From positions 1 to 43,689 of IMG/VR virus record IMGVR_UViG_3300045988_038444: a stretch of 43,689 nt of DNA. The stretch is one strand, 5' to 3'. The DNA is from a virus. Taxonomy: Duplodnaviria; Heunggongvirae; Uroviricota; Caudoviricetes. Positions 1 through 43,689 of this stretch are shown piece after piece. The position numbers were made by a program, and so were the translations under genes. Position 1 is the first letter of the stretch; each line of letters starts with the position of its first letter. Below the pieces are notes generated by a model. That model had not been told where the DNA came from and did no database searches. It saw only the letters and a list, made by a program, of their open reading frames with translations.

Positions 1-105
1 CCTGTAGCAGCGCCTACACCAGCGGCAGCACCTGTAGCAGCGCCTACACCAGCGGCAGCACCTGTAGCAGCGCCTACACCAGCGGCAGCACCTGTAGCAG
101 CGCCT
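1..105 (+). repeat. Coding tandem repeat, 30-bp unit cctgtagcagcgcctacaccagcggcagca x3 plus a partial fourth copy
   Basis: Three exact 30-bp copies at 1-90 and a diverged partial copy after; in frame 1 they encode PVAAPTPAAA repeats. Confidence 0.9.
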
Positions 106-249
106 GTGAAGGTGATGACTGAAAAAGCAGGTGGTGTAACTTACGAACAGTTTATTGCGCAAGGTTGGAACGATGAACAACTGATCGCTAACGGTTATAT
201 GGTAATGACCACCCCGGCCCCGAATTTTCTCAACGGTAACGGTTACTGA
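1..249 (+). CDS. 3' part of a Pro/Ala-rich repeat protein (5' end lies outside or across the window edge)
   Basis: Frame 1 is open from nt 1 to TGA at 247-249; encodes (PVAAPTPAAA)x3 then KVMTEKAGGVTYEQFIAQGWNDEQLIANGYMVMTTPAPNFLNGNGY. Not in ORF track because no start in window. Confidence 0.5.
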   Translation, partial: PVAAPTPAAAPVAAPTPAAAPVAAPTPAAAPVAAPVKVMTEKAGGVTYEQFIAQGWNDEQLIANGYMVMTTPAPNFLNGNGY

Positions 250-289
250 TAGTTACTGGAACTGGGACGACATACCGCTTTAAACAGAC

Positions 290-312
290 ATGGGGCCATA
301 GTGCCCCATTTA
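290..312 (+). promoter_or_regulatory. Conserved 17-nt element ccatagtgccccattta (copy 1), with 7-bp hairpin atggggc/gccccat
   Basis: Sits 16 nt upstream of ATG 328; same 17-mer recurs at 595-611 upstream of the next gene. Confidence 0.3.
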
Positions 313-327
313 TCAACGAGGTATAAA

Positions 328-582
328 ATGAATCAAGAACAATTTGTACAAGAACAAGAAATGTTTGAAAAATTATCTTTAGAAGACCAATTGTCATACG
401 TAAAGAAACACGGAGTGATTCAAAAAAGATTTAATAGCGTTTTAAGAACTTCCCGTGAAAATTTTGGTAAATTTTATTTCGCGTATGAAGTGCAAAACGG
501 TTATGGGTGGCGATTTGCACGCGCTTCTACAAAAGAAGAAAGTGATCGGTTATATAATGAATGGGTCAATAAGCGTTCATAA
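328..582 (+). CDS. Hypothetical protein
   Basis: Track ORF 301..582; start moved to internal ATG 328 (MNQEQFVQ...) preceded by gagg and matching the arrangement of the next gene. Confidence 0.5.
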   Translation: MNQEQFVQEQEMFEKLSLEDQLSYVKKHGVIQKRFNSVLRTSRENFGKFYFAYEVQNGYGWRFARASTKEESDRLYNEWVNKRS

Positions 583-594
583 CTGAAAACGGGA

Positions 595-611
595 CCATAG
601 TGCCCCATTTA
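595..611 (+). promoter_or_regulatory. Conserved 17-nt element ccatagtgccccattta (copy 2)
   Basis: Exact 17-nt repeat of 296-312; 18 nt upstream of ATG 629. Confidence 0.3.
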
Positions 612-628
612 CTTATCAGGGTTTTATT

Positions 629-2485
629 ATGTCAGATGCTTACGTTCACGATATTGAAAACTATCCTAATGTTTTTCTGTTCGGTGCTATTCACGCGTTA
701 ACTGAAACACCTTATATTTTTGAGATTTCACATCGTCGCGATGATCGTCAGGCTTTTTACCTGTTCACAGAATATTTGCGTGAACATCGTGCTGAAGAAG
801 TTGGTTATAACAATCTGGGTTACGACTATCCTGTTCAGCATTCTATTTTGAACAACATCATGTATATCACCAACGCAGACATTTACAAAAAAGGTGATTC
901 GATAATTAACGCTGGTGATGAAAATCGTTTTGCTCATATGGTGTGGGAAAAAGACTGGATAGTTCCCCAACTTGATTTGTATAAAATTCATCATTTCGAC
1001 AATCAGGCAAAACGAACAAGTCTGAAAACACTTGAATTCAATATGAGAATGGAAAACATTGAAGACCTTCCGTTTACCCCAGGGACTTATTTAACCGATT
1101 CTCAAATTGATACGCTTCGTCAATATCTGATACACGATTTGAAAGCGACTTTGATGTTTTATAAACACAGTAAAAAGCTGATAGATTTTCGTCGTGAACT
1201 TTCTGCTAAATACGGTCGTAATTTCATGAACCATAATGACACGAAAATCGGTAAAGACTATTTCATTATGGAACTTGAAAAATCAGGTATTCAATGTTTC
1301 GAACCGTGTAGCAGAAAACCACGACAGACGCACAGACCATCAATCGCATTGAACAGTGTGATTTTCCCTTATGTCCGTTTTGAACAGCCTGAATTTAATC
1401 GTGTTCTTAACTGGTTACGTCAGCAGGTCATCACTGAAACAAAAGGTGTATTTACAGATTTAAGCGCAGACATTAACGGGTTCTCGTTTGATTTTGGTAC
1501 GGGTGGTATCCACGGGTCTATTGAATCTCAAACTATCAGGTCCACTGAAAATTATGTGATCATCGATCTGGACGTTGCCAGTTTTTACCCGAACCTTGCG
1601 ATCAGTAATGAACTTTATCCGGCACATCTGGGAAAACAATTTTGCACCATTTATAAAAATGTTTACGACATGCGTTCCAGTTACCCGAAAGGTACACCAG
1701 AAAATGCAATGTTAAAACTGGCGTTAAACGGTGTGTATGGTGACAGTAATAACGTATACAGTCCATTCTACGATCCTGCTTATACAATGGCTATTACGAT
1801 TAATGGACAGTTACTTTTGTGCATGTTGGCTGAAGAACTTCTGAAAATCCCTGGTTTGTCCATGATCCAGGCTAACACAGATGGTCTTACGGTTTACGTA
1901 CCACGAGTGTTTACCGGACAAGTAGAACAGGTTCGTCACGCGTGGGAAAAATTAACCAGACTCCAGCTTGAAGAAGCGATTTATGACGTGATGTTTATTC
2001 GCGATGTAAATAATTACATCGCTGTTTATGAAGGCGGTAAGAAAGTTAAACGTAAAGGCGCTTATTGTCACAGTGTTGATCTGGGTTGGCATCAAAACCA
2101 CAGTATGCAGGTTGTTGCAAAAGCGGCTGAAGCAGCACTGGTACACAATAAAGACATTCATGATTTTATAACATCACACGAAGACATTCACGATTTCATG
2201 TTAGTGACGAAAGTACCGCGTAACAGCAAGTTATTATGGGGTGATAAACAGGTTCAGAACATTACCCGTTATTACGTCAGTACAGATGGTGCACCTTTGA
2301 CAAAAGTCATGCCACCGCTGGCAAAATCACTGAAACTGAACCCTGATGCGCCTGAACGCCGCATGTCCGTGTGCAAAGGTTGGTTGACCACTGAGTGCAA
2401 CGACATGAAACGTTTTAACCGGGCAACGCTAAATTATGATTTTTACATCAAAGAAGCTGAAAAACTCGTTGCACCACTTCGGTAA
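629..2485 (+). CDS. Family B DNA polymerase, compact phi29-like (protein-primed type) with 3'-5' exonuclease motifs
   Basis: 618 aa. Motifs read directly: HDIENYP (Exo I DxE), YLIHDLKA (Exo III-like), DLDVASFYPNL (motif A, Dx2SLYPS-like), KLALNGVYGDS (motif B, Kx3NSxYG-like), ANTDGLTV (motif C-like). Confidence 0.7.
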   Translation: MSDAYVHDIENYPNVFLFGAIHALTETPYIFEISHRRDDRQAFYLFTEYLREHRAEEVGYNNLGYDYPVQHSILNNIMYITNADIYKKGDSIINAGDENRFAHMVWEKDWIVPQLDLYKIHHFDNQAKRTSLKTLEFNMRMENIEDLPFTPGTYLTDSQIDTLRQYLIHDLKATLMFYKHSKKLIDFRRELSAKYGRNFMNHNDTKIGKDYFIMELEKSGIQCFEPCSRKPRQTHRPSIALNSVIFPYVRFEQPEFNRVLNWLRQQVITETKGVFTDLSADINGFSFDFGTGGIHGSIESQTIRSTENYVIIDLDVASFYPNLAISNELYPAHLGKQFCTIYKNVYDMRSSYPKGTPENAMLKLALNGVYGDSNNVYSPFYDPAYTMAITINGQLLLCMLAEELLKIPGLSMIQANTDGLTVYVPRVFTGQVEQVRHAWEKLTRLQLEEAIYDVMFIRDVNNYIAVYEGGKKVKRKGAYCHSVDLGWHQNHSMQVVAKAAEAALVHNKDIHDFITSHEDIHDFMLVTKVPRNSKLLWGDKQVQNITRYYVSTDGAPLTKVMPPLAKSLKLNPDAPERRMSVCKGWLTTECNDMKRFNRATLNYDFYIKEAEKLVAPLR

Positions 2486-2524
2486 ACCGTATAGAATTAT
2501 TTAAAACTTATTGAGGCGATAACA

Positions 2525-3061
2525 ATGCATACTTCACACAAATTTGTAACTGGTTCACCGATTGGTGTCTTTACTCCCGGTAAAATTTACAACCGTGTTG
2601 ACGGGTTCACCCGTGACGGTCGTTCCCGTGGTTTTTATATTGATGACCGTGGTGAATTCCGTTTAACAGATGATGATATGTTCGAACCTGCAGAACAGAT
2701 CCAACTGCGTTTACCACAGATGCCAATGTTTCCGGCCCGTCAGGAACGTCTTAAACTGGCTGCACGCTGGGGAACGTCTGAAATCAGTATCAGTAACTGG
2801 TACAAAGTTGATGACCTGATGAAACCGTGGCGCATCGGTGACGCTATCTGTGGTACTCGTGTTCTTACAGAACCTAATACAACGACGTTTAAACCCGGTG
2901 AACTGGCTGAACTGGCTAATTCCCGTGGTTATCTGCTGTCAGAATTATCCGTTCGTTGGGGGTGGCATTATGGATGTGAAACTTTACACACTATCAGCAT
3001 GGATCCGCGTCGTGTTGCGCTTATCTGGGATATGTTAGAAGGAATGAATCGTCATGACTGA
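2525..3061 (+). CDS. Hypothetical protein
   Basis: 178-aa ORF, ATG start, packed in plus-strand operon. Confidence 0.5.
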   Translation: MHTSHKFVTGSPIGVFTPGKIYNRVDGFTRDGRSRGFYIDDRGEFRLTDDDMFEPAEQIQLRLPQMPMFPARQERLKLAARWGTSEISISNWYKVDDLMKPWRIGDAICGTRVLTEPNTTTFKPGELAELANSRGYLLSELSVRWGWHYGCETLHTISMDPRRVALIWDMLEGMNRHD

Positions 3062-3401
3062 TTACAGTAAGATGGATGATAGAGATATTGATCGCCTTGT
3101 TTTGAAAGTTATTTACGGTGTTCATGCTGACGATAAAGATATCCAAGGTTGTTGGTCACGGGGCGGTTTCAAATATACCACTAATCCGACTGACGCAATG
3201 CCGATTATTATTGAAAATAAAATTAGTATTGTTTCAACAGATTCATCGTGGATCGCTTTACCTGACAATGCTGCTATTGATGGAATTACTGGTGATGCGA
3301 CAGAAATGATTTATGCGGATGACTCATGTGTTATTCACGCTAACCCACTCCGTGCCGCAATGATTGTGTTCTTACAGATGCAGGAAAACAACCATGATTA
3401 A
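3054..3401 (+). CDS. Hypothetical protein
   Basis: 115-aa ORF overlapping neighbours by a few nt (coupled arrangement). Confidence 0.45.
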   Translation: MTDYSKMDDRDIDRLVLKVIYGVHADDKDIQGCWSRGGFKYTTNPTDAMPIIIENKISIVSTDSSWIALPDNAAIDGITGDATEMIYADDSCVIHANPLRAAMIVFLQMQENNHD

Positions 3402-3744
3402 ACTCTGTTACATTGCCGGGCCTTATCGTGCTGATTGTGCGCTTAAAACATCCCGTAACGTGTCGCGCGCTGAACAGGCAGGTAAACGACTTGCTTTACA
3501 ACGTCCGGGGTGGTTCCCGGTTATCCCTCACAAGAACACCGAATTGTGGGACTTTGACGGCGGTTTACGCAATATACAACCCGAATACTACTTGTCAGGC
3601 ACATTAGAAGTTATGCGCCGTTGTGATGCCGTTCTGGTACTTCCTGATTATCGTCGTTCGTCCGGGACTATTGCGGAAATTGCAGAAGCTGAACGTCTGG
3701 GTATTCCTGTGTATTACAGTGTGGAGAGTATCCCACATGGTTGA
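3394..3744 (+). CDS. Nucleoside 2-deoxyribosyltransferase-like protein (DUF1937/DUF4406-type fold)
   Basis: Start taken at internal ATG 3394 (MIKLCYIAGPYRA...). N-terminal IAGPY motif and C-terminal SSGTIAEIAEAERLGIPV resemble the NDT family catalytic Glu motif. Confidence 0.45.
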   Translation: MIKLCYIAGPYRADCALKTSRNVSRAEQAGKRLALQRPGWFPVIPHKNTELWDFDGGLRNIQPEYYLSGTLEVMRRCDAVLVLPDYRRSSGTIAEIAEAERLGIPVYYSVESIPHG

Positions 3745-4516
3745 TGTTAAGTTATTTAATCAAGATTGTTTGTTCATGATGAACTTCATTACTGAAAAAT
3801 CTATTGATTTAATTCTTACAGATCCTCCGTATGGTACAACTGCTTGCAAATGGGATTCGATAATAGATTTAGATTTAATGTGGTCAAATTTAAATCGAAT
3901 CATTACGGATAAAGGGGCAATCGTTCTTACGGCAACACAACCATTTGCAAGTATTTTAGTAAATTCAAACATCAAAATGTTTAAATACGATTGGGTGTGG
4001 AATAAATCAAAACGAACTGATTTTGTAAGAGCAAAACTAAAACCAATGGGTGGTCACGAAAGCGTTTTGGTTTTCAGTAAAGGTTCTGTTGCGAATGGTG
4101 CATCTTCAATGATGAACTATTACCCACAAGGTTTGAAACGTATTAATAAAGTAGCTAAAAACGGCGGCGGTGGTTCTGGTTTTTTGGGTCGTAATGGTGA
4201 AAATTTAGGACCAAATAACAAGCTACACAAACCTACGTATATTCAAGAATTTACAGGATACCCATGCACTCAATTGAATATTCAGAGTGAGAATAAAACA
4301 GTTCATCCCACGCAAAAACCTGTAGAGTTAATGGAATATCTTATTTTAACTTACACAAAAGAAGGTGATACGGTTTTAGATTTCACAATGGGTAGTGGAA
4401 CAACAGGTGTTGCTGCCGTGAAAACTAATCGTAATTTTATCGGTATAGAGTTAGATAAAGAATATTTCGAAATTGCTAATAAACGTATTAATTTGGCATT
4501 GATGGGTATTTACTAA
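3737..4516 (+). CDS. DNA methyltransferase, beta-class N6-adenine/N4-cytosine type (DPPY ... FxGxG order)
   Basis: Start at ATG 3737 overlapping the upstream stop; motif IV DPPYG near N-terminus, motif I LDFTMGSGTTGVAA near C-terminus. Confidence 0.85.
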   Translation: MVDVKLFNQDCLFMMNFITEKSIDLILTDPPYGTTACKWDSIIDLDLMWSNLNRIITDKGAIVLTATQPFASILVNSNIKMFKYDWVWNKSKRTDFVRAKLKPMGGHESVLVFSKGSVANGASSMMNYYPQGLKRINKVAKNGGGGSGFLGRNGENLGPNNKLHKPTYIQEFTGYPCTQLNIQSENKTVHPTQKPVELMEYLILTYTKEGDTVLDFTMGSGTTGVAAVKTNRNFIGIELDKEYFEIANKRINLALMGIY

Positions 4517-4531
4517 CAAAGAGGATTGCTT

Positions 4532-4765
4532 ATGTCCACAATCGTTGAATTCAACCCTATGGATCCTGCTAAACGCCCGACAGGACGCTTTGCAAGATTG
4601 CCACAAACACGCGAACAGTTTTTTCCATTGTTAAACATGCGAGGGATTAAAACAGACCCACACGGGTTGATAGGAACATCCTTGTTTATGTACCGGACTG
4701 AATATCCGGTTCCTGCATCGTGGATTGAAGTATCGGTTGAAGATTTACTTAAGACTGTCTACTAA
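4532..4765 (+). CDS. Hypothetical protein
   Basis: Track ORF 4526..4765; ATG 4532 follows aagagga. Confidence 0.4.
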   Translation: MSTIVEFNPMDPAKRPTGRFARLPQTREQFFPLLNMRGIKTDPHGLIGTSLFMYRTEYPVPASWIEVSVEDLLKTVY

Positions 4766-4993
4766 CGCATTATGCATAGTTGCACATTTGAAATAAATAT
4801 CTAACCACTGGTCATTAACATCTGTTGAATCATTTCCTGTCAGACCGTTCAGCCGTGGAAGGTTTTCGGTCTGACACTTCTGAACTAATGCGGCCTGATA
4901 AACGGGCTTCTGCTTCGGTAACTCGTTCGTTGTACAGGCGTTGATATTCAGAAGTAAGACACTCATTACGAAAAACAGTATTAGTCTTTTCAT
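4745..4993 (-). CDS. Putative o-spanin (Rz1-like outer-membrane lipoprotein), start embedded in the i-spanin gene
   Basis: N-terminal signal-like MKRLILFFVMSVLLLNINAC with Cys after hydrophobic core; overlaps the 3' part of ORF 4830..5228 in another frame. Confidence 0.45.
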   Translation of the reverse strand: MKRLILFFVMSVLLLNINACTTNELPKQKPVYQAALVQKCQTENLPRLNGLTGNDSTDVNDQWLDIYFKCATMHNALVDSLK

Positions 4994-5228
4994 GTCGTAT
5001 TTCCACGATTTTAGTATTCTGTGACCAGCCAGCTAAACCACGAAGTACATCATCCGCCAGTTCCTGTTGTGCCTTTAACCGTTGTTGTTCCCGTTGTGCA
5101 TCGTCTAAACGTTCCTGACGTTCTTCATTTACCCGTACTTTATATCCCGCGTGGTAACACGTATACGCACCTACGCTTAACACAAGAACGGTCGCAACAA
5201 CGGTGATTAACACACTACGGGTTGTCAT
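4830..5228 (-). CDS. Putative i-spanin (Rz-like)
   Basis: N-terminal TMD (VLITVVATVLVLSVGAY) then charged coiled-coil-like region; position in lysis cassette. Confidence 0.5.
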   Translation of the reverse strand: MTTRSVLITVVATVLVLSVGAYTCYHAGYKVRVNEERQERLDDAQREQQRLKAQQELADDVLRGLAGWSQNTKIVEIRHEKTNTVFRNECLTSEYQRLYNERVTEAEARLSGRISSEVSDRKPSTAERSDRK

Positions 5229-5445
5229 TTGGCGTACCTCGTTGTTTATCTACAGCGATTTTTTTAGCACCAACATACTGACCTATACAGAAACCGAAAT
5301 AGGTTAACAACACTGTATCATCAAGTGTGCGGTCCACGGCCTGGTAAATCAGAATGCCTGTTACCACGAGGAAGCCTAAAGCCGCTTGTGCGCGGCTTAA
5401 AGAGATCCCCCCGGTTGTGTTACGTAATATACTGAATTTATCCAT
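5215..5445 (-). CDS. Small membrane protein, holin or antiholin candidate
   Basis: Start taken at internal Met (MDKFSIL...); hydrophobic segments ALGFLVVTGILIY and LLTYFGFCIG; next to endolysin. Confidence 0.4.
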   Translation of the reverse strand: MDKFSILRNTTGGISLSRAQAALGFLVVTGILIYQAVDRTLDDTVLLTYFGFCIGQYVGAKKIAVDKQRGTPNDNP

Positions 5446-5455
5446 GATTGTTATC

Positions 5456-5845
5456 TCACGCGGGATATTTCGCATGTGGTAACTGGAAGTGTGGACCATC
5501 TTTCAGTGTTTTCCAGTCACCACCCCATTCAACAGGGATATTCAGTTCTTTTGCAGCCTGTTTAAATGCAGTGGCAATTTGTTCGTAATACTTCCACTCC
5601 CACGACCCGGCAGATGTAGGATAAGCAAATACATCCACGGCGTGACCCGAAATATGGCGACTGTTCATCGTCTGACTTTTACCTGCAGCAACCAGTTGTC
5701 GTTGTCGTTCAACAGTTCGTAAACCTTCTGTGATACCGAAATCAACGGGTGATAACTGAAGTGCCCGACGCACGATTTTCACAAGATCTGAATTAACCCC
5801 TTTCAGATTATTTTCACTTCTCTGACTGAATTTAAAGTTACTCAT
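5456..5845 (-). CDS. Endolysin, L-alanyl-D-glutamate peptidase (peptidase M15, T5 Lys-like)
   Basis: 129 aa; ISGHAVDVF and WGGDW...DGPHFQL motifs typical of T5-type M15 endolysins. Confidence 0.8.
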   Translation of the reverse strand: MSNFKFSQRSENNLKGVNSDLVKIVRRALQLSPVDFGITEGLRTVERQRQLVAAGKSQTMNSRHISGHAVDVFAYPTSAGSWEWKYYEQIATAFKQAAKELNIPVEWGGDWKTLKDGPHFQLPHAKYPA

Positions 5846-6165
5846 TGCTTACTCCCGGTTTTACGTTGTTCCGCTTTCAAACCTTCAATAACAACTTTCA
5901 GGTCATTTGTTGACTGTGTTAGCTCTTTAACACTGGTGAGGATTTCAGCGTTCTGTGTTGCCTGATATTCAATTTTGATATCATGGACATCTACACGGGA
6001 TTCCACTCGTTTTGCCAGATTGAGCGCCTCGTGCGCATAGGTTTTTGCATCTACAATATCTTTTTCATTAGAATTGATTTGGTTTTGAGTTACCCCGTAA
6101 CCTACCAACCCCGTGGCAACAAATGCTATTATAGGCCAATACCTCAACACTGGGTTATCAGACAT
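5842..6165 (-). CDS. Membrane protein with N-terminal TMD and coiled-coil region (holin candidate)
   Basis: WPIIAFVATGLVGYGV hydrophobic segment; immediately upstream of endolysin with 4-nt overlap. Confidence 0.4.
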   Translation of the reverse strand: MSDNPVLRYWPIIAFVATGLVGYGVTQNQINSNEKDIVDAKTYAHEALNLAKRVESRVDVHDIKIEYQATQNAEILTSVKELTQSTNDLKVVIEGLKAEQRKTGSKQ

Positions 6166-6191
6166 TGTTCTACACTCCTGGAGACTTAAAG

Positions 6192-9164
6192 ATGGCTAAC
6201 TGTAACGATTATATCAGTGCTGATGATTTGAAAACAGGCAAACAAGCGATTTTACATATTGAACACGTTGCGAAAAGTCGTGATGCTAACGGTAATCATG
6301 CGTTGGATGTTACCGATACGATCCGTGATCAATCAGTTACCAACAAGACGCTTGATGGTTTAGAAAACCTGTACAATCAGGCTATATCTCAGGTTGGCTA
6401 TATCACAATGGATAGCTTCGAAGATGGCGCGACATTAACATTGCCTAACCAGGTGTTGCGATATAAGTCGACAGGAGAATATTACCGATGGGACGGTGAA
6501 TTTCCTAAAACCGTTTCTTCTGGTTCAACACCTGAAACTGCTGGTGGCGTTGGTCTTGGCGCGTGGGTTAGTGTTGGTGACGCTTCATTAAGAAGCCAGG
6601 TTTCTGACCCTGATGGCGCAACAAAATATCCAGATTTGCAGATCGCAAGATGGAGAGACACATTCGACCCGCGCGGGTGGAATGCAAAAGGTGATGGGGT
6701 CACCGATGACACCTCAGCGCTTAATGGCGTATTAAACGCCGCACCAGTTGGTCAGAAAATTAATGGCAATGGGAAGACATATAAGGTCACATCCCTGCCT
6801 GACATTAGTAGATTCGTCAATACTCGTTTTGTATATGAACGTATTCCTGGTCAGCCTCTTTTTTATGCTTCTGAAGATTTTATCCAGGGACAGTTATTTA
6901 AAATTACAGATACACCGTGGTACAACGCCTGGACGCAGGATAAAACGTTTGTATATGACAATGTCATCTATGCGCCTTTTATGGCTGGAGACCGCCATGG
7001 TGTAAATAACCTCCATGTTGCATGGGTTCGCTCAGGAGATGACGGGAAGACCTGGACAACGCCGGAATGGCTTACAGATTTACATGAAAACCATCCCACA
7101 GTTAACTATCACTGCATGAGTATGGGGGTTGTCAGAAATCGCCTTTTTGCTGTAATTGAGACGCGGACCGTGAGAGGAAATAAACTGCAGGTTGCAGAGT
7201 TGTGGGATCGCCCAATGAGTCGCAGCCTTCGCGTTTATGGTGGTATAACGAAAGCAGCAAATCAGCAAGTCGCTTATATTCGCATTACTGATCACGGATT
7301 ATTTGCTGGTGATTTTGTCAACTTCTCAAACTCTGGTGTTACAGGTGTTACCGGGAATATGACGGTGACTACTGTTATTGATAAAAATACTTTTACAGTT
7401 ACGACGCAAAATACCCAGGATGTGGATCAGAATAACGAGGGTGGATACTGGAGTTTTGGTACATCATTTCACTCGTCACCATGGAGAAAAACCAGTCTTG
7501 GAACTATTCCTTCTTTTGTTGACGGAAGCACTCCTGTTACTGAGATTCACAGTTTTGCGACGATTAGCGATAACAGTTTTGCTGTTGGCTACCATAATGG
7601 TGATATTGGTCCACGCGAGCTTGGGATACTCTATTTCTCTGATGCTTTCGGTTCTCCTGGTAGCTTTGTTCGCAGACGCATACCTGCAGAATATGAGGCG
7701 AATGCATCTGAGCCATGTGTAAAATATTATGATGGCATTCTGTATCTGACGACCAGGGGGACATTAAGTACTCAACCCGGTAGTTCATTGCACAGAAGCT
7801 CTGATTTAGGTATATCATGGAATTCTCTTCGCTTCCCAAATAATGTTCATCACTCAAACCTTCCTTTTGCCAAAGTTGGCGATGAGCTGATTATTTTTGG
7901 CAGTGAGCGCGCATTTGGTGAGTGGGAAGGAGGAGAACCTGATAACCGTTATGCAGGAAACTATCCAAGAACATTTATGACCAGAGTTAACGTCAATGAG
8001 TGGAGTCTGGATAATGTAGAGTGGGTTAATGTTACTGATCAGATTTATCAGGGCGGAATAGTTAACTCTGCGGTTGGTGTTGGTTCAGTTTGTATCAAAG
8101 ACAACTGGCTGTACTACATTTTCGGTGGGGAAGACTTTCTAAACCCATGGAGCATAGGGGATAACAACAAAAAATATCCTTATGTTCACGATGGTCACCC
8201 GGCTGATTTGTATTGTTTCAGGGTGAAAATTAAACAGGAAGAATTTGTTTCAAGGGATTTTGTCTACGGAGCCACTCCTAACAGAACGCTTCCTACTTTT
8301 ATGTCGACGTCAGGCGTGAGGACGGTTCCTGTACCCGTTGATTTCACAGATGATGTTGCCGTCCAGTCACTGACTGTCCATGCAGGTACATCAGGACAAG
8401 TTCGCGCGGAAGTCAAACTTGAGGGTAATTACGCCATTATTGCGAAGAAAGTACCGTCTGATAATGTTACCGCTCAGAGATTAATCGTTAGCGGCGGTGA
8501 AACAACGTCTTCAGCAGATGGTGCAATGATAACGTTGCATGGTTCCGGAAGCAGTACTCCACGTCGCGCGGTATATAACGCACTCGAACATCTTTTTGAG
8601 AACGGAGATGTTAAACCTCATCTTGATAATGTAAATGCTCTTGGTGGGCCTAGCAACCGTTTCACCACTGCATACCTCGGAAGCAACCCTATTGTTACTT
8701 CTAACGGAGAGAAGAAAACGGAGCCGGTAGTTTTTGATGATGCTTTCCTGGATGCCTGGGGTGACGTTCACTACATCATGTACAAGTGGTTAGATGCTAT
8801 TCAACTGAAAGGCAATGATGCTCGTATTCACTTCGGGGTTATTGCTCAGCAAATTCGTGATGTATTCATTGCACATGGTCTGATGGACGAAAACAGTACG
8901 GATTGTCGTTATGCCGTTCTGTGCTATGACAAGTATCCACGGATGACCGATATGGTATTTTCGCACAATGAAATCGTTGAACACACTGACGATGAGGGTA
9001 ATGTCACTACCACGGAAGAACCTGTATACACCGAGGTGGTTATTCACGAAGAGGGTGAGGAATGGGGTGTTCGGCCTGACGGAATTTTCTTTGCTGAAGC
9101 TGCTTATCAGCGAAGAAAACTGGAAAGAATCGAAGCCAGACTTTCTGCTCTTGAACAGAAGTAA
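6192..9164 (+). CDS. Tailspike: endo-N-acetylneuraminidase (endosialidase) with C-terminal intramolecular chaperone domain
   Basis: Track ORF begins at TTG 6165; ATG 6192 follows ggag. Asp-box SGDDGKTWT; C-terminal ~150 aa (DAFLDAWGDVHYIMYKW...IHFGVIAQQIRDVFIAHGL) resembles the self-cleaving chaperone domain of endosialidases and T5-type fibers. Confidence 0.75.
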   Translation: MANCNDYISADDLKTGKQAILHIEHVAKSRDANGNHALDVTDTIRDQSVTNKTLDGLENLYNQAISQVGYITMDSFEDGATLTLPNQVLRYKSTGEYYRWDGEFPKTVSSGSTPETAGGVGLGAWVSVGDASLRSQVSDPDGATKYPDLQIARWRDTFDPRGWNAKGDGVTDDTSALNGVLNAAPVGQKINGNGKTYKVTSLPDISRFVNTRFVYERIPGQPLFYASEDFIQGQLFKITDTPWYNAWTQDKTFVYDNVIYAPFMAGDRHGVNNLHVAWVRSGDDGKTWTTPEWLTDLHENHPTVNYHCMSMGVVRNRLFAVIETRTVRGNKLQVAELWDRPMSRSLRVYGGITKAANQQVAYIRITDHGLFAGDFVNFSNSGVTGVTGNMTVTTVIDKNTFTVTTQNTQDVDQNNEGGYWSFGTSFHSSPWRKTSLGTIPSFVDGSTPVTEIHSFATISDNSFAVGYHNGDIGPRELGILYFSDAFGSPGSFVRRRIPAEYEANASEPCVKYYDGILYLTTRGTLSTQPGSSLHRSSDLGISWNSLRFPNNVHHSNLPFAKVGDELIIFGSERAFGEWEGGEPDNRYAGNYPRTFMTRVNVNEWSLDNVEWVNVTDQIYQGGIVNSAVGVGSVCIKDNWLYYIFGGEDFLNPWSIGDNNKKYPYVHDGHPADLYCFRVKIKQEEFVSRDFVYGATPNRTLPTFMSTSGVRTVPVPVDFTDDVAVQSLTVHAGTSGQVRAEVKLEGNYAIIAKKVPSDNVTAQRLIVSGGETTSSADGAMITLHGSGSSTPRRAVYNALEHLFENGDVKPHLDNVNALGGPSNRFTTAYLGSNPIVTSNGEKKTEPVVFDDAFLDAWGDVHYIMYKWLDAIQLKGNDARIHFGVIAQQIRDVFIAHGLMDENSTDCRYAVLCYDKYPRMTDMVFSHNEIVEHTDDEGNVTTTEEPVYTEVVIHEEGEEWGVRPDGIFFAEAAYQRRKLERIEARLSALEQK

Positions 9165-9171
9165 TAAACAA

Positions 9172-9197
9172 AACCCCGCTTCGGCGGGGTTGTTTTA
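9172..9197. terminator. Bidirectional rho-independent terminator
   Basis: aaccccgc-ttcg-gcggggtt hairpin flanked by T-runs on both strands, between convergent genes. Confidence 0.65.
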
Positions 9198-9200
9198 TCA

Positions 9201-9611
9201 TCAGAACGGAATGTCGTCTGAAAAGTCCATCGGAGGCTCATTGCCTCCTTGTGGGCTTTGTTGTTTTTGTGGCTGCTGTTGCTGATTTGTTACCCATCCG
9301 CCTTGAGGTTGTTGGCCTGATTGCTGGCGCGGTTGCTGACCAGAATCATCACGTTTACCACCAAGCATCTGCATAACGCCACCCATCTGTGGAATGACAA
9401 TCTCCGTAGTGTATCGGTCTACGCCGTTGCTGTCAGACCACTTACGAGTGTGCAGCTGTCCTTCGATATAAACCTGTGAACCTTTGCGAAGGTATTCTCC
9501 TGCAACTTCCGCAAGTTTCCCGAAGATGACTATGCGATGCCATTCAGTCTGTTCCTTCTTTTCTCCTGTTTGCTTGTCTTTCCACTGCTCAGATGTTGCA
9601 ACAAAAAACAA
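9201..9611 (-). CDS. ssb: Single-stranded DNA-binding protein homologue, N-terminally truncated (host SSB-like), with DDIPF tail
   Basis: [56 protein letters not shown]...DRYTTEIV aligns with E. coli SSB from about residue 33 (sequence recalled from memory); TTG start, in-frame TAA four codons upstream, no obvious SD. Confidence 0.6.
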
Positions 9612-9632
9612 GCCAACGGCTTAGATAACTTG

Positions 9633-12164
9633 TTATAAATCATCCTGATAATAACGTGCATCGTAATTGATGCACGTTAAACCTACCTGATAGTTATTAT
9701 CCCTTCCTGACGGTTCCATACTCTGAACAAGCATTGCTAATTTGCTACGCTCATCATCAGCACGGATTACATATGCTGTACGGTCACGCAACCATCCTGT
9801 ATAAATTTCTTCAGATGGCTGGTAAGCCATTATCACGGAAAATTTATCATCCCCGGCAGTTACAGGAATGTTTTCAAGTGTTCCCAGTCGGTGTGTTAAC
9901 GTTATGCTGTATGTATTACCCGTGGCGAACGTAACAGGATCGCTAAGAATAAGTGTTAAACCATCAACATCGACTACAATGCCTTCATGCTGTTTCATAC
10001 GAGTGTTATCAATCATATCCACACGCATGCCTGGAGTAGCCTGTAACCCGATACTAAGCGCTGTACATTCGTGAGTAATACGTTGGTAACGCAACTTATT
10101 CATCTCACGATTAGCGCGAATATTTGCAAGATATCGCGATTGACATGCGACAAGATCTATCTTATTGAGATTTGTTTCTTCACCTTTAGTTACATACAAA
10201 TACGATTTTTCATCATGATCGAAGTATTTAACCTGAACACCCGTATATTCTTTAGGTGGTGCGAAAGAACGTGTGCGTTTATCACTGTCAGGGATCTTAA
10301 ACGCGTGACCAAACTGCATTGCTGACTGGTCCTGCGGTAATTCAGGCCAGAAATACAATACACTACCGATCTGATACGGTTTAACATTCACCGTGTTACA
10401 GATAGTGTCCAATCCTTCTTCGTACGTCGTACTGTTGTTATCAAATGTATAACCAACTTCAATTGCTCGTTGGTCACCAAAATATTCAAGAATTTGTGCC
10501 TGAACAGCATATAAAGCATCACGATCAATGGTGTCTAATGTGCGACGACCAAATAAAGGATCTGTATGCATTGACATTACAACATCTGCAAAATTACTAC
10601 TTGCAACACCATCGTATACGCGCGTTGCAATCATGTTTAATTTACGTTCTTTTTGTTTCAGTGCAGCGTTTGTTGCTTTTGTCACTGTATGAATCAATGT
10701 CACATCACCATAGGAACGCGGAGAAACGTTCGTTATAGCGTATAAATCACGCCACTTGATATTATCAACAACAGATCCTTCAAAATCTTTATCTGTGTTT
10801 GATAGTCGTCTTACAGACACGTTGACAGGGCCGTCAAACGGGTTATCCACAATTAACGAATTACCTACGGCTTCTGTATAACGACCGCGGACAGACATAG
10901 AGTGTGTCACATTCGCTTTCACACCGTTCGGGTCCGACAAAACTACCTGGAAGTCACAGGTAAACGGATAAATGTCACCATCAGTTTTATACACTCCATT
11001 CTGTGCATAAAGATTAATCATCAACTTATCCGCACTGTCAATCAGATAAGGTCCGACAATATACGGCGTGGTACTGTCAAGAGACGGTGAAAACTTGTAT
11101 AAAATACTTCCGCTTCCTTCAATGGTTTCAAGTTCCCAGTAACCATCGTTTCGCAAATAAGCCTGTGTATATGCAGCCTGACCACTTTCAGACAGAGCAT
11201 CCCAACCTTCACGACCAGTAGTATCAATGATTAACGTATTCTCATCTGCATAAATAACGTCATATTCACCGGATAGATCATTACGTACATACGTGTTTAA
11301 CGGTAAAGTATTAGGTGTAAAACTGTAAAATTGTGATAAACGAATTTTACTACCGATTGGTGCACGTTCTGACCAGTCGATTGTAGTGTTATCGTCGCTG
11401 GAAATCGTAGTATCAATTTCACCTGTGCTGTAAATTTTAAAATTTGCTTTACTAATATCAGCATAGTTTGGTGGCTTAACTTCAGATCCGTCTGCTTCGT
11501 TCGATGACTTAGCAACCATGATCGGAAAAGTGTTAATATCAATCGCACCACCGATATTCATATATGGAGAACCATACCCTGGTGCATTACCTTTTTTATA
11601 AAAGTCTAATTTTTCACCGCTGATATTTACCGCAGGTGTAATACCATCACGAACGTCTTCGACTTCGTATTCACCAGCACCCAGACACAGAAACTGAACT
11701 TCGTATTCTGTTCGGTCAATGAAGATTCGGTAATCCATTAACAAATCAGGGTATACCAGTACACGACCACGAATATCAGAGATACGCTCACCCGGTCGCG
11801 AAGCATTAGTACGCCCCTGAAGCGCGTTGTTAGACGACGCTGAACGTGAGTTCTTAAGATTAGCCGATGCACTGGTATTCGGCATGAACAATTTTAAAAT
11901 GGGGTTTAAAATTGTGCTAATAACTTTCGTTATTGCACTAACCACTCCACCTTTTGGTAGTTCATAAATATGATAAACAGCGTCAGAATCAGTCAATACG
12001 CTGGGGTCAGTAACCCACTTTTGGGTAATATTTTCATCGTTTTTATAAATCAGTAACCCACGCGGGCGAACAGTACCCACGGGCCAGCGTTTCAGCATCC
12101 ATTCACCAAAGTCAACGTTATCAGCGTGTTCAACAGGATTAGTATGATAGATGACTTTAGACAC
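9633..12164 (-). CDS. Tail tip / host-specificity protein (J-like), putative
   Basis: 843-aa ORF at the distal end of the tail module; assignment by size and position only. Confidence 0.45.
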   Translation of the reverse strand: MSKVIYHTNPVEHADNVDFGEWMLKRWPVGTVRPRGLLIYKNDENITQKWVTDPSVLTDSDAVYHIYELPKGGVVSAITKVISTILNPILKLFMPNTSASANLKNSRSASSNNALQGRTNASRPGERISDIRGRVLVYPDLLMDYRIFIDRTEYEVQFLCLGAGEYEVEDVRDGITPAVNISGEKLDFYKKGNAPGYGSPYMNIGGAIDINTFPIMVAKSSNEADGSEVKPPNYADISKANFKIYSTGEIDTTISSDDNTTIDWSERAPIGSKIRLSQFYSFTPNTLPLNTYVRNDLSGEYDVIYADENTLIIDTTGREGWDALSESGQAAYTQAYLRNDGYWELETIEGSGSILYKFSPSLDSTTPYIVGPYLIDSADKLMINLYAQNGVYKTDGDIYPFTCDFQVVLSDPNGVKANVTHSMSVRGRYTEAVGNSLIVDNPFDGPVNVSVRRLSNTDKDFEGSVVDNIKWRDLYAITNVSPRSYGDVTLIHTVTKATNAALKQKERKLNMIATRVYDGVASSNFADVVMSMHTDPLFGRRTLDTIDRDALYAVQAQILEYFGDQRAIEVGYTFDNNSTTYEEGLDTICNTVNVKPYQIGSVLYFWPELPQDQSAMQFGHAFKIPDSDKRTRSFAPPKEYTGVQVKYFDHDEKSYLYVTKGEETNLNKIDLVACQSRYLANIRANREMNKLRYQRITHECTALSIGLQATPGMRVDMIDNTRMKQHEGIVVDVDGLTLILSDPVTFATGNTYSITLTHRLGTLENIPVTAGDDKFSVIMAYQPSEEIYTGWLRDRTAYVIRADDERSKLAMLVQSMEPSGRDNNYQVGLTCINYDARYYQDDL

Positions 12165-12516
12165 TTTTCATTCTCCAGAACGTGATTTCTTTATGTGCTG
12201 TCTTGATTATACTTAAAGGTGATCTGATTGTCTGTCCTGGTGAATCACCAGGTGGCTGATAACAATGATGAACCATTCCGCAATCCCACACGCCGACATG
12301 AAAACCGCCTGAATATCTGTTCTTCATCAGTACAAGCGCGCCTTGTTCCGGTGTGGTAATTGGTGAAAAACGTTTTCGCATCCATCTGACAAACGCAATA
12401 TCCCATTCATCACCTGAAACAGTTTTTAATATATGTGGGTAGTTGTGGACCTGATACCACTGACTAACCTCGTGTGTACAATTCCATTTGTCAATATCGT
12501 AGCGGTCACCGATCAT
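12157..12516 (-). CDS. Tail assembly protein, NlpC/P60-like (gpK C-terminal-type) candidate
   Basis: Cys...His...His spacing (WNCTHEV ... GFHVGVWDCGMVHHC); position between minor tail proteins and J-like gene. Confidence 0.35.
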   Translation of the reverse strand: MIGDRYDIDKWNCTHEVSQWYQVHNYPHILKTVSGDEWDIAFVRWMRKRFSPITTPEQGALVLMKNRYSGGFHVGVWDCGMVHHCYQPPGDSPGQTIRSPLSIIKTAHKEITFWRMKSV

Positions 12517-13031
12517 GTTGCATACGCCAGCAATGTAGGAAAACGTTCAAACGTATATAATTCACCTGTCCCGGCAAAGTTCGTAATAGGTGGTGATGCT
12601 GTGAACGTACAACCCTGTGGTTCGGTAGTAATGTCACCAGATTCCAGAAGATATGGCCCATCCTGAATATCAGACATGGAACCATCTTCACGATAAACAA
12701 ACGTTCGTAACTCAACAGATGGTTTTTCATTACTGTCAAGCGGAATTAAGTCCAGATATACACCGACAACTTCATTCAGATCCTGAATGGTGAATGAATA
12801 ATCCTGTGATAAATCGTTTTGTTTATTCGCCTTCTTGACGGACATCGGAACGTATTCGTACTCATATTCCTTACCGTCTTCATGTACAGCGATAAATCCC
12901 GGATAAACACTGGTGATGTATAGCGGATTAGGCCATGAACTATGATTCAGTTTCACACCGTCAACAACACCTTTACCAGTTGTTGCAACGGTTAATAATT
13001 CACGCAGTTCGTCTTTCATTCTGGTGTCCAC
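12513..13031 (-). CDS. Minor tail protein (putative)
   Basis: 172-aa ORF, position after tape measure, overlapping stops and starts. Confidence 0.4.
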   Translation of the reverse strand: MDTRMKDELRELLTVATTGKGVVDGVKLNHSSWPNPLYITSVYPGFIAVHEDGKEYEYEYVPMSVKKANKQNDLSQDYSFTIQDLNEVVGVYLDLIPLDSNEKPSVELRTFVYREDGSMSDIQDGPYLLESGDITTEPQGCTFTASPPITNFAGTGELYTFERFPTLLAYAT

Positions 13032-13519
13032 GCGTTATTTAAGAGTAAGCCAGTATCAATAATTTCTTTAAGGTAACAAGCAGCATAATCACCCTGGCAT
13101 TTAGTGATTAACAATCGTGATGCCATTGCACAACGGTCGATTACCGGAACAGCTTGTAACTGTAAATCGACAGATCCTTTCCATCCTACAACAGAGGATG
13201 AAGGGTTACTGACAATCTGAACAACGTGTTCCTGAATCAAACCGTTCACAAACAGTTGCATCACAAACCGCTTACTACCTTCAGCGATTTCCAGATTATA
13301 AAAATCGTCCCACCACTGAAGCATCGCCGGACTATATAACTGAATTGTACACGATACCTGAGCAGGTCCACCAAAGGCGCTACGACCTAACCGTGATAAC
13401 GTCCCGGAAACATCAGATTTAGTTACACCCCACGGTGGGCTATAACTGTAATTATCACGCTCAGGTAACACCATTTTCGCGCCGTACTCAAGCCGTGGTA
13501 AATCATCTGTATTGCTCAT
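13016..13519 (-). CDS. Minor or distal tail protein (putative)
   Basis: 167-aa ORF immediately downstream of tape measure gene. Confidence 0.4.
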   Translation of the reverse strand: MSNTDDLPRLEYGAKMVLPERDNYSYSPPWGVTKSDVSGTLSRLGRSAFGGPAQVSCTIQLYSPAMLQWWDDFYNLEIAEGSKRFVMQLFVNGLIQEHVVQIVSNPSSSVVGWKGSVDLQLQAVPVIDRCAMASRLLITKCQGDYAACYLKEIIDTGLLLNNAWTPE

Positions 13520-16101
13520 TATATTTTCCTGTTCGCATCATAGTTAGACCTGAACGCTTTATTCGTCTGACTGTACGGGTCATTCCATTGTGCCGCTGAT
13601 TGTCGTGGGAATTCTTCACCTATGATAAGCACTACGTCATCCCGTGTTAATCCTTGTTTCACCTGAACACGTTCGCCACCGTAGTTATGAACCTGAATAT
13701 TAGGTGATGAACCACCTTCAGATCCGGGGGTGTATGTCCCACGATTCATTGCTTCCAGAGTGCTACGATAACGACTCGTAGCCTGTTTGGTACTGACAAA
13801 TTCACCATTACTCAAACGTGCGTTTATACTGTCACTCTGACCTGTACCCGGACCTTTAACATAACCACCCGTTGCAAAACCTGTTGCGGCCACAGACTGA
13901 ATGTTACCTAACACGCTTGTCCCGTATGATAAAGCCTGTGCAATGAACGGAATATTCGCCGGGAACGGCAACGCCATAGCCTGACTAACGGCTGTCCACA
14001 GGTTAATACTCGCCTGTGCGATACTAAAGGCTTTAGACAGTGCAAACATCGCTTTATATGCGTTTGATTGCTCACCTTTAGATTGTGCCAGACCAGCAGC
14101 CATTTGACCCAAAAAATCAGCACTGGATTGTAGCAACAAGCTGTAGTTAGCATTTGCAAGATTCATACGGGCTTGTTCCCCGGCCTGTTGAATCTGCGTT
14201 TTCATGTCCTGGTATTGTTGCTCGTTAATTAAATCTTGTTCACGGGCTTGTTGTATGACAGTAAGGCGTTGTGCTTCCTGTTGATTAACCTGATCAACCT
14301 GTGATTGATACGGGTTTAACTCACCCTGTACATCGGTTTGTACCTGTGAAACCTGACCAGCTAACTGTTGCGCCTGCTGTTGACGTTGCAATGCAGCCAC
14401 ATGTGCATCAACAGCGGCACGTTCAGCATCAGTCGCGTCTTTATTCAGTCGTGACTGTGCTTCTGCCTGTTGTGATGCCAGCGTTAACTGTTGACGTACC
14501 TGATATTCTTTCTGATATGTTGCTGTAAGTTGTTCAACAGACGACCCCTGTGTTAAGGCAATCTGAACCTGTTCACGGGCTAACTGAACATCATAATTAC
14601 CAGCATTGATTTTATCCTGAAGCGTTTTCAGGTATTTCTGGTTAGCAGCCTGATTACGTTCCAGTTCTTTCTGTGCACGTTTAGCCGCAGATGCTTCAGC
14701 ACTCGCTGATTTCTTCTGGTTTTTTTGATTTTCTTTATATTCTGCCTGTTGTTTCAACAACGCAGCATAGTCTGCAATCTGTTCCTTAGTTGCTTTATTA
14801 CCCAGTTTCTGACTTGCTGCCAGTTCATAGTTACCGTCAGCAAGCGCCTGGGTGTAGGTGATCTGTTCTTTCAGGTTTTTAATCTGTTTTTGTGCTTTCG
14901 CGTCTGATGCATTTGTCCCTTTTATAGAAATAGGTTTTGTAGCATCACGGTTTTTTTTAGCTTGTTCGTATCCAGCCGCAGATGCTTTAACAAATCTATC
15001 AACCTGGTCATTGTACGCTTTTGCATTATTTACATCATCGTTTGACCAGACCAGATCAGCAAGGGATGCCCCAGTAGCACCTGGTTGTAACTTAGATATT
15101 ACGCCAGCTATTGACCACAATTTATCAGCAGTTGTTGAATCATCGCCTAATTTATTGATGAAACCTGTAAGTGTATCAATAGCGTTTACAGCAAGATTTG
15201 ATGCTCCAGTCACGTCATTCATGCTTGCAACAAGCGTGGCTAACGATACAGATAACGAATTCGTAGCTTGATCTAAAGACCGTGGCAATTTGCTAAATTC
15301 TTCATCAACATTTTGCGTTTGACGAATAATAGCATTCAATGCTTGTTCCGCTGTGAGTTCACCATCCAGCATTTGCTGACGTAACTCACCCATTGAAACA
15401 CCTAAACCAGCAGCCATCTGTCTTGCCAGTTCTGGCATCTGTTCAACAATGCTGTTAAATTCTTCCGCACGAACTACACCAGATGAAATTGACTGACCAA
15501 ACTGACGTAATGCGTTAGACATTTCTTCAGCAGATGAACTACCAACACGACCTATTTTTTGAAGTGTTTCAGTTAATCGTAATATCTGATCGTTTGTTGC
15601 GCCGCTATCCTTTAATGACGATGATAAGGTTTCCCATAAACGTTCAGTATCAGCAAGACCACCACCTGTTTTAGAGGCAATATCCGCGAGTGTTTGAAAT
15701 GTTTGTTCGGCTGATGATGTACTCCCGGTCAATCTTGCAATACGAGCTTCGAGTTGATTAGCTGCATCACCCGCAACAATAAACGCTTTTCCTAACTCAA
15801 TAGCAGAAGACACCGCACCTATTGCCATAAAACCACGAACGGCGTTTGTTGCAAGATTTACGCCAGATGCCATCGACTTTAAAGATGATGTAGCGTTACC
15901 AGTATTTGACGCCATTACTTGTGCAGATTTTGCAGCTTGCTGTTCACTTTTTGATAAAGTGTTTGCCGCTTGTGCAGCAGATTTTGCAGAATTAGCTGTT
16001 TGGTCTAACTGGTTATTAAGGCTGTTAAGATTTCTGTCAGCGTTACCAGTGTCTATTTTTATATCAATCGGATACTGTGCCATTGTGGTTAACCTTTTCA
16101 C
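13519..16101 (-). CDS. Tail tape measure protein
   Basis: 860 aa, long low-complexity alpha-helical Q/A/E-rich sequence, downstream of tail chaperone genes. Confidence 0.75.
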   Translation of the reverse strand: MKRLTTMAQYPIDIKIDTGNADRNLNSLNNQLDQTANSAKSAAQAANTLSKSEQQAAKSAQVMASNTGNATSSLKSMASGVNLATNAVRGFMAIGAVSSAIELGKAFIVAGDAANQLEARIARLTGSTSSAEQTFQTLADIASKTGGGLADTERLWETLSSSLKDSGATNDQILRLTETLQKIGRVGSSSAEEMSNALRQFGQSISSGVVRAEEFNSIVEQMPELARQMAAGLGVSMGELRQQMLDGELTAEQALNAIIRQTQNVDEEFSKLPRSLDQATNSLSVSLATLVASMNDVTGASNLAVNAIDTLTGFINKLGDDSTTADKLWSIAGVISKLQPGATGASLADLVWSNDDVNNAKAYNDQVDRFVKASAAGYEQAKKNRDATKPISIKGTNASDAKAQKQIKNLKEQITYTQALADGNYELAASQKLGNKATKEQIADYAALLKQQAEYKENQKNQKKSASAEASAAKRAQKELERNQAANQKYLKTLQDKINAGNYDVQLAREQVQIALTQGSSVEQLTATYQKEYQVRQQLTLASQQAEAQSRLNKDATDAERAAVDAHVAALQRQQQAQQLAGQVSQVQTDVQGELNPYQSQVDQVNQQEAQRLTVIQQAREQDLINEQQYQDMKTQIQQAGEQARMNLANANYSLLLQSSADFLGQMAAGLAQSKGEQSNAYKAMFALSKAFSIAQASINLWTAVSQAMALPFPANIPFIAQALSYGTSVLGNIQSVAATGFATGGYVKGPGTGQSDSINARLSNGEFVSTKQATSRYRSTLEAMNRGTYTPGSEGGSSPNIQVHNYGGERVQVKQGLTRDDVVLIIGEEFPRQSAAQWNDPYSQTNKAFRSNYDANRKI

Positions 16102-16145
16102 GAAGCATATACACAGTTTAACACGGGTCTAAAAAGCGACAAACG

Positions 16146-16190
16146 TTTAAAATAATTCTTGACGGATTACACAATGATGTGTAACCTACA
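16146..16190 (+). promoter_or_regulatory. Conserved early promoter copy: A/T-rich UP-like tttaaaataattc, -35 TTGACG (16159-16164), 17-nt spacer, -10 taacct
   Basis: One of at least nine near-identical plus-strand copies of tttaaaataattcTTGAC. Confidence 0.7.
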
Positions 16191-16217
16191 ATCAACAAAA
16201 CAACGGAGAGTTACAAA

Positions 16218-16397
16218 ATGGCTACTTTCATCATTCTTTTCTTAATCGCTGCTGTATATCTGATCCCAGCACTCATCGCGATTAACGTTAAACATAAACA
16301 ACAAACAGCAATTATTTTACTTAACATCTTTGCGGGTTGGACATTCGTCGGTTGGTTAGGTGCGTTAATCTGGTCTGTGTTAAAAAGCGACAAATAA
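16218..16397 (+). CDS. Superinfection-immunity-like small membrane protein (59 aa)
   Basis: Below track cutoff. ggagag RBS; MATFIILFLIAAVYLIPALIAINVKHKQQTAIILLNIFAGWTFVGWLGALIWSVLKSDK matches my recollection of the Imm_superinfect family pattern. Confidence 0.55.
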   Translation: MATFIILFLIAAVYLIPALIAINVKHKQQTAIILLNIFAGWTFVGWLGALIWSVLKSDK

Positions 16398-16398
16398 G

Positions 16399-17310
16399 AT
16401 GAGTAGGAAACGTTTAACCACAGAAGAGTTTATCACGCGTGCCCGTGAAGTTCATGGGCACAAATACGATTACTCACTAGTGGAGTATTTGAATTGGCGC
16501 ACACCTGTGAAAATCATCTGTCCTATACATGGAGTGTTTGAACAAATTCCTAATAATCATTTAAAAGGACGCAAGTGTTTATTCTGTGCAGGAAATCAAC
16601 AATCAAATACCAATGAATTTATCACAAGGGGGCGCGAAGTTCATGGGGGTAAGTATGGTTATTCGTTGGTGAAATATAAAGACTCTCGGACCAAAGTGAA
16701 AATCATTTGTCCAATACACGGAATGTTTGAACAACGTCCATATAGTCACTTGCAGCAAAAAGCAGGTTGCCCACAATGTGCTTGGGAACAATTGTCTGAA
16801 CAAAGACGTTTATCCGCCGAAGAATTCATTACTCGTGCTCGCGAAGTTCACGGGGACCGTTACGACTATTCGTTGGTGGAGTATGTTAACAATTCCACCC
16901 CTGTAAAAATTATTTGTTCAGAACACGGTGTGTTTGAACAGACACCGGGCAATCACACATTTATGAAAGCTGGCTGTCCCCAGTGCGCTGAAACAGGTTT
17001 TAATCCGTCAGAACCCGGCACGTTATATGTACTCGCTGATGATAAACAGTATCCCACTCTGATTAAAATTGGTATTACAAACGACTTAAAACAGCGACTA
17101 CGACAACTACAACGACGAACTCCGCATCTTGTGGTTAAACTTGTATCGTATCCGTTCCCACATGGCGCTGACGCTTACAAACTGGAACAAGAGGTACACA
17201 AGGTCTTTCACGAACTTAATGCGCGTCTCAAAGGCTTTGACGGTGCTACAGAGTGGTTTAAATACTCTCCTGCAATCCTCGATTACATAAATGAAAAAGC
17301 CCGGAACTAA
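16399..17310 (+). CDS. T5orf172-domain (GIY-YIG-like) protein with three N-terminal zinc-ribbon-like repeats; homing-endonuclease-like
   Basis: Three ~60-aa repeats EEFITRAREVHGxKYDYSLVEY...PVKIICPIHGVFEQ...GCPQC; C-terminal YVL...KIGIT...TEWF matches the T5orf172 pattern. Confidence 0.65.
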   Translation: MSRKRLTTEEFITRAREVHGHKYDYSLVEYLNWRTPVKIICPIHGVFEQIPNNHLKGRKCLFCAGNQQSNTNEFITRGREVHGGKYGYSLVKYKDSRTKVKIICPIHGMFEQRPYSHLQQKAGCPQCAWEQLSEQRRLSAEEFITRAREVHGDRYDYSLVEYVNNSTPVKIICSEHGVFEQTPGNHTFMKAGCPQCAETGFNPSEPGTLYVLADDKQYPTLIKIGITNDLKQRLRQLQRRTPHLVVKLVSYPFPHGADAYKLEQEVHKVFHELNARLKGFDGATEWFKYSPAILDYINEKARN

Positions 17311-17330
17311 CCGGGCTTATGTTTATTTTT
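17299..17330. terminator. Rho-independent terminator (gcccgg-aactaa-ccgggc plus T-rich tail)
   Basis: Hairpin overlaps the stop codons of convergent genes 16399..17310 and 17307..17591. Confidence 0.55.
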
Positions 17331-18025
17331 CTTCATCTCGACAACACGTGCAGACCGCAATGCTGTTAACAATTTCCATAGGAACTGTACATCAACGTTG
17401 TACACCCGTGCGTAACGTTCACAGGCAACCCAATCACTATTTATCAAATCAAGATAAGCATACCAATAAAAAACAGCATCAGGTCGCAATTCAGGACGTT
17501 TCTGTACAACAACCGGAACAGATATACCACGTGCAGCCGCCCCTTGTGTAACCCAGTCCAGGTCGTCCCCGTCTGTCTTATCGTTCCACAAGAGGAAGTC
17601 GATCAGTTTTTTTCAATCTGTTTTTCCCATTCGTCCTGGAAGAATGCGGAATTAATTGCGAACTGAATAACACGGCTGTAGATCACCTGACCAAAACGTT
17701 CATCACTTAACAATTCAATAGCTTCTTCGACACTGAATGGTTCCGGTTTGTCATCTTCACCAATCAGTTTCCAGTCCAGCATAAGAACGTTAGCCACAAA
17801 CTTAACACCTTCTGGTGTATATTCCTGATTCCACAGTTTTTCAAAGAAGTTTTCAGACAACACACCGTTCTGTTTTACATAGTCCGCGACTGTTACGTTA
17901 TATACCTGGTTAGCGGTGTTCAGGTTCAACACGGTGATACTGAAATTTTCATTTAAAATCAGTTCAGCAGAAGACTTCAGCACCAGTGGAGAAAGTGCTT
18001 TTTTCAGATGGTCAAACTTTGACAT
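17307..18025 (-). CDS. Tail assembly chaperone fusion (GT-like) made by -1 programmed frameshift
   Basis: Minus-strand GAAAAAAAC with heptamer A_AAA_AAC at 17606-17612 just before the G stop; the -1 frame continues KKLIDFLLWNDKTDGDD..., matching track ORF 17307..17591. Confidence 0.55.
17603..18025 (-). CDS. Tail assembly chaperone (G-like)
   Basis: 140-aa acidic protein immediately upstream of a slippery run and the overlapping T-like ORF. Confidence 0.6.
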   Translation of the reverse strand: MSKFDHLKKALSPLVLKSSAELILNENFSITVLNLNTANQVYNVTVADYVKQNGVLSENFFEKLWNQEYTPEGVKFVANVLMLDWKLIGEDDKPEPFSVEEAIELLSDERFGQVIYSRVIQFAINSAFFQDEWEKQIEKN

Positions 18026-18091
18026 GGTTTTTTTACCTTTTATGTAGTAGACGATTAGATAGTAATAGTTCTGTACAAATTACGCAAGAGA

Positions 18092-18136
18092 TTTAAAATA
18101 ATTCTTGACGAATTACATCTGTTAAGGTATCTTTAA
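18092..18136 (+). promoter_or_regulatory. Conserved early promoter copy (-35 TTGACG 18105-18110, -10 tatctt)
   Basis: gatttaaaataattcttgacgaattaca. Confidence 0.7.
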
Positions 18137-18165
18137 CTCAACGAAACGAACTGAGGGTAAGAGGG

Positions 18166-18486
18166 ATGGCGATTATTAACATGGGTTGGCATAGTTCTGT
18201 TTTTGAAGGAAATGTTAAACTCCTGGAAGGGGCATATAGTCCTATCCATCGTAATGATATTGGTGGCGATTACCCACCATCTTATTTTCTATACGAAACT
18301 GATCATGGGTGCTGTATCAAAGAACGTGAACGTAACGGTTACCATGATTCAGATTTTGAAATGTTAATATGGAACCCTGAAACAAAAAAGCGCTTCATGG
18401 TATACATTTGCAACTACCCGTGGTTGGTGTTATCCATGCTATGGTTCACGCCCAGATGCAACACCAGAAGTTTTAGAAGCATATAA
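18166..18486 (+). CDS. Hypothetical protein (frame-1 part of a possibly frame-split gene)
   Basis: 106-aa ORF after the promoter; an overlapping frame-2 ORF continues to 18790. Confidence 0.4.
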   Translation: MAIINMGWHSSVFEGNVKLLEGAYSPIHRNDIGGDYPPSYFLYETDHGCCIKERERNGYHDSDFEMLIWNPETKKRFMVYICNYPWLVLSMLWFTPRCNTRSFRSI

Positions 18487-18790
18487 TATTTATGAACAAC
18501 AGCAAGAGGAAAAACGGCAACGTTATTGCAAAATAAAAAGAGTAAACAAGCAACGCAAACTGAACGCACAGTTTAGATTAATAGTACGTGAATTTGGTGT
18601 TGATCGCGAACAAGTTGAAAAACTTTATAAATTATATCACCCAGATATGTTCCCTGTATTTTGTAAACTTCTTAACAGTAATTTACGTTCTGATTTCCGT
18701 AAAAGTTTACGTAAACAACTAGTTGATTGGTTAAAAGGGAACGGTAAGTACGATAAACCATTTTCACCTAAACAAATTCAGTATTTATGA
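18368..18790 (+). CDS. Frame-2 continuation ORF with no start codon (possible frameshifted 3' part of the 18166 gene)
   Basis: 140 sense codons from stop at 18365-18367 to TGA 18788-18790; no ATG/GTG/TTG near its 5' end; A6 run at 18384-18389 in the overlap. Confidence 0.3.
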   Translation, partial: YGTLKQKSASWYTFATTRGWCYPCYGSRPDATPEVLEAYNIYEQQQEEKRQRYCKIKRVNKQRKLNAQFRLIVREFGVDREQVEKLYKLYHPDMFPVFCKLLNSNLRSDFRKSLRKQLVDWLKGNGKYDKPFSPKQIQYL

Positions 18791-18791
18791 A

Positions 18792-18819
18792 TAAAAAAGC
18801 CCCGGTTTAACGCCGGGGC
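18792..18819 (-). terminator. Rho-independent terminator after the major tail protein gene
   Basis: gccccgg-tttaacg-ccggggc hairpin followed on the minus strand by a T6 run. Confidence 0.6.
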
Positions 18820-18839
18820 AACCACTACCAACCACCATG

Positions 18840-20297
18840 TCATGCTGTAGGCAGATATGGGAACAAGCTGAACCCAATCATAAAACCGATCGACTCTTCT
18901 TCGTGGGCGTTACCGCTAACAGTGACTTTCACTTTTTCGCCCGTCACAAGGTTTTTGGAACCGTCGCCCAGTGTCATCGCAGGAATGTTAACCACGATTG
19001 CACCGTCACCGTTTACCCCGGCAAGTTCGAAGTTGACTGTTGCGTTGTTACGGATCGCAGCCAGTACAGCACCGTCTGTCATCACCGTTTCAGTTTCCAT
19101 TGTGATTTCCAGGTTACCGATGTTGGTAAACGCAGCACCCATCACGCCCAGCACGTTTTCACCTGACACGTTGTTATTCACGGTGACAGTAACGTCTTTC
19201 AGGAACGTACTGAGTCCACTATCATCGATCCCGGTCAGTCGTACACGGTTCAGGTTCGTTACGGTGTTGTACGCTTCGTTAGCCACGAATTCAACATACC
19301 CGGAACCCGGCAGCGCGGTTTCTGACGGTGCTGATAAATCCTGTGCTACAAACGTCAGATCCATTGTCATTTTTTCAGTCAACGGTGCGTTGATCGTCAT
19401 CTGGTTTGCAGCTACAGCACGCGCATATTCATAAATAACAGGTGTCGTGTTGTAACGTACTTCCATTGTGTATTCAGTTTTAACGAACTCTGCAGAGTCA
19501 ACAGGAACGTTTCGAACAAAACTGGAAACAAATAAACGTACAGTTTTACCCGTACCTTCTTCAGTGGTGAATTCACTGTTAGCGAGAGTCAGAATATGAT
19601 CACCAACCATAGTCACACGGGCCATTTTACTGGTTACGGACTGTGTTAGACCATCAATATAAACATACTGTCCCGGTACTAAACCCAGTGTGGAAAAATC
19701 CAGGGTGGTAGACGTCAACTGACCATTACTGTTAACAGCGATTTCACCAGACGCTGCAGCATGCCCCACGAGATATAAACGAGCTTCAGCAGGCGGTGAC
19801 GCTTCGGCACTAAGCCCTGACACGTTGATAGCAGTAGTGGTACTATCAGCGCCTACAGTTTTCAAACCGTTGTTTGCAGCCAGTGTAAAACCTGTCGCAT
19901 AAACAAGAGCACCTTTAGGTAATGCCGCATCAAGAGTAGTAACGTTATAAGCATCAGCGCCAACACTGGTAACGTCAATATCAATTGCACCAGCACCGAC
20001 CCATTTACTATAAAGGAATCCGTCACCCCAGTAGCGGAACGTATCAAGTGTCAGGTCTGTCTGAAAGCCCGGTGCAACTTCAACGTTAGTTACCGTGCCT
20101 TTACGTGCAGATCGGTCCGTACTGATCGGTGTACGCTGAGTCTTTGTAATATCAGCACTGTAAGAACTGATTTCATTCGGTTGTTGAACCGTCCAGGGTG
20201 TACCAAAAACAGGTTCACAGACTTTTGCCACACTGAGTCGTGTTGCGTTTACATCAGTCGCAGGTGTTTGCGAACATTTAAAAATTGATTCAGCCAT
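18840..20297 (-). CDS. Major tail protein (putative)
   Basis: 485-aa Thr/Val/Gly-rich beta-type ORF upstream of the chaperones and followed by a terminator; assignment by position. Confidence 0.5.
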   Translation of the reverse strand: MAESIFKCSQTPATDVNATRLSVAKVCEPVFGTPWTVQQPNEISSYSADITKTQRTPISTDRSARKGTVTNVEVAPGFQTDLTLDTFRYWGDGFLYSKWVGAGAIDIDVTSVGADAYNVTTLDAALPKGALVYATGFTLAANNGLKTVGADSTTTAINVSGLSAEASPPAEARLYLVGHAAASGEIAVNSNGQLTSTTLDFSTLGLVPGQYVYIDGLTQSVTSKMARVTMVGDHILTLANSEFTTEEGTGKTVRLFVSSFVRNVPVDSAEFVKTEYTMEVRYNTTPVIYEYARAVAANQMTINAPLTEKMTMDLTFVAQDLSAPSETALPGSGYVEFVANEAYNTVTNLNRVRLTGIDDSGLSTFLKDVTVTVNNNVSGENVLGVMGAAFTNIGNLEITMETETVMTDGAVLAAIRNNATVNFELAGVNGDGAIVVNIPAMTLGDGSKNLVTGEKVKVTVSGNAHEEESIGFMIGFSLFPYLPTA

Positions 20298-20333
20298 TGT
20301 TCTAAGCCTCGTTTGATTGCAATCATTCGTAGT

Positions 20334-20759
20334 TTAATATATTTCTTCGTATTCGTAACTAAGTACGACGTTCGTTAAAAACCACGCGTTATCACGACCC
20401 TGATGACGAATATCAACACTCGTGTAAATTAACGGGCGGTCCTGCCAGACACCTTCAAATAATTTTGCAAGCCGATCCGCAATATCAATACTCAAAGTGT
20501 CCATGCCATACTGAGCAGGTGTGCGTACCTGTAAAAAAACGTTTCCTGTTCTTAAACGACGACGACAAACACCTTCCCCACCCAGCGTGGTTATTGTCCA
20601 CGGACCGGGATTGTGTGTCAGAATCAGACCGGGTTTTTCTGTAGTGTCATCAGGGAGTTGACCAGAAGCGATTGTAAATCTGTCAGGCGTAATTTCCACG
20701 GGGAGATTCGCCAGAACGCGATTATAAACAATTCCTGAAACATCTGAGAGTGTCATCAC
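20334..20759 (-). CDS. Neck / tail terminator-type protein (putative)
   Basis: 141-aa ORF between head-completion and major tail genes. Confidence 0.35.
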   Translation of the reverse strand: MMTLSDVSGIVYNRVLANLPVEITPDRFTIASGQLPDDTTEKPGLILTHNPGPWTITTLGGEGVCRRRLRTGNVFLQVRTPAQYGMDTLSIDIADRLAKLFEGVWQDRPLIYTSVDIRHQGRDNAWFLTNVVLSYEYEEIY

Positions 20760-21181
20760 TGATTAAACCTCACCATTATTCCGGCTTTTAATATAGCACG
20801 TTCGACAAACCCGGAAGGTGTCTGTGTACTGCTACCACCATTGAGAACCCCAATGTAAGGAACGTTGTTAGTAATATGCAGTTCCTGACCATTAACTTTA
20901 ATACTGCTGATAGTGACTGTATCCTGTTCGATACGTGCTTTACTGGCTTCAACATTACCTGTTGGTGTATCAGGACTATTAGCGGGTTGCCCCTGATCGA
21001 ACCACCAGTTGTTGCTTGCCCAGCCACTCAATATTGGTGTACCATCAGGAGGCTCACTTATGAGTATGTTACGTAGTGTTAAAACATATCTAATGACTTG
21101 ACGATCCGTAAAATCTTGTAAGTCGGCTTTTATGTCTTTAAACACTCCAGTAATACGATTTATATCATTGATTTTGCTAGT
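20756..21181 (-). CDS. Head-tail joining protein (putative)
   Basis: Track ORF 20756..21250; start moved to internal Met 21181 (MTSKINDINR...) because the 5' extension collides with the divergent plus gene. Confidence 0.35.
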   Translation of the reverse strand, partial: TSKINDINRITGVFKDIKADLQDFTDRQVIRYVLTLRNILISEPPDGTPILSGWASNNWWFDQGQPANSPDTPTGNVEASKARIEQDTVTISSIKVNGQELHITNNVPYIGVLNGGSSTQTPSGFVERAILKAGIMVRFNQ

Positions 21182-21206
21182 CATTGACAAACCTAAAGGT
21201 AGAAAA

Positions 21207-22103
21207 ATGGGCGGTAAAAGACTAACCAAAGAACAACTAGAGCATAACATAAAAGATATTTGTCAATCAAAAAATTACAAATTTATAAAATGGAAAGACG
21301 GGTTTAAAAACAAAGAATCACGAATTATTTTATCTTGTGTTACACACGGGGAATGGGACACTAAATGTTATCATTTTTTGAATGGTTCTGGTTGTCCGAT
21401 CTGTGGTGGAACACGAACCACAAAAGGGTTAAGAATTGCACAGATTAAAGACAGTTTAACAAATTCTAAATCAAAGTTTATTAAATTTAAAACTAATTTT
21501 CAAAATGGAAATTCTGTTTGTTTGCTGAGCTGTATTGATCATGGTGGATGGGAGACAACAGTCAATAGACTAATCTTTACATCTGTTGATTGCCCGTTGT
21601 GTATAACGAATAGACAGAAAACTAAACAAGAACGAGAAATTGAAATAACAAATAGATGTAAAGAAACAGGGTTGTTTTTTAATAAGATATTCGACGAACA
21701 TCCGACATGGAAATCTAAAATATCATTAAAGTGTTCAACGCATGGTGATTTTGTTACAACAATTAATTCTTTTCTTAGTAAACAAAAAGGTTGTCCAAAC
21801 TGTAGTAAAACAGGGTTTAAAGCTGGTAAGTATGCAACACTTTATGTCTTGCGGTCCACATGCGGTCGTTACGTTAAAATAGGTATCAGTAATTGTGTAG
21901 AGCAAAGAATTAATACACTTCGTAGAAAAACACCATTTGATTTTCAAGTAATAGAAAAATTGAATGGACACGGGGCAACCATTCGTTCACTTGAAAAAGA
22001 TTTTCATTCTCATTTTGAATCTGCAGGATTAACCGGGTTCGATGGTTGTACAGAGTGGTTAAAATGGAATCCAAATATAACCACTCTGATACGGATGTTA
22101 TAG
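21207..22103 (+). CDS. T5orf172-domain (GIY-YIG-like) protein with zinc-ribbon-like repeats, second copy
   Basis: Start taken at ATG 21207 (MGGKRLTKEQ...). Repeats with HG...GCPxC modules and C-terminal TLYVL...VKIGIS...TEWLKW. Confidence 0.65.
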   Translation: MGGKRLTKEQLEHNIKDICQSKNYKFIKWKDGFKNKESRIILSCVTHGEWDTKCYHFLNGSGCPICGGTRTTKGLRIAQIKDSLTNSKSKFIKFKTNFQNGNSVCLLSCIDHGGWETTVNRLIFTSVDCPLCITNRQKTKQEREIEITNRCKETGLFFNKIFDEHPTWKSKISLKCSTHGDFVTTINSFLSKQKGCPNCSKTGFKAGKYATLYVLRSTCGRYVKIGISNCVEQRINTLRRKTPFDFQVIEKLNGHGATIRSLEKDFHSHFESAGLTGFDGCTEWLKWNPNITTLIRML

Positions 22104-22481
22104 TTATACCGCTCCAACAGGATGAATAAATGCCATATCATCCCCTAACAATCGTGGGTTTTGACGATCAAGAAGGCGATATTCTTTACCACGTTCATCA
22201 ACCACAACATCACCCCGATCAGGAACAAATCGTGGTTCAAAACTCTGACTATCCATAATTACCATCGTTGTGGTTATTCTGGTCATAGTAGTCGGATCCC
22301 ACTTTTCTAATGGGTAAATATAACCACGACACGTATGCGATTCAGTAACGGTTGTACCCGGTAATGTAGGATTAGACGGGTTGGGAACTGTTATCACACG
22401 TTTTACCGTCAAATCCTCACCTACTTCAGCAAGTGCACGAGTAACACCTTTCAGGACACTTTGACGTTTGTCTGCCATCAC
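22104..22481 (-). CDS. Head-tail connector / head completion protein (putative)
   Basis: 125-aa ORF, position. Confidence 0.35.
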   Translation of the reverse strand: MMADKRQSVLKGVTRALAEVGEDLTVKRVITVPNPSNPTLPGTTVTESHTCRGYIYPLEKWDPTTMTRITTTMVIMDSQSFEPRFVPDRGDVVVDERGKEYRLLDRQNPRLLGDDMAFIHPVGAV

Positions 22482-22888
22482 CGTTCACCCTCGTTAAGTG
22501 CACGACCACCGCTTTCAAGTGTTACAGGTGGGTTGTCGAACTGACCACGTTGAATAGCAGGTTGCATACCAGCGCCAGTTAATGTAGCTCCACCAACACC
22601 CATAAAACTACCTAACAAACCGCCACCTGAATCAGCGCCAGTATTAATACGTAAAATAAAATCTTTTTTAAGTTTATTCCAGGCGTCTGCTGACTGACTA
22701 CTGCTGAGTGAGATCGGACCTACTTTAATGTCAGTATCGTTGCTGGCAATAGACGCCATATAATCACAGAGAGCGACGCAAATACTGAGAGGATTTGTAT
22801 AACCGTTGTCAATGTACCACTGAATTTGTTCATCAGTAACATCAGGGACACTGATCAAATAACGAATACCTTCAACTGTAATAGCCAT
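22478..22888 (-). CDS. Structural protein (putative head-tail adaptor)
   Basis: Track ORF runs to 23062 but the extension reads through a terminator hairpin; start taken at ATG 22888 (MAITVEG) after aggtga. Confidence 0.4.
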   Translation of the reverse strand: MAITVEGIRYLISVPDVTDEQIQWYIDNGYTNPLSICVALCDYMASIASNDTDIKVGPISLSSSQSADAWNKLKKDFILRINTGADSGGGLLGSFMGVGGATLTGAGMQPAIQRGQFDNPPVTLESGGRALNEGER

Positions 22889-22927
22889 GTGATCACCTGT
22901 GAGAAATGTTTTCGTTATATTAGCACG

Positions 22928-22953
22928 AAAAAAAGCCGTCTTAAACAGACGGC
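22928..22953 (-). terminator. Rho-independent terminator (gccgtc-tgtttaa-gacggc plus T7 on the minus strand)
   Basis: Plus strand shows A7 then gccgtcttaaacagacggc; lies about 40 nt upstream of gene start 22888. Confidence 0.55.
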
Positions 22954-23161
22954 AAATGGCTCTGGGTGATAATGAGGGTTTTACATAACTGGTCATCCAC
23001 ACCTGACGTCCCAACATACCCCTATGCGTGACACGTGAATAACCAGTTATGTAAAACGACACGCAGTTCAGGATGTTTCACAACATGCTTTACCCACGAT
23101 TTGCGGCTTTCCCGCCAGCAAGATAAGGATCACCTCCTTATCAGCGAGTGTTTGGGTTGTG

Positions 23162-23205
23162 GCGGTTGGAATCGAACCAACTCCCATCGGTGCGATTCCA
23201 ACCGC
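23162..23205 (-). other. tRNA-like structured element: 13-bp perfect inverted repeat, T-loop-like GTTGG-TTCGATT-CCAAC on the minus strand
   Basis: gcggttggaatcg (23162-23174) and cgattccaaccgc (23193-23205); minus strand carries a consensus T-arm followed by CGCCACA, but no canonical anticodon arm could be folded by eye. Confidence 0.25.
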
Positions 23206-23459
23206 AGTACGCGCAGCGGTCCGCTACATGACTAGTATTTTCACGGTCGCCTATCTGCTAGCTCGCCATTGAGCTTCACCACAACGGAAAGAGCACTGGA
23301 ACTTGGGCTGAGTATTACCGCATGTCTTTCGACTTCGAACCAAGGCTGACATTACCCAATGCTCTTACCTGTTATGTGCCGGTTACGTTTATCCGGCGTC
23401 TTTCGACCGATTAAGTGATAGTGTCTGCTATGCAGTTCTGTCACTGACTTAACAATAGG

Positions 23460-23813
23460 TCAAGAATAGTTATATGTCAAGCCTTGTGATTCACACCATT
23501 TAGCAGCGGCACTTTTACTACTAAACGATTCTGAATTCATCGGCATACCCATAACATAAACATTATAGGTTTTTGGCGCATCACGTCGGATTTCAGCCGC
23601 AGTGGTTGATGCCGATTCTTCGGTTGCTACAGTCACTGGTTCTTCAACGGTCGCAGTAGCTGGTTCAATGTGGCGCATACGCACAAGGGCGTTTAAAACA
23701 GCCGGGGTAGCTTTTGATGTTGATACTTTATCGCCAGCGGACATCTGTTTACCGTTCCACAGCATCGGACGGGTGAAAACATATTTCAGTGACGGATCAT
23801 ATGAATTACGCAT
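23460..23813 (-). CDS. Hypothetical protein downstream of the major capsid gene
   Basis: Track ORF 23460..23867; start moved to ATG 23813 (MRNSYDP) after gagg because the extension encodes the terminator hairpin. Confidence 0.4.
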   Translation of the reverse strand: MRNSYDPSLKYVFTRPMLWNGKQMSAGDKVSTSKATPAVLNALVRMRHIEPATATVEEPVTVATEESASTTAAEIRRDAPKTYNVYVMGMPMNSESFSSKSAAAKWCESQGLTYNYS

Positions 23814-23828
23814 GATTTTAACCTCATG

Positions 23829-23856
23829 AAAAAAGGGGCAGCATAAGCCACCCCTT
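23829..23856 (-). terminator. Rho-independent terminator after the major capsid gene
   Basis: Minus strand GGGGTGGC-TTAT-GCTGCCCC (two G.U pairs) followed by T6. Confidence 0.5.
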
Positions 23857-23875
23857 AATGATATCACAGTTGTTA

Positions 23876-24895
23876 TTAAACCGCGTCGTAGAACAGAACG
23901 CCCAGGTCAGGTGCAACCATCTGAACATCAATGGCAAATTCCGCTTCAACGAAATTACCACGACGGCCTTCGACACCCGGATAGGTACGGATAGACGGAC
24001 CGTTGTTAACGCCCAGACCGATGAACTCGTTCCACACGAAGCCCGCAGCCGCAACAGGTTTCATATTGCCAACAGTCGGTTCAACATAGTTGAGCATCAG
24101 CACACCAGTTTTAGCAAACCGGAAGTCTGACAGCGGATTGCCGTTACTGTCTTCAACGCCATCAGCAGCCATGTTGACCACAGACTGCATGATTTCCAGT
24201 TCGTCAACTTCCAGCAGTGCAGCCAGTGCCTGTTTAGTCACGATCCCAGGGTTCTGAGTGGTAGAACCACCGTTAATACGGTCAATAACAGCCGGGCTAC
24301 GGGTCAGTGCGTCATACACGTCCAGCGTCATCAGTGCTTTGTTCCAGCGACGACCACCGGATGCCAGAGAGAACGCAACACGACGTGACAGGATATCACC
24401 AATCGGATCGGCATTCGCATTAGACCATTTCAGGAATCCACCCGTGGACGGAGACGAGCCTTTACCCTGGAAATCAAGACCCCATTTACCAGCGGTCAGG
24501 AATTTTTCAGCAAAATCCACTTCTTTGTTGATCAGCAACGCATCTGTGGTTACTGCTGACGCTTCCATATCCAGTTGCTGACCGTTTTGAACGTTTGCAC
24601 GTTTTTTGTCAGAAATAAAGATACGGATCGCATCGTCATCAACGGTGTAACCCTGGTTTTTGGTTTTGTAACCAATAGTATTAGCAACACCATCTTCGGC
24701 ACGTTTGGAGTTAACCGGACGACCGAAATAACCTTTCGGGTAAGTCAGGAATTTACCAGCAGCCTGGTTAACAGGAACTACCGGGAAATAACGAGTACCG
24801 ACAAACAGTGACGTATCCTGCCAGTAACTTACAGAAAAGTTAGACAGGAATGTATCTGGTGCGCCAACGTCGCGAAAATTCTGTTTGTAACTCAT
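23876..24895 (-). CDS. Major capsid protein (putative)
   Basis: 339-aa ORF between scaffold-like gene and a terminator, typical position; no motif-level confirmation. Confidence 0.6.
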   Translation of the reverse strand: MSYKQNFRDVGAPDTFLSNFSVSYWQDTSLFVGTRYFPVVPVNQAAGKFLTYPKGYFGRPVNSKRAEDGVANTIGYKTKNQGYTVDDDAIRIFISDKKRANVQNGQQLDMEASAVTTDALLINKEVDFAEKFLTAGKWGLDFQGKGSSPSTGGFLKWSNANADPIGDILSRRVAFSLASGGRRWNKALMTLDVYDALTRSPAVIDRINGGSTTQNPGIVTKQALAALLEVDELEIMQSVVNMAADGVEDSNGNPLSDFRFAKTGVLMLNYVEPTVGNMKPVAAAGFVWNEFIGLGVNNGPSIRTYPGVEGRRGNFVEAEFAIDVQMVAPDLGVLFYDAV

Positions 24896-24898
24896 CGG

Positions 24899-25309
24899 TT
24901 ATGCTCCTTTAGAATACGGTGCAATAAGTAATGCGGTAACTACCTGGTCTTCTTCAGTGGCTGCAGTTTGAGAAATAGCCACGACCAGTTGTGTATCAGT
25001 AGCGGTCTGGAATCGTCCGTCAGCACCAACAGCAAGCTCAACACCTGTGTCGAACGTTGCAGCAGCTTTTACTGGTACGAATTTTTCTTTTTCGTTTACC
25101 AGGTCGAAGAATACACCAGCAGTGGCATCATCAACAGCTACACCGTCGATACGACCGTCAGCCGTTGGGAATTTGTATTTAGGTACACACTGGTTAGTGT
25201 CACCTAAACTGGTATCCAGAACAAGACCAACACCTGCCGAAATAGCCACGGATGCAACGGCACGGGTCGGGCGCTCATAGTTCCAGTAGATTTTGCTGTT
25301 CTTAGCCAT
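24899..25309 (-). CDS. Head decoration or accessory capsid protein (putative)
   Basis: 136-aa ORF immediately upstream of the major capsid gene. Confidence 0.35.
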   Translation of the reverse strand: MAKNSKIYWNYERPTRAVASVAISAGVGLVLDTSLGDTNQCVPKYKFPTADGRIDGVAVDDATAGVFFDLVNEKEKFVPVKAAATFDTGVELAVGADGRFQTATDTQLVVAISQTAATEEDQVVTALLIAPYSKGA

Positions 25310-26568
25310 TATTCGTCACCTCGCATCGCTTCGATTGCTTCCTGACCTTTTTTAGTTGCAGAAACTGCCTGCATAGCCTGGGTGCGTGTTTTACCCGGAT
25401 TTGCTTTCAGCCATTCGTTGATCATGTCTTCCAGTGCACTGGAACCTTTACCACTACCGTTCGGCGCTGCTGGCTCTTTACGTGCTTTCCAGAGTTCGTC
25501 GGCCTGTTTGAGTTTTTCAACCAGAAAGTTACGATCCGCTTCCGGTAAACGCTCAAGAGTCATGACCATTTGGGTTTTCTGTACCATTTCACCCGGAATG
25601 TGTGCGAAATCAGCGTTCACGGTTTTTTCAGCTTTCGCCAGTGCCGCTTCAGTCTGTGCTTTGCGAAGTTGTTCGTCCTGAGATTTCAGAACATCATACA
25701 TCGGACCAGCTACAGACTTCTGAACAACCTGACCAGCAATCGTGGTAAACGATTCATCAGCCTGTTTAGCCATCGTCACGAGGGCATCGCGAGCAGTGGC
25801 ATCCATTTTACGGAATGCTTCCTGATCAGATTCAGGCAGAGAATTATGATACGCCTTATGGACGTCGTTCATCTCAGCCAGGGCTTTGTATTTTTCCAGT
25901 TCGGACATTTCGATTTCCTCTGCCGTTTTTAAAACTTGAGGTACTTCCTGGTCCGGGTGTAATTTTTTCCACGCGGATCGGACTTTGTTTTTCACACCTG
26001 CTAAATCGGCTTCAGGGATTTCAACTTTGTTACCGCGATAACCCGGACCTAATGCAGCAAGTGCAGCGCCTACAATACGCGCATCAGGTTCACCGCCAGG
26101 GGTAGCTGTTAAACGAAGTTTCCAGGTTGAAGGTTTTTCTGGATCTGGCACATATGCATAATCAGATGCCGGGAAAACTTCACCGTCTTCAGTTTTACCA
26201 CCTTTCGCTTTATTCATCGAAATACCAGCGGCCTGTTGCAACGTTATAATATATTCATTTACCGCGTCACGCAATGCTGCTTGTTTATCGGTAACAGAAT
26301 CATCTTTTGCAATATCCTCTGCTGCTTCATAAAGCGCATCGTTCAACATCCACGAATTAGAGAGGAAATCACGAACTTTCTGTTCAAGTTCTTTTTCAGC
26401 CAGTGCCGCGCTGAATGTTGACTTTAAAAGAACAACAGCAGGCGGTTCTGAATGTGATTTAAGAACAAGAGCATTTGCTCCCTCGTGAGCAGGTTTTGTC
26501 ACGCCGGACAGAAAACCGATCTTCATCGATTTAGCGCGGCGTAAATGATTAGTACCATCTGTACGCAT
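25309..26568 (-). CDS. Capsid scaffolding-like protein (putative)
   Basis: 419 aa with a long charged alpha-helical C-terminal half; ATG overlaps the upstream stop (taATG). Confidence 0.35.
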   Translation of the reverse strand: MRTDGTNHLRRAKSMKIGFLSGVTKPAHEGANALVLKSHSEPPAVVLLKSTFSAALAEKELEQKVRDFLSNSWMLNDALYEAAEDIAKDDSVTDKQAALRDAVNEYIITLQQAAGISMNKAKGGKTEDGEVFPASDYAYVPDPEKPSTWKLRLTATPGGEPDARIVGAALAALGPGYRGNKVEIPEADLAGVKNKVRSAWKKLHPDQEVPQVLKTAEEIEMSELEKYKALAEMNDVHKAYHNSLPESDQEAFRKMDATARDALVTMAKQADESFTTIAGQVVQKSVAGPMYDVLKSQDEQLRKAQTEAALAKAEKTVNADFAHIPGEMVQKTQMVMTLERLPEADRNFLVEKLKQADELWKARKEPAAPNGSGKGSSALEDMINEWLKANPGKTRTQAMQAVSATKKGQEAIEAMRGDE

Positions 26569-26978
26569 TATTCCACATCCTCATAATATGCAGTTCCACC
26601 GATACTATATCCCGTATATTCACCAGTCTGAAACTTTTTCAAAACTTCGTCATCAGTTATCAACGTACCAACAATGACGCCTGTCTGATCCAGTTTATCA
26701 ACCAGTCCAAAACTTGCTGCAATGTCTTCGGTCATCGGGAACGCAAACACAACTTTCCCAACAGGTTGTTGATTATGCATATTATCCATGATGCGCTGAT
26801 CAGAATTCATGAAGTCCAACCATGCTTTCAGAGTGACATCCTCGGGAAATTGCTCGTTGTCCGTGTCTGTGTAAATTTCTAACTGACCTGTCTCCTGATT
26901 ACGTTTTTTACAGATACTACCCCAACCGAATACCATACGTAGTGAGTTGTCAACCTTATTAACTTTTACGTTAATCAC
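26568..26978 (-). CDS. Hypothetical head-module protein
   Basis: 136-aa ORF in the head gene block. Confidence 0.35.
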   Translation of the reverse strand: MINVKVNKVDNSLRMVFGWGSICKKRNQETGQLEIYTDTDNEQFPEDVTLKAWLDFMNSDQRIMDNMHNQQPVGKVVFAFPMTEDIAASFGLVDKLDQTGVIVGTLITDDEVLKKFQTGEYTGYSIGGTAYYEDVE

Positions 26979-27385
26979 GGGGATTGTCCTCGTATTGTTT
27001 CAACATGACTAAATTCTAACATTTCGGATGAATAATTGCACTGGTGATACACGCTGTTTACAACGTTACCGAATATCTCAGAAAGATTCTTGATCGGTTC
27101 AACAGCAGTCGTTACTGGTTCAACAGCAGTCGTTACTGGTTCAACAGTAGTCGTTACCGGTTCAACAGTAGTCGTTACCGGTTCAACAGCAGTCGTTACT
27201 GGTTCAACAGCGTCCAGATGTTCAGCGACAACCTGGAAAAACACTGTGTTAGTTTCACGGTCAATAATAACCACTGTGCTGGAACTATCTTCAACAATGC
27301 TGAATGAGTAGTCGTAACGATCACCGTGAATTTTACGGGCGCGACGAATGAATTCGTCTGTAGCAACTCTGATGTTCGGATCCAT
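26975..27385 (-). CDS. Repeat protein: N-terminal KYDYS module followed by six VEPVTT(A/T) heptad repeats
   Basis: Start taken at ATG 27385 (MDPNIRVATDEFIRRARKIHGDRYDYS...); the N-terminal module matches the repeat unit of the T5orf172 genes. Confidence 0.5.
   Translation of the reverse strand: MDPNIRVATDEFIRRARKIHGDRYDYSFSIVEDSSSTVVIIDRETNTVFFQVVAEHLDAVEPVTTAVEPVTTTVEPVTTTVEPVTTAVEPVTTAVEPIKNLSEIFGNVVNSVYHQCNYSSEMLEFSHVETIRGQSP
27105..27218 (-). repeat. Coding tandem repeat, 21-bp unit (ttcaacagcagtcgttactgg on the plus strand), about 5.5 copies
   Basis: Direct repeats visible at 27105-27218; encode VEPVTTA heptads on the minus strand. Confidence 0.85.
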
Positions 27386-27411
27386 ACATTCAACCCTTCT
27401 TGTTCTCTTAA

Positions 27412-27456
27412 CCACAGGGTAGTTGTGTCGGTGTAATCCGTCAAGAATTATTTTGC
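27412..27456 (-). promoter_or_regulatory. Inverted copy of the conserved early promoter, reading leftward
   Basis: Plus gtaatccgtcaagaattatttt is the reverse complement of aaaataattcttgacggattac; downstream leader nearly matches the plus copy at 27742. Confidence 0.6.
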
Positions 27457-27526
27457 GTATAGATTCATGGGAAGTATGCGACCCCCTATACCTTTTAAAC
27501 CTCTCCTACTTGCAGCAACTTTTACT

Positions 27527-27640
27527 ACTTATACTACTCTTCTATTTATCTATGTTTATTATGTTTTCTATAAAAAGATAACAAAAAGAATAAGATAGAG
27601 AGGGGTTGGTTAAAAAGTAAACATGACGAAATATATGAAT
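27527..27640. repeat. Conserved ~110-bp noncoding element, copy A (core 27567-27632)
   Basis: Core tctataaaaagataacaaaaagaataagatagagaggggttggttaaaaagtaaacatgacgaaat recurs at 42643-42708 with 4 mismatches in 66 nt. Confidence 0.8.
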
Positions 27641-27652
27641 CTATGATCTACT

Positions 27653-27733
27653 AATACACGTTCTGTATTAGCCGCAACTCAAAATCATGAAACCTATGTA
27701 GAACTATGTGCAGTTAGTACACGTTCTGTATTA
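27653..27733. promoter_or_regulatory. Two operator-like inverted repeats aataca-cgttc-tgtatt, 63 bp apart
   Basis: aatacacgttctgtatt at 27653-27669 and gtacacgttctgtatta at 27716-27733, just upstream of the promoter at 27742. Confidence 0.4.
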
Positions 27734-27741
27734 ACTGCATC

Positions 27742-27786
27742 TTTAAAATAATTCTTGACGGATTACACCGACGCAACTATCTTGTG
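27742..27786 (+). promoter_or_regulatory. Conserved early promoter copy (-35 TTGACG 27755-27760, -10 tatctt 27778-27783)
   Basis: ctttaaaataattcttgacggattacaccgacgcaactatctt. Confidence 0.7.
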
Positions 27787-27814
27787 GTTAACAGGAAGAA
27801 AAAGGAGACATGCA

Positions 27815-27883
27815 ATGATTTACTACATACTGGCTTTCATGATTTTCGCAGCACCTGTGATCGTAGGAATAGTAAGAGGTTAA
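27815..27883 (+). CDS. Possible 22-aa hydrophobic leader peptide (MIYYILAFMIFAAPVIVGIVRG)
   Basis: aggaga 6 nt upstream of ATG 27815; lies between promoter and first long gene. Confidence 0.25.
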   Translation: MIYYILAFMIFAAPVIVGIVRG

Positions 27884-27887
27884 CAGT

Positions 27888-28436
27888 ATGAACGAACTGA
27901 CAAACACCAACGTTGATTTCACAATGTCCAGCCTGGATTTCTTGAAGAATGTTATCAACCCAGCACGTGTGGCTGAAGGTGAGGAAGTCTGGGTCCGTCA
28001 TAATGATTTCTTAGCCAGAGTTAAGGATGAATTAGAAGGTCAAGTTTTGGTTACGAAACTTTTCACACCCAAACTTCAGGGAAGAGGTGGCAATAGAAAA
28101 CCGTTTGAAGTGGTCGATCTAAACATGGATCAAATGCTTCTTGTGGGTATGCGTGAATCTAAAGCCGTTCGCAAAGCTGTATTAGCCAAATTAAAGAAGT
28201 TGAATAACCACCAACACCAACCGTTACTACAGTTACAGTGTGAAATCGGAGAATTGCACAAACAGAATGACGAACTACGTAACGAAATTGAAGTCGATCG
28301 TAAGACCTATGATTTGTTGTTGGTAGACATGAAAAAGTTATGGGAAGAGAAAGAAAATCTGCAAAAAGAATTAACTGCTTTGCGTAAACAGGATGATGTT
28401 CGTAAACGTGCGCTTAAACTTTTACTTGGGTTATAA
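27888..28436 (+). CDS. Hypothetical early protein with C-terminal coiled-coil
   Basis: 182-aa ORF; agagg RBS; heptad-like charged C-terminus. Confidence 0.5.
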   Translation: MNELTNTNVDFTMSSLDFLKNVINPARVAEGEEVWVRHNDFLARVKDELEGQVLVTKLFTPKLQGRGGNRKPFEVVDLNMDQMLLVGMRESKAVRKAVLAKLKKLNNHQHQPLLQLQCEIGELHKQNDELRNEIEVDRKTYDLLLVDMKKLWEEKENLQKELTALRKQDDVRKRALKLLLGL

Positions 28437-28439
28437 CCT

Positions 28440-28601
28440 ATGGGTAAAAAGAAACGGAAACAGCCTGTCAAGAAAGAACCATATAACCCACGGCATGTTA
28501 ATGAGTTATGGGCTAAAGATGTGGACGATTTTACTGAATCTGACTGGAGTAAAGTCACAAGGTTGATCGTTAAATTAAGACGACTATCGAGGTACGCGTA
28601 A
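28440..28601 (+). CDS. Small basic protein (53 aa)
   Basis: Below track cutoff; ATG 28440 three nt after the upstream stop; its stop overlaps the next ATG (taATG). Confidence 0.35.
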   Translation: MGKKKRKQPVKKEPYNPRHVNELWAKDVDDFTESDWSKVTRLIVKLRRLSRYA

Positions 28602-28876
28602 TGTGTTACTGTATGAAAAAAGTTGGTGACGAACTTCAAAAACGTCTGATGGAAAAAGTACCAGTAGGTTCGGAAGTCAGCACTAACCTGTTTGATAAAG
28701 TTGGCTGGGATAATCAGTGTTTCGGTCTGACGTCTGGTAAAACTTACGTTATGTTGAAATATCGTCTTGCATACCGTGCTAAAAAGAAAAACGGTGAACT
28801 GGCGAAGAACTTCACGCGCCTGGAAACCAACATCAAAATGTCTTATTGTCCATTCTGCGGGGAGAAACAGGAGTAA
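28601..28876 (+). CDS. Hypothetical protein with C-terminal CPFCG zinc-ribbon-like motif
   Basis: 91-aa ORF; Cys pairs at both ends. Confidence 0.45.
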   Translation: MCYCMKKVGDELQKRLMEKVPVGSEVSTNLFDKVGWDNQCFGLTSGKTYVMLKYRLAYRAKKKNGELAKNFTRLETNIKMSYCPFCGEKQE

Positions 28877-29114
28877 TCGCTATGGGAATGAAACAAATAT
28901 GGGATGGTAAAACCTTCCTTCTGTTGGTTGTGAAGTATTGATCCATCTGGCAAGCATTAACAAGTGGGTGGCACGAACTGTTCAGGGTTATGAAATATGG
29001 CCTTCTGTTTATGAAAATGATACGGCACATCACAGGGTAAACATAAAATTTGAAGATAATGTTCGTCTGTTATGTGATGTGCGACCTCTTGACTGGCGTG
29101 AACCTGATTAACTT

Positions 29115-29176
29115 GGTTCGATGGCTGTACTGAGTGGTTAAAATGGAATCCAAATATAACCACTCTAATACGTATA
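29115..29176 (+). pseudogene. Remnant of the 3' end of a T5orf172-type gene
   Basis: ggttcgatggctgtactgagtggttaaaatggaatccaaatataaccactctaatacg is near-identical to 22038-22095 (end of gene 21207..22103); encodes FDGCTEWLKWNPNITTLIR but has an in-frame TGA at 29105-29107 just upstream. Confidence 0.6.
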
Positions 29177-29177
29177 A

Positions 29178-30137
29178 TCACGGGATAACATTTATATCTT
29201 GAGGGAGAGAATAAGCAACCCGGCAACGACAATTAATCACGTTCGCAGCACTACCGTTAGGATCACGAGGAAACATAAGTGGTCCTAACGGCGTTGAAAA
29301 CGGTCTGTCCATTGGTATCCAGCCGTTCGTTTCACCTGTAGAAATATGCGCATCACGTGTCCGACCATCTTTTCTATATAACCAGCGCTTCAGCAATTCA
29401 TTACTAATAGCCCCGGTAATCTGTCCCTGACGTATTGCCTGATCCTGACCAACTGATACAGCACGAAGTGATTCAGTACGCGCTATTGTCTCTGTACGCT
29501 GTTTTACATAACGCAAGCGTGTCTGTTCGATTATCTGGTCAATCTTCACCTGTGATAGTTTCCCGGCACTTACAGCGTTCTTCGCACTGTCTGTAACAGT
29601 GGTCAGACTGTTCACATAACCTGCTTCACCTTTTTCCAGTGCTGATCGTAGACGTTGAACCGTCATTTCCTGCCGTGTGGTTAACCCTATTGATGATCGA
29701 AAATCACGGGCTATCTGACGCGGATTTCGTCCGGTTACCATACCCTGGTTAACTGCAATCTGAACAGCTTTGACTGTTTCGTCACTGACTTCACGGATCA
29801 GTTGTCCGACATAGTTGTTGATATATGTGCTGACCTGTGGGGTGACCAGACTGAACACAACCGGACCTGTTACAGCCGCTTTCGGTAGAACCTGAACGAC
29901 TACACGACCTGATTCAGCGATCGCATCTTCAATAACCGGGCGCAACTGTGCACTAAGTTCATCAGGAAGTGTTTCAAGAATGGGGAGTAACCCGGCAATA
30001 CCTTGGGTTTCAATAATGTATTCCAGGTTGGCTAACGACTCACTACGACGCACGTTTTCCCACACAACATCAAGTGCTTCGCGAATGCGAGCGTCATACT
30101 TGTCTGAAATATCCGGGTATGGGTCTTTAGTAGCCAT
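29178..30137 (-). CDS. Head morphogenesis protein (Mu F / SPP1 gp7-like minor head protein)
   Basis: 319 aa; C-terminal DGRTRDAH ... NCRC pattern typical of the Phage_Mu_F family. Confidence 0.65.
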   Translation of the reverse strand: MATKDPYPDISDKYDARIREALDVVWENVRRSESLANLEYIIETQGIAGLLPILETLPDELSAQLRPVIEDAIAESGRVVVQVLPKAAVTGPVVFSLVTPQVSTYINNYVGQLIREVSDETVKAVQIAVNQGMVTGRNPRQIARDFRSSIGLTTRQEMTVQRLRSALEKGEAGYVNSLTTVTDSAKNAVSAGKLSQVKIDQIIEQTRLRYVKQRTETIARTESLRAVSVGQDQAIRQGQITGAISNELLKRWLYRKDGRTRDAHISTGETNGWIPMDRPFSTPLGPLMFPRDPNGSAANVINCRCRVAYSLPQDINVIP

Positions 30138-30165
30138 AAAAAAGCCTCAGTTAACACACTGAGGC
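30138..30165 (-). terminator. Hairpin plus T6 immediately upstream of the head morphogenesis start codon
   Basis: Minus strand GCCTCAG-tgtgttaa-CTGAGGC-TTTTTT followed directly by ATG 30137. Confidence 0.45.
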
Positions 30166-30310
30166 CGATTATATCACGTGTTACGGACGTGGAAGATTAC
30201 GTTTTTCAGTTCCCTGAATGCGGTTCTTAACTTCGCGGATCTGTTCTTCCAGAAACTGTAACGCTTTTTGTGCTCGTTCGTAGTCTATTTCAAGTTCACG
30301 TAATAATTTT

Positions 30311-30505
30311 TCATCTTTTGTCACGATTATAACGTCCTTTAAAACCGGGTCTGACCATCAACTTACCATTCACCACCGCGTGAAATTCACCATTGGTGTC
30401 ATCCATATATTTATAAACTGTCGCTTTGTTACACCCAATCCTCCTAGCAAGTTCTGTCACGTTGCCATAAACGGTGGGTAGTAATTCAGAAATAGTTTGA
30501 ACCAT
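30311..30505 (-). CDS. Small helix-turn-helix DNA-binding protein (putative regulator)
   Basis: VTELARRIGCNKATVYKYM resembles an HTH. Confidence 0.4.
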   Translation of the reverse strand: MVQTISELLPTVYGNVTELARRIGCNKATVYKYMDDTNGEFHAVVNGKLMVRPGFKGRYNRDKR

Positions 30506-30687
30506 TATAATAGTTCCCCTCTGTCACGTGCCACACGTTCGATTAACCGAATCGTGGCAGACCGTTTATCACCGTCATAAGGTTCTTCATAACGAAGATC
30601 GTCTGTGAAAACGATTTGTTCACGGTCACAGTGAATAACAATAATGTCGTATTTGACCAGAAGGTCGAATGCTTGTTCACCGTTCAT
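30505..30687 (-). CDS. Hypothetical protein
   Basis: 60-aa ORF, overlapping stops and starts. Confidence 0.35.
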   Translation of the reverse strand: MNGEQAFDLLVKYDIIVIHCDREQIVFTDDLRYEEPYDGDKRSATIRLIERVARDRGELL

Positions 30688-31312
30688 CGTTAAGATATTC
30701 CTCTGCGTGTAATGCTGCGTAACTGATCAGATCTTCCAGACTGTCACGATGTGGTGTTTCAGTGTCGGAATAGAAACGAACCGCTTTTAACAACATCAGG
30801 AACAACCATCCTTCACCCGGTGTTAAATCGCGCCCGGTAATTGTGTTAAACGCAGCAACGATTTTAGCTGACGAACGTTCCTGACCAGACGTGTCATACT
30901 GCTTACCACGTTCTGTCAGTAGCTGTTCAGCCTGTTTCAGTAAATCAGACGCTGTTGATGGTTGTTGAACAGGTGTGAATAGATGCGCCAGGTGTAAGTC
31001 TGCTAATGACTGTTGTTTATATTTTGTTATTTCATCATTAGTACGAATAGAATAACCATGTATGGCTAACTTGTCGTCATTAACACGAGTAACCATTACA
31101 TCCCGTGGTGAGACTGCAGGACGTTTTTCAACGATTTCCCAGAAATTTTCACTGCTCATTGTAAATTCAGTACCTGTTTCAATTCTTATCATGCGTGCAG
31201 ATACACGGGGTTCTTCTGACCAGTGATAGTCAACACTGAATTTATTAATTTTTGGTTTAACAACACAAGTAGCCCAGTCCGGTGCTTCACTCCAGTTAAT
31301 GTTATGCATCAT
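30677..31312 (-). CDS. Hypothetical protein
   Basis: Track ORF to 31369 would overlap the promoter; start taken at Met 31312 (MMHNINW). Confidence 0.4.
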   Translation of the reverse strand: MMHNINWSEAPDWATCVVKPKINKFSVDYHWSEEPRVSARMIRIETGTEFTMSSENFWEIVEKRPAVSPRDVMVTRVNDDKLAIHGYSIRTNDEITKYKQQSLADLHLAHLFTPVQQPSTASDLLKQAEQLLTERGKQYDTSGQERSSAKIVAAFNTITGRDLTPGEGWLFLMLLKAVRFYSDTETPHRDSLEDLISYAALHAEEYLNDER

Positions 31313-31342
31313 TCGTTCCTCATTGGTTAACGTTGACAGAAG

Positions 31343-31388
31343 TTTAAAATAATTCTTGACACATTGCAAGCAGTAACACTAACATTTG
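31343..31388 (+). promoter_or_regulatory. Conserved early promoter copy (-35 TTGACA 31356-31361)
   Basis: gtttaaaataattcttgacacattgcaagcagtaacactaacat. Confidence 0.65.
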
Positions 31389-31419
31389 TCACGAACGAAA
31401 CACACTGAGGAATCAAACA

Positions 31420-31923
31420 ATGACTAACCTGTATATCAAAAAACTAACACCCCACGCTGAACTTCCAACACGTGTAACACCAGACAGCGCCGGGTTAGAC
31501 GTTCGTGCTTGCCTATGGGAAGAATCGGTAACTATATTCACAGAATCAGGCGCTAAAGTGGAACGTCCGGTTGTTGCAGGAACAATCGCATTATGGCCCG
31601 GCGACCGCGCTATGATCCCCACTGGTCTGAAAATGTCAGTTGATAACGGATATTGCATTAAATTTTATCCACGTTCCGGCATGAGTCTTAAACACGGTTT
31701 GTCACTGATCAACTGTGTGGGTATCGGTGATCGTGATTACAAAGAAGAATACTACGTTACGCTGACTAACCACGGACAGAAATTACAGACTATCGCAGAC
31801 GGTGAACGCGTTTGCCAGCTTATGGTTGAACGTGTCGAACCTGTTAATCTGGTTGAAGTGGAAGAATTACCAGATGTTGATAGTCAGCGTAATGGCGGGT
31901 TTGGATCAACAGGACGGGTATGA
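31420..31923 (+). CDS. dut: dUTP diphosphatase (dUTPase)
   Basis: Motifs AGLDV, IPTGL, RSG, GVIDxDY-like (GIGDRDYKEEY), GERVCQL, and C-terminal RNGGFGSTG. Confidence 0.85.
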   Translation: MTNLYIKKLTPHAELPTRVTPDSAGLDVRACLWEESVTIFTESGAKVERPVVAGTIALWPGDRAMIPTGLKMSVDNGYCIKFYPRSGMSLKHGLSLINCVGIGDRDYKEEYYVTLTNHGQKLQTIADGERVCQLMVERVEPVNLVEVEELPDVDSQRNGGFGSTGRV

Positions 31924-32249
31924 TGAACAATCGTGATTTATTAGTCAACGCAGCACGGGCTGCTGAAATCCAGGGTAAATATTACGTCGCGTACGACGAA
32001 CGTTATATAAACGAAGGTATTGATATAGGTAATGGTCGCCTGTGGAACCCTCTTACACGTAATGAGGATGCTTTCAGTCTGATGGTTAACATGTACATGG
32101 ATCTGGATGTTCGTGACAACGAAGTGACGGTTAATAACCCTGACACTGGCGTTAGTTATAAGCAACCAGTTAGCCACGGAGAAGATCGTGAAAAAGCAAC
32201 GCGTTTAGCGATCGTCAACTGTGCAGCAATTGTGGGGTCGTATTTATGA
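31920..32249 (+). CDS. Hypothetical protein
   Basis: 109-aa ORF, ATGA overlap with dut. Confidence 0.45.
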   Translation: MMNNRDLLVNAARAAEIQGKYYVAYDERYINEGIDIGNGRLWNPLTRNEDAFSLMVNMYMDLDVRDNEVTVNNPDTGVSYKQPVSHGEDREKATRLAIVNCAAIVGSYL

Positions 32250-32494
32250 CGATATTTAAAAACTCAATGGGCGATACTGTCGCGTATCTACCGAAAGTCA
32301 TTATTGCAGATCCATCCTGTGTTGATTACCCACACTGCAAGCAATCTGAAGCGACCTACAACGACCTGTGCGCTGATATTATGCGTGGTTGTGACATCGG
32401 TATTGAACGACTTCAGAAACTGCGGGAGGAATACGAAAAACGGTCTGTTCAGGCAGCAATGGGTTTACCGCCTGTATACGATAATTTAAAATAA
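32246..32494 (+). CDS. Hypothetical protein
   Basis: 82-aa ORF whose stop lies inside the next promoter copy. Confidence 0.4.
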   Translation: MTIFKNSMGDTVAYLPKVIIADPSCVDYPHCKQSEATYNDLCADIMRGCDIGIERLQKLREEYEKRSVQAAMGLPPVYDNLK

Positions 32495-32530
32495 TTCTTG
32501 ACGGATTACACAAGGACGTGTAACCTACAA
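32485..32530 (+). promoter_or_regulatory. Conserved early promoter copy (-35 TTGACG 32498-32503, -10 taacct)
   Basis: atttaaaataattcttgacggattacacaaggacgtgtaacct. Confidence 0.7.
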
Positions 32531-32556
32531 ACATCAAAACAAAGGAGGACACAATC

Positions 32557-32901
32557 ATGTTATTCGCTATTTTATGGGTTCTTTTCTCTCTGATTATCGC
32601 GGGTGTTGCCAAACAAACGGGTCGCAACCCTGGTGCATGGTTCTTTATCGCATTTCTCACAAGTCCTGTGATCGGTGGTCTGATTCTGTTAATCGCATAT
32701 CTGTTTAACGGTAAGGTCGTAAGGGAACAACCGAAAGTGGTAACCACGGGGATGTTTAGTAACTACCTTGCAGCCTATAACTATGTTAATGAACATTACA
32801 CCATTGATACTGACTACCGGGCAGAAGCAGCCAGTGACCTGTTTAAGTATGCTACCTGTCGCGAGGACTGTGATAAACTGATCGCGAAGTACGTTAACTG
32901 A
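32557..32901 (+). CDS. Small inner-membrane protein (two predicted TMDs)
   Basis: aaaggagg RBS; hydrophobic segments ILWVLFSLIIAGV and WFFIAFLTSPVIGGLILLIAYL. Confidence 0.5.
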   Translation: MLFAILWVLFSLIIAGVAKQTGRNPGAWFFIAFLTSPVIGGLILLIAYLFNGKVVREQPKVVTTGMFSNYLAAYNYVNEHYTIDTDYRAEAASDLFKYATCREDCDKLIAKYVN

Positions 32902-32916
32902 CAGGAGAAAACTTAA

Positions 32917-33249
32917 ATGCGTTTTGAAATTCTTGAGCTTGTTAAATATGACAAGACTGCTGCTGAAATTCTGGTTGATGCAGTTGCTGACAACGAAGTG
33001 AAATTTAAACTACTTAACAAGGTCTGGAAATACATTGTAACCACGACTATTGTTGAGCAAGCATCACAGTTTAAAGAAGTTGTTGCTGATATGTACGCGT
33101 TCACTGGCGATGATGAGGTTAAACTACAACTGCTTGATAAAACGCTGGAACGTGCGATCAACAACAGTTATCCGTTACAGACTCGTATTCAGACTGCGGT
33201 TGATGAAGCGAGTAAATTACTGTCAATCGTGCAGCCTGAAACTAAGTAA
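32917..33249 (+). CDS. Hypothetical protein
   Basis: 110-aa ORF; aggaga RBS. Confidence 0.45.
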   Translation: MRFEILELVKYDKTAAEILVDAVADNEVKFKLLNKVWKYIVTTTIVEQASQFKEVVADMYAFTGDDEVKLQLLDKTLERAINNSYPLQTRIQTAVDEASKLLSIVQPETK

Positions 33250-33256
33250 AAATTAA

Positions 33257-33279
33257 GGGACCAGAAACGGTCCCTTTTT
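33257..33279. terminator. Bidirectional rho-independent terminator (gggacc-agaaac-ggtccc, T-runs both sides)
   Basis: Between convergent genes 32917..33249 (+) and portal (-). Confidence 0.65.
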
Positions 33280-33282
33280 AAT

Positions 33283-34638
33283 TCAGTCGTCAATAGACGG
33301 TAACCCATCCCCGGCTTTATCAATCCCCGTAATAGGTAGACCCGCCTCTTTATATACGTATTCCTGAAGGTCTGGATCCGGGAATACAGGCGCGCCAGCT
33401 TGTGCAAGTCGTGCAAGTGCAGTGGTCAACGTTTCGATACTGTCTTTACTGATCGACCCGGCGCGAATCGACGGGCGGTATTCATCAGGAAATGCGTTTA
33501 ACGACCATAACTGCGGTATCAACTGACGATTAACACATTCTACAATGCTGTCAATACGTGATTGCATTGCGCGGATCCATAATTCAGTACGACTACCCAG
33601 GTTAGCATTATTCCCGGTATTACCACCCGTTCCGAAAAACATGAAATCAGCCAGTAACGCACGGGCAATACTGGTATCCAGGCGTTTAATCGTCCGGTCA
33701 ATATCCACAGAACTGGTCTGATTAGGTGTAACGAATTCCAGTTTCACCTGTTGTTCACCACCATACGTGGTAACACCTGTTTCGTTATCGTAACCCGTGA
33801 TATACGGTTTAGAATAAATCACCAGTCCTGATTGTTCATTGCGTTTGATATTAGCGACGATGTTTTCATAGTTATCAATCATCGCCTGTGCTGCCTGACG
33901 TTGTTGTTCAGGAACGTTGGGGTCATTAGCCGCTTTCTTAATATCTGCGTTAACAGTAATTACCGGGAACCCTGTACCACGTTCGGCAAGTATGGATTCG
34001 ATTTCCATATTCACTTTTTTGTAGTACCACGGACGATAAGCTGTGCGCAGCAGTGATAAACCTTCCGGGTTACCTTTATTCGGACTTGAAATCAAATGAA
34101 GCGAACGGTCACGCGTGATTAACGTCGTTGTACCCTGGTTAGGTGAACGTTGATAAATACCACGAACATAACCTGTCGGTTCTTCAATGTCCCAGCCAGC
34201 AAGCGTTTCAGGTGCTACAGGAACCAGACGGGCAATACCCACCGTGCCATCATCAAGGTCTTTCACCCAGATGTCATACCAACCCCAGCCAAACACATCA
34301 ACGTCTGTCCATGTCTGAACGAACGCGGACCAGGTATCGTCCGGGAGTGCACCACGCGGATCACCCATTTTATTTTCAACAGCATCCTGTAACCATTCTG
34401 AATAACGAATAGCTTCTGGATCATCTTTGTCAGACGGGTCAAAAATCCACTGTACAGAACGATAAACGCTACTCATAGCGAATAACACACCGCCAATAGT
34501 TTCGTCGTTCTCAGCCATCTGACGCAGAATACGACGGCCTTGTTTACCGTTCAGCTTAGGAAGGAAATCGTCGTTTACCTGGTTGCCTGTTCGACTGTAC
34601 CCGGCAACGGCTAGTTGTTCGAATTGTTGATCAGCCAT
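33283..34638 (-). CDS. Portal protein
   Basis: 451-aa ORF between the terminase and head morphogenesis genes; size and position fit a portal; no motif check possible. Confidence 0.7.
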   Translation of the reverse strand: MADQQFEQLAVAGYSRTGNQVNDDFLPKLNGKQGRRILRQMAENDETIGGVLFAMSSVYRSVQWIFDPSDKDDPEAIRYSEWLQDAVENKMGDPRGALPDDTWSAFVQTWTDVDVFGWGWYDIWVKDLDDGTVGIARLVPVAPETLAGWDIEEPTGYVRGIYQRSPNQGTTTLITRDRSLHLISSPNKGNPEGLSLLRTAYRPWYYKKVNMEIESILAERGTGFPVITVNADIKKAANDPNVPEQQRQAAQAMIDNYENIVANIKRNEQSGLVIYSKPYITGYDNETGVTTYGGEQQVKLEFVTPNQTSSVDIDRTIKRLDTSIARALLADFMFFGTGGNTGNNANLGSRTELWIRAMQSRIDSIVECVNRQLIPQLWSLNAFPDEYRPSIRAGSISKDSIETLTTALARLAQAGAPVFPDPDLQEYVYKEAGLPITGIDKAGDGLPSIDD

Positions 34639-34707
34639 GTTCTACAGGCTCCATACGGTTTACGGTTCTTAACGTATGTTATATCAGTGATGGTTTTTTT
34701 GCACGGT

Positions 34708-34752
34708 GTTAAAATAATTCTTGACGAATTGCAAACGTGCGATTATGCTTTA
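34708..34752 (+). promoter_or_regulatory. Conserved early promoter copy (-35 TTGACG 34721-34726, -10 tatgct)
   Basis: gttaaaataattcttgacgaattgcaaacgtgcgattatgct. Confidence 0.7.
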
Positions 34753-34780
34753 GTCATCAAATGAACGAAGGGTGATAACT

Positions 34781-35092
34781 ATGAAACCGAATGAAAATAT
34801 TACACAACTGGATATTGCTTTTGGACCTAAAAACATTGCTGAATTTCTCCCGGCGATGGGTAGTATTCCGAAAGAATTTTTCGAAAATTCTAACCCGTGG
34901 AATCAGTGGGTCAGCAAATGGTTCTTCAACGGTCTGAAAGAATACGCAGTTGCTGTTGAAGGTGTGAACTTTAAAGATGCTCACGCGCATATCAAAGTGA
35001 TCCTGGGTAGTTTCGAACCTAAACACGAACATAAAATTGCCGGGTGTGCGTATCTCGCGTCAATGTGGTTTGTACCGGAGACAGTTAAATGA
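34781..35092 (+). CDS. Hypothetical protein
   Basis: Track ORF 34772..35092; ATG 34781 chosen. Confidence 0.45.
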   Translation: MKPNENITQLDIAFGPKNIAEFLPAMGSIPKEFFENSNPWNQWVSKWFFNGLKEYAVAVEGVNFKDAHAHIKVILGSFEPKHEHKIAGCAYLASMWFVPETVK

Positions 35093-35235
35093 ATCCAAGA
35101 AATATTAGTCGCCCGTGGGTTGAAAATTCACGCTCCGATCACTTCGAACGCCGTAAAGCAGAAGTTAAACGCTTGGTTGCCGCTGGTCACACTAAAAAAC
35201 GTGCACAACAAATTGCTAAAAGTAAGGGGTTTTGA
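35089..35235 (+). CDS. Small basic protein (48 aa)
   Basis: Below track cutoff; ATGA overlap with upstream stop; MNPRNISRPWVENSRSDHFERRKAEVKRLVAAGHTKKRAQQIAKSKGF. Confidence 0.35.
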   Translation: MNPRNISRPWVENSRSDHFERRKAEVKRLVAAGHTKKRAQQIAKSKGF

Positions 35236-35238
35236 ATT

Positions 35239-35397
35239 ATGGTATATGTTCTGATTTTCATTCTTAGTAGTAACATGATCGGTAGTGCTGAATTTAATAG
35301 TAAATCTGCATGTGAACAAGTAAACAAAGATATTCGTACAGCCGGACACCACGTGTGGGCGAAATGTTATCCGAAAGGTATGATAAACGGAGAATAA
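35239..35397 (+). CDS. Small protein with signal-peptide-like N-terminus (52 aa)
   Basis: Below track cutoff; MVYVLIFILSSNMIGSAEF... Confidence 0.3.
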   Translation: MVYVLIFILSSNMIGSAEFNSKSACEQVNKDIRTAGHHVWAKCYPKGMINGE

Positions 35398-35399
35398 TC

Positions 35400-35735
35400 A
35401 TGAATCATGTAAACGCTATTCGCTGTAATGATGAATATCAGTGTTCACACTGTGGTAAATCGTGGGATATCCACGAAGAAGCGCCAGATTGTAAAATGAC
35501 ACTGGTTAGTGCAGATGTGTATAAAACTGTCAATTATTTTGGTTTGTCTTTAACTGTTCCTGAAGATATTGACTATATAGCCACGAATAGTTACGGGGTT
35601 GTTTACGGGTATTTTAGTGAACCAGAACTATGTGATGAATTTTGGGATAATCATCGTTACGGTATCCCAAAAGTGAGGCTTGCAACTGTAAACCTACACG
35701 GGCTGAACTGGCGGGAGACTCTAAGAAAATGTTAA
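35400..35735 (+). CDS. Hypothetical Cys-rich protein
   Basis: Track ORF 35355..35735; ATG 35400 after ggag (MNHVNAIRCNDEYQCSHCGKSWD...). Confidence 0.45.
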   Translation: MNHVNAIRCNDEYQCSHCGKSWDIHEEAPDCKMTLVSADVYKTVNYFGLSLTVPEDIDYIATNSYGVVYGYFSEPELCDEFWDNHRYGIPKVRLATVNLHGLNWRETLRKC

Positions 35736-35890
35736 TTGGCTATGTACTGGTGCTTGTTCTACACGGTGTGGCTATTGAACCTGTGACAGAACGTATTATG
35801 ACGTTCGAACAGTGTCAGGGTGCTTTACAAGCTGAACAGGCTTACAACCCTGATAAAAATTACGGGTGTGCTGAAGTTTATCGGGACTAA
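35729..35890 (+). CDS. Small protein (53 aa)
   Basis: Below track cutoff; start overlaps upstream stop. Confidence 0.3.
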   Translation: MLIGYVLVLVLHGVAIEPVTERIMTFEQCQGALQAEQAYNPDKNYGCAEVYRD

Positions 35891-35895
35891 TTATT

Positions 35896-36051
35896 ATGGA
35901 ATACATGTACATTGCTTTCTCACTTCTGTTAATGATTGTTGTCGTTATTACAACTGAGAAAAAAAGAACAAGGTGTGATGGGTTTAGCAGTTGCTCTGAT
36001 TCGTGTTCTTTCAATCATGTTGCTGGTAACCAGTTTTTCAATTGCTTTTGA
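35896..36051 (+). CDS. Small membrane ORF (frame-1 part of a possible frame-split membrane protein)
   Basis: MEYMYIAFSLLLMIVVVITTEKK...; an A7 run at 35954-35960 separates it from the overlapping frame-2 ORF. Confidence 0.3.
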   Translation: MEYMYIAFSLLLMIVVVITTEKKRTRCDGFSSCSDSCSFNHVAGNQFFNCF

Positions 36052-36172
36052 CATCGTGGAATTACAAAGCGATTATTACGGTTTTGTGAAACTTCAACAT
36101 CAGTTGACATACGCCGTCATATTCGGTTTAGGTTCTGTTAGCCTCGCTGTTCTTTCATCTTTCAGACATTGA
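35978..36172 (+). CDS. Small membrane protein
   Basis: Track ORF 35936..36172; hydrophobic MGLAVALIRVLSIMLLVTSFSIAF and AVIFGLGSVSLAVL. Confidence 0.4.
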   Translation: MGLAVALIRVLSIMLLVTSFSIAFDIVELQSDYYGFVKLQHQLTYAVIFGLGSVSLAVLSSFRH

Positions 36173-36198
36173 AAAAAAGCCCCGGACAGTTCCGGGGC
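36172..36198 (-). terminator. Rho-independent terminator after the large terminase gene
   Basis: Minus strand GCCCCGGA-actg-TCCGGGGC followed by T7. Confidence 0.6.
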
Positions 36199-36299
36199 GA
36201 AGTCGATTAGTAAAACGTGAACGCGGAAAACTGTAATGGTACTATGAACGGACTGGTAAACCCTCTGAAAACGGGCGGGAATAATCCCGCCACACTGTT

Positions 36300-38063
36300 T
36301 TAAAAAATGTCACCGTATTCAGGAGTACCAACAGGATTCACACTACCAGTAAATGGTTCTTCGACAAATTCGGTGCGTTTTGGTGATAGTGCAATAACCG
36401 CAGCGTCGAAAAAGTTTGGTGACTTACTTCCGTTTGGTTTCTTGTCGATCACAATCTTCCCGGCACCGTTACTGGTATACGTTGGCTGACTTAACTCAGC
36501 TTCTAACCGTTGTGCGTTTTCCAGTGACGGATCAATCAGAATGATTTCGTCCGGATCCTGTGGTTGACCTTCCACATACCATTTATAAATTCGCTGACAA
36601 CGCAGGCGTAACGCCCACGATGCTTGTGCTTTATAATTTGAGAAATAATCTTTGTTTGATTTACGGTCTTTGTCACCAGGTTTTGTACCACCGATAATAT
36701 CACCACCCGGATCCACAACTTTTCCATTCGGTAACCACGGGCGCACACGGAAGCGTAAAATATCTTTCCGGTCATTTGCCGCTACTTTAACGCCTGTACC
36801 AACACCGTTAACTTCGTACCAGTATTCATCAACACCCAGCATATTAGCCATCGTCAACATTCCCGGTGCAGCCAGTTCAGCACCCCTGTGGTCAAGTTGC
36901 AGATGTGTCAGGAATACACCGTGAGCAATTACCAGCGCACTGGCATCTTCCCCACCGTCTGCTGCGTCCTGTCCGGCAATACGTTGACCTGTTGGTGTAA
37001 GTAGTCCATTAACTTTGCGCCATTCTGTGTCACGGAAAGCGTCAAAAGCAGCGCGTACCCATTCAGCTTTAATCAACACCCCCTGAACAGCAGCGGCATA
37101 ATCGCGGTCAACTTCCTGTGCGAAAATATGCTGTAAACCTTTTTCAGCGAACGATTGTTTTTCTCGCTTATACCATTCATCGTCTTTAGCCGGGTGATCA
37201 CGCCAGTCAAGAACCATTACACGCAATTTACCACGGGGTAATTTCTTGCCCGGTTCCCATTCCAGACCAGCTTTACGATTACGATAAAAAACGTTACCAA
37301 CACCGTTAACTGAACTGATGTCGATACGAACGTTGGTGTTAGCTGACAACGACGCTTCAATCAGTTCAGGACGGTCTACGTGTGCCGCTTCGTCCAAGAA
37401 GTAGACAGATTTACGACCACCACGACCGATGTTGTCACCAGCTTCACCAGTAATTGTTGCACCGTTTTCAGGGTTGATACATTTCATGTAAACCAGATGG
37501 TCTTTTTCACGCAGACCAACAGGACGTAATTCCGGTGGTAATGCGCGGATAATCTGGCGAATCTTTTCAAAAATACTATCCGGGTCACCCAGTTTATCGA
37601 CAAGCTGCTCTTTACGTGACCCCCAGCCAACTGAAGAACCAGGACGATACAGCCACGCCCACACGGATAAACCACAGGCTACCCAGGTCGCACCATAGTC
37701 TCGTGATTTTTCCCAAAGTCCTTTTTCTTTGTCTTCAAGCGCTTCATAAACAAACTGAACCATATCGATCTGACGTTCGAAAAGGCAGAAAGGCATGTTG
37801 GGTGGATATTCAGTACCGACGTTACGCGGGTCGTAAGTAAACGCCCAGTCGAGGATAAACGCTACCGGGTTTGTTTCGTAATACTTTTTCAGCACCGGGA
37901 CAATTGCCCGATCCGTGCGCATACGGTTTAACAGGTTAATACGGTCAATGTAACACTGCTTGTAATCCGGGCGTGGCTGACCTTTTCGCCAGATACGTTC
38001 GTCATTTGCGTAGGCATCACGCCAGCGCGGGTAATTATGAATATTTCCAGTAAACTTATTCAT
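36300..38063 (-). CDS. terL: Terminase large subunit
   Basis: 587-aa ORF; size and position upstream of portal fit a TerL; no motif-level confirmation. Confidence 0.8.
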   Translation of the reverse strand: MNKFTGNIHNYPRWRDAYANDERIWRKGQPRPDYKQCYIDRINLLNRMRTDRAIVPVLKKYYETNPVAFILDWAFTYDPRNVGTEYPPNMPFCLFERQIDMVQFVYEALEDKEKGLWEKSRDYGATWVACGLSVWAWLYRPGSSVGWGSRKEQLVDKLGDPDSIFEKIRQIIRALPPELRPVGLREKDHLVYMKCINPENGATITGEAGDNIGRGGRKSVYFLDEAAHVDRPELIEASLSANTNVRIDISSVNGVGNVFYRNRKAGLEWEPGKKLPRGKLRVMVLDWRDHPAKDDEWYKREKQSFAEKGLQHIFAQEVDRDYAAAVQGVLIKAEWVRAAFDAFRDTEWRKVNGLLTPTGQRIAGQDAADGGEDASALVIAHGVFLTHLQLDHRGAELAAPGMLTMANMLGVDEYWYEVNGVGTGVKVAANDRKDILRFRVRPWLPNGKVVDPGGDIIGGTKPGDKDRKSNKDYFSNYKAQASWALRLRCQRIYKWYVEGQPQDPDEIILIDPSLENAQRLEAELSQPTYTSNGAGKIVIDKKPNGSKSPNFFDAAVIALSPKRTEFVEEPFTGSVNPVGTPEYGDIF

Positions 38064-38123
38064 GGTTATCGGCCCGTTTGTAACTGTTCTGTATAGTTTA
38101 CCACGGGTGATTGGTGGTGACAG

Positions 38124-38168
38124 AGATTTAAAATAATTCTTGACAGATTGCAGAAGTGGTGTCAGACT
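38124..38168 (+). promoter_or_regulatory. Conserved early promoter copy (-35 TTGACA 38140-38145; weak -10)
   Basis: gatttaaaataattcttgacagattgcagaagtggtgtcagact. Confidence 0.6.
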
Positions 38169-38200
38169 CTGATTATCAATTGAACAGGAGTAACACAGGT

Positions 38201-38533
38201 ATGAATATTAAAGACCACAACGGATTATTTAAAGAAGTTCTTACCGTTCGTCTTGAACGTAATGCACAACCTGAATACGGGCAAAATGCCGTTTACTGTG
38301 TTCATTTTAAAGACACTACATTTTCATATTTTGAAGATGATGTAGACACTGTTGAAATTGGTGGCGACCTTTCAATATTCGTAAAACTTTATAATACTGA
38401 ACTTATGACTTACATGCTTCAAACGGTCCTGAATACGTTCGGTCGCACTGACGGGGTGTGTGTCACTACTCAGACAAAACAACAGGTGTTGCAAAACATC
38501 CGTGAACTACTGGAGCGCGTCGACCATGGGTGA
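38201..38533 (+). CDS. Hypothetical protein
   Basis: Track ORF 38156..38533; ATG 38201 after ggag. Confidence 0.45.
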   Translation: MNIKDHNGLFKEVLTVRLERNAQPEYGQNAVYCVHFKDTTFSYFEDDVDTVEIGGDLSIFVKLYNTELMTYMLQTVLNTFGRTDGVCVTTQTKQQVLQNIRELLERVDHG

Positions 38534-38708
38534 TAAACCAAGTCTGACACCGTGGCGGATCCGTTTAAATGGTGATGATATTAGTACCATTTATGCTTAT
38601 CAGGATAAACCACGAAATTTAGCGCTGGGGCAATACGCGCAATTATTCATGTTGTCGTCCTGGCAAATTGTGCAACGCACACTGGAAAAGATTAAAAGGG
38701 GTTGTTGA
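38526..38708 (+). CDS. Hypothetical small protein
   Basis: Internal ATG 38526 of track ORF 38460..38708, overlapping the upstream stop. Confidence 0.35.
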   Translation: MGDKPSLTPWRIRLNGDDISTIYAYQDKPRNLALGQYAQLFMLSSWQIVQRTLEKIKRGC

Positions 38709-38859
38709 TGATCATGAAACGCGTCGCCATTTCTGGTGTGGCCATTTTAATTCTTATAATAGTGTTTAGCATATTAATAGATAAAGGTGTGGATAATTTA
38801 TGTTTGCTTAATTTTATCAGTGTTACTTCTTTTTACCTTGGGTTATGGTGTTCAAAATA
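38708..38859 (+). CDS. Small membrane protein (50 aa)
   Basis: Below track cutoff; MIMKRVAISGVAILILIIVFSILI...; tgATG overlap. Confidence 0.3.
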
Positions 38860-39249
38860 ATGTGGAACATCTGTCATAAATCCGGGCGAGTACTGTTCAC
38901 TACGAATGATGAACGGACCGCTATGAATCGTGCTAAATATGGGTGGAGGGTTAAAAAAGTGGATGACCGTTACGAAATTGCAAAACAGCACGGAATGTCG
39001 ATAGAGTTCATCGACTGGTTTTGGGAGAACAAGAAAGCCAGTTTAGGTAGTGTCTGGTTTATCACTATGAGTACAATGTGGGAAGGGTGGAAAGGCGCGT
39101 TAGGTGATCCCGTGGGTGAAATTGTTGAAAGACCGTGTGAAGCAGAACTACGTTCTCCCGGTGAAACATACAAATACCTGCGTGGAAAACTCAACATGGA
39201 ACGTATGCCAGTAGGTACAAAGTTTTACGCCAGCCGAAACCCCTGTTAA
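38860..39249 (+). CDS. Hypothetical protein
   Basis: Track ORF 38845..39249; ATG 38860 overlaps the upstream stop. Confidence 0.4.
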   Translation: MWNICHKSGRVLFTTNDERTAMNRAKYGWRVKKVDDRYEIAKQHGMSIEFIDWFWENKKASLGSVWFITMSTMWEGWKGALGDPVGEIVERPCEAELRSPGETYKYLRGKLNMERMPVGTKFYASRNPC

Positions 39250-39320
39250 ATTATTGTAAAACCCATACCATTCTTACCAGTTCCGCACTACCCTGAAACT
39301 ATCAAACAGGAGTGCGGAAC

Positions 39321-39527
39321 ATGTTCAGATACGTTTTAAAATTACTCGCCATTATTGCAACATGGCTAATCATACAGTCCGGGTATGACCTGCGTGTTCG
39401 TAACCAATGTTCAGACTATCAACGCATTACACGAACTGCGACAATCTACAGTCACGGTATTTGTTACGCGGCAGACAGTGACGGACAGTTTAAAATAATT
39501 CTTGACGGTTTACACATCATCAGATAG
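39321..39527 (+). CDS. Hypothetical small protein with hydrophobic N-terminus
   Basis: ggag RBS; 3' end overlaps the next promoter copy. Confidence 0.35.
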   Translation: MFRYVLKLLAIIATWLIIQSGYDLRVRNQCSDYQRITRTATIYSHGICYAADSDGQFKIILDGLHIIR

Positions 39528-39533
39528 ACTTCA
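39489..39533 (+). promoter_or_regulatory. Conserved early promoter copy (-35 TTGACG 39502-39507, -10 tagact)
   Basis: gtttaaaataattcttgacggtttacacatcatcagatagact. Confidence 0.65.
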
Positions 39534-39562
39534 GTTTGTGTAAAACAACTGGAGTTATCACC

Positions 39563-39829
39563 ATGTTTAAAACTGGTCAACACGTAGAAGTCACCAGTCC
39601 ACGACTGTTAGAAGTTCTCGCACGTCGCAAATCTAAACCGTTCGGCACTGTTGTAGCGGTCGATCCGCAAGCTGAATACCCGGTTAAAGTTCGCATCACT
39701 GACGATACAGGGTTTCAAATCCCCTTCACGTTCAACGGTGAACAGTGCGATTACACTTTCTCATTTACTATGAACGGTCATCATGACCATCGTAGCCTGA
39801 CACCTGATTTAAGAGTGGTGAATGTATGA
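39563..39829 (+). CDS. Hypothetical protein
   Basis: Track ORF 39536..39829; ATG 39563 after ggag. Confidence 0.45.
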   Translation: MFKTGQHVEVTSPRLLEVLARRKSKPFGTVVAVDPQAEYPVKVRITDDTGFQIPFTFNGEQCDYTFSFTMNGHHDHRSLTPDLRVVNV

Positions 39830-40068
39830 TGAGTACGAAAACAACAATTATCAACTGTTTTCGGAAAGTTACTGGGTACGATCCGAATGTAATTATCACC
39901 GCCAACGGTTTGTATTATTCGGTAGATAATTATGGTCTGAACAATACTTTATGGAGTGTTCCACCACAACAAATTATTACTGACCATAAACAACCACATC
40001 GTAAAACAGGTATTGCAAAAGCCCGACGCGATGCGAAGAAAAGAAGGAACCGGAAATTAAACGGTTGA
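39826..40068 (+). CDS. Hypothetical protein with basic C-terminus
   Basis: 80-aa ORF; ATGA overlap. Confidence 0.4.
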
Positions 40069-40102
40069 TTATCTCATTCACAAATTAAACAGGAAAACAA
40101 AT

Positions 40103-41017
40103 ATGAACTTCTTTAAAAACGCTATTATTTATCGTCTGACTAATCCTATGGCACTAATGGCCCAGTTGCCAACACTGGAAGACAGCCTGTGTGCGTTTCA
40201 ATTCAATCCATGTGGTTCACAGGATATGGCGCGTACTGGTTGGGTTCCGGCAACTGAACAACATCATACGCTGGTTCACCAGGCTAATGGGCAATATCTG
40301 CTGACCATCCAGAAACAGGAAAAGATTATTCCTGGTCCGGTCATTAAACAGCATCTGAACGCGCGAATCGCCAAACTGGAAGCGGAACAGGCGCGTAAAC
40401 TGAAGAAAACAGAGAAAGATAGCCTGAAAGATGAAGTATTGCACAGTCTGTTACCACGAGCATTCGTTAAAAACAGTCGTACACAGTTGTGGATTGATAT
40501 CACTAGCGGGTTGATCGTGGTTGATGCGTCCAGTGCTAAACGGACTGAAGACGCATTAGCACTATTGCGTAAATCCCTGGGTAGTCTGCCAGTCGTCCCA
40601 CTGACAACTGAAAACCCTGTTGAACTGACAACAACGGAGTGGGTACGTTCAGGAAACGCGCCAACAGGTTTCACAATGGGTGATTCTGCGGAATTGAAAG
40701 CAATCCTGACTGACGGCGGTGTTGCACGCGTTAAAAAACAGGATTTAACCAGTGATGAAATAGCCACGCATATTGAAGCAGGAAAAGTTGTTACAAAACT
40801 GGCTCTGAACTGGCTGCAGCGGGTAACGTTTACGCTAACTGACAGCATGACGTTAAACCGTGTGAAATTCTGCGACGGGTTGCTCGACCAGAACGACGAT
40901 ATCGATCGTGAAGACAGTCTGACACGATTTGACGCTGATTTTGTACTAATGACAGGTGAACTTCAGGCGCTGATCAAACAACTTATCACTGCTTTGGGTG
41001 GGGAGGCTAAACGATGA
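40103..41017 (+). CDS. rdgC: Recombination-associated protein RdgC homologue
   Basis: 304 aa; long collinear similarity to E. coli RdgC as recalled (FKN..YRL start, [64 protein letters not shown] end). Confidence 0.8.
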
Positions 41018-41346
41018 GAACAGAACAGGAACGTATTATTCAGTGGTTATGTTCTGGTGAAACCGGACTAAGCTCTAAAACGATGGTCTGCATTCACACG
41101 GGTAATGAAATGGGTTACGGCTGGGAGTTTAGAGCACCCTTTGACGTTTCTGATTTTCGCCGTTGTTGGTTCCTGGTTGAAGCTGTGCCAGAAATCAGAA
41201 ACAGTTTTCCGTTGATTGCTGAAAAGTGTCCGGCGTTTAAAGGTGTGATTGAAAACTGGGACGTTATTAGCGCAGCTTATGAACGTGAACGCGGATCCGG
41301 TAAATGTCCTGAAACGTATCGGTTACTGAAAGAAAGTTTAAAATAA
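41014..41346 (+). CDS. Hypothetical protein
   Basis: 110-aa ORF; stop lies within the next promoter copy. Confidence 0.45.
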
Positions 41347-41381
41347 TTCTTGACGGGTTGCACAAGGAAGTGTAATATTAC
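41337..41381 (+). promoter_or_regulatory. Conserved early promoter copy (-35 TTGACG 41350-41355, extended -10 tgtaatat)
   Basis: gtttaaaataattcttgacgggttgcacaaggaagtgtaatat. Confidence 0.7.
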
Positions 41382-41412
41382 CTCATTGAAACGAATTATG
41401 AGGAACCGGAAA

Positions 41413-41604
41413 ATGTTATTTACAAAAGAATGGTATGAAATCATGGAGTCTTTCGAAAAGAATTGCAAAGGGCGTTTTCGTTTTGACCGTGAAGAAAAAG
41501 AAATGTGGAAAATTGGTGCGTACTATCAGCAAGGAGAATGTAACGAGTGGTTCAAAATGTTTCTTGCTGGTTATATGGCTGGTCGTGCTACTTATCTCAA
41601 CTAA
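41413..41604 (+). CDS. Hypothetical small protein
   Basis: Track ORF 41350..41604; ATG 41413 after gagga. Confidence 0.4.
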   Translation: MLFTKEWYEIMESFEKNCKGRFRFDREEKEMWKIGAYYQQGECNEWFKMFLAGYMAGRATYLN

Positions 41605-41614
41605 TGCGTAAAAC

Positions 41615-41636
41615 GCCCCGTAAGGGGCTTTCTTAT
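41615..41636 (+). terminator. Rho-independent terminator (gcccc-gtaa-ggggc plus tttctt)
   Basis: Directly after the stop of gene 41413..41604. Confidence 0.55.
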
Positions 41637-41697
41637 ATCACCCTGTACCCTTGCACCACCCATCAACAGATCGTCGAAACGCAAACGGTTTCCGGCG

Positions 41698-42333
41698 TTA
41701 TTTAAGCGCTTTCTGATACAGTTGCGCGATGTCGTCAATAGTTGCACCTTCAGGAACACTCTGAACCACGTTTCCAACCACACCAGACAATTCCACACGG
41801 TCGATACTGTTCCCGGTGATCTTATCCAGTTGTTCAGACGCTTTTGCACGAGTTTTCGGGTCGAACAGTTCACGTGTCACCAGAATGTATCCACCCAGCA
41901 TGTAACGTTTGTAGCAAACTACGTACTGTTGTAGATGGCTGGGGATATCGTCGGTACTGTTCACCCACAGGTGTTTCGCTTCCGTGTCGTCTTCACCAGG
42001 AACGATGACACGCTGACAATACGGTTCCAGTAATTCTTCAGCCGTGCTTGCCGCTCGTTTCCACCACTCGACACGACTCGTTAACGATTCCCCTACAGAC
42101 TCAAGCGCATGACTTCCCATCGCGTCCAGATAGTTCAACACCTTCGTATTCGACAGGAGGCGATGTGCGGTCGTTGCAGCCGCTGCATCAGACGTGTGAC
42201 CCGGATAAGCCTCTAAAACACATCGCGTATTGCTGAAGCCGTTATTGACACGATCTAACCACAGGTTGGCGAACTTGAGCTGTTCCGGCGACAACTCCAG
42301 AGCAGCCCTTTTAGCCCGGTCTGAAATTTTCAT
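41698..42333 (-). CDS. Terminase small subunit-like protein (Terminase_2-type N-terminus)
   Basis: Start at Met 42333 after gggaga; LSPEQLKFANLWLDRVNNGFSNTRCVLEAYPGHTSDAAAATTAHRLLSNTKVLNYLD fits the small-terminase DNA-binding pattern as I recall it. Confidence 0.5.
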   Translation of the reverse strand: MKISDRAKRAALELSPEQLKFANLWLDRVNNGFSNTRCVLEAYPGHTSDAAAATTAHRLLSNTKVLNYLDAMGSHALESVGESLTSRVEWWKRAASTAEELLEPYCQRVIVPGEDDTEAKHLWVNSTDDIPSHLQQYVVCYKRYMLGGYILVTRELFDPKTRAKASEQLDKITGNSIDRVELSGVVGNVVQSVPEGATIDDIAQLYQKALK

Positions 42334-42602
42334 AAATTTGTCTCCCATAAATTTTAAATTAGTTTCCCACAGATACCCACGGGTTGTCCACACGCCCTGT
42401 TTTACAGCTAATACAATGTTAATATTAAGTTTACAGTTAGTGCACAATATGCATTAATTTTCGACTATATACATAAATACGTAGCCCATAATCACAATGA
42501 TTTCAAAGACTTGCATAAAAACATAGATTACAATAGGTATCTCCCAGACTTTTATTTTAGCTCTATTTACAGCTAATACACTATATGCACTATCTCTATC
42601 TT

Positions 42603-42712
42603 TCTATACTACTTCTTCTTTATATCTATGTTTTCTATGTTATCTATAAAAAGATAATAAAAAGAATAAGATAGAGAAGGGTCGGTTAAAAAATAAACAT
42701 GACGAAATCTAT
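42603..42712. repeat. Conserved ~110-bp noncoding element, copy B (core 42643-42708)
   Basis: Matches 27527-27640; core 62 of 66 nt identical. Confidence 0.8.
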
Positions 42713-42729
42713 GTTAAGTATAACTTTAA

Positions 42730-42855
42730 TGCACAACATGCACTATATAATTCACAACGTGCATTAGCTGTGCCAACATAGATACACAACGTGCACTAAC
42801 AGTTAATACACAACGTGCATCTTGCACTAACTGCTAAAGCACAACATGCACTAAG
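42730..42855. repeat. Iteron array: five direct repeats of cACAAC(A/G)TGCA(C/T)TA
   Basis: Copies at about 42731, 42752, 42784, 42807 and 42839, spaced 21-32 bp, upstream of the HTH repeat-protein gene. Confidence 0.7.
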
Positions 42856-42938
42856 TGTAAATACACTAACATATAAAGCACGTCTTGCACTAGCTGCTAA
42901 TGCACGTTATGATTTATCCGTGGTCAAACAAGAAGGGT

Positions 42939-43689
42939 ATGATAATGAAAAAGAACCTTTTAGACGAATTAATAGATTTAAAAGGCGGGGTACAAAACGC
43001 TGTTGAATACCTTAATCGTCGAGGTGTTAAGGTGACTGTTGGTCGTTACAACCAATGGTTAAGCGGTAGGTTTCATCCTAAATATGAAACGATCAGTATT
43101 ATTCTTGAAGAGATTACTGACTTCACACTGTCACCCTTGCCAGTACAACATTCTGACGAAAACATTGTTCTTAAACACACAATACCGGTTACCGAACTGC
43201 GTCAGAAATTACCACACAGACGTTTTGCTAATAACTACTGGCAACGTGTCAGATACGTTGATTCACAGATCCTGGAAGCTGTTCACGGTCACGACGTGTG
43301 GACACGGTTTGAGGCGATGTGTGGTAATTTTGAATGTGCAAGATATGTGCTACGCAGAAATTTAAACGAACACACAATTACTGACAGTTGGATTCAAAAT
43401 GGTTTGCGCCGGGGATGGATCCCGGAATGTGTAAACGTAATGGTCGATTTGCTTGAAAAATACGAAGGCACCGGGACACCGTTTAACGTAATGGTTTGTG
43501 AACCACCTGTATCACGAGTGGAACCACCTGTATCACGAGTGGAAGCACCTGTATCACGAGTGGAACCACCTGTATCACGAGTGGAAGCACCTGTAGCACG
43601 AGTTGAAGCACCTGTAGCACGATTTGAACCGCCTGTAGTCGATGTCAGCGATTTGAAGGAGAAAATCAGACTGTATGCGTTATCACACA
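42939..43689 (+). CDS. 5' part of an XRE-type HTH protein with Pro-rich heptad repeats (3' end beyond the window edge)
   Basis: ATG 42939 after aagaaggg; open to the last base of the window, so absent from the track; NAVEYLNRRGVKVTVGRYNQWLSG is HTH-like; C-terminus is (E[PA]PV[SA]RV)x6. Confidence 0.55.
   Translation, partial: MIMKKNLLDELIDLKGGVQNAVEYLNRRGVKVTVGRYNQWLSGRFHPKYETISIILEEITDFTLSPLPVQHSDENIVLKHTIPVTELRQKLPHRRFANNYWQRVRYVDSQILEAVHGHDVWTRFEAMCGNFECARYVLRRNLNEHTITDSWIQNGLRRGWIPECVNVMVDLLEKYEGTGTPFNVMVCEPPVSRVEPPVSRVEAPVSRVEPPVSRVEAPVARVEAPVARFEPPVVDVSDLKEKIRLYALSH
43500..43640 (+). repeat. Coding tandem repeat, 21-bp unit gaaccacctgtatcacgagtg with variants, about 6.5 copies
   Basis: Direct repeats visible; encode EPPVSRV / EAPVARV heptads. 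Confidence 0.85.

Follow-up and report, generated by a model that had tools for sequence, protein, structure and literature searches.

Results

Organization of the locus

The window, i.e. the entire 43,689-nt stretch of viral DNA analyzed in the present study, belongs to a 9NA-like siphophage, and the genes and sequence elements that are given coordinates below lie on the plus strand. In the ORF list, a NinX/DUF2591-like gene of 115 aa (3054..3401; Pfam Phage_P22_NinX, 25.9 bits with the cut-off at 22.6) is followed by a gene of 116 aa (3394..3744; ATG at 3394, TGA at 3742-3744), which Pfam and PHROG 355 place in the nucleoside deoxyribosyltransferase (NDT) superfamily (DUF7768/DUF4406). The next gene encodes an orphan beta-class (DPPY) DNA methyltransferase of 259 aa with a PF01555 domain (3737..4516; ATG at 3737, TAA at 4514-4516). 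A conserved 77-aa gene (4532..4765; PHROG 25980 at 1.4e-53), located 3' of every methylase variant, is the last gene ahead of the convergent lysis cassette. The order of DNA polymerase, 178-aa gene, NinX, 116-aa NDT-like gene, methylase, 77-aa gene and convergent lysis cassette is shared with 9NA-like phages, and the NDT-like/methylase pair has already been annotated in GenBank relatives and is not new. The counterparts are gp62 (NDT-like) and gp61 (methylase) in Salmonella phage 9NA and, for example, gp63 and gp62 in Carvaje, with others in Sashavirus, Nonanavirus and Carvajevirus phages. Identity between the NDT-like protein and its 9NA-like counterparts amounts to 90-97%, and the stop/start overlap is kept.

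The junction between the two genes

The initial annotation described a 116-aa NDT-like ORF overlapping the methylase start by a few nucleotides, and the same coordinates were obtained herein: an 8-nt stop/start overlap, ATGGTTGA, is located at 3737..3744 and contains the ATG of the methylase and the TGA of the NDT-like gene. The longest mechanical ORF of the methylase begins at GTG 3623; ATG 3737 is supported as the real start by the lengths of the homologues (approximately 250-260 aa), the annotation of Carvaje and the position at which DNA homology breaks off (3728/3741). A Shine-Dalgarno-like GGAGAG for the methylase (3723..3728), read from the sequence, lies within the NDT-like coding sequence, 8-10 nt 5' of ATG 3737, and is kept as GGAGAG or GGGAG in relatives with other methylases. 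These relatives also retain an NDT-like/methylase overlap of 8 or 11 nt regardless of the methylase type. Promoter and terminator signals separating the two genes were counted at or below shuffled expectation, and a terminator-like match at 3719-3738 was dismissed, as it has no T tract. RNA folding of the junction revealed nothing beyond shuffled controls (z = -0.33), and a hairpin enforcing the coupling was rejected upon folding the junctions of four phages (z from -1.2 to +0.7, with no conserved hairpin). The stop/start overlap, the location of the ribosome-binding site within the NDT-like gene and the lack of intervening signals above shuffled expectation are the attributes of a coupled pair. 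Thus, the co-expression suggested previously is upheld, in that the NDT-like gene and the methylase are, judging from these sequence signals, almost certainly co-transcribed and translationally linked. An 8-nt overlap was also observed at the junction of the NinX-like and NDT-like genes (ATGATTAA, 3394-3401) and at the next junction upstream, into the NinX-like gene (ATGACTGA, 3054-3061), such that three consecutive junctions overlap by 8 nt each. Therefore, the overlap is an operon-wide feature and is not special to the NDT-like/methylase pair.

The NDT-like protein

The 116-aa protein scored above the Pfam cut-offs for DUF7768 (PF24963; 36.4 bits, cut-off 26) and DUF4406 (PF14359; 30.4 bits, cut-off 22), and only 17.5 bits (E = 0.0046) for Nuc_deoxyrib_tr (PF05014, EC 2.4.2.6), below the cut-off of 28.8. 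The former two domains are common to 208 homologues, and the family is very large, at 16,759 cluster representatives. The AF2 model (pLDDT 96.3) has the flavodoxin-like alpha/beta fold of the NDT superfamily, as in NDT, DNPH1 and MilB, with Foldseek probabilities of 1.00 to 6EVS, 2A0K, 1T1J (DUF1937) and 8PQT and of 0.96-0.99 to DNPH1, MilB and BcmB, the latter three at TM-scores of approximately 0.5-0.6. The NDT-like label given initially to this small protein is thus backed by the domain searches at the superfamily level, and the fold match and the retained catalytic Glu agree with it.

The family alignment placed the conserved residues at Y6 (3409-3411), R12 (3427-3429), D78 (3625-3627), S89-x-G91 and E95 (3676-3678). 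Among 41 diverse homologues, Y6, G9, N22, S89, G91 and E95 are invariant, and R12, H46 and D78 are near-invariant (at least 90% for R12 and D78). Y6, D78 and E95 align with the YxAGP (YIAGP), CDAV and GTxxE motifs of Trypanosoma brucei NDT and BcmB, and R12, six residues past Y6, is aligned to a Lys of BcmB. In DNPH1-like dNMP N-glycosidases, a loop past strand 1 (Ser/Arg/Gly) binds the 5'-phosphate, and R12 would be a candidate for a counterpart. In addition, the dN/dS of the NDT-like gene is 0.03-0.10 at dS values of up to approximately 0.97, indicating strong purifying selection.

The classical NDTs (PF05014), represented by the enzymes of Lactobacillus, Trypanosoma and Bacillus psychrosaccharolyticus, provide the best structural matches (6EVS and 2A0K), and the Glu, Asp and Tyr are kept. 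However, these enzymes comprise approximately 157 aa, with approximately 40 additional C-terminal residues, whereas the 116-aa protein ends shortly past the last helix and has no counterpart of the C-terminal segment (approximately residues 110-157) of the classical class I/II enzymes. In the Lactobacillus NDT structures, this segment completes the neighbouring active site. The 116-aa protein has a fold in common with DNPH1/Rcl, MilB and BcmB, the nucleoside 5'-monophosphate N-glycosidases, and resembles them in the N-terminal Y-x-x-G, the Asp in the CDAV strand and the catalytic Glu in G-T-x-x-E; it is also similarly small and lacks the C-terminal extension that classical transferases have. 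The sequence similarity to BcmB is marginal (E 0.25), and, compared with these enzymes, the DUF7768 protein has invariant residues of its own, namely N22, P45-H46 and C77. Cleavage of the N-glycosidic bond in a (deoxy)nucleoside or its 5'-monophosphate, as carried out by DNPH1, MilB or BcmB, is the most likely activity of the 116-aa protein. A literature search found no biochemical reports on DUF4406 or DUF7768 proteins. Among phage NDTs, one has shown dA-preferring transferase activity and others none (10.1101/2025.10.22.683976, preprint, 2025). The PADLOC defence models, including those for retron effectors, yielded no match to the 116-aa protein at E <= 0.1. A retron co-triggering 'glycosidase' of Bas51 was set aside as a relative, as this phage belongs to the Vequintavirinae, and no Vequintavirinae were observed among the tblastn matches listed for the DUF7768 protein.

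The methylase and the cassette in which it lies

The second gene had been described as a DPPY DNA methyltransferase, and PF01555 (116.4 bits against a cut-off of 26.7, 2.4e-33) together with the sequence and fold matches bears this out. DPPY (motif IV) is located at residues 29-32 (nt 3821-3832), N-terminal to the SAM-binding motif DFTMGSGTTG (FxGxG region of motif I; residues 215-224, nt 4379-4408), and both the domain and this permuted order are common to the beta-class N6-adenine enzymes M.MboIIA, CcrM, M.BceJIV, M.RsrI and M1.HpyAVI. Sequence matches in the PDB were M1.HpyAVI, CcrM, M.MboIIA (aligned over the full length) and M.RsrI, and the AF2 model (pLDDT 88) was matched by Foldseek to CcrM, M.BceJIV, M.MboIIA and M.RsrI. 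The DPPY motif, and E-values that are lower for adenine enzymes (1e-20 to 1e-13) than for N4C enzymes (1e-10 to 1e-7), make N6-adenine rather than N4-cytosine the probable product. No solved enzyme shares more than 21-25% identity with the methylase, and therefore the recognition sequence is not inferable; the attempt to derive a target from the solved relatives was abandoned, as the best matches also have unrelated targets. The methylase sits in a large uncharacterized clade of enzymes of approximately 250 aa from Vibrio, Flavobacterium, Lactococcus, Enterococcus and other phages. The PADLOC Type II MTase model matched it at 1.8e-73, and no cognate endonuclease was found beside it, as the flanking NDT-like and 77-aa genes have no nuclease domains in Pfam, PHROG or PADLOC. 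Thus, the locus lacks the adjoining endonuclease of a Type II restriction-modification system, and the methylase is an orphan, similar in this status and in its early-operon position to the orphan methylases of other phages. It is also the only methylase-like ORF in the 43.7-kb window. The window strongly avoids 6-bp palindromes, which points to restriction pressure; this avoidance singles out no one motif, and the search for the target by motif frequencies was given up.

What the present analysis adds is that the methylase forms a foreign cassette with precise boundaries (3729..4524). The backbone of the window is nearest to the Escherichia coli phages AVIO78A, PDP46 and Bas82, which have a 173-aa Dam-type methylase, and the DNA homology to these phages stops at 3728 and restarts at 4525. 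The homology to Sasha and 9NA, in which a 393-aa PF01555 enzyme occupies the slot, unlike the 259-aa enzyme of the window, stops at 3741 and restarts at 4520. The cassette has a GC content of 0.337 (GC3 0.258), compared with 0.429 for the window. The methylase gene of Carvaje, a Klebsiella phage, is 98.2% identical in nucleotides (99% in protein), whereas the flanks are only 68-85% identical to Carvaje and 93-98% identical to AVIO78A, whose slot holds the Dam-type gene. In other words, an E. coli-type backbone carries a Carvaje-type cassette, and the present copy is best read, from these identities, as a recent acquisition from the Klebsiella phage Carvaje lineage. Across the relatives, the slot is occupied by Dam-type or longer PF01555 methylases, representing at least two Pfam families (PF01555 and PF05869) and many length variants, with the 77-aa gene as the right-hand anchor. 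The NDT-like gene stays under purifying selection while the methylase is swapped for non-orthologous ones.

Neighbourhoods of DUF7768 genes in other phages

Outside the 9NA-like lineage, DUF7768 genes are mostly located within replication, repair and nucleotide-metabolism modules, with neighbours including RusA, SSB, RNase T with PolA, helicases, dNMP kinase, UDG, ThyX and ligase. MazZ-like (dATP/dGTP diphosphohydrolase) genes adjoin them in a further two viral contigs. The most frequent identifiable family directly adjoining DUF7768 is the methylase. Methylases accounted for 10/107 immediate neighbours versus 1/93 next-but-one neighbours in a set of 57 dereplicated loci from beyond the 9NA-like group (Fisher one-sided p = 0.009, a statistic that ignores shared ancestry), and these loci often display 4-nt overlaps. 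The DUF7768 proteins at the methylase-adjacent loci show approximately 28-60% mutual identity, with 83% for a single pair, which places them in several lineages, and the adjacency persists even where the DUF7768 protein is only 28% identical (one lineage). All of the 9NA-like supergroup members examined have the NDT-like gene immediately 5' of a methylase. These observations on adjacency hint at a functional link that the explanation favoured below does not need. Approximately 80% of the DUF7768 loci have no adjoining methylase, and in the whole chi-like clade another gene adjoins the DUF7768 gene. The notion that chi-like phages are methylase-free was rejected, as gp50 of KFS-SE1 is a Dam-type homologue; in these phages, the Dam-type methylase lies 4.5 kb off in the same operon, which adds to the hint at a functional link. 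No fusions of DUF7768 with a methylase were detected among the best 150 family representatives, and ten long members have no methylase domain.

Discussion

In the present study, the region was revealed as an ordinary, previously annotated gene pair of 9NA-like phages, to which two points raised below lend modest value. Herein, we propose that the two genes are separable in function, the first encoding an N-glycosidase of nucleotides or nucleosides and the second being a methylase cassette against restriction, and this explanation is considered probable, with appreciable room for doubt. The pair lies toward the 3' end of the early (replication) operon, and the two products would be co-expressed and mechanistically separable. 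With its Tyr/Asp/Glu set intact, the NDT-like enzyme would probably keep the nucleotide pool adjusted or clean while phage DNA is being replicated. The methylase may methylate the phage DNA at a short motif and blunt host restriction enzymes cutting there, and its gene would represent a mobile cassette, with relatives holding different methylases in the same slot. The 8-nt overlap, an ordinary junction type of this operon, might allow ribosomes ending the NDT-like gene to re-initiate on the methylase.

The initial annotation had further suggested a DNA modification or anti-restriction module. An anti-restriction role of the methylase is the standard inference and fits the swapping in the slot, and this part can be retained, whereas a dedicated modification module made of the pair is disfavoured by the generic overlap, the freely swapped methylase, the other neighbours of DUF7768, the lack of fusions and the behaviour of Bas82. 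Marked sensitivity to restriction-modification systems has been reported for this phage, a close relative that pairs the same NDT-like gene with a Dam-type methylase, and the authors of the BASEL collection saw no recognizable modification locus in its phage group (PMC11990801). Bas82 is thus restriction-sensitive despite its methylase, which indicates that any protection is narrow. No firm evidence was found for the NDT-like and methylase proteins as one machine.

A functional module, in which the NDT-like N-glycosidase serves the methylase by destroying inhibitory by-products of the SAH or methylthioadenosine type, or methylated nucleotides such as N6-methyl-dAMP, appears unlikely, albeit worth weighing; in one variant, likened to the removal of hydroxymethyl-dUMP by DNPH1, methylated (deoxy)nucleotides would be kept out of new DNA. 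Consistent with such a module, the catalytic residues are intact, the NDT-like gene is always 5' of a methylase in the 9NA-like supergroup examined although the methylase itself is replaced, and methylases are enriched at the adjacent position in unrelated lineages with diverse DUF7768 proteins. This statistical association means that a functional link keeps some, if low, likelihood. However, the enrichment takes no account of common descent among the loci, most DUF7768 loci and the chi-like clade have other neighbours, fusions are lacking among the representatives inspected, and the switching of the partner between PF01555 and PF05869, two families that differ in structure, argues against a specific protein-protein partnership. 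Moreover, the host already owns an SAH nucleosidase, which in E. coli is Pfs/MtnN. In its broadest form, DUF7768 would comprise widespread, uncharacterized phage N-glycosidases linked to DNA methylation, clearing by-products or methylated nucleotides or offsetting the cost of the methylase, e.g. against methylation-sensing retrons with NDT-like effectors, a proposal we regard as tentative and rather doubtful. A methylase acting mainly in phage physiology (expression, replication or packaging, as with Dam in phage P1 packaging), with the NDT-like gene unrelated, is improbable: the early-operon position of an orphan methylase without endonuclease and the restriction sensitivity of Bas82, despite its own methylase, speak for it, but free swapping across Pfam families is difficult to square with built-in sequence-specific regulation and fits a restriction arms race, as does, on the same side, the strong avoidance of 6-bp palindromes in the window.

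Two more readings assign the NDT fold another purpose. Retrons are triggered by Dcm- and Dam-type methylases of phages, and one such retron, Ec86, has an NDT-like effector that depletes adenine nucleosides (10.1101/2023.08.16.553469; PMC12548924), and the phage protein, which has this fold and is associated with methylases, might counter such defences as a decoy, a poison subunit or a nucleoside restorer. The presence of a trigger gene next door would be explained, yet the idea has very little probability, because no PADLOC retron effector model matched the protein, the 50 top fold matches included no retron effector structure, the invariance of the catalytic residues points to an enzyme rather than a decoy, and the family is far more widespread than Ec86-type retrons would require. 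It is equally hard to credit that the pair makes a non-canonical base, with the NDT-like protein exchanging bases and the methylase completing a hypermodification. Base exchange is an activity of NDT enzymes, a place in the 2,6-diaminopurine pathway has been proposed for a phage NDT (10.1101/2025.10.22.683976), and MazZ-like genes were observed beside DUF7768 in the two contigs mentioned above; however, no further modification genes surround the pair, the methylase-like ORF is single in the window, the phage group is restriction-sensitive and has no modification locus according to the BASEL authors (PMC11990801), and the protein is short of the C-terminal segment of the classical transferases.

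The slot past the NDT-like gene provides a clean natural case of methylase cassette exchange, which includes a recent transfer between Klebsiella- and Escherichia-infecting phage lineages and matters for predicting the restriction evasion and host range of therapeutic phages. A link of DUF7768 to methylation, if real, would account for the retention of an adjoining methylase, whatever its family, throughout the 9NA-like supergroup and for its recurrence in unrelated phages. The DUF7768/DUF4406 family is very large, comprising more than 16,000 cluster representatives, and its catalytic residues are intact; the moderate, recurrent adjacency of methylases offers a concrete and cheap hypothesis for biochemistry.

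Results

A megablast search with positions 2500-4800 placed the window among the 9NA-like siphophages. The E. coli phages AVIO78A, PDP46 and Bas82 and Sashavirus BDX09P1 were matched at 95-97% identity with a coverage of only 60-65%, Klebsiella phage Carvaje at 88% identity and 88% coverage, and Salmonella phages Sasha and 9NA at 82-89% identity over the first half of the query only. An IMG/VR contig (L015) encodes an identical (100%) nucleoside deoxyribosyltransferase (NDT)-like protein, and its DNA shows 99.7% identity to positions 2500-5300. In the GenBank records of relatives, this gene is labelled as nucleoside 2-deoxyribosyltransferase, DUF4406 or 2'-deoxynucleoside 5'-phosphate N-hydrolase, and the next gene is annotated as a DNA methyltransferase; the pair thus has an annotation in public records already.

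On the plus strand, the genes for DNA polymerase (629-2485), a 178-aa protein (2525-3061) and a NinX/DUF2591-like protein (3054-3401) are followed by the NDT-like gene (116 aa, 3394-3744; ATG 3394, TGA 3742-3744), the methylase gene (259 aa, 3737-4516; ATG 3737, TAA 4514-4516) and a 77-aa gene (4532-4765), with an oppositely oriented lysis cassette beyond it. Reading the ORFs showed that the initial annotation was correct in its coordinates, in the protein length of 116 aa and in the DPPY motif. The overlap of a few nucleotides at the methylase start was confirmed as 8 nt (ATGGTTGA, 3737-3744), and a GGAG lies 10 nt before the methylase ATG. However, the two preceding junctions, 178-aa/NinX-like (ATGACTGA, 3054-3061) and NinX-like/NDT-like (ATGATTAA, 3394-3401), are likewise 8-nt overlaps, so this kind of junction is usual for the operon and not peculiar to the pair. 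As suggested earlier, the two genes are very probably transcribed together and linked in translation, through a junction type that the operon uses repeatedly. Promoter-like and terminator-like matches in positions 1-6300 were no commoner than in shuffled sequence, the RNA folding of the junction was no better than that of shuffles (z = -0.33), and no conserved junction hairpin was found in relatives.

Several features of the surrounding region were also observed. The NinX/DUF2591-like gene, compared with the equivalent region of L001, L005, L095 and L096, is far more variable than its neighbours: part of it aligns to Carvaje at 68% nucleotide identity, and the alignment to Sasha is limited to the first 173 nt; two small genes occupy its position in some Klebsiella relatives. 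Positions 1-300 have a GC content of 0.53, compared with about 0.35-0.38 in the next kilobase, and a terminator-like hairpin lies in this region on the minus strand (309-290). Beyond the lysis cassette, an ORF of 999 aa that begins with TTG (6165-9164, plus strand) occupies the place of the annotated tailspike or tail fibre of relatives; this region differs among relatives and thus looks like a host-range module.

The 116-aa protein scored above the Pfam thresholds of both DUF7768 (36.4 bits) and DUF4406 (30.4 bits) and matched PHROG 355, "nucleoside 2-deoxyribosyltransferase" (3.8e-26), whereas its score for the classical NDT family PF05014 was below the cut-off (17.5 versus 28.8 bits). The AlphaFold model, built from 41 homologues, was very confident (pLDDT 96.3), and its top PDB matches were bacterial and trypanosomatid NDTs, 1T1J (DUF1937) and the N-glycosidases DNPH1, MilB and BcmB. 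Residues Y6, G9, N22, A26, P45, C77, V80, S89, G91, E95, A99 and P105 are invariant in the family alignment, and conservation is 90% or higher at R12, H46 and D78. In HMMER alignments, the YIAGP, CDAV and GTxxE motifs lie opposite their equivalents in T. brucei NDT and the CMP N-glycosidase BcmB, so E95 corresponds to the catalytic glutamate. Compared with the classical transferases, the protein lacks about 40 residues, and its size is similar to that of the DNPH1/MilB-type hydrolases. The NDT-like label is thus appropriate for the superfamily and not for the classical family. Pairwise dN/dS among seven orthologues was 0.02-0.10 (one very close pair excepted), with dS up to 0.97, which marks a genuine gene under constraint. 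The family is large (16,759 representatives of 50%-identity clusters, E <= 1e-3), and our literature search found no experimental paper on DUF7768/DUF4406.

The methylase has DPPY at residues 29-32 and DFTMGSGTTG at residues 215-224, and it matched the full PF01555 domain (2.4e-33) and a Type II methylase model of the PADLOC defence-system set (1.8e-73). No other ORF of the window is methylase-like. Its closest solved sequences are the adenine enzymes M1.HpyAVI, CcrM, M.MboIIA (aligned end to end), M.BceJIV and M.RsrI; N4-cytosine enzymes scored more poorly. The predicted structure (pLDDT 88) matched CcrM, M.BceJIV, M.MboIIA and M.RsrI at only 21-25% identity. The motif, domain and fold matches bear out the DPPY DNA methyltransferase call, and the nearness in sequence and fold to adenine enzymes places the protein in the beta-class, with N6-adenine as its probable product. 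No endonuclease gene lies beside it, so it is an orphan.

DNA homology to the E. coli relatives ends at 3728 and resumes at 4525, and that to Sasha and 9NA ends at 3741 and resumes at 4520; these breaks fall at the methylase gene borders. The GC content of the methylase gene is 0.337 (GC3 0.258); the window as a whole has 0.429 and the NDT-like gene 0.487. The methylase gene shares 98.2% DNA identity with its Carvaje counterpart, whereas the surrounding genes share only 68-85% with that phage and 93-98% with AVIO78A, in which a Dam-type (PF05869) methylase of 173 aa occupies the slot. Elsewhere among the relatives, the slot holds PF01555 enzymes of about 360 to 517 aa or a Dam-type enzyme of 246 aa, and every variant overlaps the end of the NDT-like gene by 8 or 11 nt. 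These comparisons show that the methylase gene is a cassette that can be exchanged. In the 9NA-type relatives (L016-L020, L005, L006, L096 and L097), the longer PF01555 enzymes are mosaic, conserved at the N-terminus and divergent in the centre; the methylases of 9NA and L016 differ in length and are 98% identical over residues 1-129 and 63% over the rest. This suggests that the central target-recognition part is exchanged in addition to whole genes.

Several 6-bp palindromes are strongly avoided in positions 1-43689 (observed versus Markov-expected): CCCGGG 0 versus 15.6, AAGCTT 0 versus 7.1, GGTACC 0 versus 7.0, GGCGCC 0 versus 6.4 and CAGCTG 1 versus 9.2, as are AGCT (71 versus 121) and CTAG (11 versus 45). 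Such avoidance fits a genome under restriction pressure. According to the BASEL authors, Bas82 lacks a recognisable DNA-modification locus and shows marked sensitivity to restriction-modification systems (PMC11990801). Bas82 has the window's backbone and NDT-like gene with a Dam-type cassette; any protection by slot methylases is therefore narrow. Phage methylases of the Dcm and Dam types act as triggers of retrons, including Ec86, whose effector is NDT-like (10.1101/2023.08.16.553469; PMC12548924). The 116-aa protein matched none of the PADLOC defence models.

In three metagenomic Logan contigs of a distant phage lineage (L101-L103, SRR334712xx), a 116-aa DUF7768-like gene, a methylase and a convergent lysis cassette follow the window's order (3154-4277); the DUF7768-like protein has lost the SxG motif and kept the Glu, and these contigs carry a 705-aa gene at the DNA polymerase position and a GDSL-lipase tailspike. 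In Salmonella phage KFS-SE1 (NC_048683.1), gp50 (45822-46508, minus strand) is labelled phosphoadenosine phosphosulfate reductase, but is instead a homologue of Dam-type (NPPY) DNA methyltransferases (phmmer E about 1e-11 to that of AVIO78A); in this one chi-like genome, 4.5 kb separate it from the DUF7768 gene downstream, and both belong to one operon. Among the IMG/VR loci L023-L094, PF18909 (MazZ-like; dATP/dGTP diphosphohydrolase N-terminal domain) lies directly downstream of the DUF7768 gene in two, and a dNMP kinase or UDG in others. These neighbours point to nucleotide-pool roles and possibly to diaminopurine-type phages. A 2025 preprint describes one phage NDT that exchanges bases with a preference for dA and is linked to diaminopurine genomes; the assay revealed no transfer by other phage NDTs (10.1101/2025.10.22.683976).

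Discussion

A functional link between DUF7768 enzymes and DNA methylation would explain why the two genes stay together, and we consider it unlikely, although several observations argue for it. The arrangement is kept in every examined member of the extended 9NA-like group, which includes Proteus Gorganvirus, whose NDT-like protein is 60% identical, and the L101-L103 lineage, in which a 28%-identical DUF7768 protein lies directly upstream of a 77%-identical methylase. Among 57 dereplicated IMG/VR loci outside this group, methylases were the commonest recognisable family directly downstream (6/53) and directly upstream (4/54) of DUF7768 genes, falling to 1/49 and 0/44 one gene further out (Fisher one-sided p = 0.009, a statistic that ignores phylogeny). 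The DUF7768 proteins at these methylase-adjacent loci share about 28-60% identity (one pair 83%), so several lineages are involved. However, about four fifths of the loci have other neighbours, including RusA and SSB, RNase T with PolA, MazG-like proteins, helicases, the MazZ-like diphosphohydrolase, dNMP kinase, UDG, ligase and primase-polymerase. In the chi-like Casjensviridae (about 100 records, the largest cultured group), no methylase adjoins the DUF7768 gene, which is the last of the early operon with a PAPS-reductase-like gene upstream. Moreover, close homologues of the window's methylase are also encoded in unrelated settings that have no DUF7768 gene beside them, and no DUF7768-methylase fusion was seen among the long family members checked.

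Herein, we propose as the most likely reading, and with some reserve, that two separable functions share one operon. The small protein would act as a DNPH1/MilB-like N-glycosidase on nucleotides or nucleosides during replication, and the orphan adenine methylase would be a cassette swapped among relatives under host restriction pressure. Of the DNA modification or anti-restriction module first suggested for the pair, the methylase cassette under restriction pressure is retained, and the pair as a unit is not favoured, since the overlap is generic. The possible link between DUF7768 and DNA methylation is the interesting part that is left of this finding.

Follow-up and report, generated by a model that had tools for sequence, protein, structure and literature searches.

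The tailspike gene at 6192-9164 very probably specifies the sole receptor-binding protein of a siphovirus, as yet uncultured, of the Sashavirus/Nonanavirus (9NA-like) group. This protein would be a homotrimeric endosialidase tailspike, K1-dependent, anchored at the tail tip and of recombinant origin. The gene is part of a metagenomic viral sequence of 43,689 nucleotides (IMG/VR record IMGVR_UViG_3300045988_038444), called the window here.

The enzyme itself is already known; what is new is its graft onto a long-tailed phage of the 9NA/Sasha type. Knowledge of endosialidase structure and mechanism is unchanged by this spike. The list of endosialidase-bearing phage backbones does gain a member, a 9NA/Sasha-like one of ~58 kb that turns up repeatedly in metagenomes. 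Escherichia coli K1 is responsible for neonatal meningitis, sepsis and infections of the urinary tract. Both K1-specific phages and endosialidases are candidate agents for treatment and diagnosis.

The tailspike gene

The gene is the only spike-like one in the window. It runs from an ATG at 6192 to a stop codon at 9162-9164, which gives 990 amino acids. GGAG, a good Shine-Dalgarno site, stands 8 nt 5' of this ATG, and the spike of the related phage Bas82 is annotated with the same start. An in-frame TTG at 6165 only lengthens the reading frame. The precursor has a computed mass of 109.9 kDa, divided into a predicted mature chain of 92.1 kDa and a released chaperone of 17.9 kDa. A promoter scan found sigma-70-like sites to be no commoner than in shuffled sequence, with none upstream of the spike gene, and a tRNA scan of the window found no tRNA genes.

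A Pfam search recovers all four endosialidase domains, plus a Tail_spike_N anchor and a Peptidase_S74 domain (Table 1). The Asp-box pattern S-x-D-x-G-x-x-W occurs twice; one instance is the SGDDGKTW named in the original prediction.

Table 1 Features of the tailspike locus and of the tail genes discussed in the text.
Feature	Position	Strand	Basis and remarks
Tailspike precursor gene	6192..9164	+	Single ORF, 990 aa; Pfam architecture, PDB matches, computed masses
Sashavirus-type anchor segment	6192..6494	+	aa 1-101; 100% nt and aa identity to Bas82 tail fiber
Tail_spike_N domain	6381..6581	+	aa 64-130; PF18668 E 6e-19; 9occ_G E 3e-39; holds 5' joint
Endosialidase N-terminal extension	6684..6884	+	aa 165-231; PF12218 E 2.6e-37
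Catalytic six-bladed beta-propeller	6885..8234	+	aa 232-681; PF12217 (End_beta_propel) full-length, E 4.3e-231
Asp-box 1, SGDDGKTW	7032..7055	+	aa 281-288
Beta-barrel domain, propeller insert	7218..7466	+	aa 343-425; PF12195 E 8e-46
Asp-box 2, SSDLGISW	7797..7820	+	aa 536-543
Stalk / tailspike domain	8235..8699	+	aa 682-836; PF12219 E 2e-77
C-terminal intramolecular chaperone / self-cleaving domain	8700..9161	+	aa 837-990; PF13884, 3gw6, K1F identity
Intrinsic terminator-like hairpin, bidirectional	9172..9191	.	AACCCCGC-TTCG-GCGGGGTT; between convergent tailspike gene and SSB remnant
5'-truncated SSB remnant	9201..9611	-	136-aa ORF, TTG start; PF00436 profile positions 28-101/104
Tail tip / baseplate hub protein (gpJ-like), 843 aa	9633..12164	-	phrog_469 E 6e-218; phrog_31 central tail fiber J; Sf11 gp14 (9occ_E) E 4.7e-28
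Distal tail protein candidate, 167 aa	13016..13519	-	AF2 fold; Foldseek to Sf11 tail; proposed spike docking site

Catalytic module

Sequence comparison confirms the tailspike as a phage endosialidase (endo-N-acetylneuraminidase, GH58) of the textbook, already well-known type, as had been predicted. Profile and PDB-sequence searches are both positive: the endosialidase beta-propeller profile is matched over its full length, and the K1F endoNF crystal chains 1V0E and 3GVL match amino acids 160-836 with E = 0. Chains from the phi92 crystal structure are also found.

In an alignment with the K1F enzyme, all catalytic and self-cleavage residues are kept. The five catalytic residues H350, R549, E581, R596 and R647 of K1F, whose roles have been described (PMC12632334), correspond to H269, R475, E507, R522 and R573 here. 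The surrounding network of Q249, D250, H453, S454, K511 and N625 is likewise kept. K1F R837, S848 and Q853 have a role in a polysialic acid binding site of the stalk; Q853 is a methionine here, as it is in the E. coli K1 prophage CUS-3.

From the 98.7% identity of its propeller to that of the CUS-3 enzyme, the spike would hydrolyse alpha-2,8-polysialic acid. Some catalytically inactive endosialidases still recognise and bind their substrate and serve as reagents for detecting polysialic acid (PMC5380687), and a spike that binds the capsule with little or no catalysis would be an adhesin, not a depolymerase. This is very improbable here: the catalytic residues and their network are complete, and only ~6 of 450 propeller residues are substituted relative to CUS-3. 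In addition, 11 near-identical copies of the tailspike occur in independent metagenomes (two already labelled endosialidase), which suggests a functional, circulating gene.

C-terminal chaperone

The prediction of a self-cleaving, chaperone-like C-terminus holds up well at sequence level. Peptidase_S74 (PF13884) spans amino acids 840-897 (E 8.7e-9), the K1F intramolecular chaperone construct in PDB 3GW6 matches amino acids 717-990 (E 3.5e-148), and the C-terminal domain of K1F shares 96% identity with amino acids 837-990.

The Ser-Lys dyad that acts in cleavage (PMC3742443) is present as S837 and K842, aligned with S911 and K916 of K1F, the lysine standing five residues past the serine. T910, at which the mature K1F peptide ends, aligns with T836, where the mature spike is predicted to end. 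By homology with K1F and CUS-3, the 990-residue precursor would trimerise with the aid of the chaperone domain, which would then cut itself off between T836 and S837 by means of the dyad.

N-terminal anchor and proposed docking

The spike is, judging by its homologues, of the modular type anchored by Tail_spike_N (PF18668), in which a conserved N-terminal beta domain carries an exchangeable receptor-binding part. Homologues with this anchor but without an endosialidase number 67, and they bear other C-terminal domains. In 61 of the 67 the N-terminus is shared from amino acid 1, and conservation collapses past ~aa 135. An attachment domain of ~130 amino acids, as originally proposed, is therefore right at the level of the family; within this particular gene the actual recombination joint lies at amino acids 101-103.

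The AF2 model of the anchor has a helix at 10-28, a hairpin at 39-52 and a helix at 54-68, after which the beta domain begins. Foldseek matches this model to TSP1, TSP3 and TSP4 of CBA120 and to gp63.1 of G7C. The Tail_spike_N domain is common to Sf11 gp13, the CBA120 TSPs and K1F gp17.

It had also been suggested that the N-terminus might indicate which tail protein the spike docks onto. A candidate can be named, by analogy only: the docking partner is likely the 167-aa distal tail protein, whose predicted fold resembles Sf11 gp17. Its AF2 model is a beta-sandwich with a C-terminal helix at 128-159, at medium confidence (pLDDT 69, helix 54-62). The Sf11 tail chains 9occ_C and 9occ_D are its only Foldseek PDB matches at E<0.001 (best E 5.5e-5, TM 0.51). 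PDB-sequence and Pfam searches returned nothing for this protein or for a 172-aa tail protein, the fold comparison alone identified the 167-aa one, and no sequence similarity to Sf11 gp17 was found.

In Sf11, a helix of the distal tail protein acts as adaptor in spike docking (PMC12724387). By analogy, a bundle would probably form here between the N-terminal helices of the spike and the helix at the C-terminus of the 167-aa protein. The N-terminal ~135 amino acids would fasten the spike to the tail tip, where spikes would surround the 843-aa hub as the central tip. The best N-terminal PDB sequence match, 9vvr_A, was considered as a docking clue and dropped because its aligned part is K1F gp17-like; a literature search found no mention of it in phage papers.

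Backbone and occurrence

The phage backbone is, by nucleotide identity, that of a Sashavirus/Nonanavirus (9NA-like) siphovirus, with ~95% identity to Bas82, a phage of E. coli. Between window positions 9200 and 34000, 89% of the sequence matches Bas82 at 95.5% nucleotide identity and 72% matches Sasha at 92.4%. The order of lysis, spike and tail-tip genes is the same as in named members of these genera.

Metagenomes are the only source of this phage with its tailspike. No isolate of the phage collection that was searched combines this anchor with an endosialidase, and a literature search found no paper linking Sashavirus or Nonanavirus to endosialidase or K1.

The window is itself a metagenome contig, and the joint falls in a stretch that is homologous between both parental phage types, as might be expected of an assembly chimera. 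The chance that the junction is such an artefact, with no real phage gene behind it, is close to nil. An exact scan of viral_contigs finds the identical 63-nt junction at one locus, in an independent IMG/VR genome of 58,013 bp; the same 990-aa protein with identical Sashavirus flanks is present in ENA contigs of other samples, and cluster members sit on contigs of 56-58 kb from several sources. Exact-junction scans of metagenome_contigs and genome_contigs gave no match.

Recombinant origin

The 5' recombination joint of this gene is at window positions 6494-6499, inside the Tail_spike_N domain. Informative sites switch between gene nt 303, the last Bas82-specific site, and 308. Past the joint, through the truncated SSB remnant, identity to an uncultured Skatevirus/Shuimuvirus-like K1 phage is 98-100%.

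On this sequence evidence, the gene arose by homologous recombination, with amino acids 1-101 coming from a Bas82-like Sashavirus and the remainder from a Skatevirus/Shuimuvirus-like K1 phage. The same comparison places one crossover in the Tail_spike_N coding region and the other in the SSB remnant past the stop codon. The immediate donor lineage is, as these matches indicate, that of the uncultured Skatevirus/Shuimuvirus-like K1 phages (P0002-P0011, e.g. GCA_024181985.1 contig BRDB01017406.1), which have a cultured relative in IME207.

A first reading of the gene as a four-way mosaic of Bas82, IME207, CUS-3 and K1F was discarded. L007 matches the gene from nt ~308 to its end, so that the last recombination step needs two parents only. 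The mosaicism between CUS-3 and K1F is a property of the donor lineage.

The SSB remnant is absent from 9NA. Its match to the OB-fold profile lacks the first ~27 positions, and homology to L007 and IME207 ends within it, at ~9602. From these matches, the imported tract ends on its 3' side with the remnant, which is also a homology arm common with the Skatevirus-like phages.

It is at least plausible, if somewhat short of probable, that the tailspike locus is a defined exchange cassette between the otherwise unrelated Skatevirus/Shuimuvirus-like siphoviruses and a subset of Sashavirus/Nonanavirus siphoviruses. The non-functional SSB pseudogene would then persist to allow swaps of host specificity by homologous recombination, and the 9NA-like lineage would have gained K1 tropism by such an exchange.

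As for the layout of such a cassette, one conserved homology arm would be the stretch that codes for Tail_spike_N, where a joint recurs at gene nt ~283-308 and is used with Kayfunavirus podoviruses too. The second conserved arm would be the truncated SSB remnant downstream of the spike, and the variable receptor-binding segment would be between the arms.

The locus is a clean, base-resolved case of a host-range module moving between phage genera.

Predicted K1 specificity

The six-bladed propeller of the mature, 836-aa spike would bind and hydrolyse alpha-2,8-polysialic acid, of which the E. coli K1 capsule consists, using E507, R522, R573, H269 and R475. Hydrolysis would let the virion tunnel to the outer membrane. 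If so, productive infection should require the K1 capsule.

K1 specificity of the phage is strongly supported by homology. This is because of the propeller identity to CUS-3 given above, and because the DNA core matches, at 99% identity or more, tailspikes encoded in the chromosomes of 184 of 5,426 complete E. coli genomes, K1 strains MS7163 and DSM 30083 among them. These chromosomal copies include ones in E. coli K1 ExPEC, with near-identical catalytic modules.

Polysialic acid capsules occur in other bacteria besides E. coli K1. An active enzyme could therefore serve a phage whose natural host is another such bacterium, or E. coli K92 with its mixed alpha-2,8/2,9 linkages. A chromosome of Atlantibacter hermannii holds a 76%-identical homologue (P0014), and the host labels that the database gives to endosialidase phages vary. 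A natural host other than E. coli K1 is nevertheless improbable. At the DNA level the catalytic core (gene nt 701-2456) has 8 mismatches only to the gene of the CUS-3 prophage, an identity of 99.5%. Such identity, shared with the 184 E. coli chromosomes, implies that exchange took place recently within E. coli K1 cells. Backbone identity to E. coli phages is 95%, and additional activity on K92 would broaden K1 tropism, not supplant it.

For some phages with an endosialidase gene, the database does list hosts that are not K1: Klebsiella for IME207, K-12 for LNA3 and Acinetobacter for 01KA. Either these metadata are unreliable or the K1 rule is not absolute.

Comparison with known systems

CUS-3 is a P22-like podovirus (Lederbergvirus), a prophage of E. 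coli K1 RS218. Its tailspike is siaK1 (ABQ88383.1), whose GenBank entry annotates endo-alpha-sialidase activity with direct-assay evidence. Beyond the propeller, the stalk is 94.8% identical, the beta-barrel is essentially the same and the catalytic residues are identical. BLAST gives the match as 97% and a sliding table as ~100%; the mismatches cluster at both of its ends, which reconciles the two figures. The differences lie elsewhere. The CUS-3 anchor is P22-type (PF09008 in homologues), whereas here it is Sashavirus-type with Tail_spike_N; its chaperone is only 56% identical to the one here; and it is temperate, while the backbone here is that of a virulent-type siphovirus.

K1F endoNF (gp17; PDB 1V0E, 3GVL, 3GW6) has the same domain order, from a Tail_spike_N-like region to the C-terminus, and the same cleavage motif IVT|SNGE(K/R)K. 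The crystallised catalytic part is 69% identical, and the near-identity of the chaperone domain contrasts with a propeller (70%) and a stalk (59%) that are distinctly diverged. K1F also differs in its T7 gp17-type N-terminal adaptor, with ~85 extra residues, and in its podovirus tail.

The Skatevirus/Shuimuvirus-like K1 phages share 98.1% of nucleotides between gene nt 205 and the stop codon, and the match runs on into the SSB gene, which is convergent with the tailspike gene there too. They have their own first ~65 spike amino acids, another backbone of ~47 kb and a full-length SSB. The catalytic part of IME207 is of K1F type, unlike the CUS-3 type found here.

Bas82 KarinMuster and other Sashavirus/Nonanavirus spikes provide the other half: a backbone of ~95% nucleotide identity, identical spike amino acids 1-101, and the same spike locus, oriented away from the lysis cassette and towards the tail-tip gene. 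Their receptor-binding parts, in contrast, target O-antigens: that of Bas82 targets O16 (PMC11990801), and the 9NA spike is an endorhamnosidase (reviewed in PMC5380687).

In the Shigella siphophage Sf11 (PDB 9OCC), the Tail_spike_N region of gp13 is ~80% identical over amino acids 53-142, and the two phages have homologous tail tip proteins. The spike of Sf11 is an enzyme for O-antigen, and its extreme N-terminus is non-homologous to the first ~50 amino acids here. Sf11 gp17 has a fold similar to that modelled for the distal tail protein of 167 aa, and in both a long helix occupies the same place, but at 457 aa gp17 bears an extra C-terminal appendage (PMC12724387).

The Kagunavirus phages K1G, K1H and JSSK01 are K1-dependent siphoviruses that have, as here, one endosialidase spike ending in Peptidase_S74 (PMC11641727). 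Their backbone of ~44 kb, from the Guernseyvirinae, is unrelated to that of the present phage.

The spike gene and its product

The original prediction, an endosialidase-type tailspike with an Asp-box (SGDDGKTW) and a self-cleaving chaperone-like C-terminus, was exact in its coordinates, which hold a single open reading frame, and in both named features. The longest possible frame starts at TTG 6165. ATG 6192 has a GGAG 8 nt upstream and is the annotated start in the closest cultured relative, E. coli phage KarinMuster_Bas82 (Bas82). The holin-like and tailspike genes start divergently, 26 bp apart. A consensus scan of this gap found no sigma-70-like promoter, so the spike promoter must either sit within the lysis genes or belong to a different class.

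Features of the window (nt, window positions; aa, spike residues), with amino acid identities of spike regions to CUS-3 and K1F
Feature	Location	Strand	Evidence or context	CUS-3	K1F
Holin-like gene	nt 5842-6165	-
Intergenic gap	nt 6166-6191
Tailspike gene	nt 6192-9164	+	990 codons
Tail_spike_N	aa 64-130		Pfam, E 6e-19
5' joint	nt 6494-6499, aa 101-103		within Tail_spike_N coding region
End_N_terminal	aa 165-231		Pfam, E 2.6e-37
End_beta_propel (propeller)	aa 232-681		Pfam, E 4.3e-231	98.7%	70.0%
Asp-box SGDDGKTW	aa 281-288, nt 7032-7055	+	motif match
End_beta_barrel, inserted	aa 343-425		Pfam, E 8e-46
Second Asp-box SSDLGISW	aa 536-543	+	motif match
End_tail_spike (stalk)	aa 682-836		Pfam, E 2e-77	94.8%	58.7%
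C-terminal domain	aa 837-990			55.8%	96.1%
Peptidase_S74	aa 840-897		Pfam, E 8.7e-9
Bidirectional terminator-like hairpin AACCCCGC-TTCG-GCGGGGTT	nt 9172-9191		between convergent spike and SSB-remnant genes
SSB remnant	nt 9201-9611	-	136 aa, TTG start, PF00436 positions 28-101 of 104
Distal tail protein candidate	nt 13016-13519	-	167 aa, gene after tape measure
DUF723/T5orf172/MUG113 protein	nt 16399-17310	+	303 aa

The Pfam architecture is a complete endosialidase set, with the beta-propeller profile End_beta_propel among its matches. In a comparison with solved structures, aa 160-836 align at E = 0 to K1F endosialidase chains, 1V0E and 3GVL among them. The enzyme of phi92 (4HIZ) is hit with E 2.6e-268, and 3GW6, a K1F construct with the intramolecular chaperone, aligns to aa 717-990 (E 3.5e-148).

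Residues were mapped by aligning the spike with K1F gp17, siaK1 of the E. coli K1 prophage CUS-3, and the spikes of IME207 and Bas82. The five K1F catalytic residues of a recent deep-mutational scan, H350, R549, E581, R596 and R647 (PMC12632334), are all kept, as H269, R475, E507, R522 and R573. The network that supports them (Q330, D331, H527, S528, K585 and N699 in K1F numbering) is likewise conserved. In the K1F record the mature peptide runs to residue 910 and the chaperone starts at 911; the aligned motif here is IVT836/S837-NGEK-K842. The autocleavage dyad of endosialidases is a Ser with a Lys five residues further on (PMC3742443), and S837 and K842 preserve that spacing. Together with the Peptidase_S74 and 3GW6 matches this upholds the self-cleaving C-terminus, with cleavage itself predicted. 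The precursor is predicted to weigh 109.9 kDa, the mature chain 92.1 kDa and the domain that cleavage would release 17.9 kDa.

The argument for a K1 host

The alignment with characterised endosialidases places the propeller far closer to CUS-3 than to K1F. In DNA sequence, the spike gene and CUS-3 disagree at just 8 sites over gene nt 701-2456 (counted from the ATG), and the CUS-3 GenBank record annotates endo-alpha-sialidase activity with direct-assay evidence. Of 5,426 complete E. coli genomes, 184 carry on the chromosome a 'phage tailspike/endosialidase' gene that matches this 1,756-nt core with at least 99% identity; among them are NU14, DSM 30083 and MS7163, the last an ST95 K1 reference strain (PMC13001214). 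Sequences this close imply that E. coli K1 cells were the site of a recent exchange, and no other argument available speaks as strongly for K1 E. coli as the host, over some other producer of polysialic acid.

Some database records are odd in this respect. The spike of IME207 (KX523699.2, 3535-6465) tracks the K1F endosialidase almost residue for residue; the phage is named 'Salmonella phage' and its listed host is Klebsiella pneumoniae. This means either an error in the host metadata or a spike that serves on a host other than K1. Among K1F-like records, comparable puzzles are Acinetobacter phage vB_Aba_01KA and LNA3, whose listed host is K-12. An Atlantibacter hermannii chromosome (P0014, a 4.56 Mb contig) encodes an endosialidase of 984 aa that has a Tail_spike_N anchor and shares 76% identity with the spike. 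This hints at a prophage, and perhaps at a polysialic-acid-like capsule outside E. coli.

Anchor and proposed docking partner

In 67 homologues the similarity is confined to the N-terminus (13-21% of the query), and 61 of these align from residue 1. Their C-terminal Pfam domains include pectate-lyase-3, beta-helix, P22 endorhamnosidase, BNR_2 and SASA. Conservation is 0.73-0.94 up to aa 130 and then falls to 0.49, 0.23 and 0.12, so that the predicted attachment domain of about 130 aa is correct at family level. An AF2 model of aa 1-165 (pLDDT 76.7) has a helix (10-28), a hairpin (39-52), a second helix (54-68) and a confident beta domain (71-127), the latter matching the N-terminal domains of CBA120 TSP1/3/4 and G7C gp63.1.

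The precedent comes from cryo-EM of the Shigella siphophage Sf11 (9OCC), whose spike gp13 is about 80% identical to aa 53-142. In Sf11, six spike trimers are held by N-terminal helices, which form a bundle with a single adaptor helix from gp17, the distal tail protein; contacts are cited at Glu129-Glu152 (PMC12724387). The 167-aa candidate has no Pfam match and no PDB sequence match. AF2 (pLDDT 69) folds it into a beta-sandwich, and residues 128-159 form a long C-terminal helix. In a Foldseek search of the PDB, its only matches with E <0.001 were the Sf11 tail chains 9occ_C/D (E 5.5e-5, probability 1.0, TM 0.51), followed by lambda and T1 tail-tip chains. These Sf11 chains have 163 and 165 residues, which fits the modelled portion of gp17 (residues 3-165). 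The Sf11 hub gp14 is homologous to the 843-aa tip protein of the window. From the Sf11 precedent, the fold match and the tip homology we propose, by analogy, that the spike docks onto the 167-aa protein, and six trimers would then surround the distal-tail-protein ring, as in Sf11.

Predicted mode of action

Domain make-up, retained catalytic and cleavage residues, recombinant origin and the single receptor-binding gene are all read from the sequence. By analogy with K1F and CUS-3 biochemistry, the chaperone domain would guide trimerisation and the precursor would cleave itself at T836/S837. The spike would then bind and endo-cleave alpha-2,8-polysialic acid and the virion would tunnel through the capsule, which would make the phage K1 dependent. 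For a K1F-like podovirus, LPS is reportedly the secondary receptor, going by the title of a paper in the BASEL reference list. NeuO of CUS-3 O-acetylates the capsule and so protects K1 strains from one lytic K1 phage (PMC13001214); host range may therefore depend on neuO phase.

Phage backbone

Positions 9200-34000 are 89% covered by Bas82 at 95.5% identity. The same stretch matches Sashavirus BDX09P1, PJ16, AVIO78A, Sasha and Sergei, and 9NA more distantly, which makes this a 9NA-like siphovirus of Sashavirus or Nonanavirus, names that are paraphyletic (PMC11990801). The spike locus is arranged as in Bas82 and 9NA. Directly upstream, on the minus strand, lie holin, M15 endolysin, membrane protein and spanin genes. 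The spike is the lone plus-strand gene at the locus and converges with the 843-aa tail-tip gene, which follows minor tail proteins and the tape measure. No further spike- or fibre-like gene was found in the window, in agreement with the single glycan-targeting receptor-binding protein described for 9NA-like phages (PMC11990801).

The 303-aa protein gene lies on the opposite strand between the tape measure and the upstream tail genes, and is apparently a homing-endonuclease-like insertion. In two metagenomic twins of the window (L005 and L006), a 59-aa Imm_superinfect protein comes ahead of a gene of this type. The unrelated donor-type contig has an analogous T5orf172 gene beside its own tape measure.

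Recombinant origin and a possible exchange cassette

Within a phage collection of 50,697 genomes, no record covers 80% of the spike gene. Its history was traced with informative sites and a sliding-identity comparison. Over nt 1-303 the gene has 100% identity to Bas82, and from nt 308 onward it follows a 47-kb contig of the NCBI metagenome assembly GCA_024181985.1, with 98.1% identity from nt 205 to the stop. The joint falls in a region common to both parents. This donor-type contig has an 828-aa hub, the spike, then convergent SSB, ERF and exonuclease genes, as do IME207 and the BASEL Skatevirus phages. The donor-type gene is in turn an older mosaic of a CUS-3-type centre with a K1F/IME207-type linker and chaperone domain. 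An assembly chimera is ruled out by independent contigs with the same flanks and junction.

The donor-like tract continues beyond the stop, through the terminator hairpin and into the SSB-like frame, to ~9602. This remnant, wedged between tail-tip gene and tailspike, lacks the first ~27 SSB profile positions and retains the C-terminal tail DFSDDIPF. Its homology to full-length Skatevirus/Shuimuvirus-type SSB ends abruptly at ~9602, in Bas82 as well; there, Sashavirus sequence carries a terminator-like hairpin after the tail-tip gene. The remnant is absent from 9NA, Sasha, PJ16 and AVIO78A. In L005 (13304-13311) and L006 it has a 66-nt deletion (aligned window ~9495-9560) that leaves a 61-aa gene as the only call, which is consistent with no selection on it. 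The remnant is probably the scar of a past recombination, now acting as a homology arm.

In these 99.4%-identical twins the hairpin has its 4-nt loop inverted to CGAA and its stem unchanged (L005 ~12981-13000). E. coli Sashavirus BDX09P1 (P0066, OZ035775.1) has the remnant and a 701-aa spike with the same anchor and BNR_2, a sialidase-like propeller; with it Sashavirus may have a second specificity, for a sialic-acid-related or other acidic sugar.

Bas82 and Skatevirus phages Bas77-81 share two segments only, gene nt 204 to ~500 and the SSB region. The centre of the Bas82 spike (Bas82 positions 5193-7136) matches Kayfunavirus Bas105 from nt 283, where K1F homology in the window gene also begins; the window crossover is at nt 303-308. 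Gene nt ~283-308, in the Tail_spike_N coding region, are a recurrent joint. Breakpoints, shared segments and joint suggest a cassette between two homology arms that exchanges host specificity among at least three phage groups, a tentative reading whose chances we put slightly short of even.

Comparison with known systems

The exact spike protein is not new: public metagenome data hold it in a cluster of 11 on contigs of up to 58 kb, two of them labelled 'MAG: catalytic beta propeller domain of endosialidase [Bacteriophage sp.]' at NCBI. What is new is an endosialidase spike on a 9NA-like backbone, as no cultured Sashavirus or Nonanavirus carrier was found in the 50,697 phage genomes or the literature. 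Such spikes are already known from podoviruses K1F, K1E, K1-5 and CUS-3, myovirus phi92, and siphoviruses 63D, K1G/K1H and JSSK01, and the way they are exchanged as modules is textbook material (PMC5380687, PMC11641727).

Follow-up and report, generated by a model that had tools for sequence, protein, structure and literature searches.

An imm-family gene and a predicted homing endonuclease gene inserted between the tail chaperone and tape measure genes of a Sasha-like siphophage

Introduction

Two plus-strand genes, imm and a putative endonuclease gene, sit between the minus-strand tape measure protein (TMP) and tail assembly chaperone genes of the phage studied here, and the question is what kind of element they form and how they came to occupy this site. 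The window, being the whole stretch of DNA that was analysed (43,689 nucleotides), is an IMG/VR virus record of the Caudoviricetes, and the explanation put forward, which as a whole is judged to be somewhat better than evenly probable, is that the pair is a two-gene accessory operon of a virulent 9NA/Sasha-like siphophage. The insert is a clear but ordinary case of already known kinds of phage accessory element: the imm family, the endonuclease family and such an architecture have been described previously, as T4 Imm, the HK97 gene 15 moron and the T5orf172 homing endonuclease genes (HEGs) of ICP1.

Results

The insert and its empty site

Both ORFs of the two-gene plus-strand unit proposed in the initial annotation are found between the chaperone and TMP genes. 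The left flank is the TMP gene (13519-16101, minus strand, 860 aa; PF20155 TMP_3, E 2.5e-52), and the right flank is formed by tail assembly chaperone T, a frameshift product (17307-17591, minus strand), and tail assembly chaperone G (17603-18025, minus strand), which both match phrog_8233; the chaperone frameshift is annotated in Sasha, 9NA and AVIO78A. In eight insert-free relatives (Sasha, Solent, Sergei, PDP46, AVIO78A, 9NA and two IMG/VR contigs) the chaperone-TMP spacer is 71 bp, in agreement with the earlier statement that these genes are normally adjacent. Close relatives thus differ in gene content at this position, as the proposed synteny comparison was meant to reveal, and the empty site is resolved to a single base. 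The junction alignments with Sasha, PDP46 and AVIO78A place the inserted DNA at 16126 to ~17287 (plus strand, ~1162 bp or 1.16 kb), where it replaces the 9 bp TTAACCATA of the cassette-less site; these limits supersede those of 16146-17335 given initially.

When compared with the features by which morons are recognised, the insert does lie between genes that are adjacent in relatives. It has no distinct base composition: its GC content (0.36-0.45) is close to that of the flanks (0.41-0.47), with a small dip only at the promoter and imm. Its promoter is inside the insert, and its terminator is pre-existing backbone.

Near the left end, a 14-nt direct repeat TAAAAAGCGACAAA occurs at 16130-16143 and again at 16381-16394 (both plus strand), the latter copy within the last imm codons, such that the pair brackets the promoter and imm exactly. 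In Bas82 an identical G->A change is found in both copies. A hypothetical repeat-deleted allele of the insert would read GGTCTAAAAAGCGACAAATAAGATG.

Promoter and terminator

The promoter and 5' leader occupy 16146-16208 (plus strand) and comprise the A/T-rich upstream element TTTAAAATAATTC, a -35 box TTGACG (16159-16164), a -10 box TAACCT (16182-16187) and, ahead of imm, the ribosome-binding site GGAG (16205-16208). The 17-nt spacer holds the palindrome TTACACA-N4-TGTGTAA. A simple sigma-70 scan gave no call for this promoter, though it is a member of a family with about ten copies in the window (11 matches versus 0 expected). The insert promoter is 92% identical across 63 nt to the copy at 32485, and the other copies lie 5' of plus-strand ORFs, that of dUTPase among them. 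Since these roughly ten paralogous copies conserve the -10 box (TAnnnT) at a constant 17-nt spacing, the promoter is accepted as real, as the initial annotation had it. The family is probably of an early or middle, host sigma-70 type. Opposite-strand clusters of small genes with the same promoter are a general trait of this phage group (PMC4153490).

The bidirectional intrinsic terminator hairpin AAGCCCGG-AACTAA-CCGGGCTT (17297-17318) was initially assigned to the cassette. The empty-site phages have it in the same position, with a terminator annotation in Sasha, and it therefore belongs to the backbone. Both convergent ORFs, those of the endonuclease and chaperone T, have their stop codons in the hairpin loop, and the last 7-8 codons and the stop of the endonuclease ORF are supplied by backbone sequence. 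The unit is self-contained with respect to its promoter but not with respect to its terminator and the end of its second gene.

The imm gene and its product

The imm gene (16218-16397, plus strand) encodes a 59-aa protein with two hydrophobic helices. The product matches PF14373 Imm_superinfect over the full model (1-42) with an E-value of 3.4e-17 (62.5 bits, cut-off 27.9) and phrog_1039 'immunity to superinfection' with an E-value of 1.6e-18; this match and that to T5orf172 described below, both of which the initial annotation had suggested searching for, are far above chance. The ORF was at first thought to be unannotated, but it is annotated in the GenBank relatives (Bas82_0048, PJ16_056), as are both genes of the insert.

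In a pairwise BLASTP comparison the window Imm is 28% identical to T4 Imm across 47 aa (E 9e-8), and P17, W41, W46 and W52 align with P26, W50, W55 and W61 of T4 Imm. The T4 residue R33 is not conserved, being aligned with V24, and the N-terminal helix and C-terminal tail of T4 Imm are absent. As judged from its sequence, the 59-aa protein represents the T4 Imm family in minimal form, consisting of the bare core, and it is predicted to block the entry of later-arriving phages. Exclusion by T4 Imm has been attributed to binding of the incoming TMP, and mutation of W50 weakens it (preprint, bioRxiv 10.64898/2026.03.06.709160).

The gene is intact in all 12 cassette-bearing genomes. Its pN/pS is ~1.6 (8 conservative replacements against 1-2 synonymous changes), and no purifying selection is detectable in this population. 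Synonymous diversity is low (pS 0.0145), but the total pi of ~0.02 is no different from that of the backbone, as measured in chaperone G, and the idea that imm is an unusually young, recently swept segment is not supported in this form.

The closest Imm homologues outside the clade are those of Skatevirus-like phages (45-48% identity), and further homologues are found repeatedly in morons that unrelated siphophages carry on the opposite strand of their tail modules.

The endonuclease gene

The second gene (16399-17310, plus strand, 303 aa) starts 1 nt past the imm stop and has no obvious Shine-Dalgarno sequence of its own; it appears to be translationally coupled to imm. Its N-terminal part is built from three 150-nt repeats (16410-16559, 16599-16748 and 16806-16955, plus strand) that encode CxxH...CxxC zinc-ribbon modules of the CapR/DUF723/DUF4379 type, predicted by family to bind DNA, and these are followed by a T5orf172 (GIY-YIG superfamily) nuclease domain (aa ~205-297; 17011-17289, plus strand). 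The matches are to PF10544 T5orf172 (E 4.4e-13, 50 bits, cut-off 20), PF13455 (47 bits, cut-off 22.3), PF05265 DUF723 (E 3.9e-17, in three stretches), more weakly to DUF4379 and CapR, and to phrog_681 'endonuclease' (E 5e-85). The label GIY-YIG-like that was given to this gene holds by way of the T5orf172 match and the predicted structure, in which this domain is modelled with the GIY-YIG alpha/beta catalytic fold; GIY-YIG proper (PF01541) is absent from the matches at E <= 0.1.

Residues of the catalytic type (the tyrosine of 'GIY', 'K-I-G', an arginine and the metal-binding glutamate) are conserved: across 29 homologues Y210, K223, G225, E263 and E285 do not vary, and conservation is at least 90% for R233, N228 and H267. 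Little or no variation is seen at the zinc-ribbon residues C41/H44/C60/C63, C104/H107/C124/C127 and C173/H176/C193/C196. The nuclease domain, with a pN/pS of 0.15 at a pS of 0.21, is clearly under purifying selection. The DNA-binding repeats are the hypervariable part of the gene (pi 0.15-0.36, 10 genomes), and the zinc-ribbon modules are shuffled between genomes. In PJ16 and BDX09P1 the gene is hit by a repeat-mediated deletion or truncation and in L039 it is split, possibly a third disruption, such that 2-3 of the 12 genomes are affected.

A second, paralogous endonuclease gene lies 3.9 kb away (21207-22103) and is found only in this phage; in another Sasha-like genome a paralogue of 68% identity adjoins the portal gene. 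The sequence and the modelled fold point to a free-standing homing endonuclease of the T5orf172/GIY-YIG type, a selfish gene.

Distribution and mosaic flanks

The insert is carried by 12 genomes, this phage and 11 others, with an identical junction, which was read in nine other carrier loci; for L065 and L068 the match comes from the gene map or from BLAST coordinates. The carriers show three different TMP 5' configurations. In the window, a divergent TMP 5' module (14891-16125, minus strand) is found, which is often linked with the insert but separable from it: its 14891-15919 part has no nucleotide homology with the Sasha-type TMP, and its 15920-16125 part is ~75% identical. In the first six genomes sampled, the linkage of this module with the insert looked perfect. 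Obligatory co-transfer of the two is ruled out by L039, L066 and L068, where the insert is combined with a pure Sasha-type TMP, and by L067, where the TMP is chimeric.

The flanking segments group carriers together with non-carriers, and the insert-linked SNPs of the right flank reach only ~50-80 bp, with splits of 7/7 versus 5/5 at 17290, 7/7 versus 4/5 at 17341 and 6/7 versus 5/5 at 17366. Among the 12 carrier genomes, no intermediate with only imm or only the endonuclease gene was found at the insert site. The earlier proposal of a moron or homing-endonuclease-driven insertion with a putative exclusion gene is supported, being in agreement with all of the findings, notably the minimal Imm-family protein and the presence of the same junction in different flanking haplotypes.

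A search of phage records, IMG/VR and metagenome contigs for donors gave no closer source: the next best identity is 45-61% for imm and 55-58% for the TMP 5' module. The nearest outside relatives of both are in Skate-like phages. A cognate pairing of Imm and TMP alleles was considered but is not supported: the Imm proteins of Skate-like phages are 92-95% identical to each other with unrelated TMP N-terminal halves, and imm is missing from the neighbourhood of a similar TMP module in 15 IMG/VR loci. The BASEL-collection paper on Bas82 has no discussion of the insert locus.

Discussion

Proposed mechanism

The explanation to which slightly more than even weight is given is that an early superinfection-exclusion gene is linked to a free-standing homing endonuclease gene, for which we infer the timing, the exclusion, its target, the cleavage and the homing. 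It is supported by the Imm and T5orf172 families, the base-defined empty site, the one junction in several haplotypes and the short tract of linked SNPs, by the selection on the nuclease domain, the repeat shuffling and the decay of the endonuclease gene, and by the paralogous endonucleases elsewhere, the promoter family and the positional precedent of HK97 gene 15. Transcription of the insert would start at a copy of the conserved promoter that is the phage's own, and would stop at the bidirectional terminator that was already in place between the TMP and chaperone genes. By homology, the imm product would form an inner-membrane hairpin that makes the infected cell refractory to genome entry by later related phages. 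In a mixed infection, the expected target of the endonuclease is the cassette-less allele, which it would cut close to the chaperone/TMP spacer; recombinational repair would then copy the endonuclease gene in, with imm carried along. From this linkage we infer that a carrier arriving first may shut rivals out, and that a carrier arriving second may enter a cell infected by a cassette-less phage, which has no Imm, and convert it.

Several observations are set against this explanation. The presence and absence of the insert in mosaic flanks could come from ordinary homologous recombination with no nuclease; the DNA-binding repeats are hypervariable at a constant site, where simple 'one enzyme, one site' homing predicts otherwise; and Imm would cut down the co-infections required for homing. 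In addition, imm shows no detectable purifying selection and the endonuclease gene is disrupted in two of the 12 genomes, maybe in a third, the window Imm has neither the terminal parts of T4 Imm nor R33, and the result on T4 Imm and the TMP is from a preprint.

Alternative explanations

It is possible, but distinctly less probable, that imm is the sole selected gene of a passive moron, which is spread and maintained by ordinary homologous recombination when Sasha-like phages co-infect a cell; the endonuclease would then be a decaying or inactive passenger that has stopped homing at this site or never homed there. The truncations in PJ16 and BDX09P1 and the split in L039, next to an imm that is intact in every carrier, are in agreement with this, as are the opposite-strand gene clusters with the same promoter (PMC4153490) and the Skate-like phages, in which the tail-module moron with imm has no endonuclease beside it; the Sasha-like phages are moreover so highly mosaic that any marker would occur in several flanking haplotypes. 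A mere passenger is nevertheless not expected to have a nuclease domain with a pN/pS of 0.15 and invariant catalytic-type residues, an insert with imm only is seen at the site in 0 of 12 genomes, and the paralogous endonucleases at other polymorphic intergenic sites by essential genes are as expected of active HEGs.

It is rather improbable that the 59-aa protein serves in the membrane for something other than exclusion, for example lysis timing or membrane physiology, and merely has the PF14373 hairpin in common. The PF14373 model is short (42 residues) and largely hydrophobic, and to our knowledge T4 Imm is the only characterised member of the family; the identity to T4 Imm is low, the terminal extensions are missing and the substitutions in the population are mostly non-synonymous. 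These points are weighed against an HMM score of more than twice the curated cut-off, the preserved Pro/Trp pattern with the functionally implicated tryptophan (W50 of T4), the recurrence of homologues in opposite-strand tail-module morons of unrelated siphophages and a position by the TMP gene that mirrors the HK97 gp15 exclusion moron.

A further reading, also rather doubtful, sees in the insert an 'exclude-and-convert' competition module of linked genes that is aimed at the phage's own kin. Imm would act on the incoming TMP, as reported for T4, and exclude cassette-less relatives from cells that a carrier infected first, and where a carrier is the second to enter a cell, the endonuclease would convert the cassette-less genomes; the two genes would therefore drive each other through the population. 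The frequent swapping of TMP N-terminal modules beside the insert would then be an escape from Imm, the hypervariable DNA-binding repeats would be the cleavage-escape front of an arms race, and the 14-nt repeat would be a sign that imm joined an older endonuclease insert later, as a separately mobile unit.

More improbable still is that the endonuclease is in the first place not a homing enzyme but a weapon that cuts competitor phages or satellites at variable targets (by marker exclusion like SegG, or like ICP1 Odn), or a regulator whose zinc-ribbon array is a CapR-like repressor, and forms a competitor-exclusion module with Imm: an arms race with changing targets would account for hypervariable DNA-binding repeats at a fixed insertion site, proteins with T5orf172/CapR domains have elsewhere taken on the roles of anti-satellite nuclease and transcriptional repressor (PMC10448857, PMC8096241), and the 14-nt repeat around the promoter and imm, with its co-varying substitution in Bas82, could be a candidate binding site, but the architecture and the presence/absence polymorphism fit a classical free-standing HEG equally and the conserved catalytic residues speak against a pure repressor.

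Significance

The insert reveals no new kind of system. As an exclusion gene linked to a homing endonuclease gene, it would be a tidy natural case of a selfish nuclease gene that is physically coupled to a phage-benefiting accessory gene, at the same position as the original HK97 'moron'. The 12 carriers and 8 non-carriers are a tractable set, with cultured E. coli phages on both sides (Bas82 and PJ16 with the insert, PDP46 and AVIO78A without it), and could be used to address homing by T5orf172 endonucleases, siphophage exclusion by a minimal 59-aa Imm and the action of Imm on the TMP outside T4. For the design of phage cocktails it means that some Sasha-like phages may exclude or convert relatives.

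Comparison with known systems

The likeness to T4 Imm concerns the PF14373 family, with comparable scores (62.5 bits for the window Imm, 58.2 bits for T4 Imm), the hydrophobic hairpin core and the conserved proline and three tryptophans; by analogy, the window Imm is expected to block genome entry of secondary phages and is probably expressed early. It differs in its length (59 aa versus 83 aa) and in its setting, since the gene belongs to the tail module of a siphophage, where it lies just upstream of the TMP gene and shares its transcription unit with an endonuclease gene. In the Skatevirus-like phages Skate, SeSz-2 and Bas77, imm is likewise in the tail module on the strand opposite to the tail genes, but there it belongs to a group of four small genes that lies between those for the tail tube and the chaperones, and no endonuclease gene adjoins it.

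HK97 gene 15, the archetypal moron, is located between the tail assembly chaperone and TMP genes (Juhala 2000; Cumby 2012; PMC3594210), and its product is a small inner-membrane protein that prevents DNA entry, the tail or TMP being implicated as its target (PMC3594210). The window insert shares this position, codes for a small membrane protein and is absent from close relatives. Unlike Imm, the HK97 protein is YebO-like with a single transmembrane helix, from an unrelated family; HK97 is temperate, and its gene is expressed from the prophage and has no endonuclease partner, whereas the window insert borrows the terminator of the backbone.

ICP1-like phages and others are known to have T5orf172 homing endonucleases that carry CapR/DUF723/DUF4397 zinc-finger repeats (Barth et al. 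2023, PMC10448857), and the PLE CapR (PMC8096241) is placed with them. The window endonuclease resembles these in its repeated zinc-ribbon modules with a C-terminal T5orf172 domain, its location beside essential structural genes, its intragenic repeat recombination and deletion, its module shuffling and its place at a boundary of sequence exchange. The phage lineage is different, being Sashavirus/Nonanavirus. When compared with the HEG-islands (Barth et al. 2023), there is one endonuclease and not a pair (at least two HEGs) bracketing conserved cargo, and the cargo is an accessory exclusion gene and not a set of essential genes, the linked TMP 5' module being separable. Compared with the GIY-YIG Seg proteins of T4, which are encoded by free-standing HEGs, and with I-TevI, the window endonuclease differs in having its nuclease domain at the C-terminus and not at the N-terminus, in lacking a PF01541 sequence match and in using triplicate treble-clef zinc ribbons as DNA-binding modules.

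Structure of the insert

The phage is a virulent siphophage of the 9NA/Sasha type (Sashavirus/Nonanavirus), and its nearest records are Sashavirus BDX09P1 and 536P12 and the Escherichia phages KarinMuster_Bas82 (Bas82) and PJ16, with 90-94% identity over the query region. The genes of the tail tube (18840-20297), chaperone G (17603-18025), chaperone T (17307-17591) and the tape measure protein (TMP; 13519-16101) are on the minus strand, and between the last two, as noticed in the initial annotation, are two plus-strand ORFs: imm (16218-16397, 59 aa) and an endonuclease gene (16399-17310, 303 aa). That the chaperone and TMP genes are normally adjacent, as was also proposed, is borne out by synteny comparison with eight relatives without the insert (Sasha, PDP46, AVIO78A, Solent, Sergei, 9NA and two IMG/VR contigs), in which these genes are 71 bp apart, with a terminator annotated in the spacer. 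When the empty site (...CAGTTTAACACG|TTAACCATA|ATATATGAAAAAGCCCGG...) is aligned with the occupied site (...CAGTTTAACACG|GGTCTAAAAAGCGAC...CTCGATTAC|ATAAATGAAAAAGCCCGG...), the insert is found to extend from 16126 to about 17287 (about 1162 bp), replacing 9 bp, and these limits displace the bounds 16146-17335 first assigned to it. Of the promoter and terminator then ascribed to a self-contained unit, the promoter is its own. The hairpin at 17297-17318 is backbone sequence, into which the endonuclease ORF reaches by 23 nt and whose loop holds the stop codons of both the endonuclease and chaperone T genes, and the terminator is therefore borrowed from the backbone.

The HMM searches agree with the family assignments made from the sequence alone. 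The 59-aa ORF, likened to superinfection-immunity proteins, matches the full Pfam Imm_superinfect model (E 3.4e-17, 62.5 bits; cut-off 27.9 bits) and also phrog_1039 ('immunity to superinfection'); it is a bare core of two hydrophobic helices with NVKHKQQ between them. The endonuclease-like 303-aa ORF matches phrog_681 ('endonuclease', E 5e-85) and has three zinc-ribbon repeats of the DUF723/CapR/DUF4379 type, followed by a T5orf172/MUG113 domain. In a 29-sequence alignment the three CxxH...CxxC motifs are invariant or near-invariant; in the C-terminal domain Y210, K223, G225, E263 and E285 are invariant and R233, N228 and H267 nearly so.

A 14-nt direct repeat (TAAAAAGCGACAAA, at 16130-16143 and 16381-16394) exactly brackets the promoter and imm, and in Bas82 one and the same G->A substitution is present in both copies. 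This repeat could be the footprint of a separate imm insertion into an older, endonuclease-only insert, a gene-conversion product or a protein-binding site. The late-tail-gene strand carries a 60-codon ORF (16211-16393) antisense to nearly all of imm; it is probably a by-product of the hydrophobic codon usage of imm.

Distribution and sequence variation

The insert is present at the same position in 11 further genomes, the window being the 12th: Bas82, PJ16, BDX09P1, 536P12, one IMG/VR contig, metagenome contig CYGL01001368.1 and five NCBI/ENA metagenome contigs. The window also has a divergent TMP 5' module, of which 14891-15919 is without nucleotide homology to the Sasha-type TMP and 15920-16125 is about 75% identical to it; at the protein level it is closest to Skate-like TMPs (57-58%). 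The perfect linkage of insert and module, which was the first impression, is broken by wider sampling: in three of the compared loci (L039, L066 and L068) the insert adjoins a TMP gene that is Sasha-type up to the junction itself, and in a fourth (L067) the TMP is chimeric. Carriers and non-carriers are also not separated by flanking sequence. Over 13519-14400, for instance, cassette-less AVIO78A falls in one group with the window, BDX09P1 and the IMG/VR contig, and cassette-less Sasha and PDP46 fall in another with Bas82 and PJ16; the right-flank SNPs associated with the insert reach only about 50-80 bp. Across these comparisons the insert acts as a discrete unit that, at a single site, has been placed or has persisted in several backgrounds. 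This pattern is as homing predicts and is consistent with homing, without being a proof, since the same would be expected from ordinary recombination among highly mosaic phages. That the apparently translationally coupled T5orf172/GIY-YIG endonuclease still homes, or did so recently, and that it accounts for the spread of the insert, is at best marginally favored over an even chance.

The swappable TMP module is the N-terminal half (14891-15919 in the window, TMP codons ~62-404), which occurs as two types plus the L067 chimera in Sasha-like phages; in Skate-like phages (L009-L011) three unrelated N-terminal halves are joined to similar C-terminal halves.

Within the insert, the promoter, imm and the first ~50 nt of the endonuclease gene have a pi of 0.016-0.06, which is the backbone level (chaperone G, about 0.01-0.04); pi is 0.15-0.36 in the three zinc-ribbon repeats (16450-17000) and 0.07-0.11 in the nuclease domain. 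Purifying selection acts on the nuclease domain (pN/pS 0.15, pS 0.21; for chaperone G 0.04, pS 0.09). The imm gene is intact in 12/12 carriers and has a pN/pS of about 1.6, with few substitutions, nearly all conservative replacements, and at this sampling depth no constraint on it is demonstrable. Zinc-ribbon modules are shuffled among the carriers and endonuclease alleles recombine; the IMG/VR allele, for instance, resembles the window in its 5' part and Bas82 in its 3' part. In PJ16, inter-repeat recombination has deleted about 209 bp, truncating the endonuclease at 203 aa; that of BDX09P1 is truncated at 213 aa, with an intact counterpart in locus L064, and that of L039 is split, possibly by an assembly error, since the TMP of this contig is split as well. 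A DNA-binding array this variable, at an insertion site that stays fixed, agrees with the arms race that Barth et al. envisage, or with a target that is not the insertion site.

The cassette promoter

The imm promoter (16146-16208), which a generic promoter scan did not call, is one of about 10 window copies of a conserved element (TTTAAAATAATTCTTGAC(G/A)...; 11 matches, 0 expected), each having a TAnnnT hexamer exactly 17 nt after the -35 and an RBS and ORF 55-75 nt downstream. The copies (TTTAAAATAATTCTTGACGGATTACA, TAnnnT after the 17-nt spacer) are at 16146, 18092, 27742, 31334, 32485, 34708, 38127, 39489 and 41337 on the plus strand and at about 27445 on the minus strand, the clusters served lying opposite the virion-gene strand. 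They precede plus-strand small-gene clusters that break up the minus-strand virion genes, and one copy drives dUTPase. Such clusters have been described for 9NA (PMC4153490), and the Bas82 annotation displays the same organization. This family of near-identical promoters is probably an early/middle regulon of the phage group. The imm promoter is 92% identical to the copy at 32485 over 63 nt, leader and RBS included (98% in contig L039), and the cassette thus uses a resident promoter type; we infer early or middle expression.

A further opposite-strand insert with this promoter type (18092-18486, +) is located between the chaperone G and tail tube genes. Its 106-aa ORF (18166-18486) matches phrog_30881 over the first 76 positions only, and in relatives the gene product has 207 (Sasha gp43), 87 or 55 aa, or the gene is absent; the insert is a variable moron, apparently in decay. 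A 100-nt A/T-rich segment is present in two 90% identical copies ~15 kb apart, one at 42614-42713 and one at 27538-27637, the latter immediately upstream of the divergent promoter region around 27.4-27.8 kb. Both window ends (1-117 and 43479-43646) carry tandem repeats, of 30-nt (CCTGTAGCAGCGCCTACACCAGCGGCAGCA) and 21-nt (GAACCACCTGTATCACGAGTG) units.

Other endonuclease copies

A second, paralogous endonuclease gene (21207-22103, +; listed as ORF 21132-22103), with three CapR repeats and a T5orf172 domain (phrog_681, E 4e-64), is an insert that separates the Neck1 gene (20756-~21187, -) from a gene at 22104-22481 (-). This insert is absent from 16/16 database relatives, and its nearest DNA match is Klebsiella phage KP13-27 (81% over 222 nt). 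A 70-nt segment (29106-29175), which shares 91% identity with the 3' end of this gene (22027-22096), directly precedes the head morphogenesis gene; it has no intact ORF and looks like the relic of an endonuclease gene that has decayed. A paralogue with 68% identity adjoins the portal gene of another Sasha-like genome. From the paralogue, the relic and the portal-side copy it follows that the endonuclease family is a mobile one that undergoes turnover in this phage group.

The 146-aa ORF at 26975-27415 (-) starts with half a CapR/DUF723-type motif (DEFIRRARKIHGDRYDYSFS) without the zinc-binding cysteines, after which come six 21-nt tandem repeats (27067-27231) that encode (A/T)VEPVTT, and a conserved promoter copy is upstream (about 27433-27453, minus strand). 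Here part of an endonuclease DNA-binding module may have been joined to a repeat protein. In 9NA (L007), gp46 (6579-7475, +; 298 aa, about the size of the window endonucleases) is on the opposite strand between the major tail gene and gp45, yet another intergenic site in the tail module.

Comparison with known systems

The finding is real, and its initial interpretation, a moron or homing-endonuclease-driven insertion with a superinfection-exclusion function, is supported by the family matches, the empty site and the carrier distribution. The interest of the insert is modest, since earlier work covers the two families, the endonuclease architecture and, with HK97 gene 15, the position, and GenBank relatives carry annotations of both genes.

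T4 Imm scores 58 bits on PF14373, the Pfam model also matched by the window protein, and the two are 28% identical over 47 residues (E 9e-8), with T4 P26, W50, W55 and W61 conserved; the N-terminal helix and C-terminal tail of T4 Imm are absent from the window protein. T4 Imm is reported to bind the T4 TMP at its helical-bundle domain, and to give weaker exclusion as the W50A and R33A variants (2026 preprint, bioRxiv 10.64898/2026.03.06.709160). The nearest homologues outside the clade (45-48% identity) are in Skate-like phages, where imm is one of four genes in an opposite-strand moron that lies between the tube and chaperone genes. A cognate pairing of Imm with the TMP allele finds no support, as the Skate-like Imm proteins are 92-95% identical despite unrelated TMP N-terminal halves, and similar TMP modules occur elsewhere without imm nearby. 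HK97 gp15 is likewise a membrane protein encoded between the chaperone and TMP genes, and it blocks DNA entry in a tail-dependent manner (PMC3594210), but the protein is unrelated to the window Imm. Judged by homology and position, Imm most likely acts in exclusion at the genome-entry step. The resident-type promoter drives imm, and that Imm excludes genome entry by secondary phages is somewhat more probable than not. A carrier with linked imm and endonuclease genes would gain whichever phage infects first. The endonuclease has the same architecture as the T5orf172 homing endonucleases known from ICP1-like phages and many others, whose repeated CapR/DUF723/DUF4397 fingers recombine with one another and whose genes are at genetic-exchange boundaries, adjoining essential genes (PMC10448857).

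Follow-up and report, generated by a model that had tools for sequence, protein, structure and literature searches.

Homing-endonuclease genes (HEGs) of the GIY-YIG type in phage T4, both the free-standing Seg genes and I-TevI, encode a nuclease joined to modular DNA-binding elements. They are inserted between genes, co-convert the DNA that flanks them, and in the course of their life cycle invade, decay and are lost. An architecture of repeated zinc fingers combined with a T5orf172 domain was described by Barth, Dunham & Seed 2023 (PMC10448857), who found zinc fingers of the CapR, DUF723 or DUF4379 families, often in repeated form, in 87% of T5orf172 HEGs. In the same study the zinc-finger repeats were found to recombine and the domains to be shuffled, and the genes mark the boundaries of genetic exchange. 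The activity of the T5orf172 nuclease Odn depends on a glutamate, and homing of T5orf172 genes is experimentally unverified (PMC10448857). CapR no longer binds DNA in gel-shift assays once its four cysteines are mutated (PMC8096241).

The DNA analyzed here, referred to as the window, is a stretch of 43,689 nucleotides from IMG/VR virus record IMGVR_UViG_3300045988_038444 (Caudoviricetes). It belongs to a Sashavirus-like siphophage, and is 94-96% identical in aligned blocks to Salmonella phage Sasha and to Escherichia phages Bas82, PJ16, 536P12 and BDX09P1. Segments of 250 nt flanking the insertions described below are mostly 97-100% identical to these relatives. We propose, with a probability of about 0.88, that the window carries two intact free-standing HEGs of the T5orf172 type (GIY-YIG superfamily), named HEG1 and HEG2, together with two decayed copies, an internally deleted relic and a terminal scar (Table 1). 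Both intact genes lie on the plus strand, antisense to the tail and neck operon; the genes for the tape measure, tail chaperones, tail tube, terminator, neck, head and protease are all on the minus strand.

Table 1. Positions in the window of the two intact genes, their decayed relatives and associated elements.
Feature	Position	Strand	Basis or remark
HEG1 block	16126..17286	+	1161-bp insertion; blastn breakpoints, junction sequences
Promoter-like motif, AAAATAATTCTTGACGGATTACA	16149..16171	+	upstream of imm-like gene and HEG1
imm-like gene, 59-aa membrane protein, Imm_superinfect (PF14373)	16218..16397	+	E 3.4e-17
HEG1, intact 303-aa T5orf172-type homing-endonuclease gene, three DUF723 units	16399..17310	+	Pfam, PHROG 681, pLDDT 82
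HEG1 unit 1, aa 6-66; C41, H44, C60, C63	16414..16596	+	
HEG1 unit 2, aa 69-131; C104, H107, C124, C127	16603..16791	+	
HEG1 unit 3, aa 137-199; C173, H176, C193, C196	16807..16995	+	
HEG1 T5orf172/MUG113 nuclease domain, aa 205-298	17011..17292	+	Pfam, alignment
Bidirectional terminator-like hairpin	17297..17318	.	common to Sasha; loop holds HEG1 stop codon
neck1-like gene 5' end, divergent tract beside HEG2	21015..21184	-	comparison with Sasha, Bas82
HEG2 insertion, 919 bp	21185..22103	+	absent from Sasha, Bas82
HEG2, intact 298-aa T5orf172-type homing-endonuclease gene, three CapR-type units	21207..22103	+	Pfam, PHROG 681
HEG2 unit 1	21219..21416	+	
HEG2 unit 2	21417..21614	+	
HEG2 unit 3	21615..21815	+	
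HEG2 nuclease domain	21816..22100	+	
Relic ORF, 136 aa	26975..27385	-	comparison with P0090
21-bp tandem repeat, 5.5 copies, encodes VEPVTTA	27096..27211	-	2 or 3 copies in relatives
Degenerate unit without zinc ligands, relic aa 4-57	27215..27376	-	
Promoter-like motif copy, upstream of relic ORF and head operon	27432..27454	-	
27-codon 3' scar of HEG2-like gene, LTWFDGCTEWLKWNPNITTLIRIITG-stop	29108..29188	+	profile, alignment

The preliminary description had reported a repeated unit with the signature KYDYS three times in HEG1, in variant form in HEG2, and once at the N-terminus of the minus-strand ORF that we now call the relic. In HEG1, three consecutive units of ~63 aa were delineated, each with the ligand pattern C-x2-HG followed 16-17 residues later by C-x2-C, and both the coordinates and the pattern first given for this gene are correct. 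Local alignments of these units with one another score 187-202 compared to a mean of ~22 for shuffled sequences (z 41-44), and none of 300 shuffles scored as high. The HEG2 protein has three divergent units with the same C-x2-HG...C-x2-C skeleton, all of which are matched by the unit profile at E about 1e-17 to 1e-19, so that the variant form is likewise borne out. The HEG2 units align with one another at z 7-19 and with the HEG1 units at z 1.4-11, one or two of the latter pairs being individually non-significant. The third occurrence is real but partial. The N-terminus of the relic is homologous to the HEG1 units (z 17-18), and is matched at E 3e-10 by a profile from which the relic and its closest relative had been left out. 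However, the match covers only positions 3-53 of the 65 in the profile (~50 residues), CPIHG is changed to DRETN and the CxxC is absent, with all four ligand positions lost; this makes it a partial, ligand-less copy. No further copies of the unit were found at E <= 0.5 when the six-frame translation of the window was searched with the profile.

Searches against protein families place the unit among known domains. HEG1 matches DUF723 (PF05265) in three stretches, with 62.4 bits against a cut-off of 20.9, as well as DUF4379 (26.0 bits, cut-off 24.5), listed in Pfam as a probable treble clef zinc finger domain. For HEG2, the match is to CapR homology (PF21817), also in three stretches (66.1 bits, cut-off 24.2, E 3e-18). 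The C-terminal regions match T5orf172 and MUG113, with 50.0 and 47.3 bits for HEG1 and 23.9 and 34.6 bits for HEG2 (cut-offs 20 and 22.3, respectively). Over their whole lengths both proteins belong to PHROG 681, 'endonuclease' (E 5e-85 for HEG1 and 4e-64 for HEG2). The KYDYS module is therefore a known, catalogued DNA-binding domain (Pfam DUF723/CapR), as the earlier proposal of a DNA-binding Cys/His zinc module had anticipated; the family member CapR binds DNA. NCBIfam gave no match above cut-off for HEG1, HEG2 or the relic. The relic has no Pfam match to DUF723 or CapR at E <= 1, and no family was matched by it in Pfam, NCBIfam or PHROG. No other endonuclease genes came to light when ten more of the large ORFs in the window were scanned against Pfam. 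PADLOC returned only weak matches of the T5orf172 domain to the candidate system PDC-S57, and a reading as a defence system was dropped since these matches are weak.

The family is a large one, with >7600 homologues at E <= 1e-10 in which DUF723, DUF4379 or CapR is joined to T5orf172, and relatives are present in ~1000 phage records, a single genome holding as many as 10. NCBI names proteins identical or nearly identical to HEG1 'DUF723 domain-containing protein'. Each of the six units in HEG1 and HEG2 has the C-x2-H...C-x2-C pattern, and C40, H43, C60 and C63 are nearly invariant among 37 aligned units. Across HEG1 homologues and HEG2, the ligands C104/H107/C124/C127 of unit 2 and C173/H176/C193/C196 of unit 3 are invariant. 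In the nuclease domain, Y210, R233 and E285 are invariant in 19 sequences including HEG2, as are K223 and G225 in the alignment of HEG1 homologues and HEG2. By analogy with the glutamate dependence of Odn (PMC10448857), Y210, R233 and E285 are putative catalytic residues. Zinc binding, DNA binding, DNA cleavage and homing are predicted for HEG1 and HEG2 by analogy with CapR (PMC8096241) and Odn.

An AlphaFold2 model of full-length HEG1 (pLDDT 82, pTM 0.40) consists of three separate alpha+beta units and, C-terminal to them, an alpha/beta nuclease domain. Each unit of this model is composed, in order, of a helix, a strand, a beta-hairpin bearing C-x2-H, a short helix, and C-x2-C at the start of a helix. 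A single unit modelled alone gave a pLDDT of 89.8 and a pTM of 0.74. When the full model was compared to PDB folds with Foldseek, the only plausible matches were Slx1 (6sei) and At-HIGLE (7wme), both of which are GIY-YIG nucleases, and these matches are weak (probability 0.69-0.91, E 0.2-0.7). PDB sequence searches with HEG1 and with the unit profile found nothing, and no solved relative of the isolated unit was found by sequence or by fold. In each intact protein the three tandem modules are predicted to form a DNA-recognition region of the 'beads-on-a-string' kind.

HEG1 is part of an inserted block located between the start of the tape-measure gene and the tail-chaperone terminator. In Sasha, 9 bp take the place of the block, which is present in Bas82; the junctions of this insertion and of HEG2 were resolved at the level of single bases. 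It contains a promoter-like motif, an Imm_superinfect gene, HEG1 and, at its end, the pre-existing terminator hairpin. The motif has 10 copies in the window, where none would be expected by chance. The imm-like gene, annotated in Bas82 as encoding a superinfection immunity protein, is likely cargo travelling with HEG1. Compared to the Bas82 allele, the DNA-binding repeats of HEG1 show 65-77% nucleotide identity, whereas the flanks are 97-100% identical. In the comparison with Sasha, the third of the tape-measure gene adjoining HEG1 is about 45-55% identical, whereas the opposite side is 96-98% identical, which places HEG1 on a mosaic boundary.

The HEG2 insertion lies exactly between the start codon of a neck1-like gene (21182..21184) and the stop codon of the homologue of Sasha gp39 (22104..22106). 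In both Sasha and Bas82 these start and stop codons are one base apart, and HEG2 is replaced by ~24 bp. The most likely start of HEG2 is 21207 within the ORF 21132..22103(+), as this is where the match to the family begins and where gene calls in public contigs put it. Upstream of HEG2 there is no copy of the phage promoter motif, only a 9/12 match to the sigma-70 consensus. The neck1-like gene next to the insertion differs from Sasha and Bas82 by 46-48 mismatches in ~170 bp (~27%), compared to 1-2 (<1%) in the next 230 bp, and the N-terminus of its product is changed from MAKANVNDINR to MTSKINDINR. Sharply bounded as it is, this ~170-bp stretch resembles the tracts that co-conversion from a diverged donor leaves behind. 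No relative of HEG2 with >46% identity was found among phage records in a collection of 50,697 genomes. Metagenomic phage contigs do encode an identical protein (50 index blocks listed; 23 contigs read), which is at the same site in all six places shown.

It could be argued that the intact genes have been domesticated, either as transcriptional regulators similar to CapR or as nucleases similar to Odn of ICP1 that act against satellites or competing phages. Both kinds are documented for the T5orf172/CapR family (PMC8096241, PMC10448857); HEG1 is predicted to be co-transcribed with the superinfection-immunity-like gene from the phage promoter motif, and the T5orf172 domain has its weak matches to the candidate defence system PDC-S57. 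We nevertheless regard domestication as improbable. Both genes are patchily present and absent at fixed sites among near-identical phages, HEG2 has the flank resembling co-conversion, and decayed copies remain at two more sites, all of which are signatures of selfish turnover and not of a retained beneficial gene. The residues of the nuclease domain are also intact, in contrast to CapR, which only binds DNA.

The origin of the relic becomes clear from a related contig, in which the site of the relic is occupied by an intact full-length endonuclease of 308 aa, P0090, which is a homologue of HEG1. The relic retains the first ~70 and the last ~20 codons of such a P0090-like gene, and the 657 bp between them, coding for units 2-3 and most of the nuclease domain, have given way to 138 bp, in part additional copies of the 21-bp repeat. 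The N-terminus of the relic (first 70 residues) is shared with P0090 at 85% identity over 82 aligned residues, a stretch that takes in the ligand-less unit and 'VEPVTTAVEPV'; the C-terminal ends read ...KYSSEMLDYINNRYRGQPP in P0090 and ...NYSSEMLEFSHVETIRGQSP in the relic. Nucleotide alignments extend over both flanks, with 95.6% identity between contig positions 772-1504 and window positions 27907-27176, and 92.7% between contig positions 2162-3688 and window positions 27037-25514. In the contig, P0090 lies directly upstream of an XkdF-like protease gene, with a 4-bp overlap. Because both termini of the intact HEG at the same site are kept, the relic arose by deletion and not by gain of a domain. 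The P0090 segment missing from the relic has 80% nucleotide identity to HEG1, which points to a HEG1 paralogue at a second site as the ancestor of the relic. The ORF is a homologous remnant and not a functional member of the zinc-module family.

Alternatively, the relic could have been co-opted: it would then encode a small protein, variable in its number of VEPVTTA repeats, under control of the head-operon promoter. Its frame is open in all seven phages examined, with two, three or five VEPVTTA copies that remain in-frame; the promoter motif is kept, as is the 4-bp overlap with the downstream XkdF-like protease gene. Its pN/pS of about 0.32, calculated from few and phylogenetically non-independent substitutions, is below 1. 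This value is, however, about 8-fold higher than the 0.04 of the neighbouring gene. It indicates relaxed constraint, with too few substitutions to tell neutral decay from residual function. Neither zinc ligands nor a nuclease domain remain, no protein family is matched, and the relic is absent from Sasha and, as judged from the profile of megablast coverage (60%), probably also from Sergei and Solent. Considering these points together, co-option of the relic appears unlikely, though less so than domestication of the intact genes. That its ligand-less module and variable repeat now serve head-gene regulation or assembly is a more specific proposal, and an improbable one; if true, it would take HEG domestication further than the CapR type does.

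The scar corresponds to the last 27 codons of a T5orf172 domain, with 62 of 67 nt identical to the 3' end of HEG2. In phage PDP46 an intact endonuclease gene of 307 aa, PDP46_0032, is located at exactly this site, and the window lacks the matching 918 bp. When HEG1, HEG2, the relic and the scar are compared, they fall into two lineages, one of the DUF723 type and one of the CapR type, each with one intact and one decayed copy. It should be mentioned that mosaicism at the level of domains exists among these genes. P0090 and HEG1 are 36% identical in unit 1, 79% in unit 3 and 87% in the nuclease domain, and the 79.5% nucleotide identity between HEG2 and PDP46_0032 is limited to the last ~240 nt, which lie within the part coding for the nuclease domain. 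Mosaicism of this kind has been published for the family (PMC10448857).

These relationships bear directly on the idea, put forward in the preliminary description, that a DNA-binding module is spreading within one genome by domain shuffling, which would have placed it in three proteins of different function. The unit is indeed recognizable in three ORFs, and both the mosaicism of units between P0090 and HEG1 and the similarity of HEG2 to PDP46_0032, which is confined to the 3' end, are in keeping with such shuffling. However, HEG1 and HEG2 share the complete architecture and not the module alone, being paralogous, full-length PHROG 681 genes, and the third ORF, which keeps both ends of a full-length HEG from the same site, is derived from one by internal deletion. 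The units of this genome are, moreover, only 50-63% identical to one another in nucleotide sequence, so that recent copying within the genome did not take place. Shuffling of the module into three proteins is accordingly abandoned as the explanation, and we consider it very improbable, the least probable of the alternatives discussed here. The unit of spread appears instead to be the whole selfish gene, arriving from outside phages and then decaying, because it is present or absent among phages that are 94-96% identical overall. No new explanation is needed for the KYDYS module, since it is a catalogued domain of a very common selfish phage element.

In the mechanism that we propose for HEG1 and HEG2 as homing endonucleases, the three zinc modules of each protein would together recognize a long target in the allele that lacks the HEG, and the C-terminal T5orf172 domain would act as the nuclease that cuts this target. 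During co-infection, the enzyme would cleave the cognate HEG-less site in the genome of a related phage. This site would be the intergenic region between the tape-measure and tail-chaperone genes in the case of HEG1, and the junction between the gp39-like and neck1-like genes in the case of HEG2. Recombinational repair would then copy the HEG, along with some of the flanking DNA, into the cut genome. The relic, as an internal deletion, and the scar, as a near-complete deletion, represent later stages of the HEG life cycle; each descends from a HEG1 or HEG2 paralogue located elsewhere in the genome.

The locus shows, in compact and natural form, the HEG life cycle within a single 44-kb window, with two intact genes, one internally deleted and one reduced to a terminal scar, and with intact or empty counterparts of each in sequenced relatives. 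The phage of the window, paired with Sasha, Bas82 or PDP46, offers ready donor and recipient pairs for the study of T5orf172 homing and of target specification by the modules.

Of the described systems, the T5orf172 HEGs of Vibrio phage ICP1 and its relatives (gp165 and gp174, for example; PMC10448857) share with HEG1 and HEG2 the N-terminal tandem CapR/DUF723/DUF4379 units followed by a C-terminal T5orf172 domain, the free-standing position near essential genes, and the presence of several paralogues per genome. Both sets of genes lie on exchange boundaries, and in both the nuclease domain evolves more slowly than the DNA-binding repeats. They differ in that the phage of the window is an enterobacterial Sashavirus-like siphophage with lineage-specific insertion sites, and in that its genome keeps two stages of decay beside two intact genes. 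CapR of the V. cholerae PLE satellite (Netter et al. 2021, PMC8096241) has a homologous zinc module, and HEG2 matches its family, PF21817. However, CapR acts on its own as a repressor and has a single module and no nuclease domain, whereas HEG1 and HEG2 combine three modules with an apparently intact nuclease domain. The ligand pattern C-x2-H...C-x2-C of HEG1 and HEG2 also differs from the CxxC...CxC reported for CapR. The relic has lost its ligands and is therefore not an analogue of CapR.

The Seg enzymes and I-TevI of T4 likewise pair a nuclease of the GIY-YIG superfamily with 'beads on a string' modules, as do HEG1 and HEG2. The domain order is reversed, the nuclease being C-terminal in HEG1 and HEG2 and N-terminal in I-TevI and Seg. 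The nuclease of HEG1 and HEG2 belongs to the T5orf172 subfamily, in contrast to the canonical GIY-YIG domain of the T4 enzymes, and their modules are without the helix-turn-helix or NUMOD elements. Taken together, the pattern formed by HEG1, HEG2, the relic and the scar fits the published description of T5orf172 HEGs (PMC10448857), and the differences from it are minor.

The 21-bp tandem repeat found inside the relic ORF (the internally deleted endonuclease gene) encodes the heptapeptide VEPVTTA, and its copy number is 2, 3 or 5 across seven related phages. About 1.5 copies are present in P0090, the intact, ancestor-like gene. Both the Sasha and the Bas82 record label the counterpart of the gene downstream of this ORF 'DNA methyltransferase'. 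Because this gene matches PF14550, the public label is probably wrong.

Upstream of several plus-strand genes and of the head operon lies a 23-nt motif, AAAATAATTCTTGACGGATTACA, which occurs 10 times in the window at ≤3 mismatches, where chance would give 0. Within the motif are an A/T-rich stretch and a TTGAC element resembling a -35 box. Given its position ahead of these genes, it is probably an early or middle promoter consensus belonging to the phage itself.

Features located in the window
Feature	Position	Strand	Basis
21-bp tandem repeat, 5.5 copies	27096..27211	-	95% matches
Gene downstream of relic ORF	26568..26978	-	Match to PF14550 (XkdF-like phage serine protease family), E 8e-8
23-nt motif copies	16149, 18095, 27432(-), 27745, 31346, 32488, 34711, 38130, 39492, 41340		Motif search, ≤3 mismatches
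imm-like gene, 59-aa membrane protein	16218..16397	+	Match to PF14373 (T4 Imm superinfection-immunity family), E 3e-17
27-codon 3' scar of HEG2-like T5orf172 gene	29108..29188	+	Intact PDP46_0032 at same site in PDP46
Mosaic block, 5' third of tape-measure gene	14900..16125	-	Identity to Sasha versus Bas82
Split Sasha gp43 homologue	18166..18787, indel near 18384	+	Comparison with Sasha

Sasha gp43 (207 aa) is encoded on the plus strand, flanked by the tail chaperone gene on one side and the tail tube gene on the other. In its homologue here, one extra A in an A-run breaks the frame and leaves a 106-aa ORF; the frameshift is either genuine or the product of a sequencing error in the homopolymer. 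Bas82 carries unrelated sequence in this region, and at the locus of the scar left by a gene like HEG2 (an intact T5orf172-type homing-endonuclease gene) it has neither the scar nor an intact gene.

The imm-like gene ends 1 bp upstream of HEG1, the other intact endonuclease gene of this type, both lying in one inserted block, and it is possibly cargo mobilised with HEG1. The boundary of the tape-measure mosaic block also falls at the HEG1 insertion. This block is only ~45-55% identical to Sasha, versus 96-98% for the remaining tape-measure gene, whereas its identity to Bas82 is 97-100%.

Follow-up and report, generated by a model that had tools for sequence, protein, structure and literature searches.

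Dispensable genes of phages or bacteria that have become frameshift pseudogenes, through a one-base change in a short homopolymer run while relatives keep the gene intact, are among the closest described parallels to the locus analyzed here. Other systems that invite comparison change frame at A-rich sites during expression: the heptamer A_AAA_AAG is that of the −1 frameshift site of Escherichia coli dnaX, a −1 programmed frameshift (G/GT) is known for the tail assembly chaperones of long-tailed phages, and efficient transcriptional slippage typically involves runs of 8–9 nt or more. The locus in question lies in a metagenome contig of 43,689 bp, which is called the window throughout, in its whole length. 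There, at 18166–18790 on the plus strand, a reading frame is broken at a run of six A's, and the remainder of the gene continues in another frame.

Comparison with related phages suggests, with a probability of roughly 0.7, that the allele is a recent loss-of-function mutation, private to this genotype, which arose in a dispensable gene by expansion of an A run by one A. The cassette would normally encode one protein of 207 aa; the addition of one A to a run of five (A5), most likely through replication slippage, would shift the frame at codon 75, within a conserved domain, and leave a truncated product of 106 aa whose function would be lost. Intact relatives do differ from the window in the length of the run, and the sequence removed is conserved and under selection, as in homopolymer frameshift pseudogenes. 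There is no difference in kind from that class, only that secondary degradation is not yet present; the frameshift is an ordinary one, of an already known kind. The first-pass annotation had considered a recent inactivating mutation, a sequencing error, and programmed or transcriptional slippage; the first is favored by the analysis described below, the second is less likely, and the third can be rejected.

The gene and its intact orthologs

By its sequence, the window is a contig of a Sashavirus (9NA-like) siphophage. The region of the split gene matches the Salmonella phages Sasha, Solent, and Sergei at 97%; further matches are several Escherichia and Klebsiella relatives, all of them again Sashavirus/9NA-like siphophages. 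The gene is located between those for the tail chaperones (17307–17591 and 17603–18025) and that for the tail tube protein (18840–20297), on the strand opposite to the tail genes, which occupy the minus strand together with the gene for the tape measure protein (13519–16101).

Frame 1 opens with the ATG at 18166 and encodes 106 aa (18166–18486). Frame 2 stays open over 140 codons, from 18368 to a TGA at 18788–18790, and a start is absent near its 5′ end. That the two frames overlap around the A6 run (AAAAAA; 18384–18389), and that both belong to one gene split by a frameshift, had been proposed from the letters alone and was confirmed. When one base of the run is skipped, the sequence ...NPETK is joined to SASWYTFATTRGW... 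and a protein of 207 aa results, compared with an earlier estimate of ∼205. The part of the gene beyond the run (18389–18790; codons 75–207 and the stop codon) has no start codon of its own, matches intact alleles in their 3′ part without any difference, and is represented in the output of gene callers only by an ATG-initiated ORF of 47 aa (18647–18790). The 106-aa product consists of native codons 1–74 of the 207-aa protein followed by 32 out-of-frame codons up to the premature stop, and exactly this product is on record for the genotype of the window only.

The fused reading fits the family phrog_30881 from end to end (positions 1–207 of 207, E = 1.7e-152, with the Sasha ortholog as the query), and a word-indexed search returned 37 homologs, every one a single protein, most of them 196–225 aa long. 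As the fused reading matches both the family and its single-chain members, the overlap of the two frames is not due to chance. One uninterrupted CDS of 624 nt is annotated for each of three orthologs: gp43 of Sasha (APU92799.1), CPT_Solent_055 of Solent, and S10a_00089 of Klebsiella phage VLCpiS10a. They occupy the same slot as in the window, again on the opposite strand, and are flanked by the same signals; they differ from the window in that the 207-aa protein is intact and that the site has A5 or no run at all, in contrast to the A6 run and premature stop of the window. An uninterrupted single ORF was likewise found in the relatives L017 and L018 and in ten further loci (see below). None of the relatives examined carries two separate genes at this place, the observation that would have spoken against a single split gene, and the comparison of orthologs that the first-pass annotation had proposed thus gave one ORF, with A5 or without a homopolymer at the site.

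Within the gene, alignment of the window with Sasha or Solent shows a single indel, the A6 versus A5 difference. In VLCpiS10a (ACACAATCA) and in the lineage of L016 and L017 (AAAATCA), the site has no A run, and the frame continues through it. With one A removed, the gene of the window is identical to that of L018 (624/624) and differs by 2 nt from that of Sasha, the protein of which differs by two amino acids; the VLCpiS10a gene is 77% identical at the DNA level. The repaired protein corresponds exactly to P0182, found on at least 23 metagenome contigs from many samples. Where these loci were examined, 10 out of 10 had A5, and nine were nucleotide-identical to the repaired gene, with flanks that were only 95–98.8% identical to the window. 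Judged from these alignments, the extra A is a private and derived state in an otherwise invariant cassette. The 624-nt gene is also nucleotide-identical in phages (L018 and L032–L041) whose flanking tail genes differ by 1–5%; identity despite diverged flanks suggests that the cassette was recently spread horizontally among Sashaviruses, by recombination.

Signals, composition, and distribution of the cassette

Upstream of the cassette, a consensus scan found a sigma-70-like promoter match on the plus strand (TTGACG-17 nt-TATCTT; 18105–18133). It scores 9 of 12, shuffled sequences give as many such matches, and the sequence is largely kept in the alignment with Sasha, Solent, and VLCpiS10a; it is put forward here as a candidate promoter by way of suggestion only. 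A Shine-Dalgarno-like sequence of the GAGGG type, GAGGGTAAGAGGG, precedes the ATG directly (18153–18165, plus strand), and a ribosome-binding site is annotated at the equivalent position in the Sasha and Solent records. On the minus strand, a GC-rich hairpin with a T run behind it (18799–18819) resembles an intrinsic terminator, which ends the tail-tube gene and delimits the cassette; again, a terminator is annotated at the equivalent place in Sasha and Solent.

The GC content of the cassette (0.36–0.385) deviates from that of the flanking genes (0.44–0.50). The slot is empty in seven relatives (PJ16, L014, L015, and L019–L022), and in Bas82 and L013 it contains an unrelated gene of 87 aa. Since relatives have an empty slot, another gene, or the 207-aa gene at this place, the cassette is a dispensable, moron-like accessory element. 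Its opposite orientation, deviant composition, and presence or absence among relatives are those of a moron-like cassette, with promoter and terminator recognizable at the consensus level only.

Conservation of the protein and consequence of the frameshift

An exhaustive profile search yielded 1,626 cluster representatives, mostly of 170–250 aa, 1,139 of them at E ≤ 1e-10. No match for the family was obtained in Pfam, NCBIfam, or PADLOC. The ratio dN/dS, compared among the window-type, L017-type, and VLCpiS10a genes, was 0.03–0.09 in the fused frame, irrespective of whether codons 1–74 or codons 75–207 were considered.

Thirteen positions are invariant (G48, E55, N57, D61, S62, D63, W69, F81, A82, T84, R85, D97, and A98). 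The AlphaFold model of P0001, a stand-in 88% identical to the repaired protein of the window, has a pLDDT of 86.8 and predicts an N-terminal beta domain (strands 40–45, 50–55, 63–70, and 75–83) followed by long helices. All invariant residues fall into the beta domain, the C-terminal part being helical. The shift at codon 74/75 is placed between the last two predicted strands of this domain, and 6 of the 13 invariant residues (F81, A82, T84, R85, D97, and A98) are removed. With the conserved domain cut and these residues lost, the 106-aa product is very unlikely to work; on grounds of sequence, it is almost certainly nonfunctional, and conservation suggests that the function of the gene is lost. 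In annotation, 18166–18790 should accordingly be treated as one disrupted gene (a pseudogene or a possible error) and not as two to three small ORFs or as a recoding site. The family of the intact gene is phage-only, comprises ∼1,600 clusters at 50% identity, and lacks a Pfam model; having no solved structural relative but a confidently predicted fold, it may merit functional study.

A real insertion or a sequencing error

If the extra base were a sequencing or assembly error, the phage would truly have A5, the gene would be intact, and the sixth A would stem from homopolymer miscalling or low coverage. This is the most serious alternative to a private mutation, although an unlikely one. A length difference of one base in a homopolymer is the classic type of error, and the complete identity of the rest of the gene to intact alleles (624/624) fits an artifact as well as a very recent mutation; because secondary degradation has not yet set in, the event is either very recent or an artifact. 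The A6 run is, however, common to three assemblies produced by different pipelines: the JGI contig itself, a Logan assembly of SRR2565813, and an ENA MEGAHIT (k141) contig. The Logan contig (6,917 bp) and the MEGAHIT contig (889 bp) are each 100% identical to the window. Their agreement excludes an artifact of the assembler, not a systematic read error, and the three may share the sample or the reads. Consistent with such sharing, L007 and L009, both derived from SRR2565813, match the window over 14.7 kb at 100% identity. Six A's are, on the other hand, a short run for systematic short-read error.

How error-prone the contig is was assessed by comparing the ORFs of Bas82, Sasha, and PJ16 with the window by tblastn and counting isolated homopolymer indels. 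Between the window and each relative, two to six were found, compared with zero to three between relatives, from which no excess is concluded. Only two conserved genes are split in the window, the one at 18166–18790 and one at 35896–36172 (plus strand). The latter encodes a protein of 91 aa with three transmembrane segments, equivalent to Sasha gp11, Bas82_0007, and PJ16_019; a run of A7 at 35959–35965, which is A6 in relatives, divides it into ORFs of 51 and 78 aa. The same A7 is present in L012, which was assembled from a different run (SRR17681049) and represents a strain 98.4% identical to the window. As it also occurs in this distinct strain, the A7 is inherited and a real allele. The notion of a generally error-ridden contig was therefore rejected, the only other coding frameshift being itself genuine. 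At and just past the stop of this 91-aa gene, a further A run (36172–36178) exceeds that of Bas82 and PJ16 by one A.

Because the three assemblies agree and homopolymer indels are not in excess, a real insertion is favored over an error. The extra base in the split gene is, thus, probably real, and replication slippage is its probable mechanism.

Other frameshift alleles of the same gene

Natural Sashavirus populations contain two frameshift alleles of the gene: a change from A5 to A6 at codon 74–75, in the window, and one from A7 to A6 at codon 124–125, elsewhere. In the second, the run at nucleotides 369–375 of the gene is shortened, and a product of 125 aa results. It was found in L016, from an ENA metagenome (2240–2862, minus strand), where a remnant ORF of 70 aa follows, and in L030/L031 (3001–3630, plus strand), a phage contig in the E. 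coli isolate assembly GCA_021031555.1 (ERR5751948). The two copies of the gene are 2% apart. The 125-aa product retains the entire conserved N-terminal domain. As some members of the family (P0030–P0037) combine the same domain with a different C-terminal part, the 125-aa form may, from its sequence, still be functional.

The existence of this second allele in two gene backgrounds raises the question of whether A-tract frameshifts are favored by selection in some hosts, or constitute a crude form of phase variation, such that the allele of the window would be one OFF state of a gene that is recurrently lost or switched. Selection could act if the protein is costly or triggers host defense. The gene is indeed rich in A runs (6.4 runs of A5 or longer per kb, compared with 3.8 A or T runs per kb across the window), and its slot varies by presence and absence among relatives. 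Yet, given this A-richness, recurrent hits by slippage are unsurprising, and truncated alleles are rare: besides that of the window, they account for 2 of 38 sequences in the cluster of the intact gene. Moreover, the 125-aa allele, which keeps the N-terminal domain, is not clearly an OFF state. Tracts of five to seven A's are short for true contingency loci, and a phase-variable contingency locus was rejected, the tracts here being 5–7 nt long and A6 occurring in one genotype against at least 23 contigs with A5. Recurrent loss or switching under selection is therefore considered doubtful, and the bolder form of the idea, in which slippage at several A tracts repeatedly turns off a widespread phage protein, is more doubtful still. 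Were it true, the frameshifts would point to escape or to adaptive loss, with the protein as a candidate defense trigger or counter-defense factor.

Evidence against recoding at the A run

Regulated expression in which full-length protein is made from the A6 template, through programmed ribosomal frameshifting or through transcriptional slippage at this run, is highly improbable, because the two-frame layout is confined to one genotype, the A run lacks conservation, and the −1 frame is dead. Some features do bring recoding to mind. The zero frame at 18384–18390 reads A_AAA_AAG, the dnaX heptamer; re-pairing of tRNA-Lys in the +1 direction, from AAA at 18385–18387 to AAA at 18386–18388, would restore the exact WT sequence ETK-SASWY, as would the rare loss of one A by slippage of RNA polymerase. 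A −1 slip on the heptamer would, however, enter frame 3, which is closed by a stop after 29 codons, so that the −1 frameshift suggested by the heptamer was rejected. The downstream ORF requires +1, and the next codon in the zero frame, AAG, specifies ordinary lysine and is neither a stop nor rare. By inspection, no Shine-Dalgarno-like stimulator is present upstream of the slip site, and the RNA of 18376–18470 folds at −21.9 kcal/mol, a value matched by 42 of 200 shuffled sequences (z = −0.79). The window thus shares the heptamer with the dnaX-type site but differs from it in its dead −1 frame and in having neither an internal Shine-Dalgarno sequence nor a hairpin; moreover, the heptamer arises in the window only through the insertion and is missing from relatives.

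Conservation provides the most decisive argument against recoding: the two-frame layout is missing from all relatives, which have one ORF, with A5 if they are close and without a run if they are distant. In conservation, in the direction of the slip, and in the stimulatory element, the site is unlike a programmed frameshift site, which was rejected on these grounds. The same applies to a transcriptional slippage site, for which a long and conserved run of A or T would be expected; the run of the window has six A's, is A5 in close relatives, and is interrupted in VLCpiS10a, L016, and L017.

This phage does have a genuine programmed −1 site, that of the G/GT tail chaperone, ∼770 bp away. Its heptamer, A_AAA_AAC, is located on the minus strand (17612–17606) just before the stop codon of G and joins the ORF at 17603–18025 to the ORF of the T part (17307–17591), which continues in the −1 frame. 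The records of Sasha and Solent annotate this chaperone as the product of a frameshift. The two-ORF layout of the chaperone recurs in metagenome relatives, whereas the A6 site of the split gene is private and breaks a conserved domain.

Further variable features of the contig

Two other cassettes are inserted in opposite orientation into the tail module of the window, both on the plus strand. The first (16218–17310) encodes a superinfection-immunity protein of 59 aa (PF14373) and a DUF723/T5orf172 (GIY-YIG-like) endonuclease of 303 aa, the ORF of which overlaps the end of the chaperone T ORF. The second (21132–22103) encodes a CapR/T5orf172 endonuclease of 323 aa and forms a patch of very low GC content (0.31–0.35). 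Both endonuclease cassettes are present or absent depending on the relative, similar to insertions of the homing-endonuclease type.

The tape measure protein also varies. It has 860 aa in the window (with a GTG start) and 855 aa in Bas82 and PJ16, compared with 971–1069 aa in Sasha and other relatives; given these sizes, tail length probably differs between these otherwise close phages. Finally, the contig starts with tandem direct repeats of a 30-nt period (1–312), corresponding to the “direct tandem repeat region” annotated within Sasha gp63, and their copy number varies among relatives (12-nt indel blocks compared with Bas82 and Sasha).

Follow-up and report, generated by a model that had tools for sequence, protein, structure and literature searches.

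RNAs C and D of phage T4 (species 1 and 2, rnaC/rnaD) are small stable RNAs that are encoded in the tRNA cluster and undergo maturation by tRNA-processing enzymes, and YrlA, a bacterial Y RNA-like RNA found in Salmonella and in phages, is a tRNA mimic that is bound by Ro/Rsr. The STAB-SD of cryIIIA in Bacillus thuringiensis is a Gram-positive 5' stabiliser that acts against 5'-exonuclease, and the T-arm and acceptor strand that form the 3' portion of a tRNA gene are often found in phage attP sites. To our knowledge, no function has been described for the part of the phage lambda leader that carries the P1/P2 element considered below. Searches of the open-access literature found nothing specific on the lambda late-leader RNA, phage tRNA-like RNAs or enterobacterial phage tmRNAs. 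For mycobacteriophage DS6A, a "TLD-only" ssrA has been reported, which was proposed to perhaps titrate SmpB (PMC4131195).

Results

Boundaries, promoter, terminator and overall fold of the gap

The window, i.e., the whole 43,689-nt stretch of DNA that was analysed, comes from a 9NA/Sasha-type phage in which a gap at 22889-23459 interrupts the minus-strand head-to-tail gene cluster. The earlier description of this gap as 570 bp of noncoding DNA is borne out: the upstream minus-strand ORF stops with TGA at 23462-23460, which is the gap boundary (23460), and the downstream gene starts with ATG at 22888-22886, just after its own Shine-Dalgarno (SD) sequence AGGTGATCAC. Four ORFs within the gap, on both strands, have no PHROG or Pfam match, and a protein-coding reading of the gap was therefore rejected. 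A GIY-YIG-type homing-endonuclease-like gene lies approximately 800 bp from the gap. The features of the locus, in the order of the minus strand, are as follows.

23452-23480, minus strand: sigma-70-type promoter TTGACA-N17-TATTGT (scan, 10/12 matches; predicted start near 23445)
23378-23408, minus strand: leader mini-module, two hairpins GGUC-GAAA-GAC(G) (GNRA loop) and GCCGG-AUAAACGUAA-CCGGC (MFE structure)
23280-23376, minus strand: long helix P1/P2, about 18 bp, with a variable tip (covariation in homologues)
23153-23285, minus strand: tRNA-shaped domain, about 130 nt, five helices (pair counts in 12 distinct homologues)
23162-23205, minus strand: perfect 13-bp inverted repeat with arms GCGGTTGGAATCG (23205-23193) and CGATTCCAACCGC (23174-23162)
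23062-23142, minus strand: trailer motif ("module B") of three hairpins H1-H3 (layout common to about 20 homologues)
23068-23121, minus strand: micro-ORF, TTG plus 16 codons plus TGA (23070-23068), overlapping H2 and H3
22978-23057, minus strand: long hairpin with a perfect 16-bp stem, GUUUUACAUAACUGGU / ACCAGUUAUGUAAAAC (sequence reading; MFE and centroid structures)
22928-22953, minus strand: intrinsic terminator GCCGUCU-GUUUA-AGACGGC followed by U7 (terminator scan)

The -35 hexamer of the promoter lies within the last codons of the upstream gene, the end of which the promoter overlaps. The pattern TTGACW-N17-TATTGT is also present in Sasha, PDP46, 9NA, Klebsiella phage phi_KPN_H2 and the IMG/VR relative L228, so that the promoter of the cassette is kept in three phage genera, and Skate-type phages have TTGACA-N17-TAGATT ahead of their cassette copies. 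The terminator, already proposed at this position in the earlier note, is recovered by the scan; it has the properties of a Rho-independent terminator (a 7-bp stem with five GC pairs, a 5-nt loop and U7) and lies 40 nt upstream of the ATG of the next gene. It is annotated in the record of phage Sasha and conserved in 9NA and phi_KPN_H2.

The minimum free energy of the 522-nt minus-strand stretch is -197.5 kcal/mol, compared with -156.5 +/- 6.7 kcal/mol for 100 dinucleotide shuffles (z = -6.16), none of which folds as well. The RNA between promoter and terminator is approximately 520 nt in length and is a mosaic of at least five modules. The earlier suggestion of a small structured RNA in place of empty spacer is thus upheld as regards structure, by the fold z-score, the covariation described below and the presence of a promoter and a terminator, but not as regards size, because the RNA is a composite of approximately 520 nt.

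The leader mini-module and the long hairpin flank the other modules. The 31-mer of the former is found at 93-100% identity in Skate-type phages and in Klebsiella Ackermannviridae, and also downstream of other cassettes (L108 and L128). The long hairpin encloses approximately 48 nt containing UAGGGGUAUGU; it is present in the Sashavirus relatives and absent from 9NA and phi_KPN_H2, and the UAGGGGUAUGU motif is found again in the 3' modules of Skate-type phages.

The long helix P1/P2

The 5' strand of P1/P2, CAUAAC(A)GG-U-AAGAGCAUUG (23376-23357), faces the 3' strand CAGUGCUCUU-U-CCGUUGUG (23298-23280) across a variable apical domain of 58 nt (23356-23299), which contains a GUC-GAAA-GAC hairpin and the T-loop-like GGUUCGAAG and is 95-99% identical in the N4-like phage PhAPEC5 and in Klebsiella phages SopranoGao and RCIP0081. 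Among 80 distinct strand pairs, 97.4% of the positions are paired over the 18 pairs of the helix and double-sided changes occur at 11 of the 18; none of 500 shuffles reaches any of these measures, and slid controls are 36-68% paired. The sample was gathered by the exact 17-mer TGCTCTTTCCGTTGTGG, which is found in at least 120 IMG/VR contigs and which limits the variation on one strand. G-U pairs make up approximately 115 of the 1440 P1/P2 cells; as the opposite strand would have A-C mismatches in their place, the structure is specific to one strand, the one that also carries the flanking genes.

A provisional family, "P1/P2 helix + closed insert", is defined by CAYAAC(A)GGUAAGAGCAUUG pairing with CAGUGCUCUUUCCGUUGUG around a variable tip, followed immediately by a closing stem GUGGUG...CRCCACAAC around a variable insert. 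These elements are found in the window at 23376-23357, at 23298-23280 and at 23285-23277 / 23164-23156.

The tRNA-shaped domain

The closing stem of the domain that follows P1/P2 is acceptor-like, with 9 bp (GUUGUGGUG/CGCCACAAC) and a CCA after it. Enclosed are a D-arm (23274-23261) with the D-loop AAUGGC, a 4-bp stem (23251-23215) with an inner hairpin that has CUAG in its loop, a 5-bp arm with the 7-nt loop AAUCGCA (23202-23186), and a T-arm, GUUGG-UUCGAUU-CCAAC (23181-23165), followed by CGCCACA. In 12 distinct homologues, 97.5% of the positions are paired over 27 pairs, six pairs are changed on both sides (in the T-arm and the 4-bp stem), and the covariation score is reached by none of 500 shuffles. 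The inner hairpin, where the MAFFT alignment is out of structural register, was excluded from the pair counts and judged by single-sequence folds. All five helices are recovered by single-sequence MFE prediction in three homologues.

The acceptor, D and T helices, a T-loop of the type UUCRANY and a D-loop with GG, as in a canonical tRNA, are all found in the window. No usable anticodon loop (U33 and a purine at 37) is present; the sole arm with 5 bp and a 7-nt loop has A33 and C37, which indicates that the domain is not a decoding tRNA. The sequence of this loop is CAGCGCA in most homologues. The sole wobble pair of the domain is U6:G67, and the lack of a G3:U70 pair indicates that the domain is not an AlaRS-type tmRNA domain. 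The nucleotides at -2/-1 can pair with positions 73/74, an arrangement unfavourable for canonical RNase P cleavage.

The likeness to phage tRNAs (RF00005) thus comprises the acceptor-type closing stem, the D-arm with GG, the T-arm GGUUCGAUUCC and the 3' CCA; the cassette domain differs in an extra arm of approximately 50 nt, the 7-nt loop NANCGCA and the 9-bp closing stem. It also differs in that ARAGORN rejects all cassette copies and reports no gene in the whole window, and in that the T-arm of the window is out-competed, in predicted folds, by the 13-bp helix described below. The best clan match of the window copy in Rfam is tRNA-Sec, with 17.8 bits (E = 2.4) against a threshold of 47. The copy in Pantoea phage PdC23 passes the Rfam tRNA model RF00005 with 37.4 bits against a threshold of 29, in an alignment that takes a 45-nt insert as the "anticodon loop", and one E. 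coli prophage copy is labelled by PGAP as a tRNA-Arg of 127 nt. The cassette is at times mislabelled by annotators, either in this way as a 127-nt "tRNA-Arg" or through hypothetical proteins called across it.

A 13-bp inverted repeat peculiar to this phage

The 13-bp inverted repeat with a T-arm and CGCCACA, which had been noticed earlier as a hairpin upstream of the SD sequence, is present and perfect; however, the T-arm and CGCCACA are the 3' part of the complete domain of approximately 130 nt and not an isolated hairpin. The second arm of the repeat includes the T-loop; the repeat joins the arm that has the 7-nt loop to the T-loop and T-stem and competes with the T-arm in predicted folds. 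The arm reads GCGGTTGGAATCG in the window and GCGATCGGCATCG in the relatives L228 and L083, and three clustered substitutions raise the complementarity of the arms from 10/13 to 13/13. The predicted energy of the window domain is -60.6 kcal/mol for the long hairpin versus -45.8 kcal/mol for the family cloverleaf, a difference of approximately 15 kcal/mol, whereas the corresponding values for L228 are -48.0 and -45.8 kcal/mol. This variant occurs in no other fetched locus. The repeat is a derived peculiarity of this phage, and by the predicted folds it outcompetes the T-arm.

The trailer motif, the 16S rRNA match and the micro-ORF

H1 of the trailer, GAUAAGGA-GGUGA-UCCUUAUC (23142-23122), is followed by AUCUUG and displays the 16S-complementary GGAGGUGAUC. 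H2 is GCGG-GAAAG-CCGC (23115-23103), and H3 (23098-23062) has the apex AUGUU-GUGA-AACAU with a GNRA loop. The 14-nt match to the 3' end of 16S rRNA, noted earlier at 23127-23140 of the plus strand, lies within H1 (minus strand, 23140-23127); it reads GGATCACCTCCTTA on the plus strand and is present as a single copy in the window even when two mismatches are allowed, a tolerance at which shuffles average 0.14 copies. The arithmetic expectation for the exact 14-mer is approximately 3e-4 in 2 x 43.7 kb.

Variation among approximately 20 homologues keeps the hairpins. The H2 stems are GCGG/CCGC, ACAG/CUGU, ACGG/CCGU, CUCG/CGAG or GUAG/CUAC, and the H3 apexes are AUGUU/AACAU, ACGUU/AACGU or ACGCA/UGCGU. 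Between the window and 9NA, TGT>CGT and ACA>ACG together exchange a single H3 base pair, one change on each side. The SD-like core varies by wobble-compatible transitions only: GAGGUGGUCC in RCIP0081, GGGGGUGAUUC in L099 and GGAGGUGAUUC in L031. The trailer often stands directly 3' of a tRNA end, in T4-size phages it lies between two tRNA genes, and it matches no Rfam family in the related loci scanned.

The earlier note read the minus strand as an SD sequence followed by a micro-ORF, and both are present: after the SD sequence TAAGGAGGTGATCC, a frame of 17 codons opens with TTG 23121, which lies 11 nt downstream of GGAGG and 5 nt downstream of the last base of the 14-mer. The reading frame is not conserved. 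It stops after 6 codons in RCIP0081 and L142 and after 8 to more than 19 codons elsewhere, L031-type members are without a start codon, and the loop of H2 varies in length by 2 nt among members, which shifts the frame. An SD-led gene or a leader peptide would start 5-9 nt after the SD core and keep its ORF length, frame and residues among homologues, which the micro-ORF does not do. Judged from these comparisons, it is not a conserved coding sequence, and the SD sequence therefore belongs to the RNA motif and not to a gene. Ribosome binding by the SD-like sequence of H1 is plausible from its complementarity.

The cassette shares with STAB-SD a strong SD sequence that opens no conserved ORF and is kept for its pairing with the 3' end of 16S rRNA. 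The cassette differs in that its SD sequence is half-buried in a hairpin and its host is enterobacterial, and a stabilising or binding role here would be putative.

Relatives and distribution

Conservation in collinear relatives, which the earlier note had proposed as a check, separates the modules. The SD motif is retained in Sasha, Sergei, Solent and 9NA, whereas the tRNA-like and apical domains are missing or replaced in the otherwise collinear Sasha, Sergei, Solent, PDP46 and 9NA, which indicates that the tRNA-like domain is accessory and dispensable for this phage type. The content of the slot in close relatives is very different, ranging from approximately 200 to approximately 920 nt. 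Klebsiella phage phi_KPN_H2 has a tRNA-Ser(GCU) in the same slot, and by sequence reading L116 and L031 have tRNA-Arg(UCU)- and tRNA-Met(CAU)-like sequences behind the same helix at the tRNA-like position. The cassette thus resembles phage tRNA islands in occupying the slot of the relatives' tRNA-Ser, -Arg and -Met on the same strand and with the same type of promoter.

The promoter, the tRNA-like domain and the trailer are shared by the sister phage L228, which in addition has a tmRNA-type tag module. This module, AUAAAU-GCA-AAC-GAN...UAA with ANDENYALAA-like tags, is found upstream of the cassette in L228 and approximately 20 other loci and gives a local beta_tmRNA match (E = 3.4e-5). A tag frame (a resume codon GCN after an A-rich stretch) is absent from the gap of the window, which stands outside the loci with the tag pattern.

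Much of the conservation across phages takes the form of 90-99% identity between unrelated phages, which indicates recent horizontal transfer as much as selection. Pieces of the cassette are found again in hundreds of enterobacterial phages that are not related to one another, lambda among them. The cassette family is present in 175 of 5426 E. coli genomes (approximately 3% of complete genomes), and every E. coli locus inspected lies in the late region of a prophage, between Q and holin. In phage lambda, the same P1/P2 helix and closing stem lie at approximately 44,789-44,940, directly after tR' in the late leader, and the lambda closing stem GUUGUGcUG/CAgCACAAC contains a compensatory pair. 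The cassette of lambdoid phages is without a promoter of its own and starts approximately 8 nt after tR', and is therefore part of the late mRNA leader there. The lambda late leader (pR'-6S RNA-tR'...S) differs from the present locus in that its insert is not tRNA-like and in that it has neither an SD trailer nor an own promoter.

Comparison with known RNA families

At gathering thresholds, Rfam 15 (4227 models) gives no match in the window, and nothing significant is found at 22400-24000 with E values up to 10; the Y RNA families of Rfam return no match in either search. The helix module in the related loci scanned is covered by no non-tRNA Rfam family. The ARAGORN and Rfam searches of the gap that had been suggested earlier thus produce neither a tRNA nor a family at threshold, and as ARAGORN and Rfam identify nothing for the cassette in the window and approximately 20 related loci, known RNA families were rejected. 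A weak isrP match (29 bits) lies outside the gap, over the terminator of the capsid gene.

The likeness to tmRNA (ssrA) lies in the combination of a tRNA-like domain with an mRNA-like stretch, the tag module being present in L228 and approximately 20 loci; as in the TLD-only ssrA of DS6A (PMC4131195), the tRNA-like domain of the window is tag-less. The window differs from tmRNA in being without a tag module and in having a domain that contains a D-stem, lacks G3:U70 and is contiguous rather than built from two ends. In the tag-bearing loci, the tag module is 5' of the acceptor strand, a topology unlike that of any tmRNA. No tmRNA is detected by ARAGORN, and in the tag-bearing loci the 5' GAUAG has no 3' partner with NCC except for one match 1.1 kb downstream in L107. 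A canonical tmRNA was therefore rejected, given the missing G3:U70 and the single L107 match as an acceptor partner, and the term "tmRNA-related" was kept.

YrlA likewise couples a conserved long helix to a tRNA-like module that has T- and D-arms. Its RNA ends, however, exit via the anticodon-stem side, whereas in the cassette the exit is through the acceptor stem and the long helix forms a 5' hairpin of its own. T4 rnaC/rnaD resemble the family in genomic context alone, through the trailer motif inside the tRNA clusters of T4-size phages; the one BLAST search, run with a T4-size contig, matched solely Salmonella phage Arash, which is uninformative as to homology with T4-type stable RNAs. The Pas sRNAs of EPEC prophages (E2348/69 loci), located near holin and tail genes, were considered and rejected, being on the opposite strand and without similarity to the gap.

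Discussion

The gap is very probably a conserved structured-RNA cassette and neither spacer nor a gene. The fuller account, to which we assign a probability of roughly 0.55, is that it forms an autonomous noncoding RNA transcription unit of exchanged modules that is processed after transcription. A host-type promoter, a structured RNA of approximately 520 nt and an intrinsic terminator would make up the unit, the modules of which appear to be exchanged among many enterobacterial phages and to follow the order of a helix with a variable tip, a tRNA-shaped domain ending in CCA and the three-hairpin trailer. The genuine tRNAs at the position of the tRNA-shaped domain and the frequent linkage with tmRNA-type tags indicate that the slot is a tRNA/tmRNA-related RNA island. 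The primary transcript may be matured by the host tRNA-processing machinery, with an RNase P cut at the junction of helix and acceptor stem and 3' trimming at or after CCA, which would yield a stable hairpin RNA, a non-decoding tRNA mimic and a trailer RNA. The extended SD sequence of the trailer would pair with the 16S 3' end, apparently without starting a conserved gene, and could tether 30S or protect the RNA. Taken together, we infer that the function is probably that of a stable RNA processed by tRNA enzymes and acting on the translation apparatus. The absence of the tag module and the predicted 13-bp hairpin that overrides the T-arm suggest that the copy in the window may be partly degenerate.

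It is possible, if rather unlikely, that the cassette acts in cis on the downstream connector and tail genes as a processing, stability or ribosome-standby element of the mRNA that runs into the gene at 22888. Cleavage at the helix or the tRNA-like part would then set the 5' end, and the 5'-proximal SD-like hairpin would capture 30S, shielding the message or supplying ribosomes downstream, by analogy with the Gram-positive STAB-SD element or with processing by tRNA punctuation. In every case the cassette has the orientation of the highly expressed late genes that begin just after it (the holin gene of lambdoid prophages, the major tail gene of Skate-type phages and the connector gene of the window), the promoterless lambdoid cassette is part of the late mRNA leader, and host 3' processing would make a trailer that directly follows a tRNA or tRNA-like 3' end 5'-terminal. 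In the window, however, the cassette has its own promoter, and the strong terminator (7-bp GC-rich stem plus U7) separates it from a next gene that itself has an SD sequence; T4-size phages place the trailer between two tRNA genes with no mRNA downstream, and several short variants end straight in a terminator, as free-standing sRNAs do. Alternatively, the slot may be a recombination hot spot for tRNA/tmRNA cassettes that holds a decaying, non-functional remnant in this phage, which we regard as unlikely. The differing slot contents of close relatives (approximately 200 to 920 nt), the absence of the tRNA-like domain from Sasha and 9NA, the loss of the tag module and the lack of an anticodon loop would all agree with decay, as would the three clustered substitutions that destroy the predicted T-arm in the window, for which quasipalindrome mutation is proposed; the homing-endonuclease-like gene nearby is consistent with frequent local gene conversion. 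Decay does not account well for an intact promoter, P1/P2 helix, trailer and terminator, or for the trailer being kept, with the exact SD core, in every relative examined; the family-wide compensatory changes argue for selection on structure, and a fold with z = -6.2 is unlike decaying sequence.

Translation of the micro-ORF is a distinctly improbable explanation, whether as an attenuator, in which the SD sequence would drive the 17-codon ORF and ribosomes on H2/H3 would govern whether the downstream hairpins and the terminator form, and with them the read-through into the tail genes, or with the peptide itself as the product. In its favour, SD and UUG have a fixed spacing (AUCUUG) in most members, some ORF always follows the SD sequence, the 9NA/Sasha/Klebsiella lineage keeps 17 codons with variation at three Gly-codon third positions, and a terminator lies within 120 nt. 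The ORF nevertheless ranges from 6 to more than 19 codons, shifts by 2 nt relative to H2, is without a start in L031-type members and has no protein-family match; its UUG is 11 nt from GGAGG, half of the SD sequence is paired in H1, loop positions and compensatory exchanges in the stems account for the sequence changes, and in T4-size phages a tRNA and not a terminator follows the motif. A site acting at the DNA level, such as an attP-type tRNA fragment or another recombination or packaging site, is barely credible. The slot is recombinogenic and an attP is often the 3' part of a tRNA, but here both halves of the tRNA-like domain are present and the frequent G-U pairs make the helices strand-specific, as expected of RNA. 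The attP reading was also rejected for the reason that the E. coli matches inspected lie in prophage late regions (Q-holin) and none of those listed overlaps a host tRNA gene, the only tRNA label among the listed matches being the prophage copy itself.

Beyond the processed transcription unit that we favour, a bolder and rather doubtful extension is that the family constitutes an unrecognised class of phage RNA that manipulates translation or ribosome rescue, with a non-canonical, differently permuted tmRNA-like RNA as its full form and a decoy as its tag-less form. The full form, as in L228, the N4-like PhAPEC5 and Klebsiella Ackermannviridae, would consist of the tag module, the helices, a closed tRNA-like domain and a trailer that binds the anti-SD sequence. 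In the tag-less form of the window, the tRNA mimic and the 16S-complementary hairpin might serve as a decoy for SmpB, 30S or tRNA-targeting defence nucleases.

If the cassette is real, it would represent a large mobile family of structured phage RNAs, present in at least 120 viral contigs, approximately 3% of complete E. coli genomes and lambda; it has gone unannotated because neither tRNA finders nor Rfam detect it. "Empty" gaps in structural gene clusters could then be independent RNA genes with their own promoters, and the late leader of lambda would contain a concrete, testable element. The family would additionally link tRNA-like scaffolds and an unusually extended, conserved motif complementary to the anti-SD sequence with tmRNA-type tag modules that had not been reported before from enterobacterial phages, and phages may widely possess an accessory function that interferes, through RNA, with translation, ribosome rescue or defence directed at tRNAs.

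The gap holds a promoter-to-terminator unit

The window phage is a Sashavirus-type (9NA-like) siphovirus in which the minus strand carries all genes around the 570-bp noncoding gap (22889-23459). The features in and around the gap, read on the minus strand, are as follows.

23876-24895, minus: major capsid protein (PHROG 1005)
23460-23867, minus: small conserved protein, 135-aa ORF directly upstream of the gap (phrog_19242)
23480-23452, minus: strong promoter-like site, TTGACA-17-TATTGT
23280-23376: module A, a long helix
23153-23285: tRNA-shaped domain
23062-23142: trailer motif, hairpins H1-H3
22953-22928, minus: terminator
start at 22888, minus: conserved 136-aa protein, first gene past the gap, followed by tail completion and tube genes

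Scanning recovers the terminator proposed in the earlier note and adds the promoter-like site, and these predicted signals delimit an autonomous promoter-to-terminator unit. Every feature listed in the earlier note lies where it was placed. The suggestion that the gap encodes a structured RNA instead of spacer is borne out: the 522-nt RNA from the promoter-like site to the terminator folds with z = -6.16, and its strong structure includes evolutionarily supported helices on the sense strand. The 14-nt match to the 16S rRNA 3' end is exact (plus 23127-23140; TAAGGAGGTGATCC on the minus strand) and occurs once in the window, and the micro-ORF behind this Shine-Dalgarno (SD)-type sequence is, as described, a TTG-started, 17-codon minus-strand frame.

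The conservation in relatives that was proposed for examination holds for the gap flanks, where identity with Salmonella phages Sasha, Sergei and Solent and with E. coli phages Bas82, PDP46 and AVIO78A reaches 99%, but no phage-collection record covers more than 67% of the gap itself because its middle differs between relatives (171 phage records matched by BLAST, none at full coverage). The gap is a mosaic whose parts turn up in phages of other kinds. The segment 23156-23409 is ~90% identical to Skate/seszw-type Salmonella siphoviruses, where it adjoins a tRNA-Ile ahead of the major tail gene, and the sub-segment 23275-23380 shares 95-99% identity with the N4-like coliphage PhAPEC5 and Klebsiella phages SopranoGao, SJM3 and RCIP0081. 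Klebsiella Ackermannviridae also have a 31-nt piece of the leader, and the 3' half of the gap is common to 9NA, SP069 and Klebsiella 9NA-like phages. In the same slot, Klebsiella phage phi_KPN_H2 carries the same promoter, the same helix module, a bona fide tRNA-Ser(GCU), the same SD-bearing trailer and the same terminator, in that order.

Several neighboring features were also observed. The phrog_19242 profile matches the 135-aa ORF (23463-23867, minus) from residue 19 on only, and the annotated homologue in Sasha is 117 aa long; translation probably starts ~18 codons downstream of the first GTG. A weak Rfam isrP match (23829-23978, minus; 29.1 bits, E = 0.0035, under the threshold of 45) covers the capsid-gene 3' end, a strong intrinsic terminator (23856-23833 and U-tract) and the next ORF start, and is probably explained by the terminator hairpin. 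A 323-aa ORF (21132-22103, plus), opposite in strand to all surrounding structural genes and missing from the collinear region of Sasha, contains a CapR homology domain (E = 3e-18) and a GIY-YIG-type MUG113/T5orf172 domain. Lying ~800 bp from the gap, this ORF probably represents a homing-endonuclease-like insertion that could be a source of the local mosaicism.

Module A is a covarying long helix present in lambda

Module A consists of two near-invariant strands, CAYAAC(A)GG-U-AAGAGCAUUG and CAGUGCUCUU-U-CCGUUGUG, which pair mutually and enclose a tip of 40-90 nt that varies strongly. A 17-mer of the 3' strand occurs exactly in at least 120 IMG/VR contigs. Across 80 distinct strand pairs from all fetched loci, a sample gathered through the exact 17-mer, which limits variation in one strand, 97.4% of the cells of the 18 base pairs are paired, and both sides have changed in 11 of the 18. 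None of 500 shuffles reaches any of the five measures, and slid registers are 36-68% paired. The variant CUAUC(A)GG...CCGAUAG for CAAC(A)GG...CCGUUG comprises four compensatory pairs at once, and AAGGGCG...CGCCCU for AAGAGCA...UGCUCU is also observed. G-U pairs, which make up ~8% of the cells, would be A-C mismatches on the opposite strand; this ties the helix to the strand that carries the flanking genes, as it should if the structure forms in RNA.

Phage lambda carries module A and the closing stem at ~44,789-44,940 (490-640 of the fetched locus), in the untranslated late leader between Q and S, beginning 8 nt past the U-tract of tR' (the 6S RNA terminator). The lambda closing stem GUUGUGcUG/CAgCACAAC includes one compensatory pair, and many lambdoid prophages hold module A at the same position. 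Pas sRNAs of EPEC prophages, encoded close by in lambdoid prophages, were considered and rejected as antisense and unrelated.

A tRNA-shaped domain follows the helix

Directly past module A, a closing stem formed between GUUGUGGUG and CRCCACAAC, usually with CCA next, encloses a second variable insert. What it encloses in the window is a tRNA-shaped RNA with the following elements.

D-arm: GCUC-AAUGGC-GAGC
Middle: 4-bp stem with an inner hairpin (CUAG in its loop); 5-bp arm with a 7-nt loop; 4-nt linker
T-arm: loop UUCGAUU

In 12 distinct homologues (Skate-type phages, Pantoea phage PdC23, IMG/VR contigs and E. coli prophages), 27 pairs are 97.5% paired, with both sides changed in six (three in the T-stem, three in the 4-bp stem), a covariation score reached by 0 of 500 shuffles. 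The inner hairpin is always kept with wholly different stems (CCG/CGG, CAG/CUG, UCACGG/CCGUGA, AUCCAUG/CAUGGAU and UUUUGCGG/CCGCAAAA). Against the Rfam tRNA model, the PdC23 copy reaches 37.4 bits, above the threshold of 29, in an alignment that treats it as a class-II tRNA whose "anticodon loop" is 45 nt long; RefSeq/PGAP labels the copy in E. coli prophage Eco_70239 (2516-2642 of the fetched locus) a 127-nt "tRNA-Arg". Some 175 other E. coli genomes carry this sequence without annotation, and in phage records hypothetical proteins are called over the homologues (e.g., PDP46_0046, Skate_053/054). A decoding tRNA is ruled out, as the only 7-nt loop is NANCGCA (A33, C37). In the gene-finder and Rfam searches that the earlier note recommended, ARAGORN rejects every tRNA-shaped copy examined, and no Rfam 15 family matches the window cassette. 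A G3:U70 pair is absent from the domain.

The 13-bp inverted repeat noted in this region is indeed perfect, lies 21 nt upstream of the SD and holds the consensus T-arm and CGCCACA. It is not a family feature: the closest relatives with the same domain, the IMG/VR sister phage L228 and L083, carry GCGAUCGGCAUCG where the window carries GCGGUUGGAAUCG, and three substitutions lift a quasi-palindrome with the T-loop/T-stem from 10/13 to 13/13. Template-switch mutation classically leaves such a signature, a cluster of changes that makes a quasi-palindrome perfect. Judged by this comparison, the repeat is real but derived and private to the window phage, which suggests a compromised, or re-purposed, tRNA-like fold there. 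The predicted domain energy in the window is -60.6 kcal/mol with the long hairpin versus -45.8 for the family fold; the L228 values are nearly equal (-48.0 versus -45.8).

At the same position, other loci carry an L-shape mimic with complementary loops (GCUGA/UCAGC) and covarying stems; genuine-looking tRNA-Arg(UCU) (L116) and tRNA-Met(CAU) (L031), as read from sequence; short hairpins (Sasha); or an unrelated insert (lambda). In PhAPEC5, a 1.2-kb tract without credible genes (600-1850 of locus L007, minus) holds a tag module, the helix module, one tRNA-Ile and at least four more tRNA-like units that bear a T-arm, end in ...CCA and are not called by ARAGORN, and looks like an array of tRNA mimics.

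The Shine-Dalgarno sequence is part of a trailer motif

The trailer motif consists of three hairpins, the first base lying 11 nt past the CCA.

H1: GAUAAGGA-GGUGA-UCCUUAUC, carrying the 16S-complementary sequence, followed by AUCUUG
H2: GCGG-GAAAG-CCGC
H3: bulged hairpin capped by the GNRA loop GUGA

A pattern scan of IMG/VR (GGAGGTGAT-N4-ATCTTG) returns many chance matches and also a clear family, spread over diverse phages, that keeps H2 and H3 while their stem sequences differ; the motif has no match in Rfam. The trailer typically lies 3' of a tRNA or tRNA-like end (after tRNA-Ser in phi_KPN_H2 and locus L252). In five T4-size IMG/VR contigs (L184 1771-1850, L200, L211, L225 and L167), it lies between two tRNA-Met genes, so the SD-bearing motif extends beyond small siphoviruses. 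In these contigs, the GGAGGUGAUC hairpin and the small hairpin behind it sit inside large tRNA clusters.

The micro-ORF is unsteady in length (6 codons in RCIP0081 and L142, 8-19 elsewhere), its start codon is absent from L031-type members, and a 2-nt difference in the H2 loop (GAAAG versus GAAUAGA) shifts its frame. Between the window and 9NA, TGT>CGT and ACA>ACG are two sides of one H3 base pair, and three "synonymous" Gly codon changes are the second nucleotide of the H2 loop. On this pattern of change, the micro-ORF is not conserved, and it and the SD are assigned to the conserved trailer motif. The partner of the paired part of the SD varies (AAGGA is paired in the window, GUGAU in phi_KPN_H2), and the SD-like core is kept regardless. 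In the differing cores GAGGUGGUCC, GGGGGUGAUUC and GGAGGUGAUUC, all changes in the 16S-complementary core are wobble-compatible transitions versus 16S, which points to, but does not prove, pairing with the 16S 3' end; among members with a differing core, RCIP0081 alone came to light without use of the SD sequence.

Related loci encode ssrA-like tags

Upstream regions contain a highly conserved tag module, GAUAGUUUUCG..GCGACUUUGCGG..UUUUAGAAACUGACCACAAAGAUAAAU-GCA-AAC-GAN-(7 codons)-UAA, in short form ...AAAGAUAAAU-GCA-AAC-GAN...UAA. In phages of the Sashavirus, Skate, N4-like and Ackermannviridae types, it precedes module A, the helix module, with a hairpin and a pseudoknot-like element in between.

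L228 (Sashavirus relative), 60-560 of a 1007-nt stretch, minus: tag module
L007 (PhAPEC5), ~1720-1690, and L012 (Klebsiella phage KZag1), ~1680-1650, minus: tag module
L039, L044, L047, L076, L081, L092, L097, L103, L107, L124-L126 and L252: tag module, further loci

The encoded peptides (ANEEAYLMVA, ANDNTFLAVA, ANEEMYLAVA, ANDDVVLMAA, ANEERFLMAA and similar; 16 variants at 22 loci) are plainly related to ANDENYALAA, the ssrA tag of E. coli. The beta_tmRNA (E = 3.4e-5, a local match) and tmRNA_permuted (E = 0.004) models align to the tag-module stretch. L228 shares the promoter, tRNA-like domain and trailer of the window, and its tag module and additional structure occupy ~470 nt versus ~60 nt of leader hairpins in the window. 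No canonical tRNA-like domain (pairing ends, G3:U70, NCCA) was found in the tag-bearing loci, where the search for a 3' acceptor partner gave one match, 1.1 kb downstream in L107, and ARAGORN calls no tmRNA in those examined. These RNAs of enterobacterial phages appear to be tmRNA-related but non-canonical and unrecognized so far. The window-type tRNA-like domain occurs with the tag module in only 2 of 16 loci, which makes the tmRNA link contextual, not obligatory. In KZag1, Rfam STnc100, a prophage-associated Hfq sRNA family, matches L012 73-287 (minus; 52.9 bits, threshold 47), ~600 nt downstream of the last examined part of the RNA-island tract. In a 2014 tmRNA census, phage ssrA was known only from mycobacteriophages and Bacillus phage G, and the authors remarked that a "TLD-only" version in DS6A might titrate SmpB (PMC4131195).

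Nature and possible role of the cassette

The cassette lacks conserved coding capacity, and we put the probability that it is a conserved structured-RNA cassette, neither spacer nor gene, at about 0.85. A cis-acting leader for the downstream genes is favored in lambdoid phages, whose element is without its own promoter; the window cassette has its own predicted promoter and terminator, and we regard this explanation as unlikely. The derived repeat would fit a decaying relic in the window phage, which is somewhat more doubtful still, and a leader-peptide attenuator, which would place the function in the unsteady micro-ORF, is highly improbable.

The structured-RNA cassette works like a tRNA-like or tmRNA-related phage RNA, yet departs from tRNA in its anticodon loop and in being passed over by gene finders, and from tmRNA in tag, G3:U70 and topology. 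We rate it as a variant among the phage tRNA-like/tmRNA-related RNAs. No prior description of the lambda late-leader element or the enterobacterial tag modules was found in the searchable, incomplete literature; large catalogues of candidate viral RNAs exist (PMC10690425).

The modules of the cassette are exchanged among phages, and the slot is used for tRNA and tmRNA-type genes. In the full reading, which we hold to be slightly favored, RNase P and the enzymes that process tRNA 3' ends would mature the transcript, yielding a helix RNA, a tRNA mimic and a trailer RNA, and the extended SD of the trailer would bind the 16S 3' end. A ribosome-rescue or decoy role in particular seems rather improbable; more broadly, the cassette may have an accessory role at the translation, ribosome-rescue or tRNA-defense interface.
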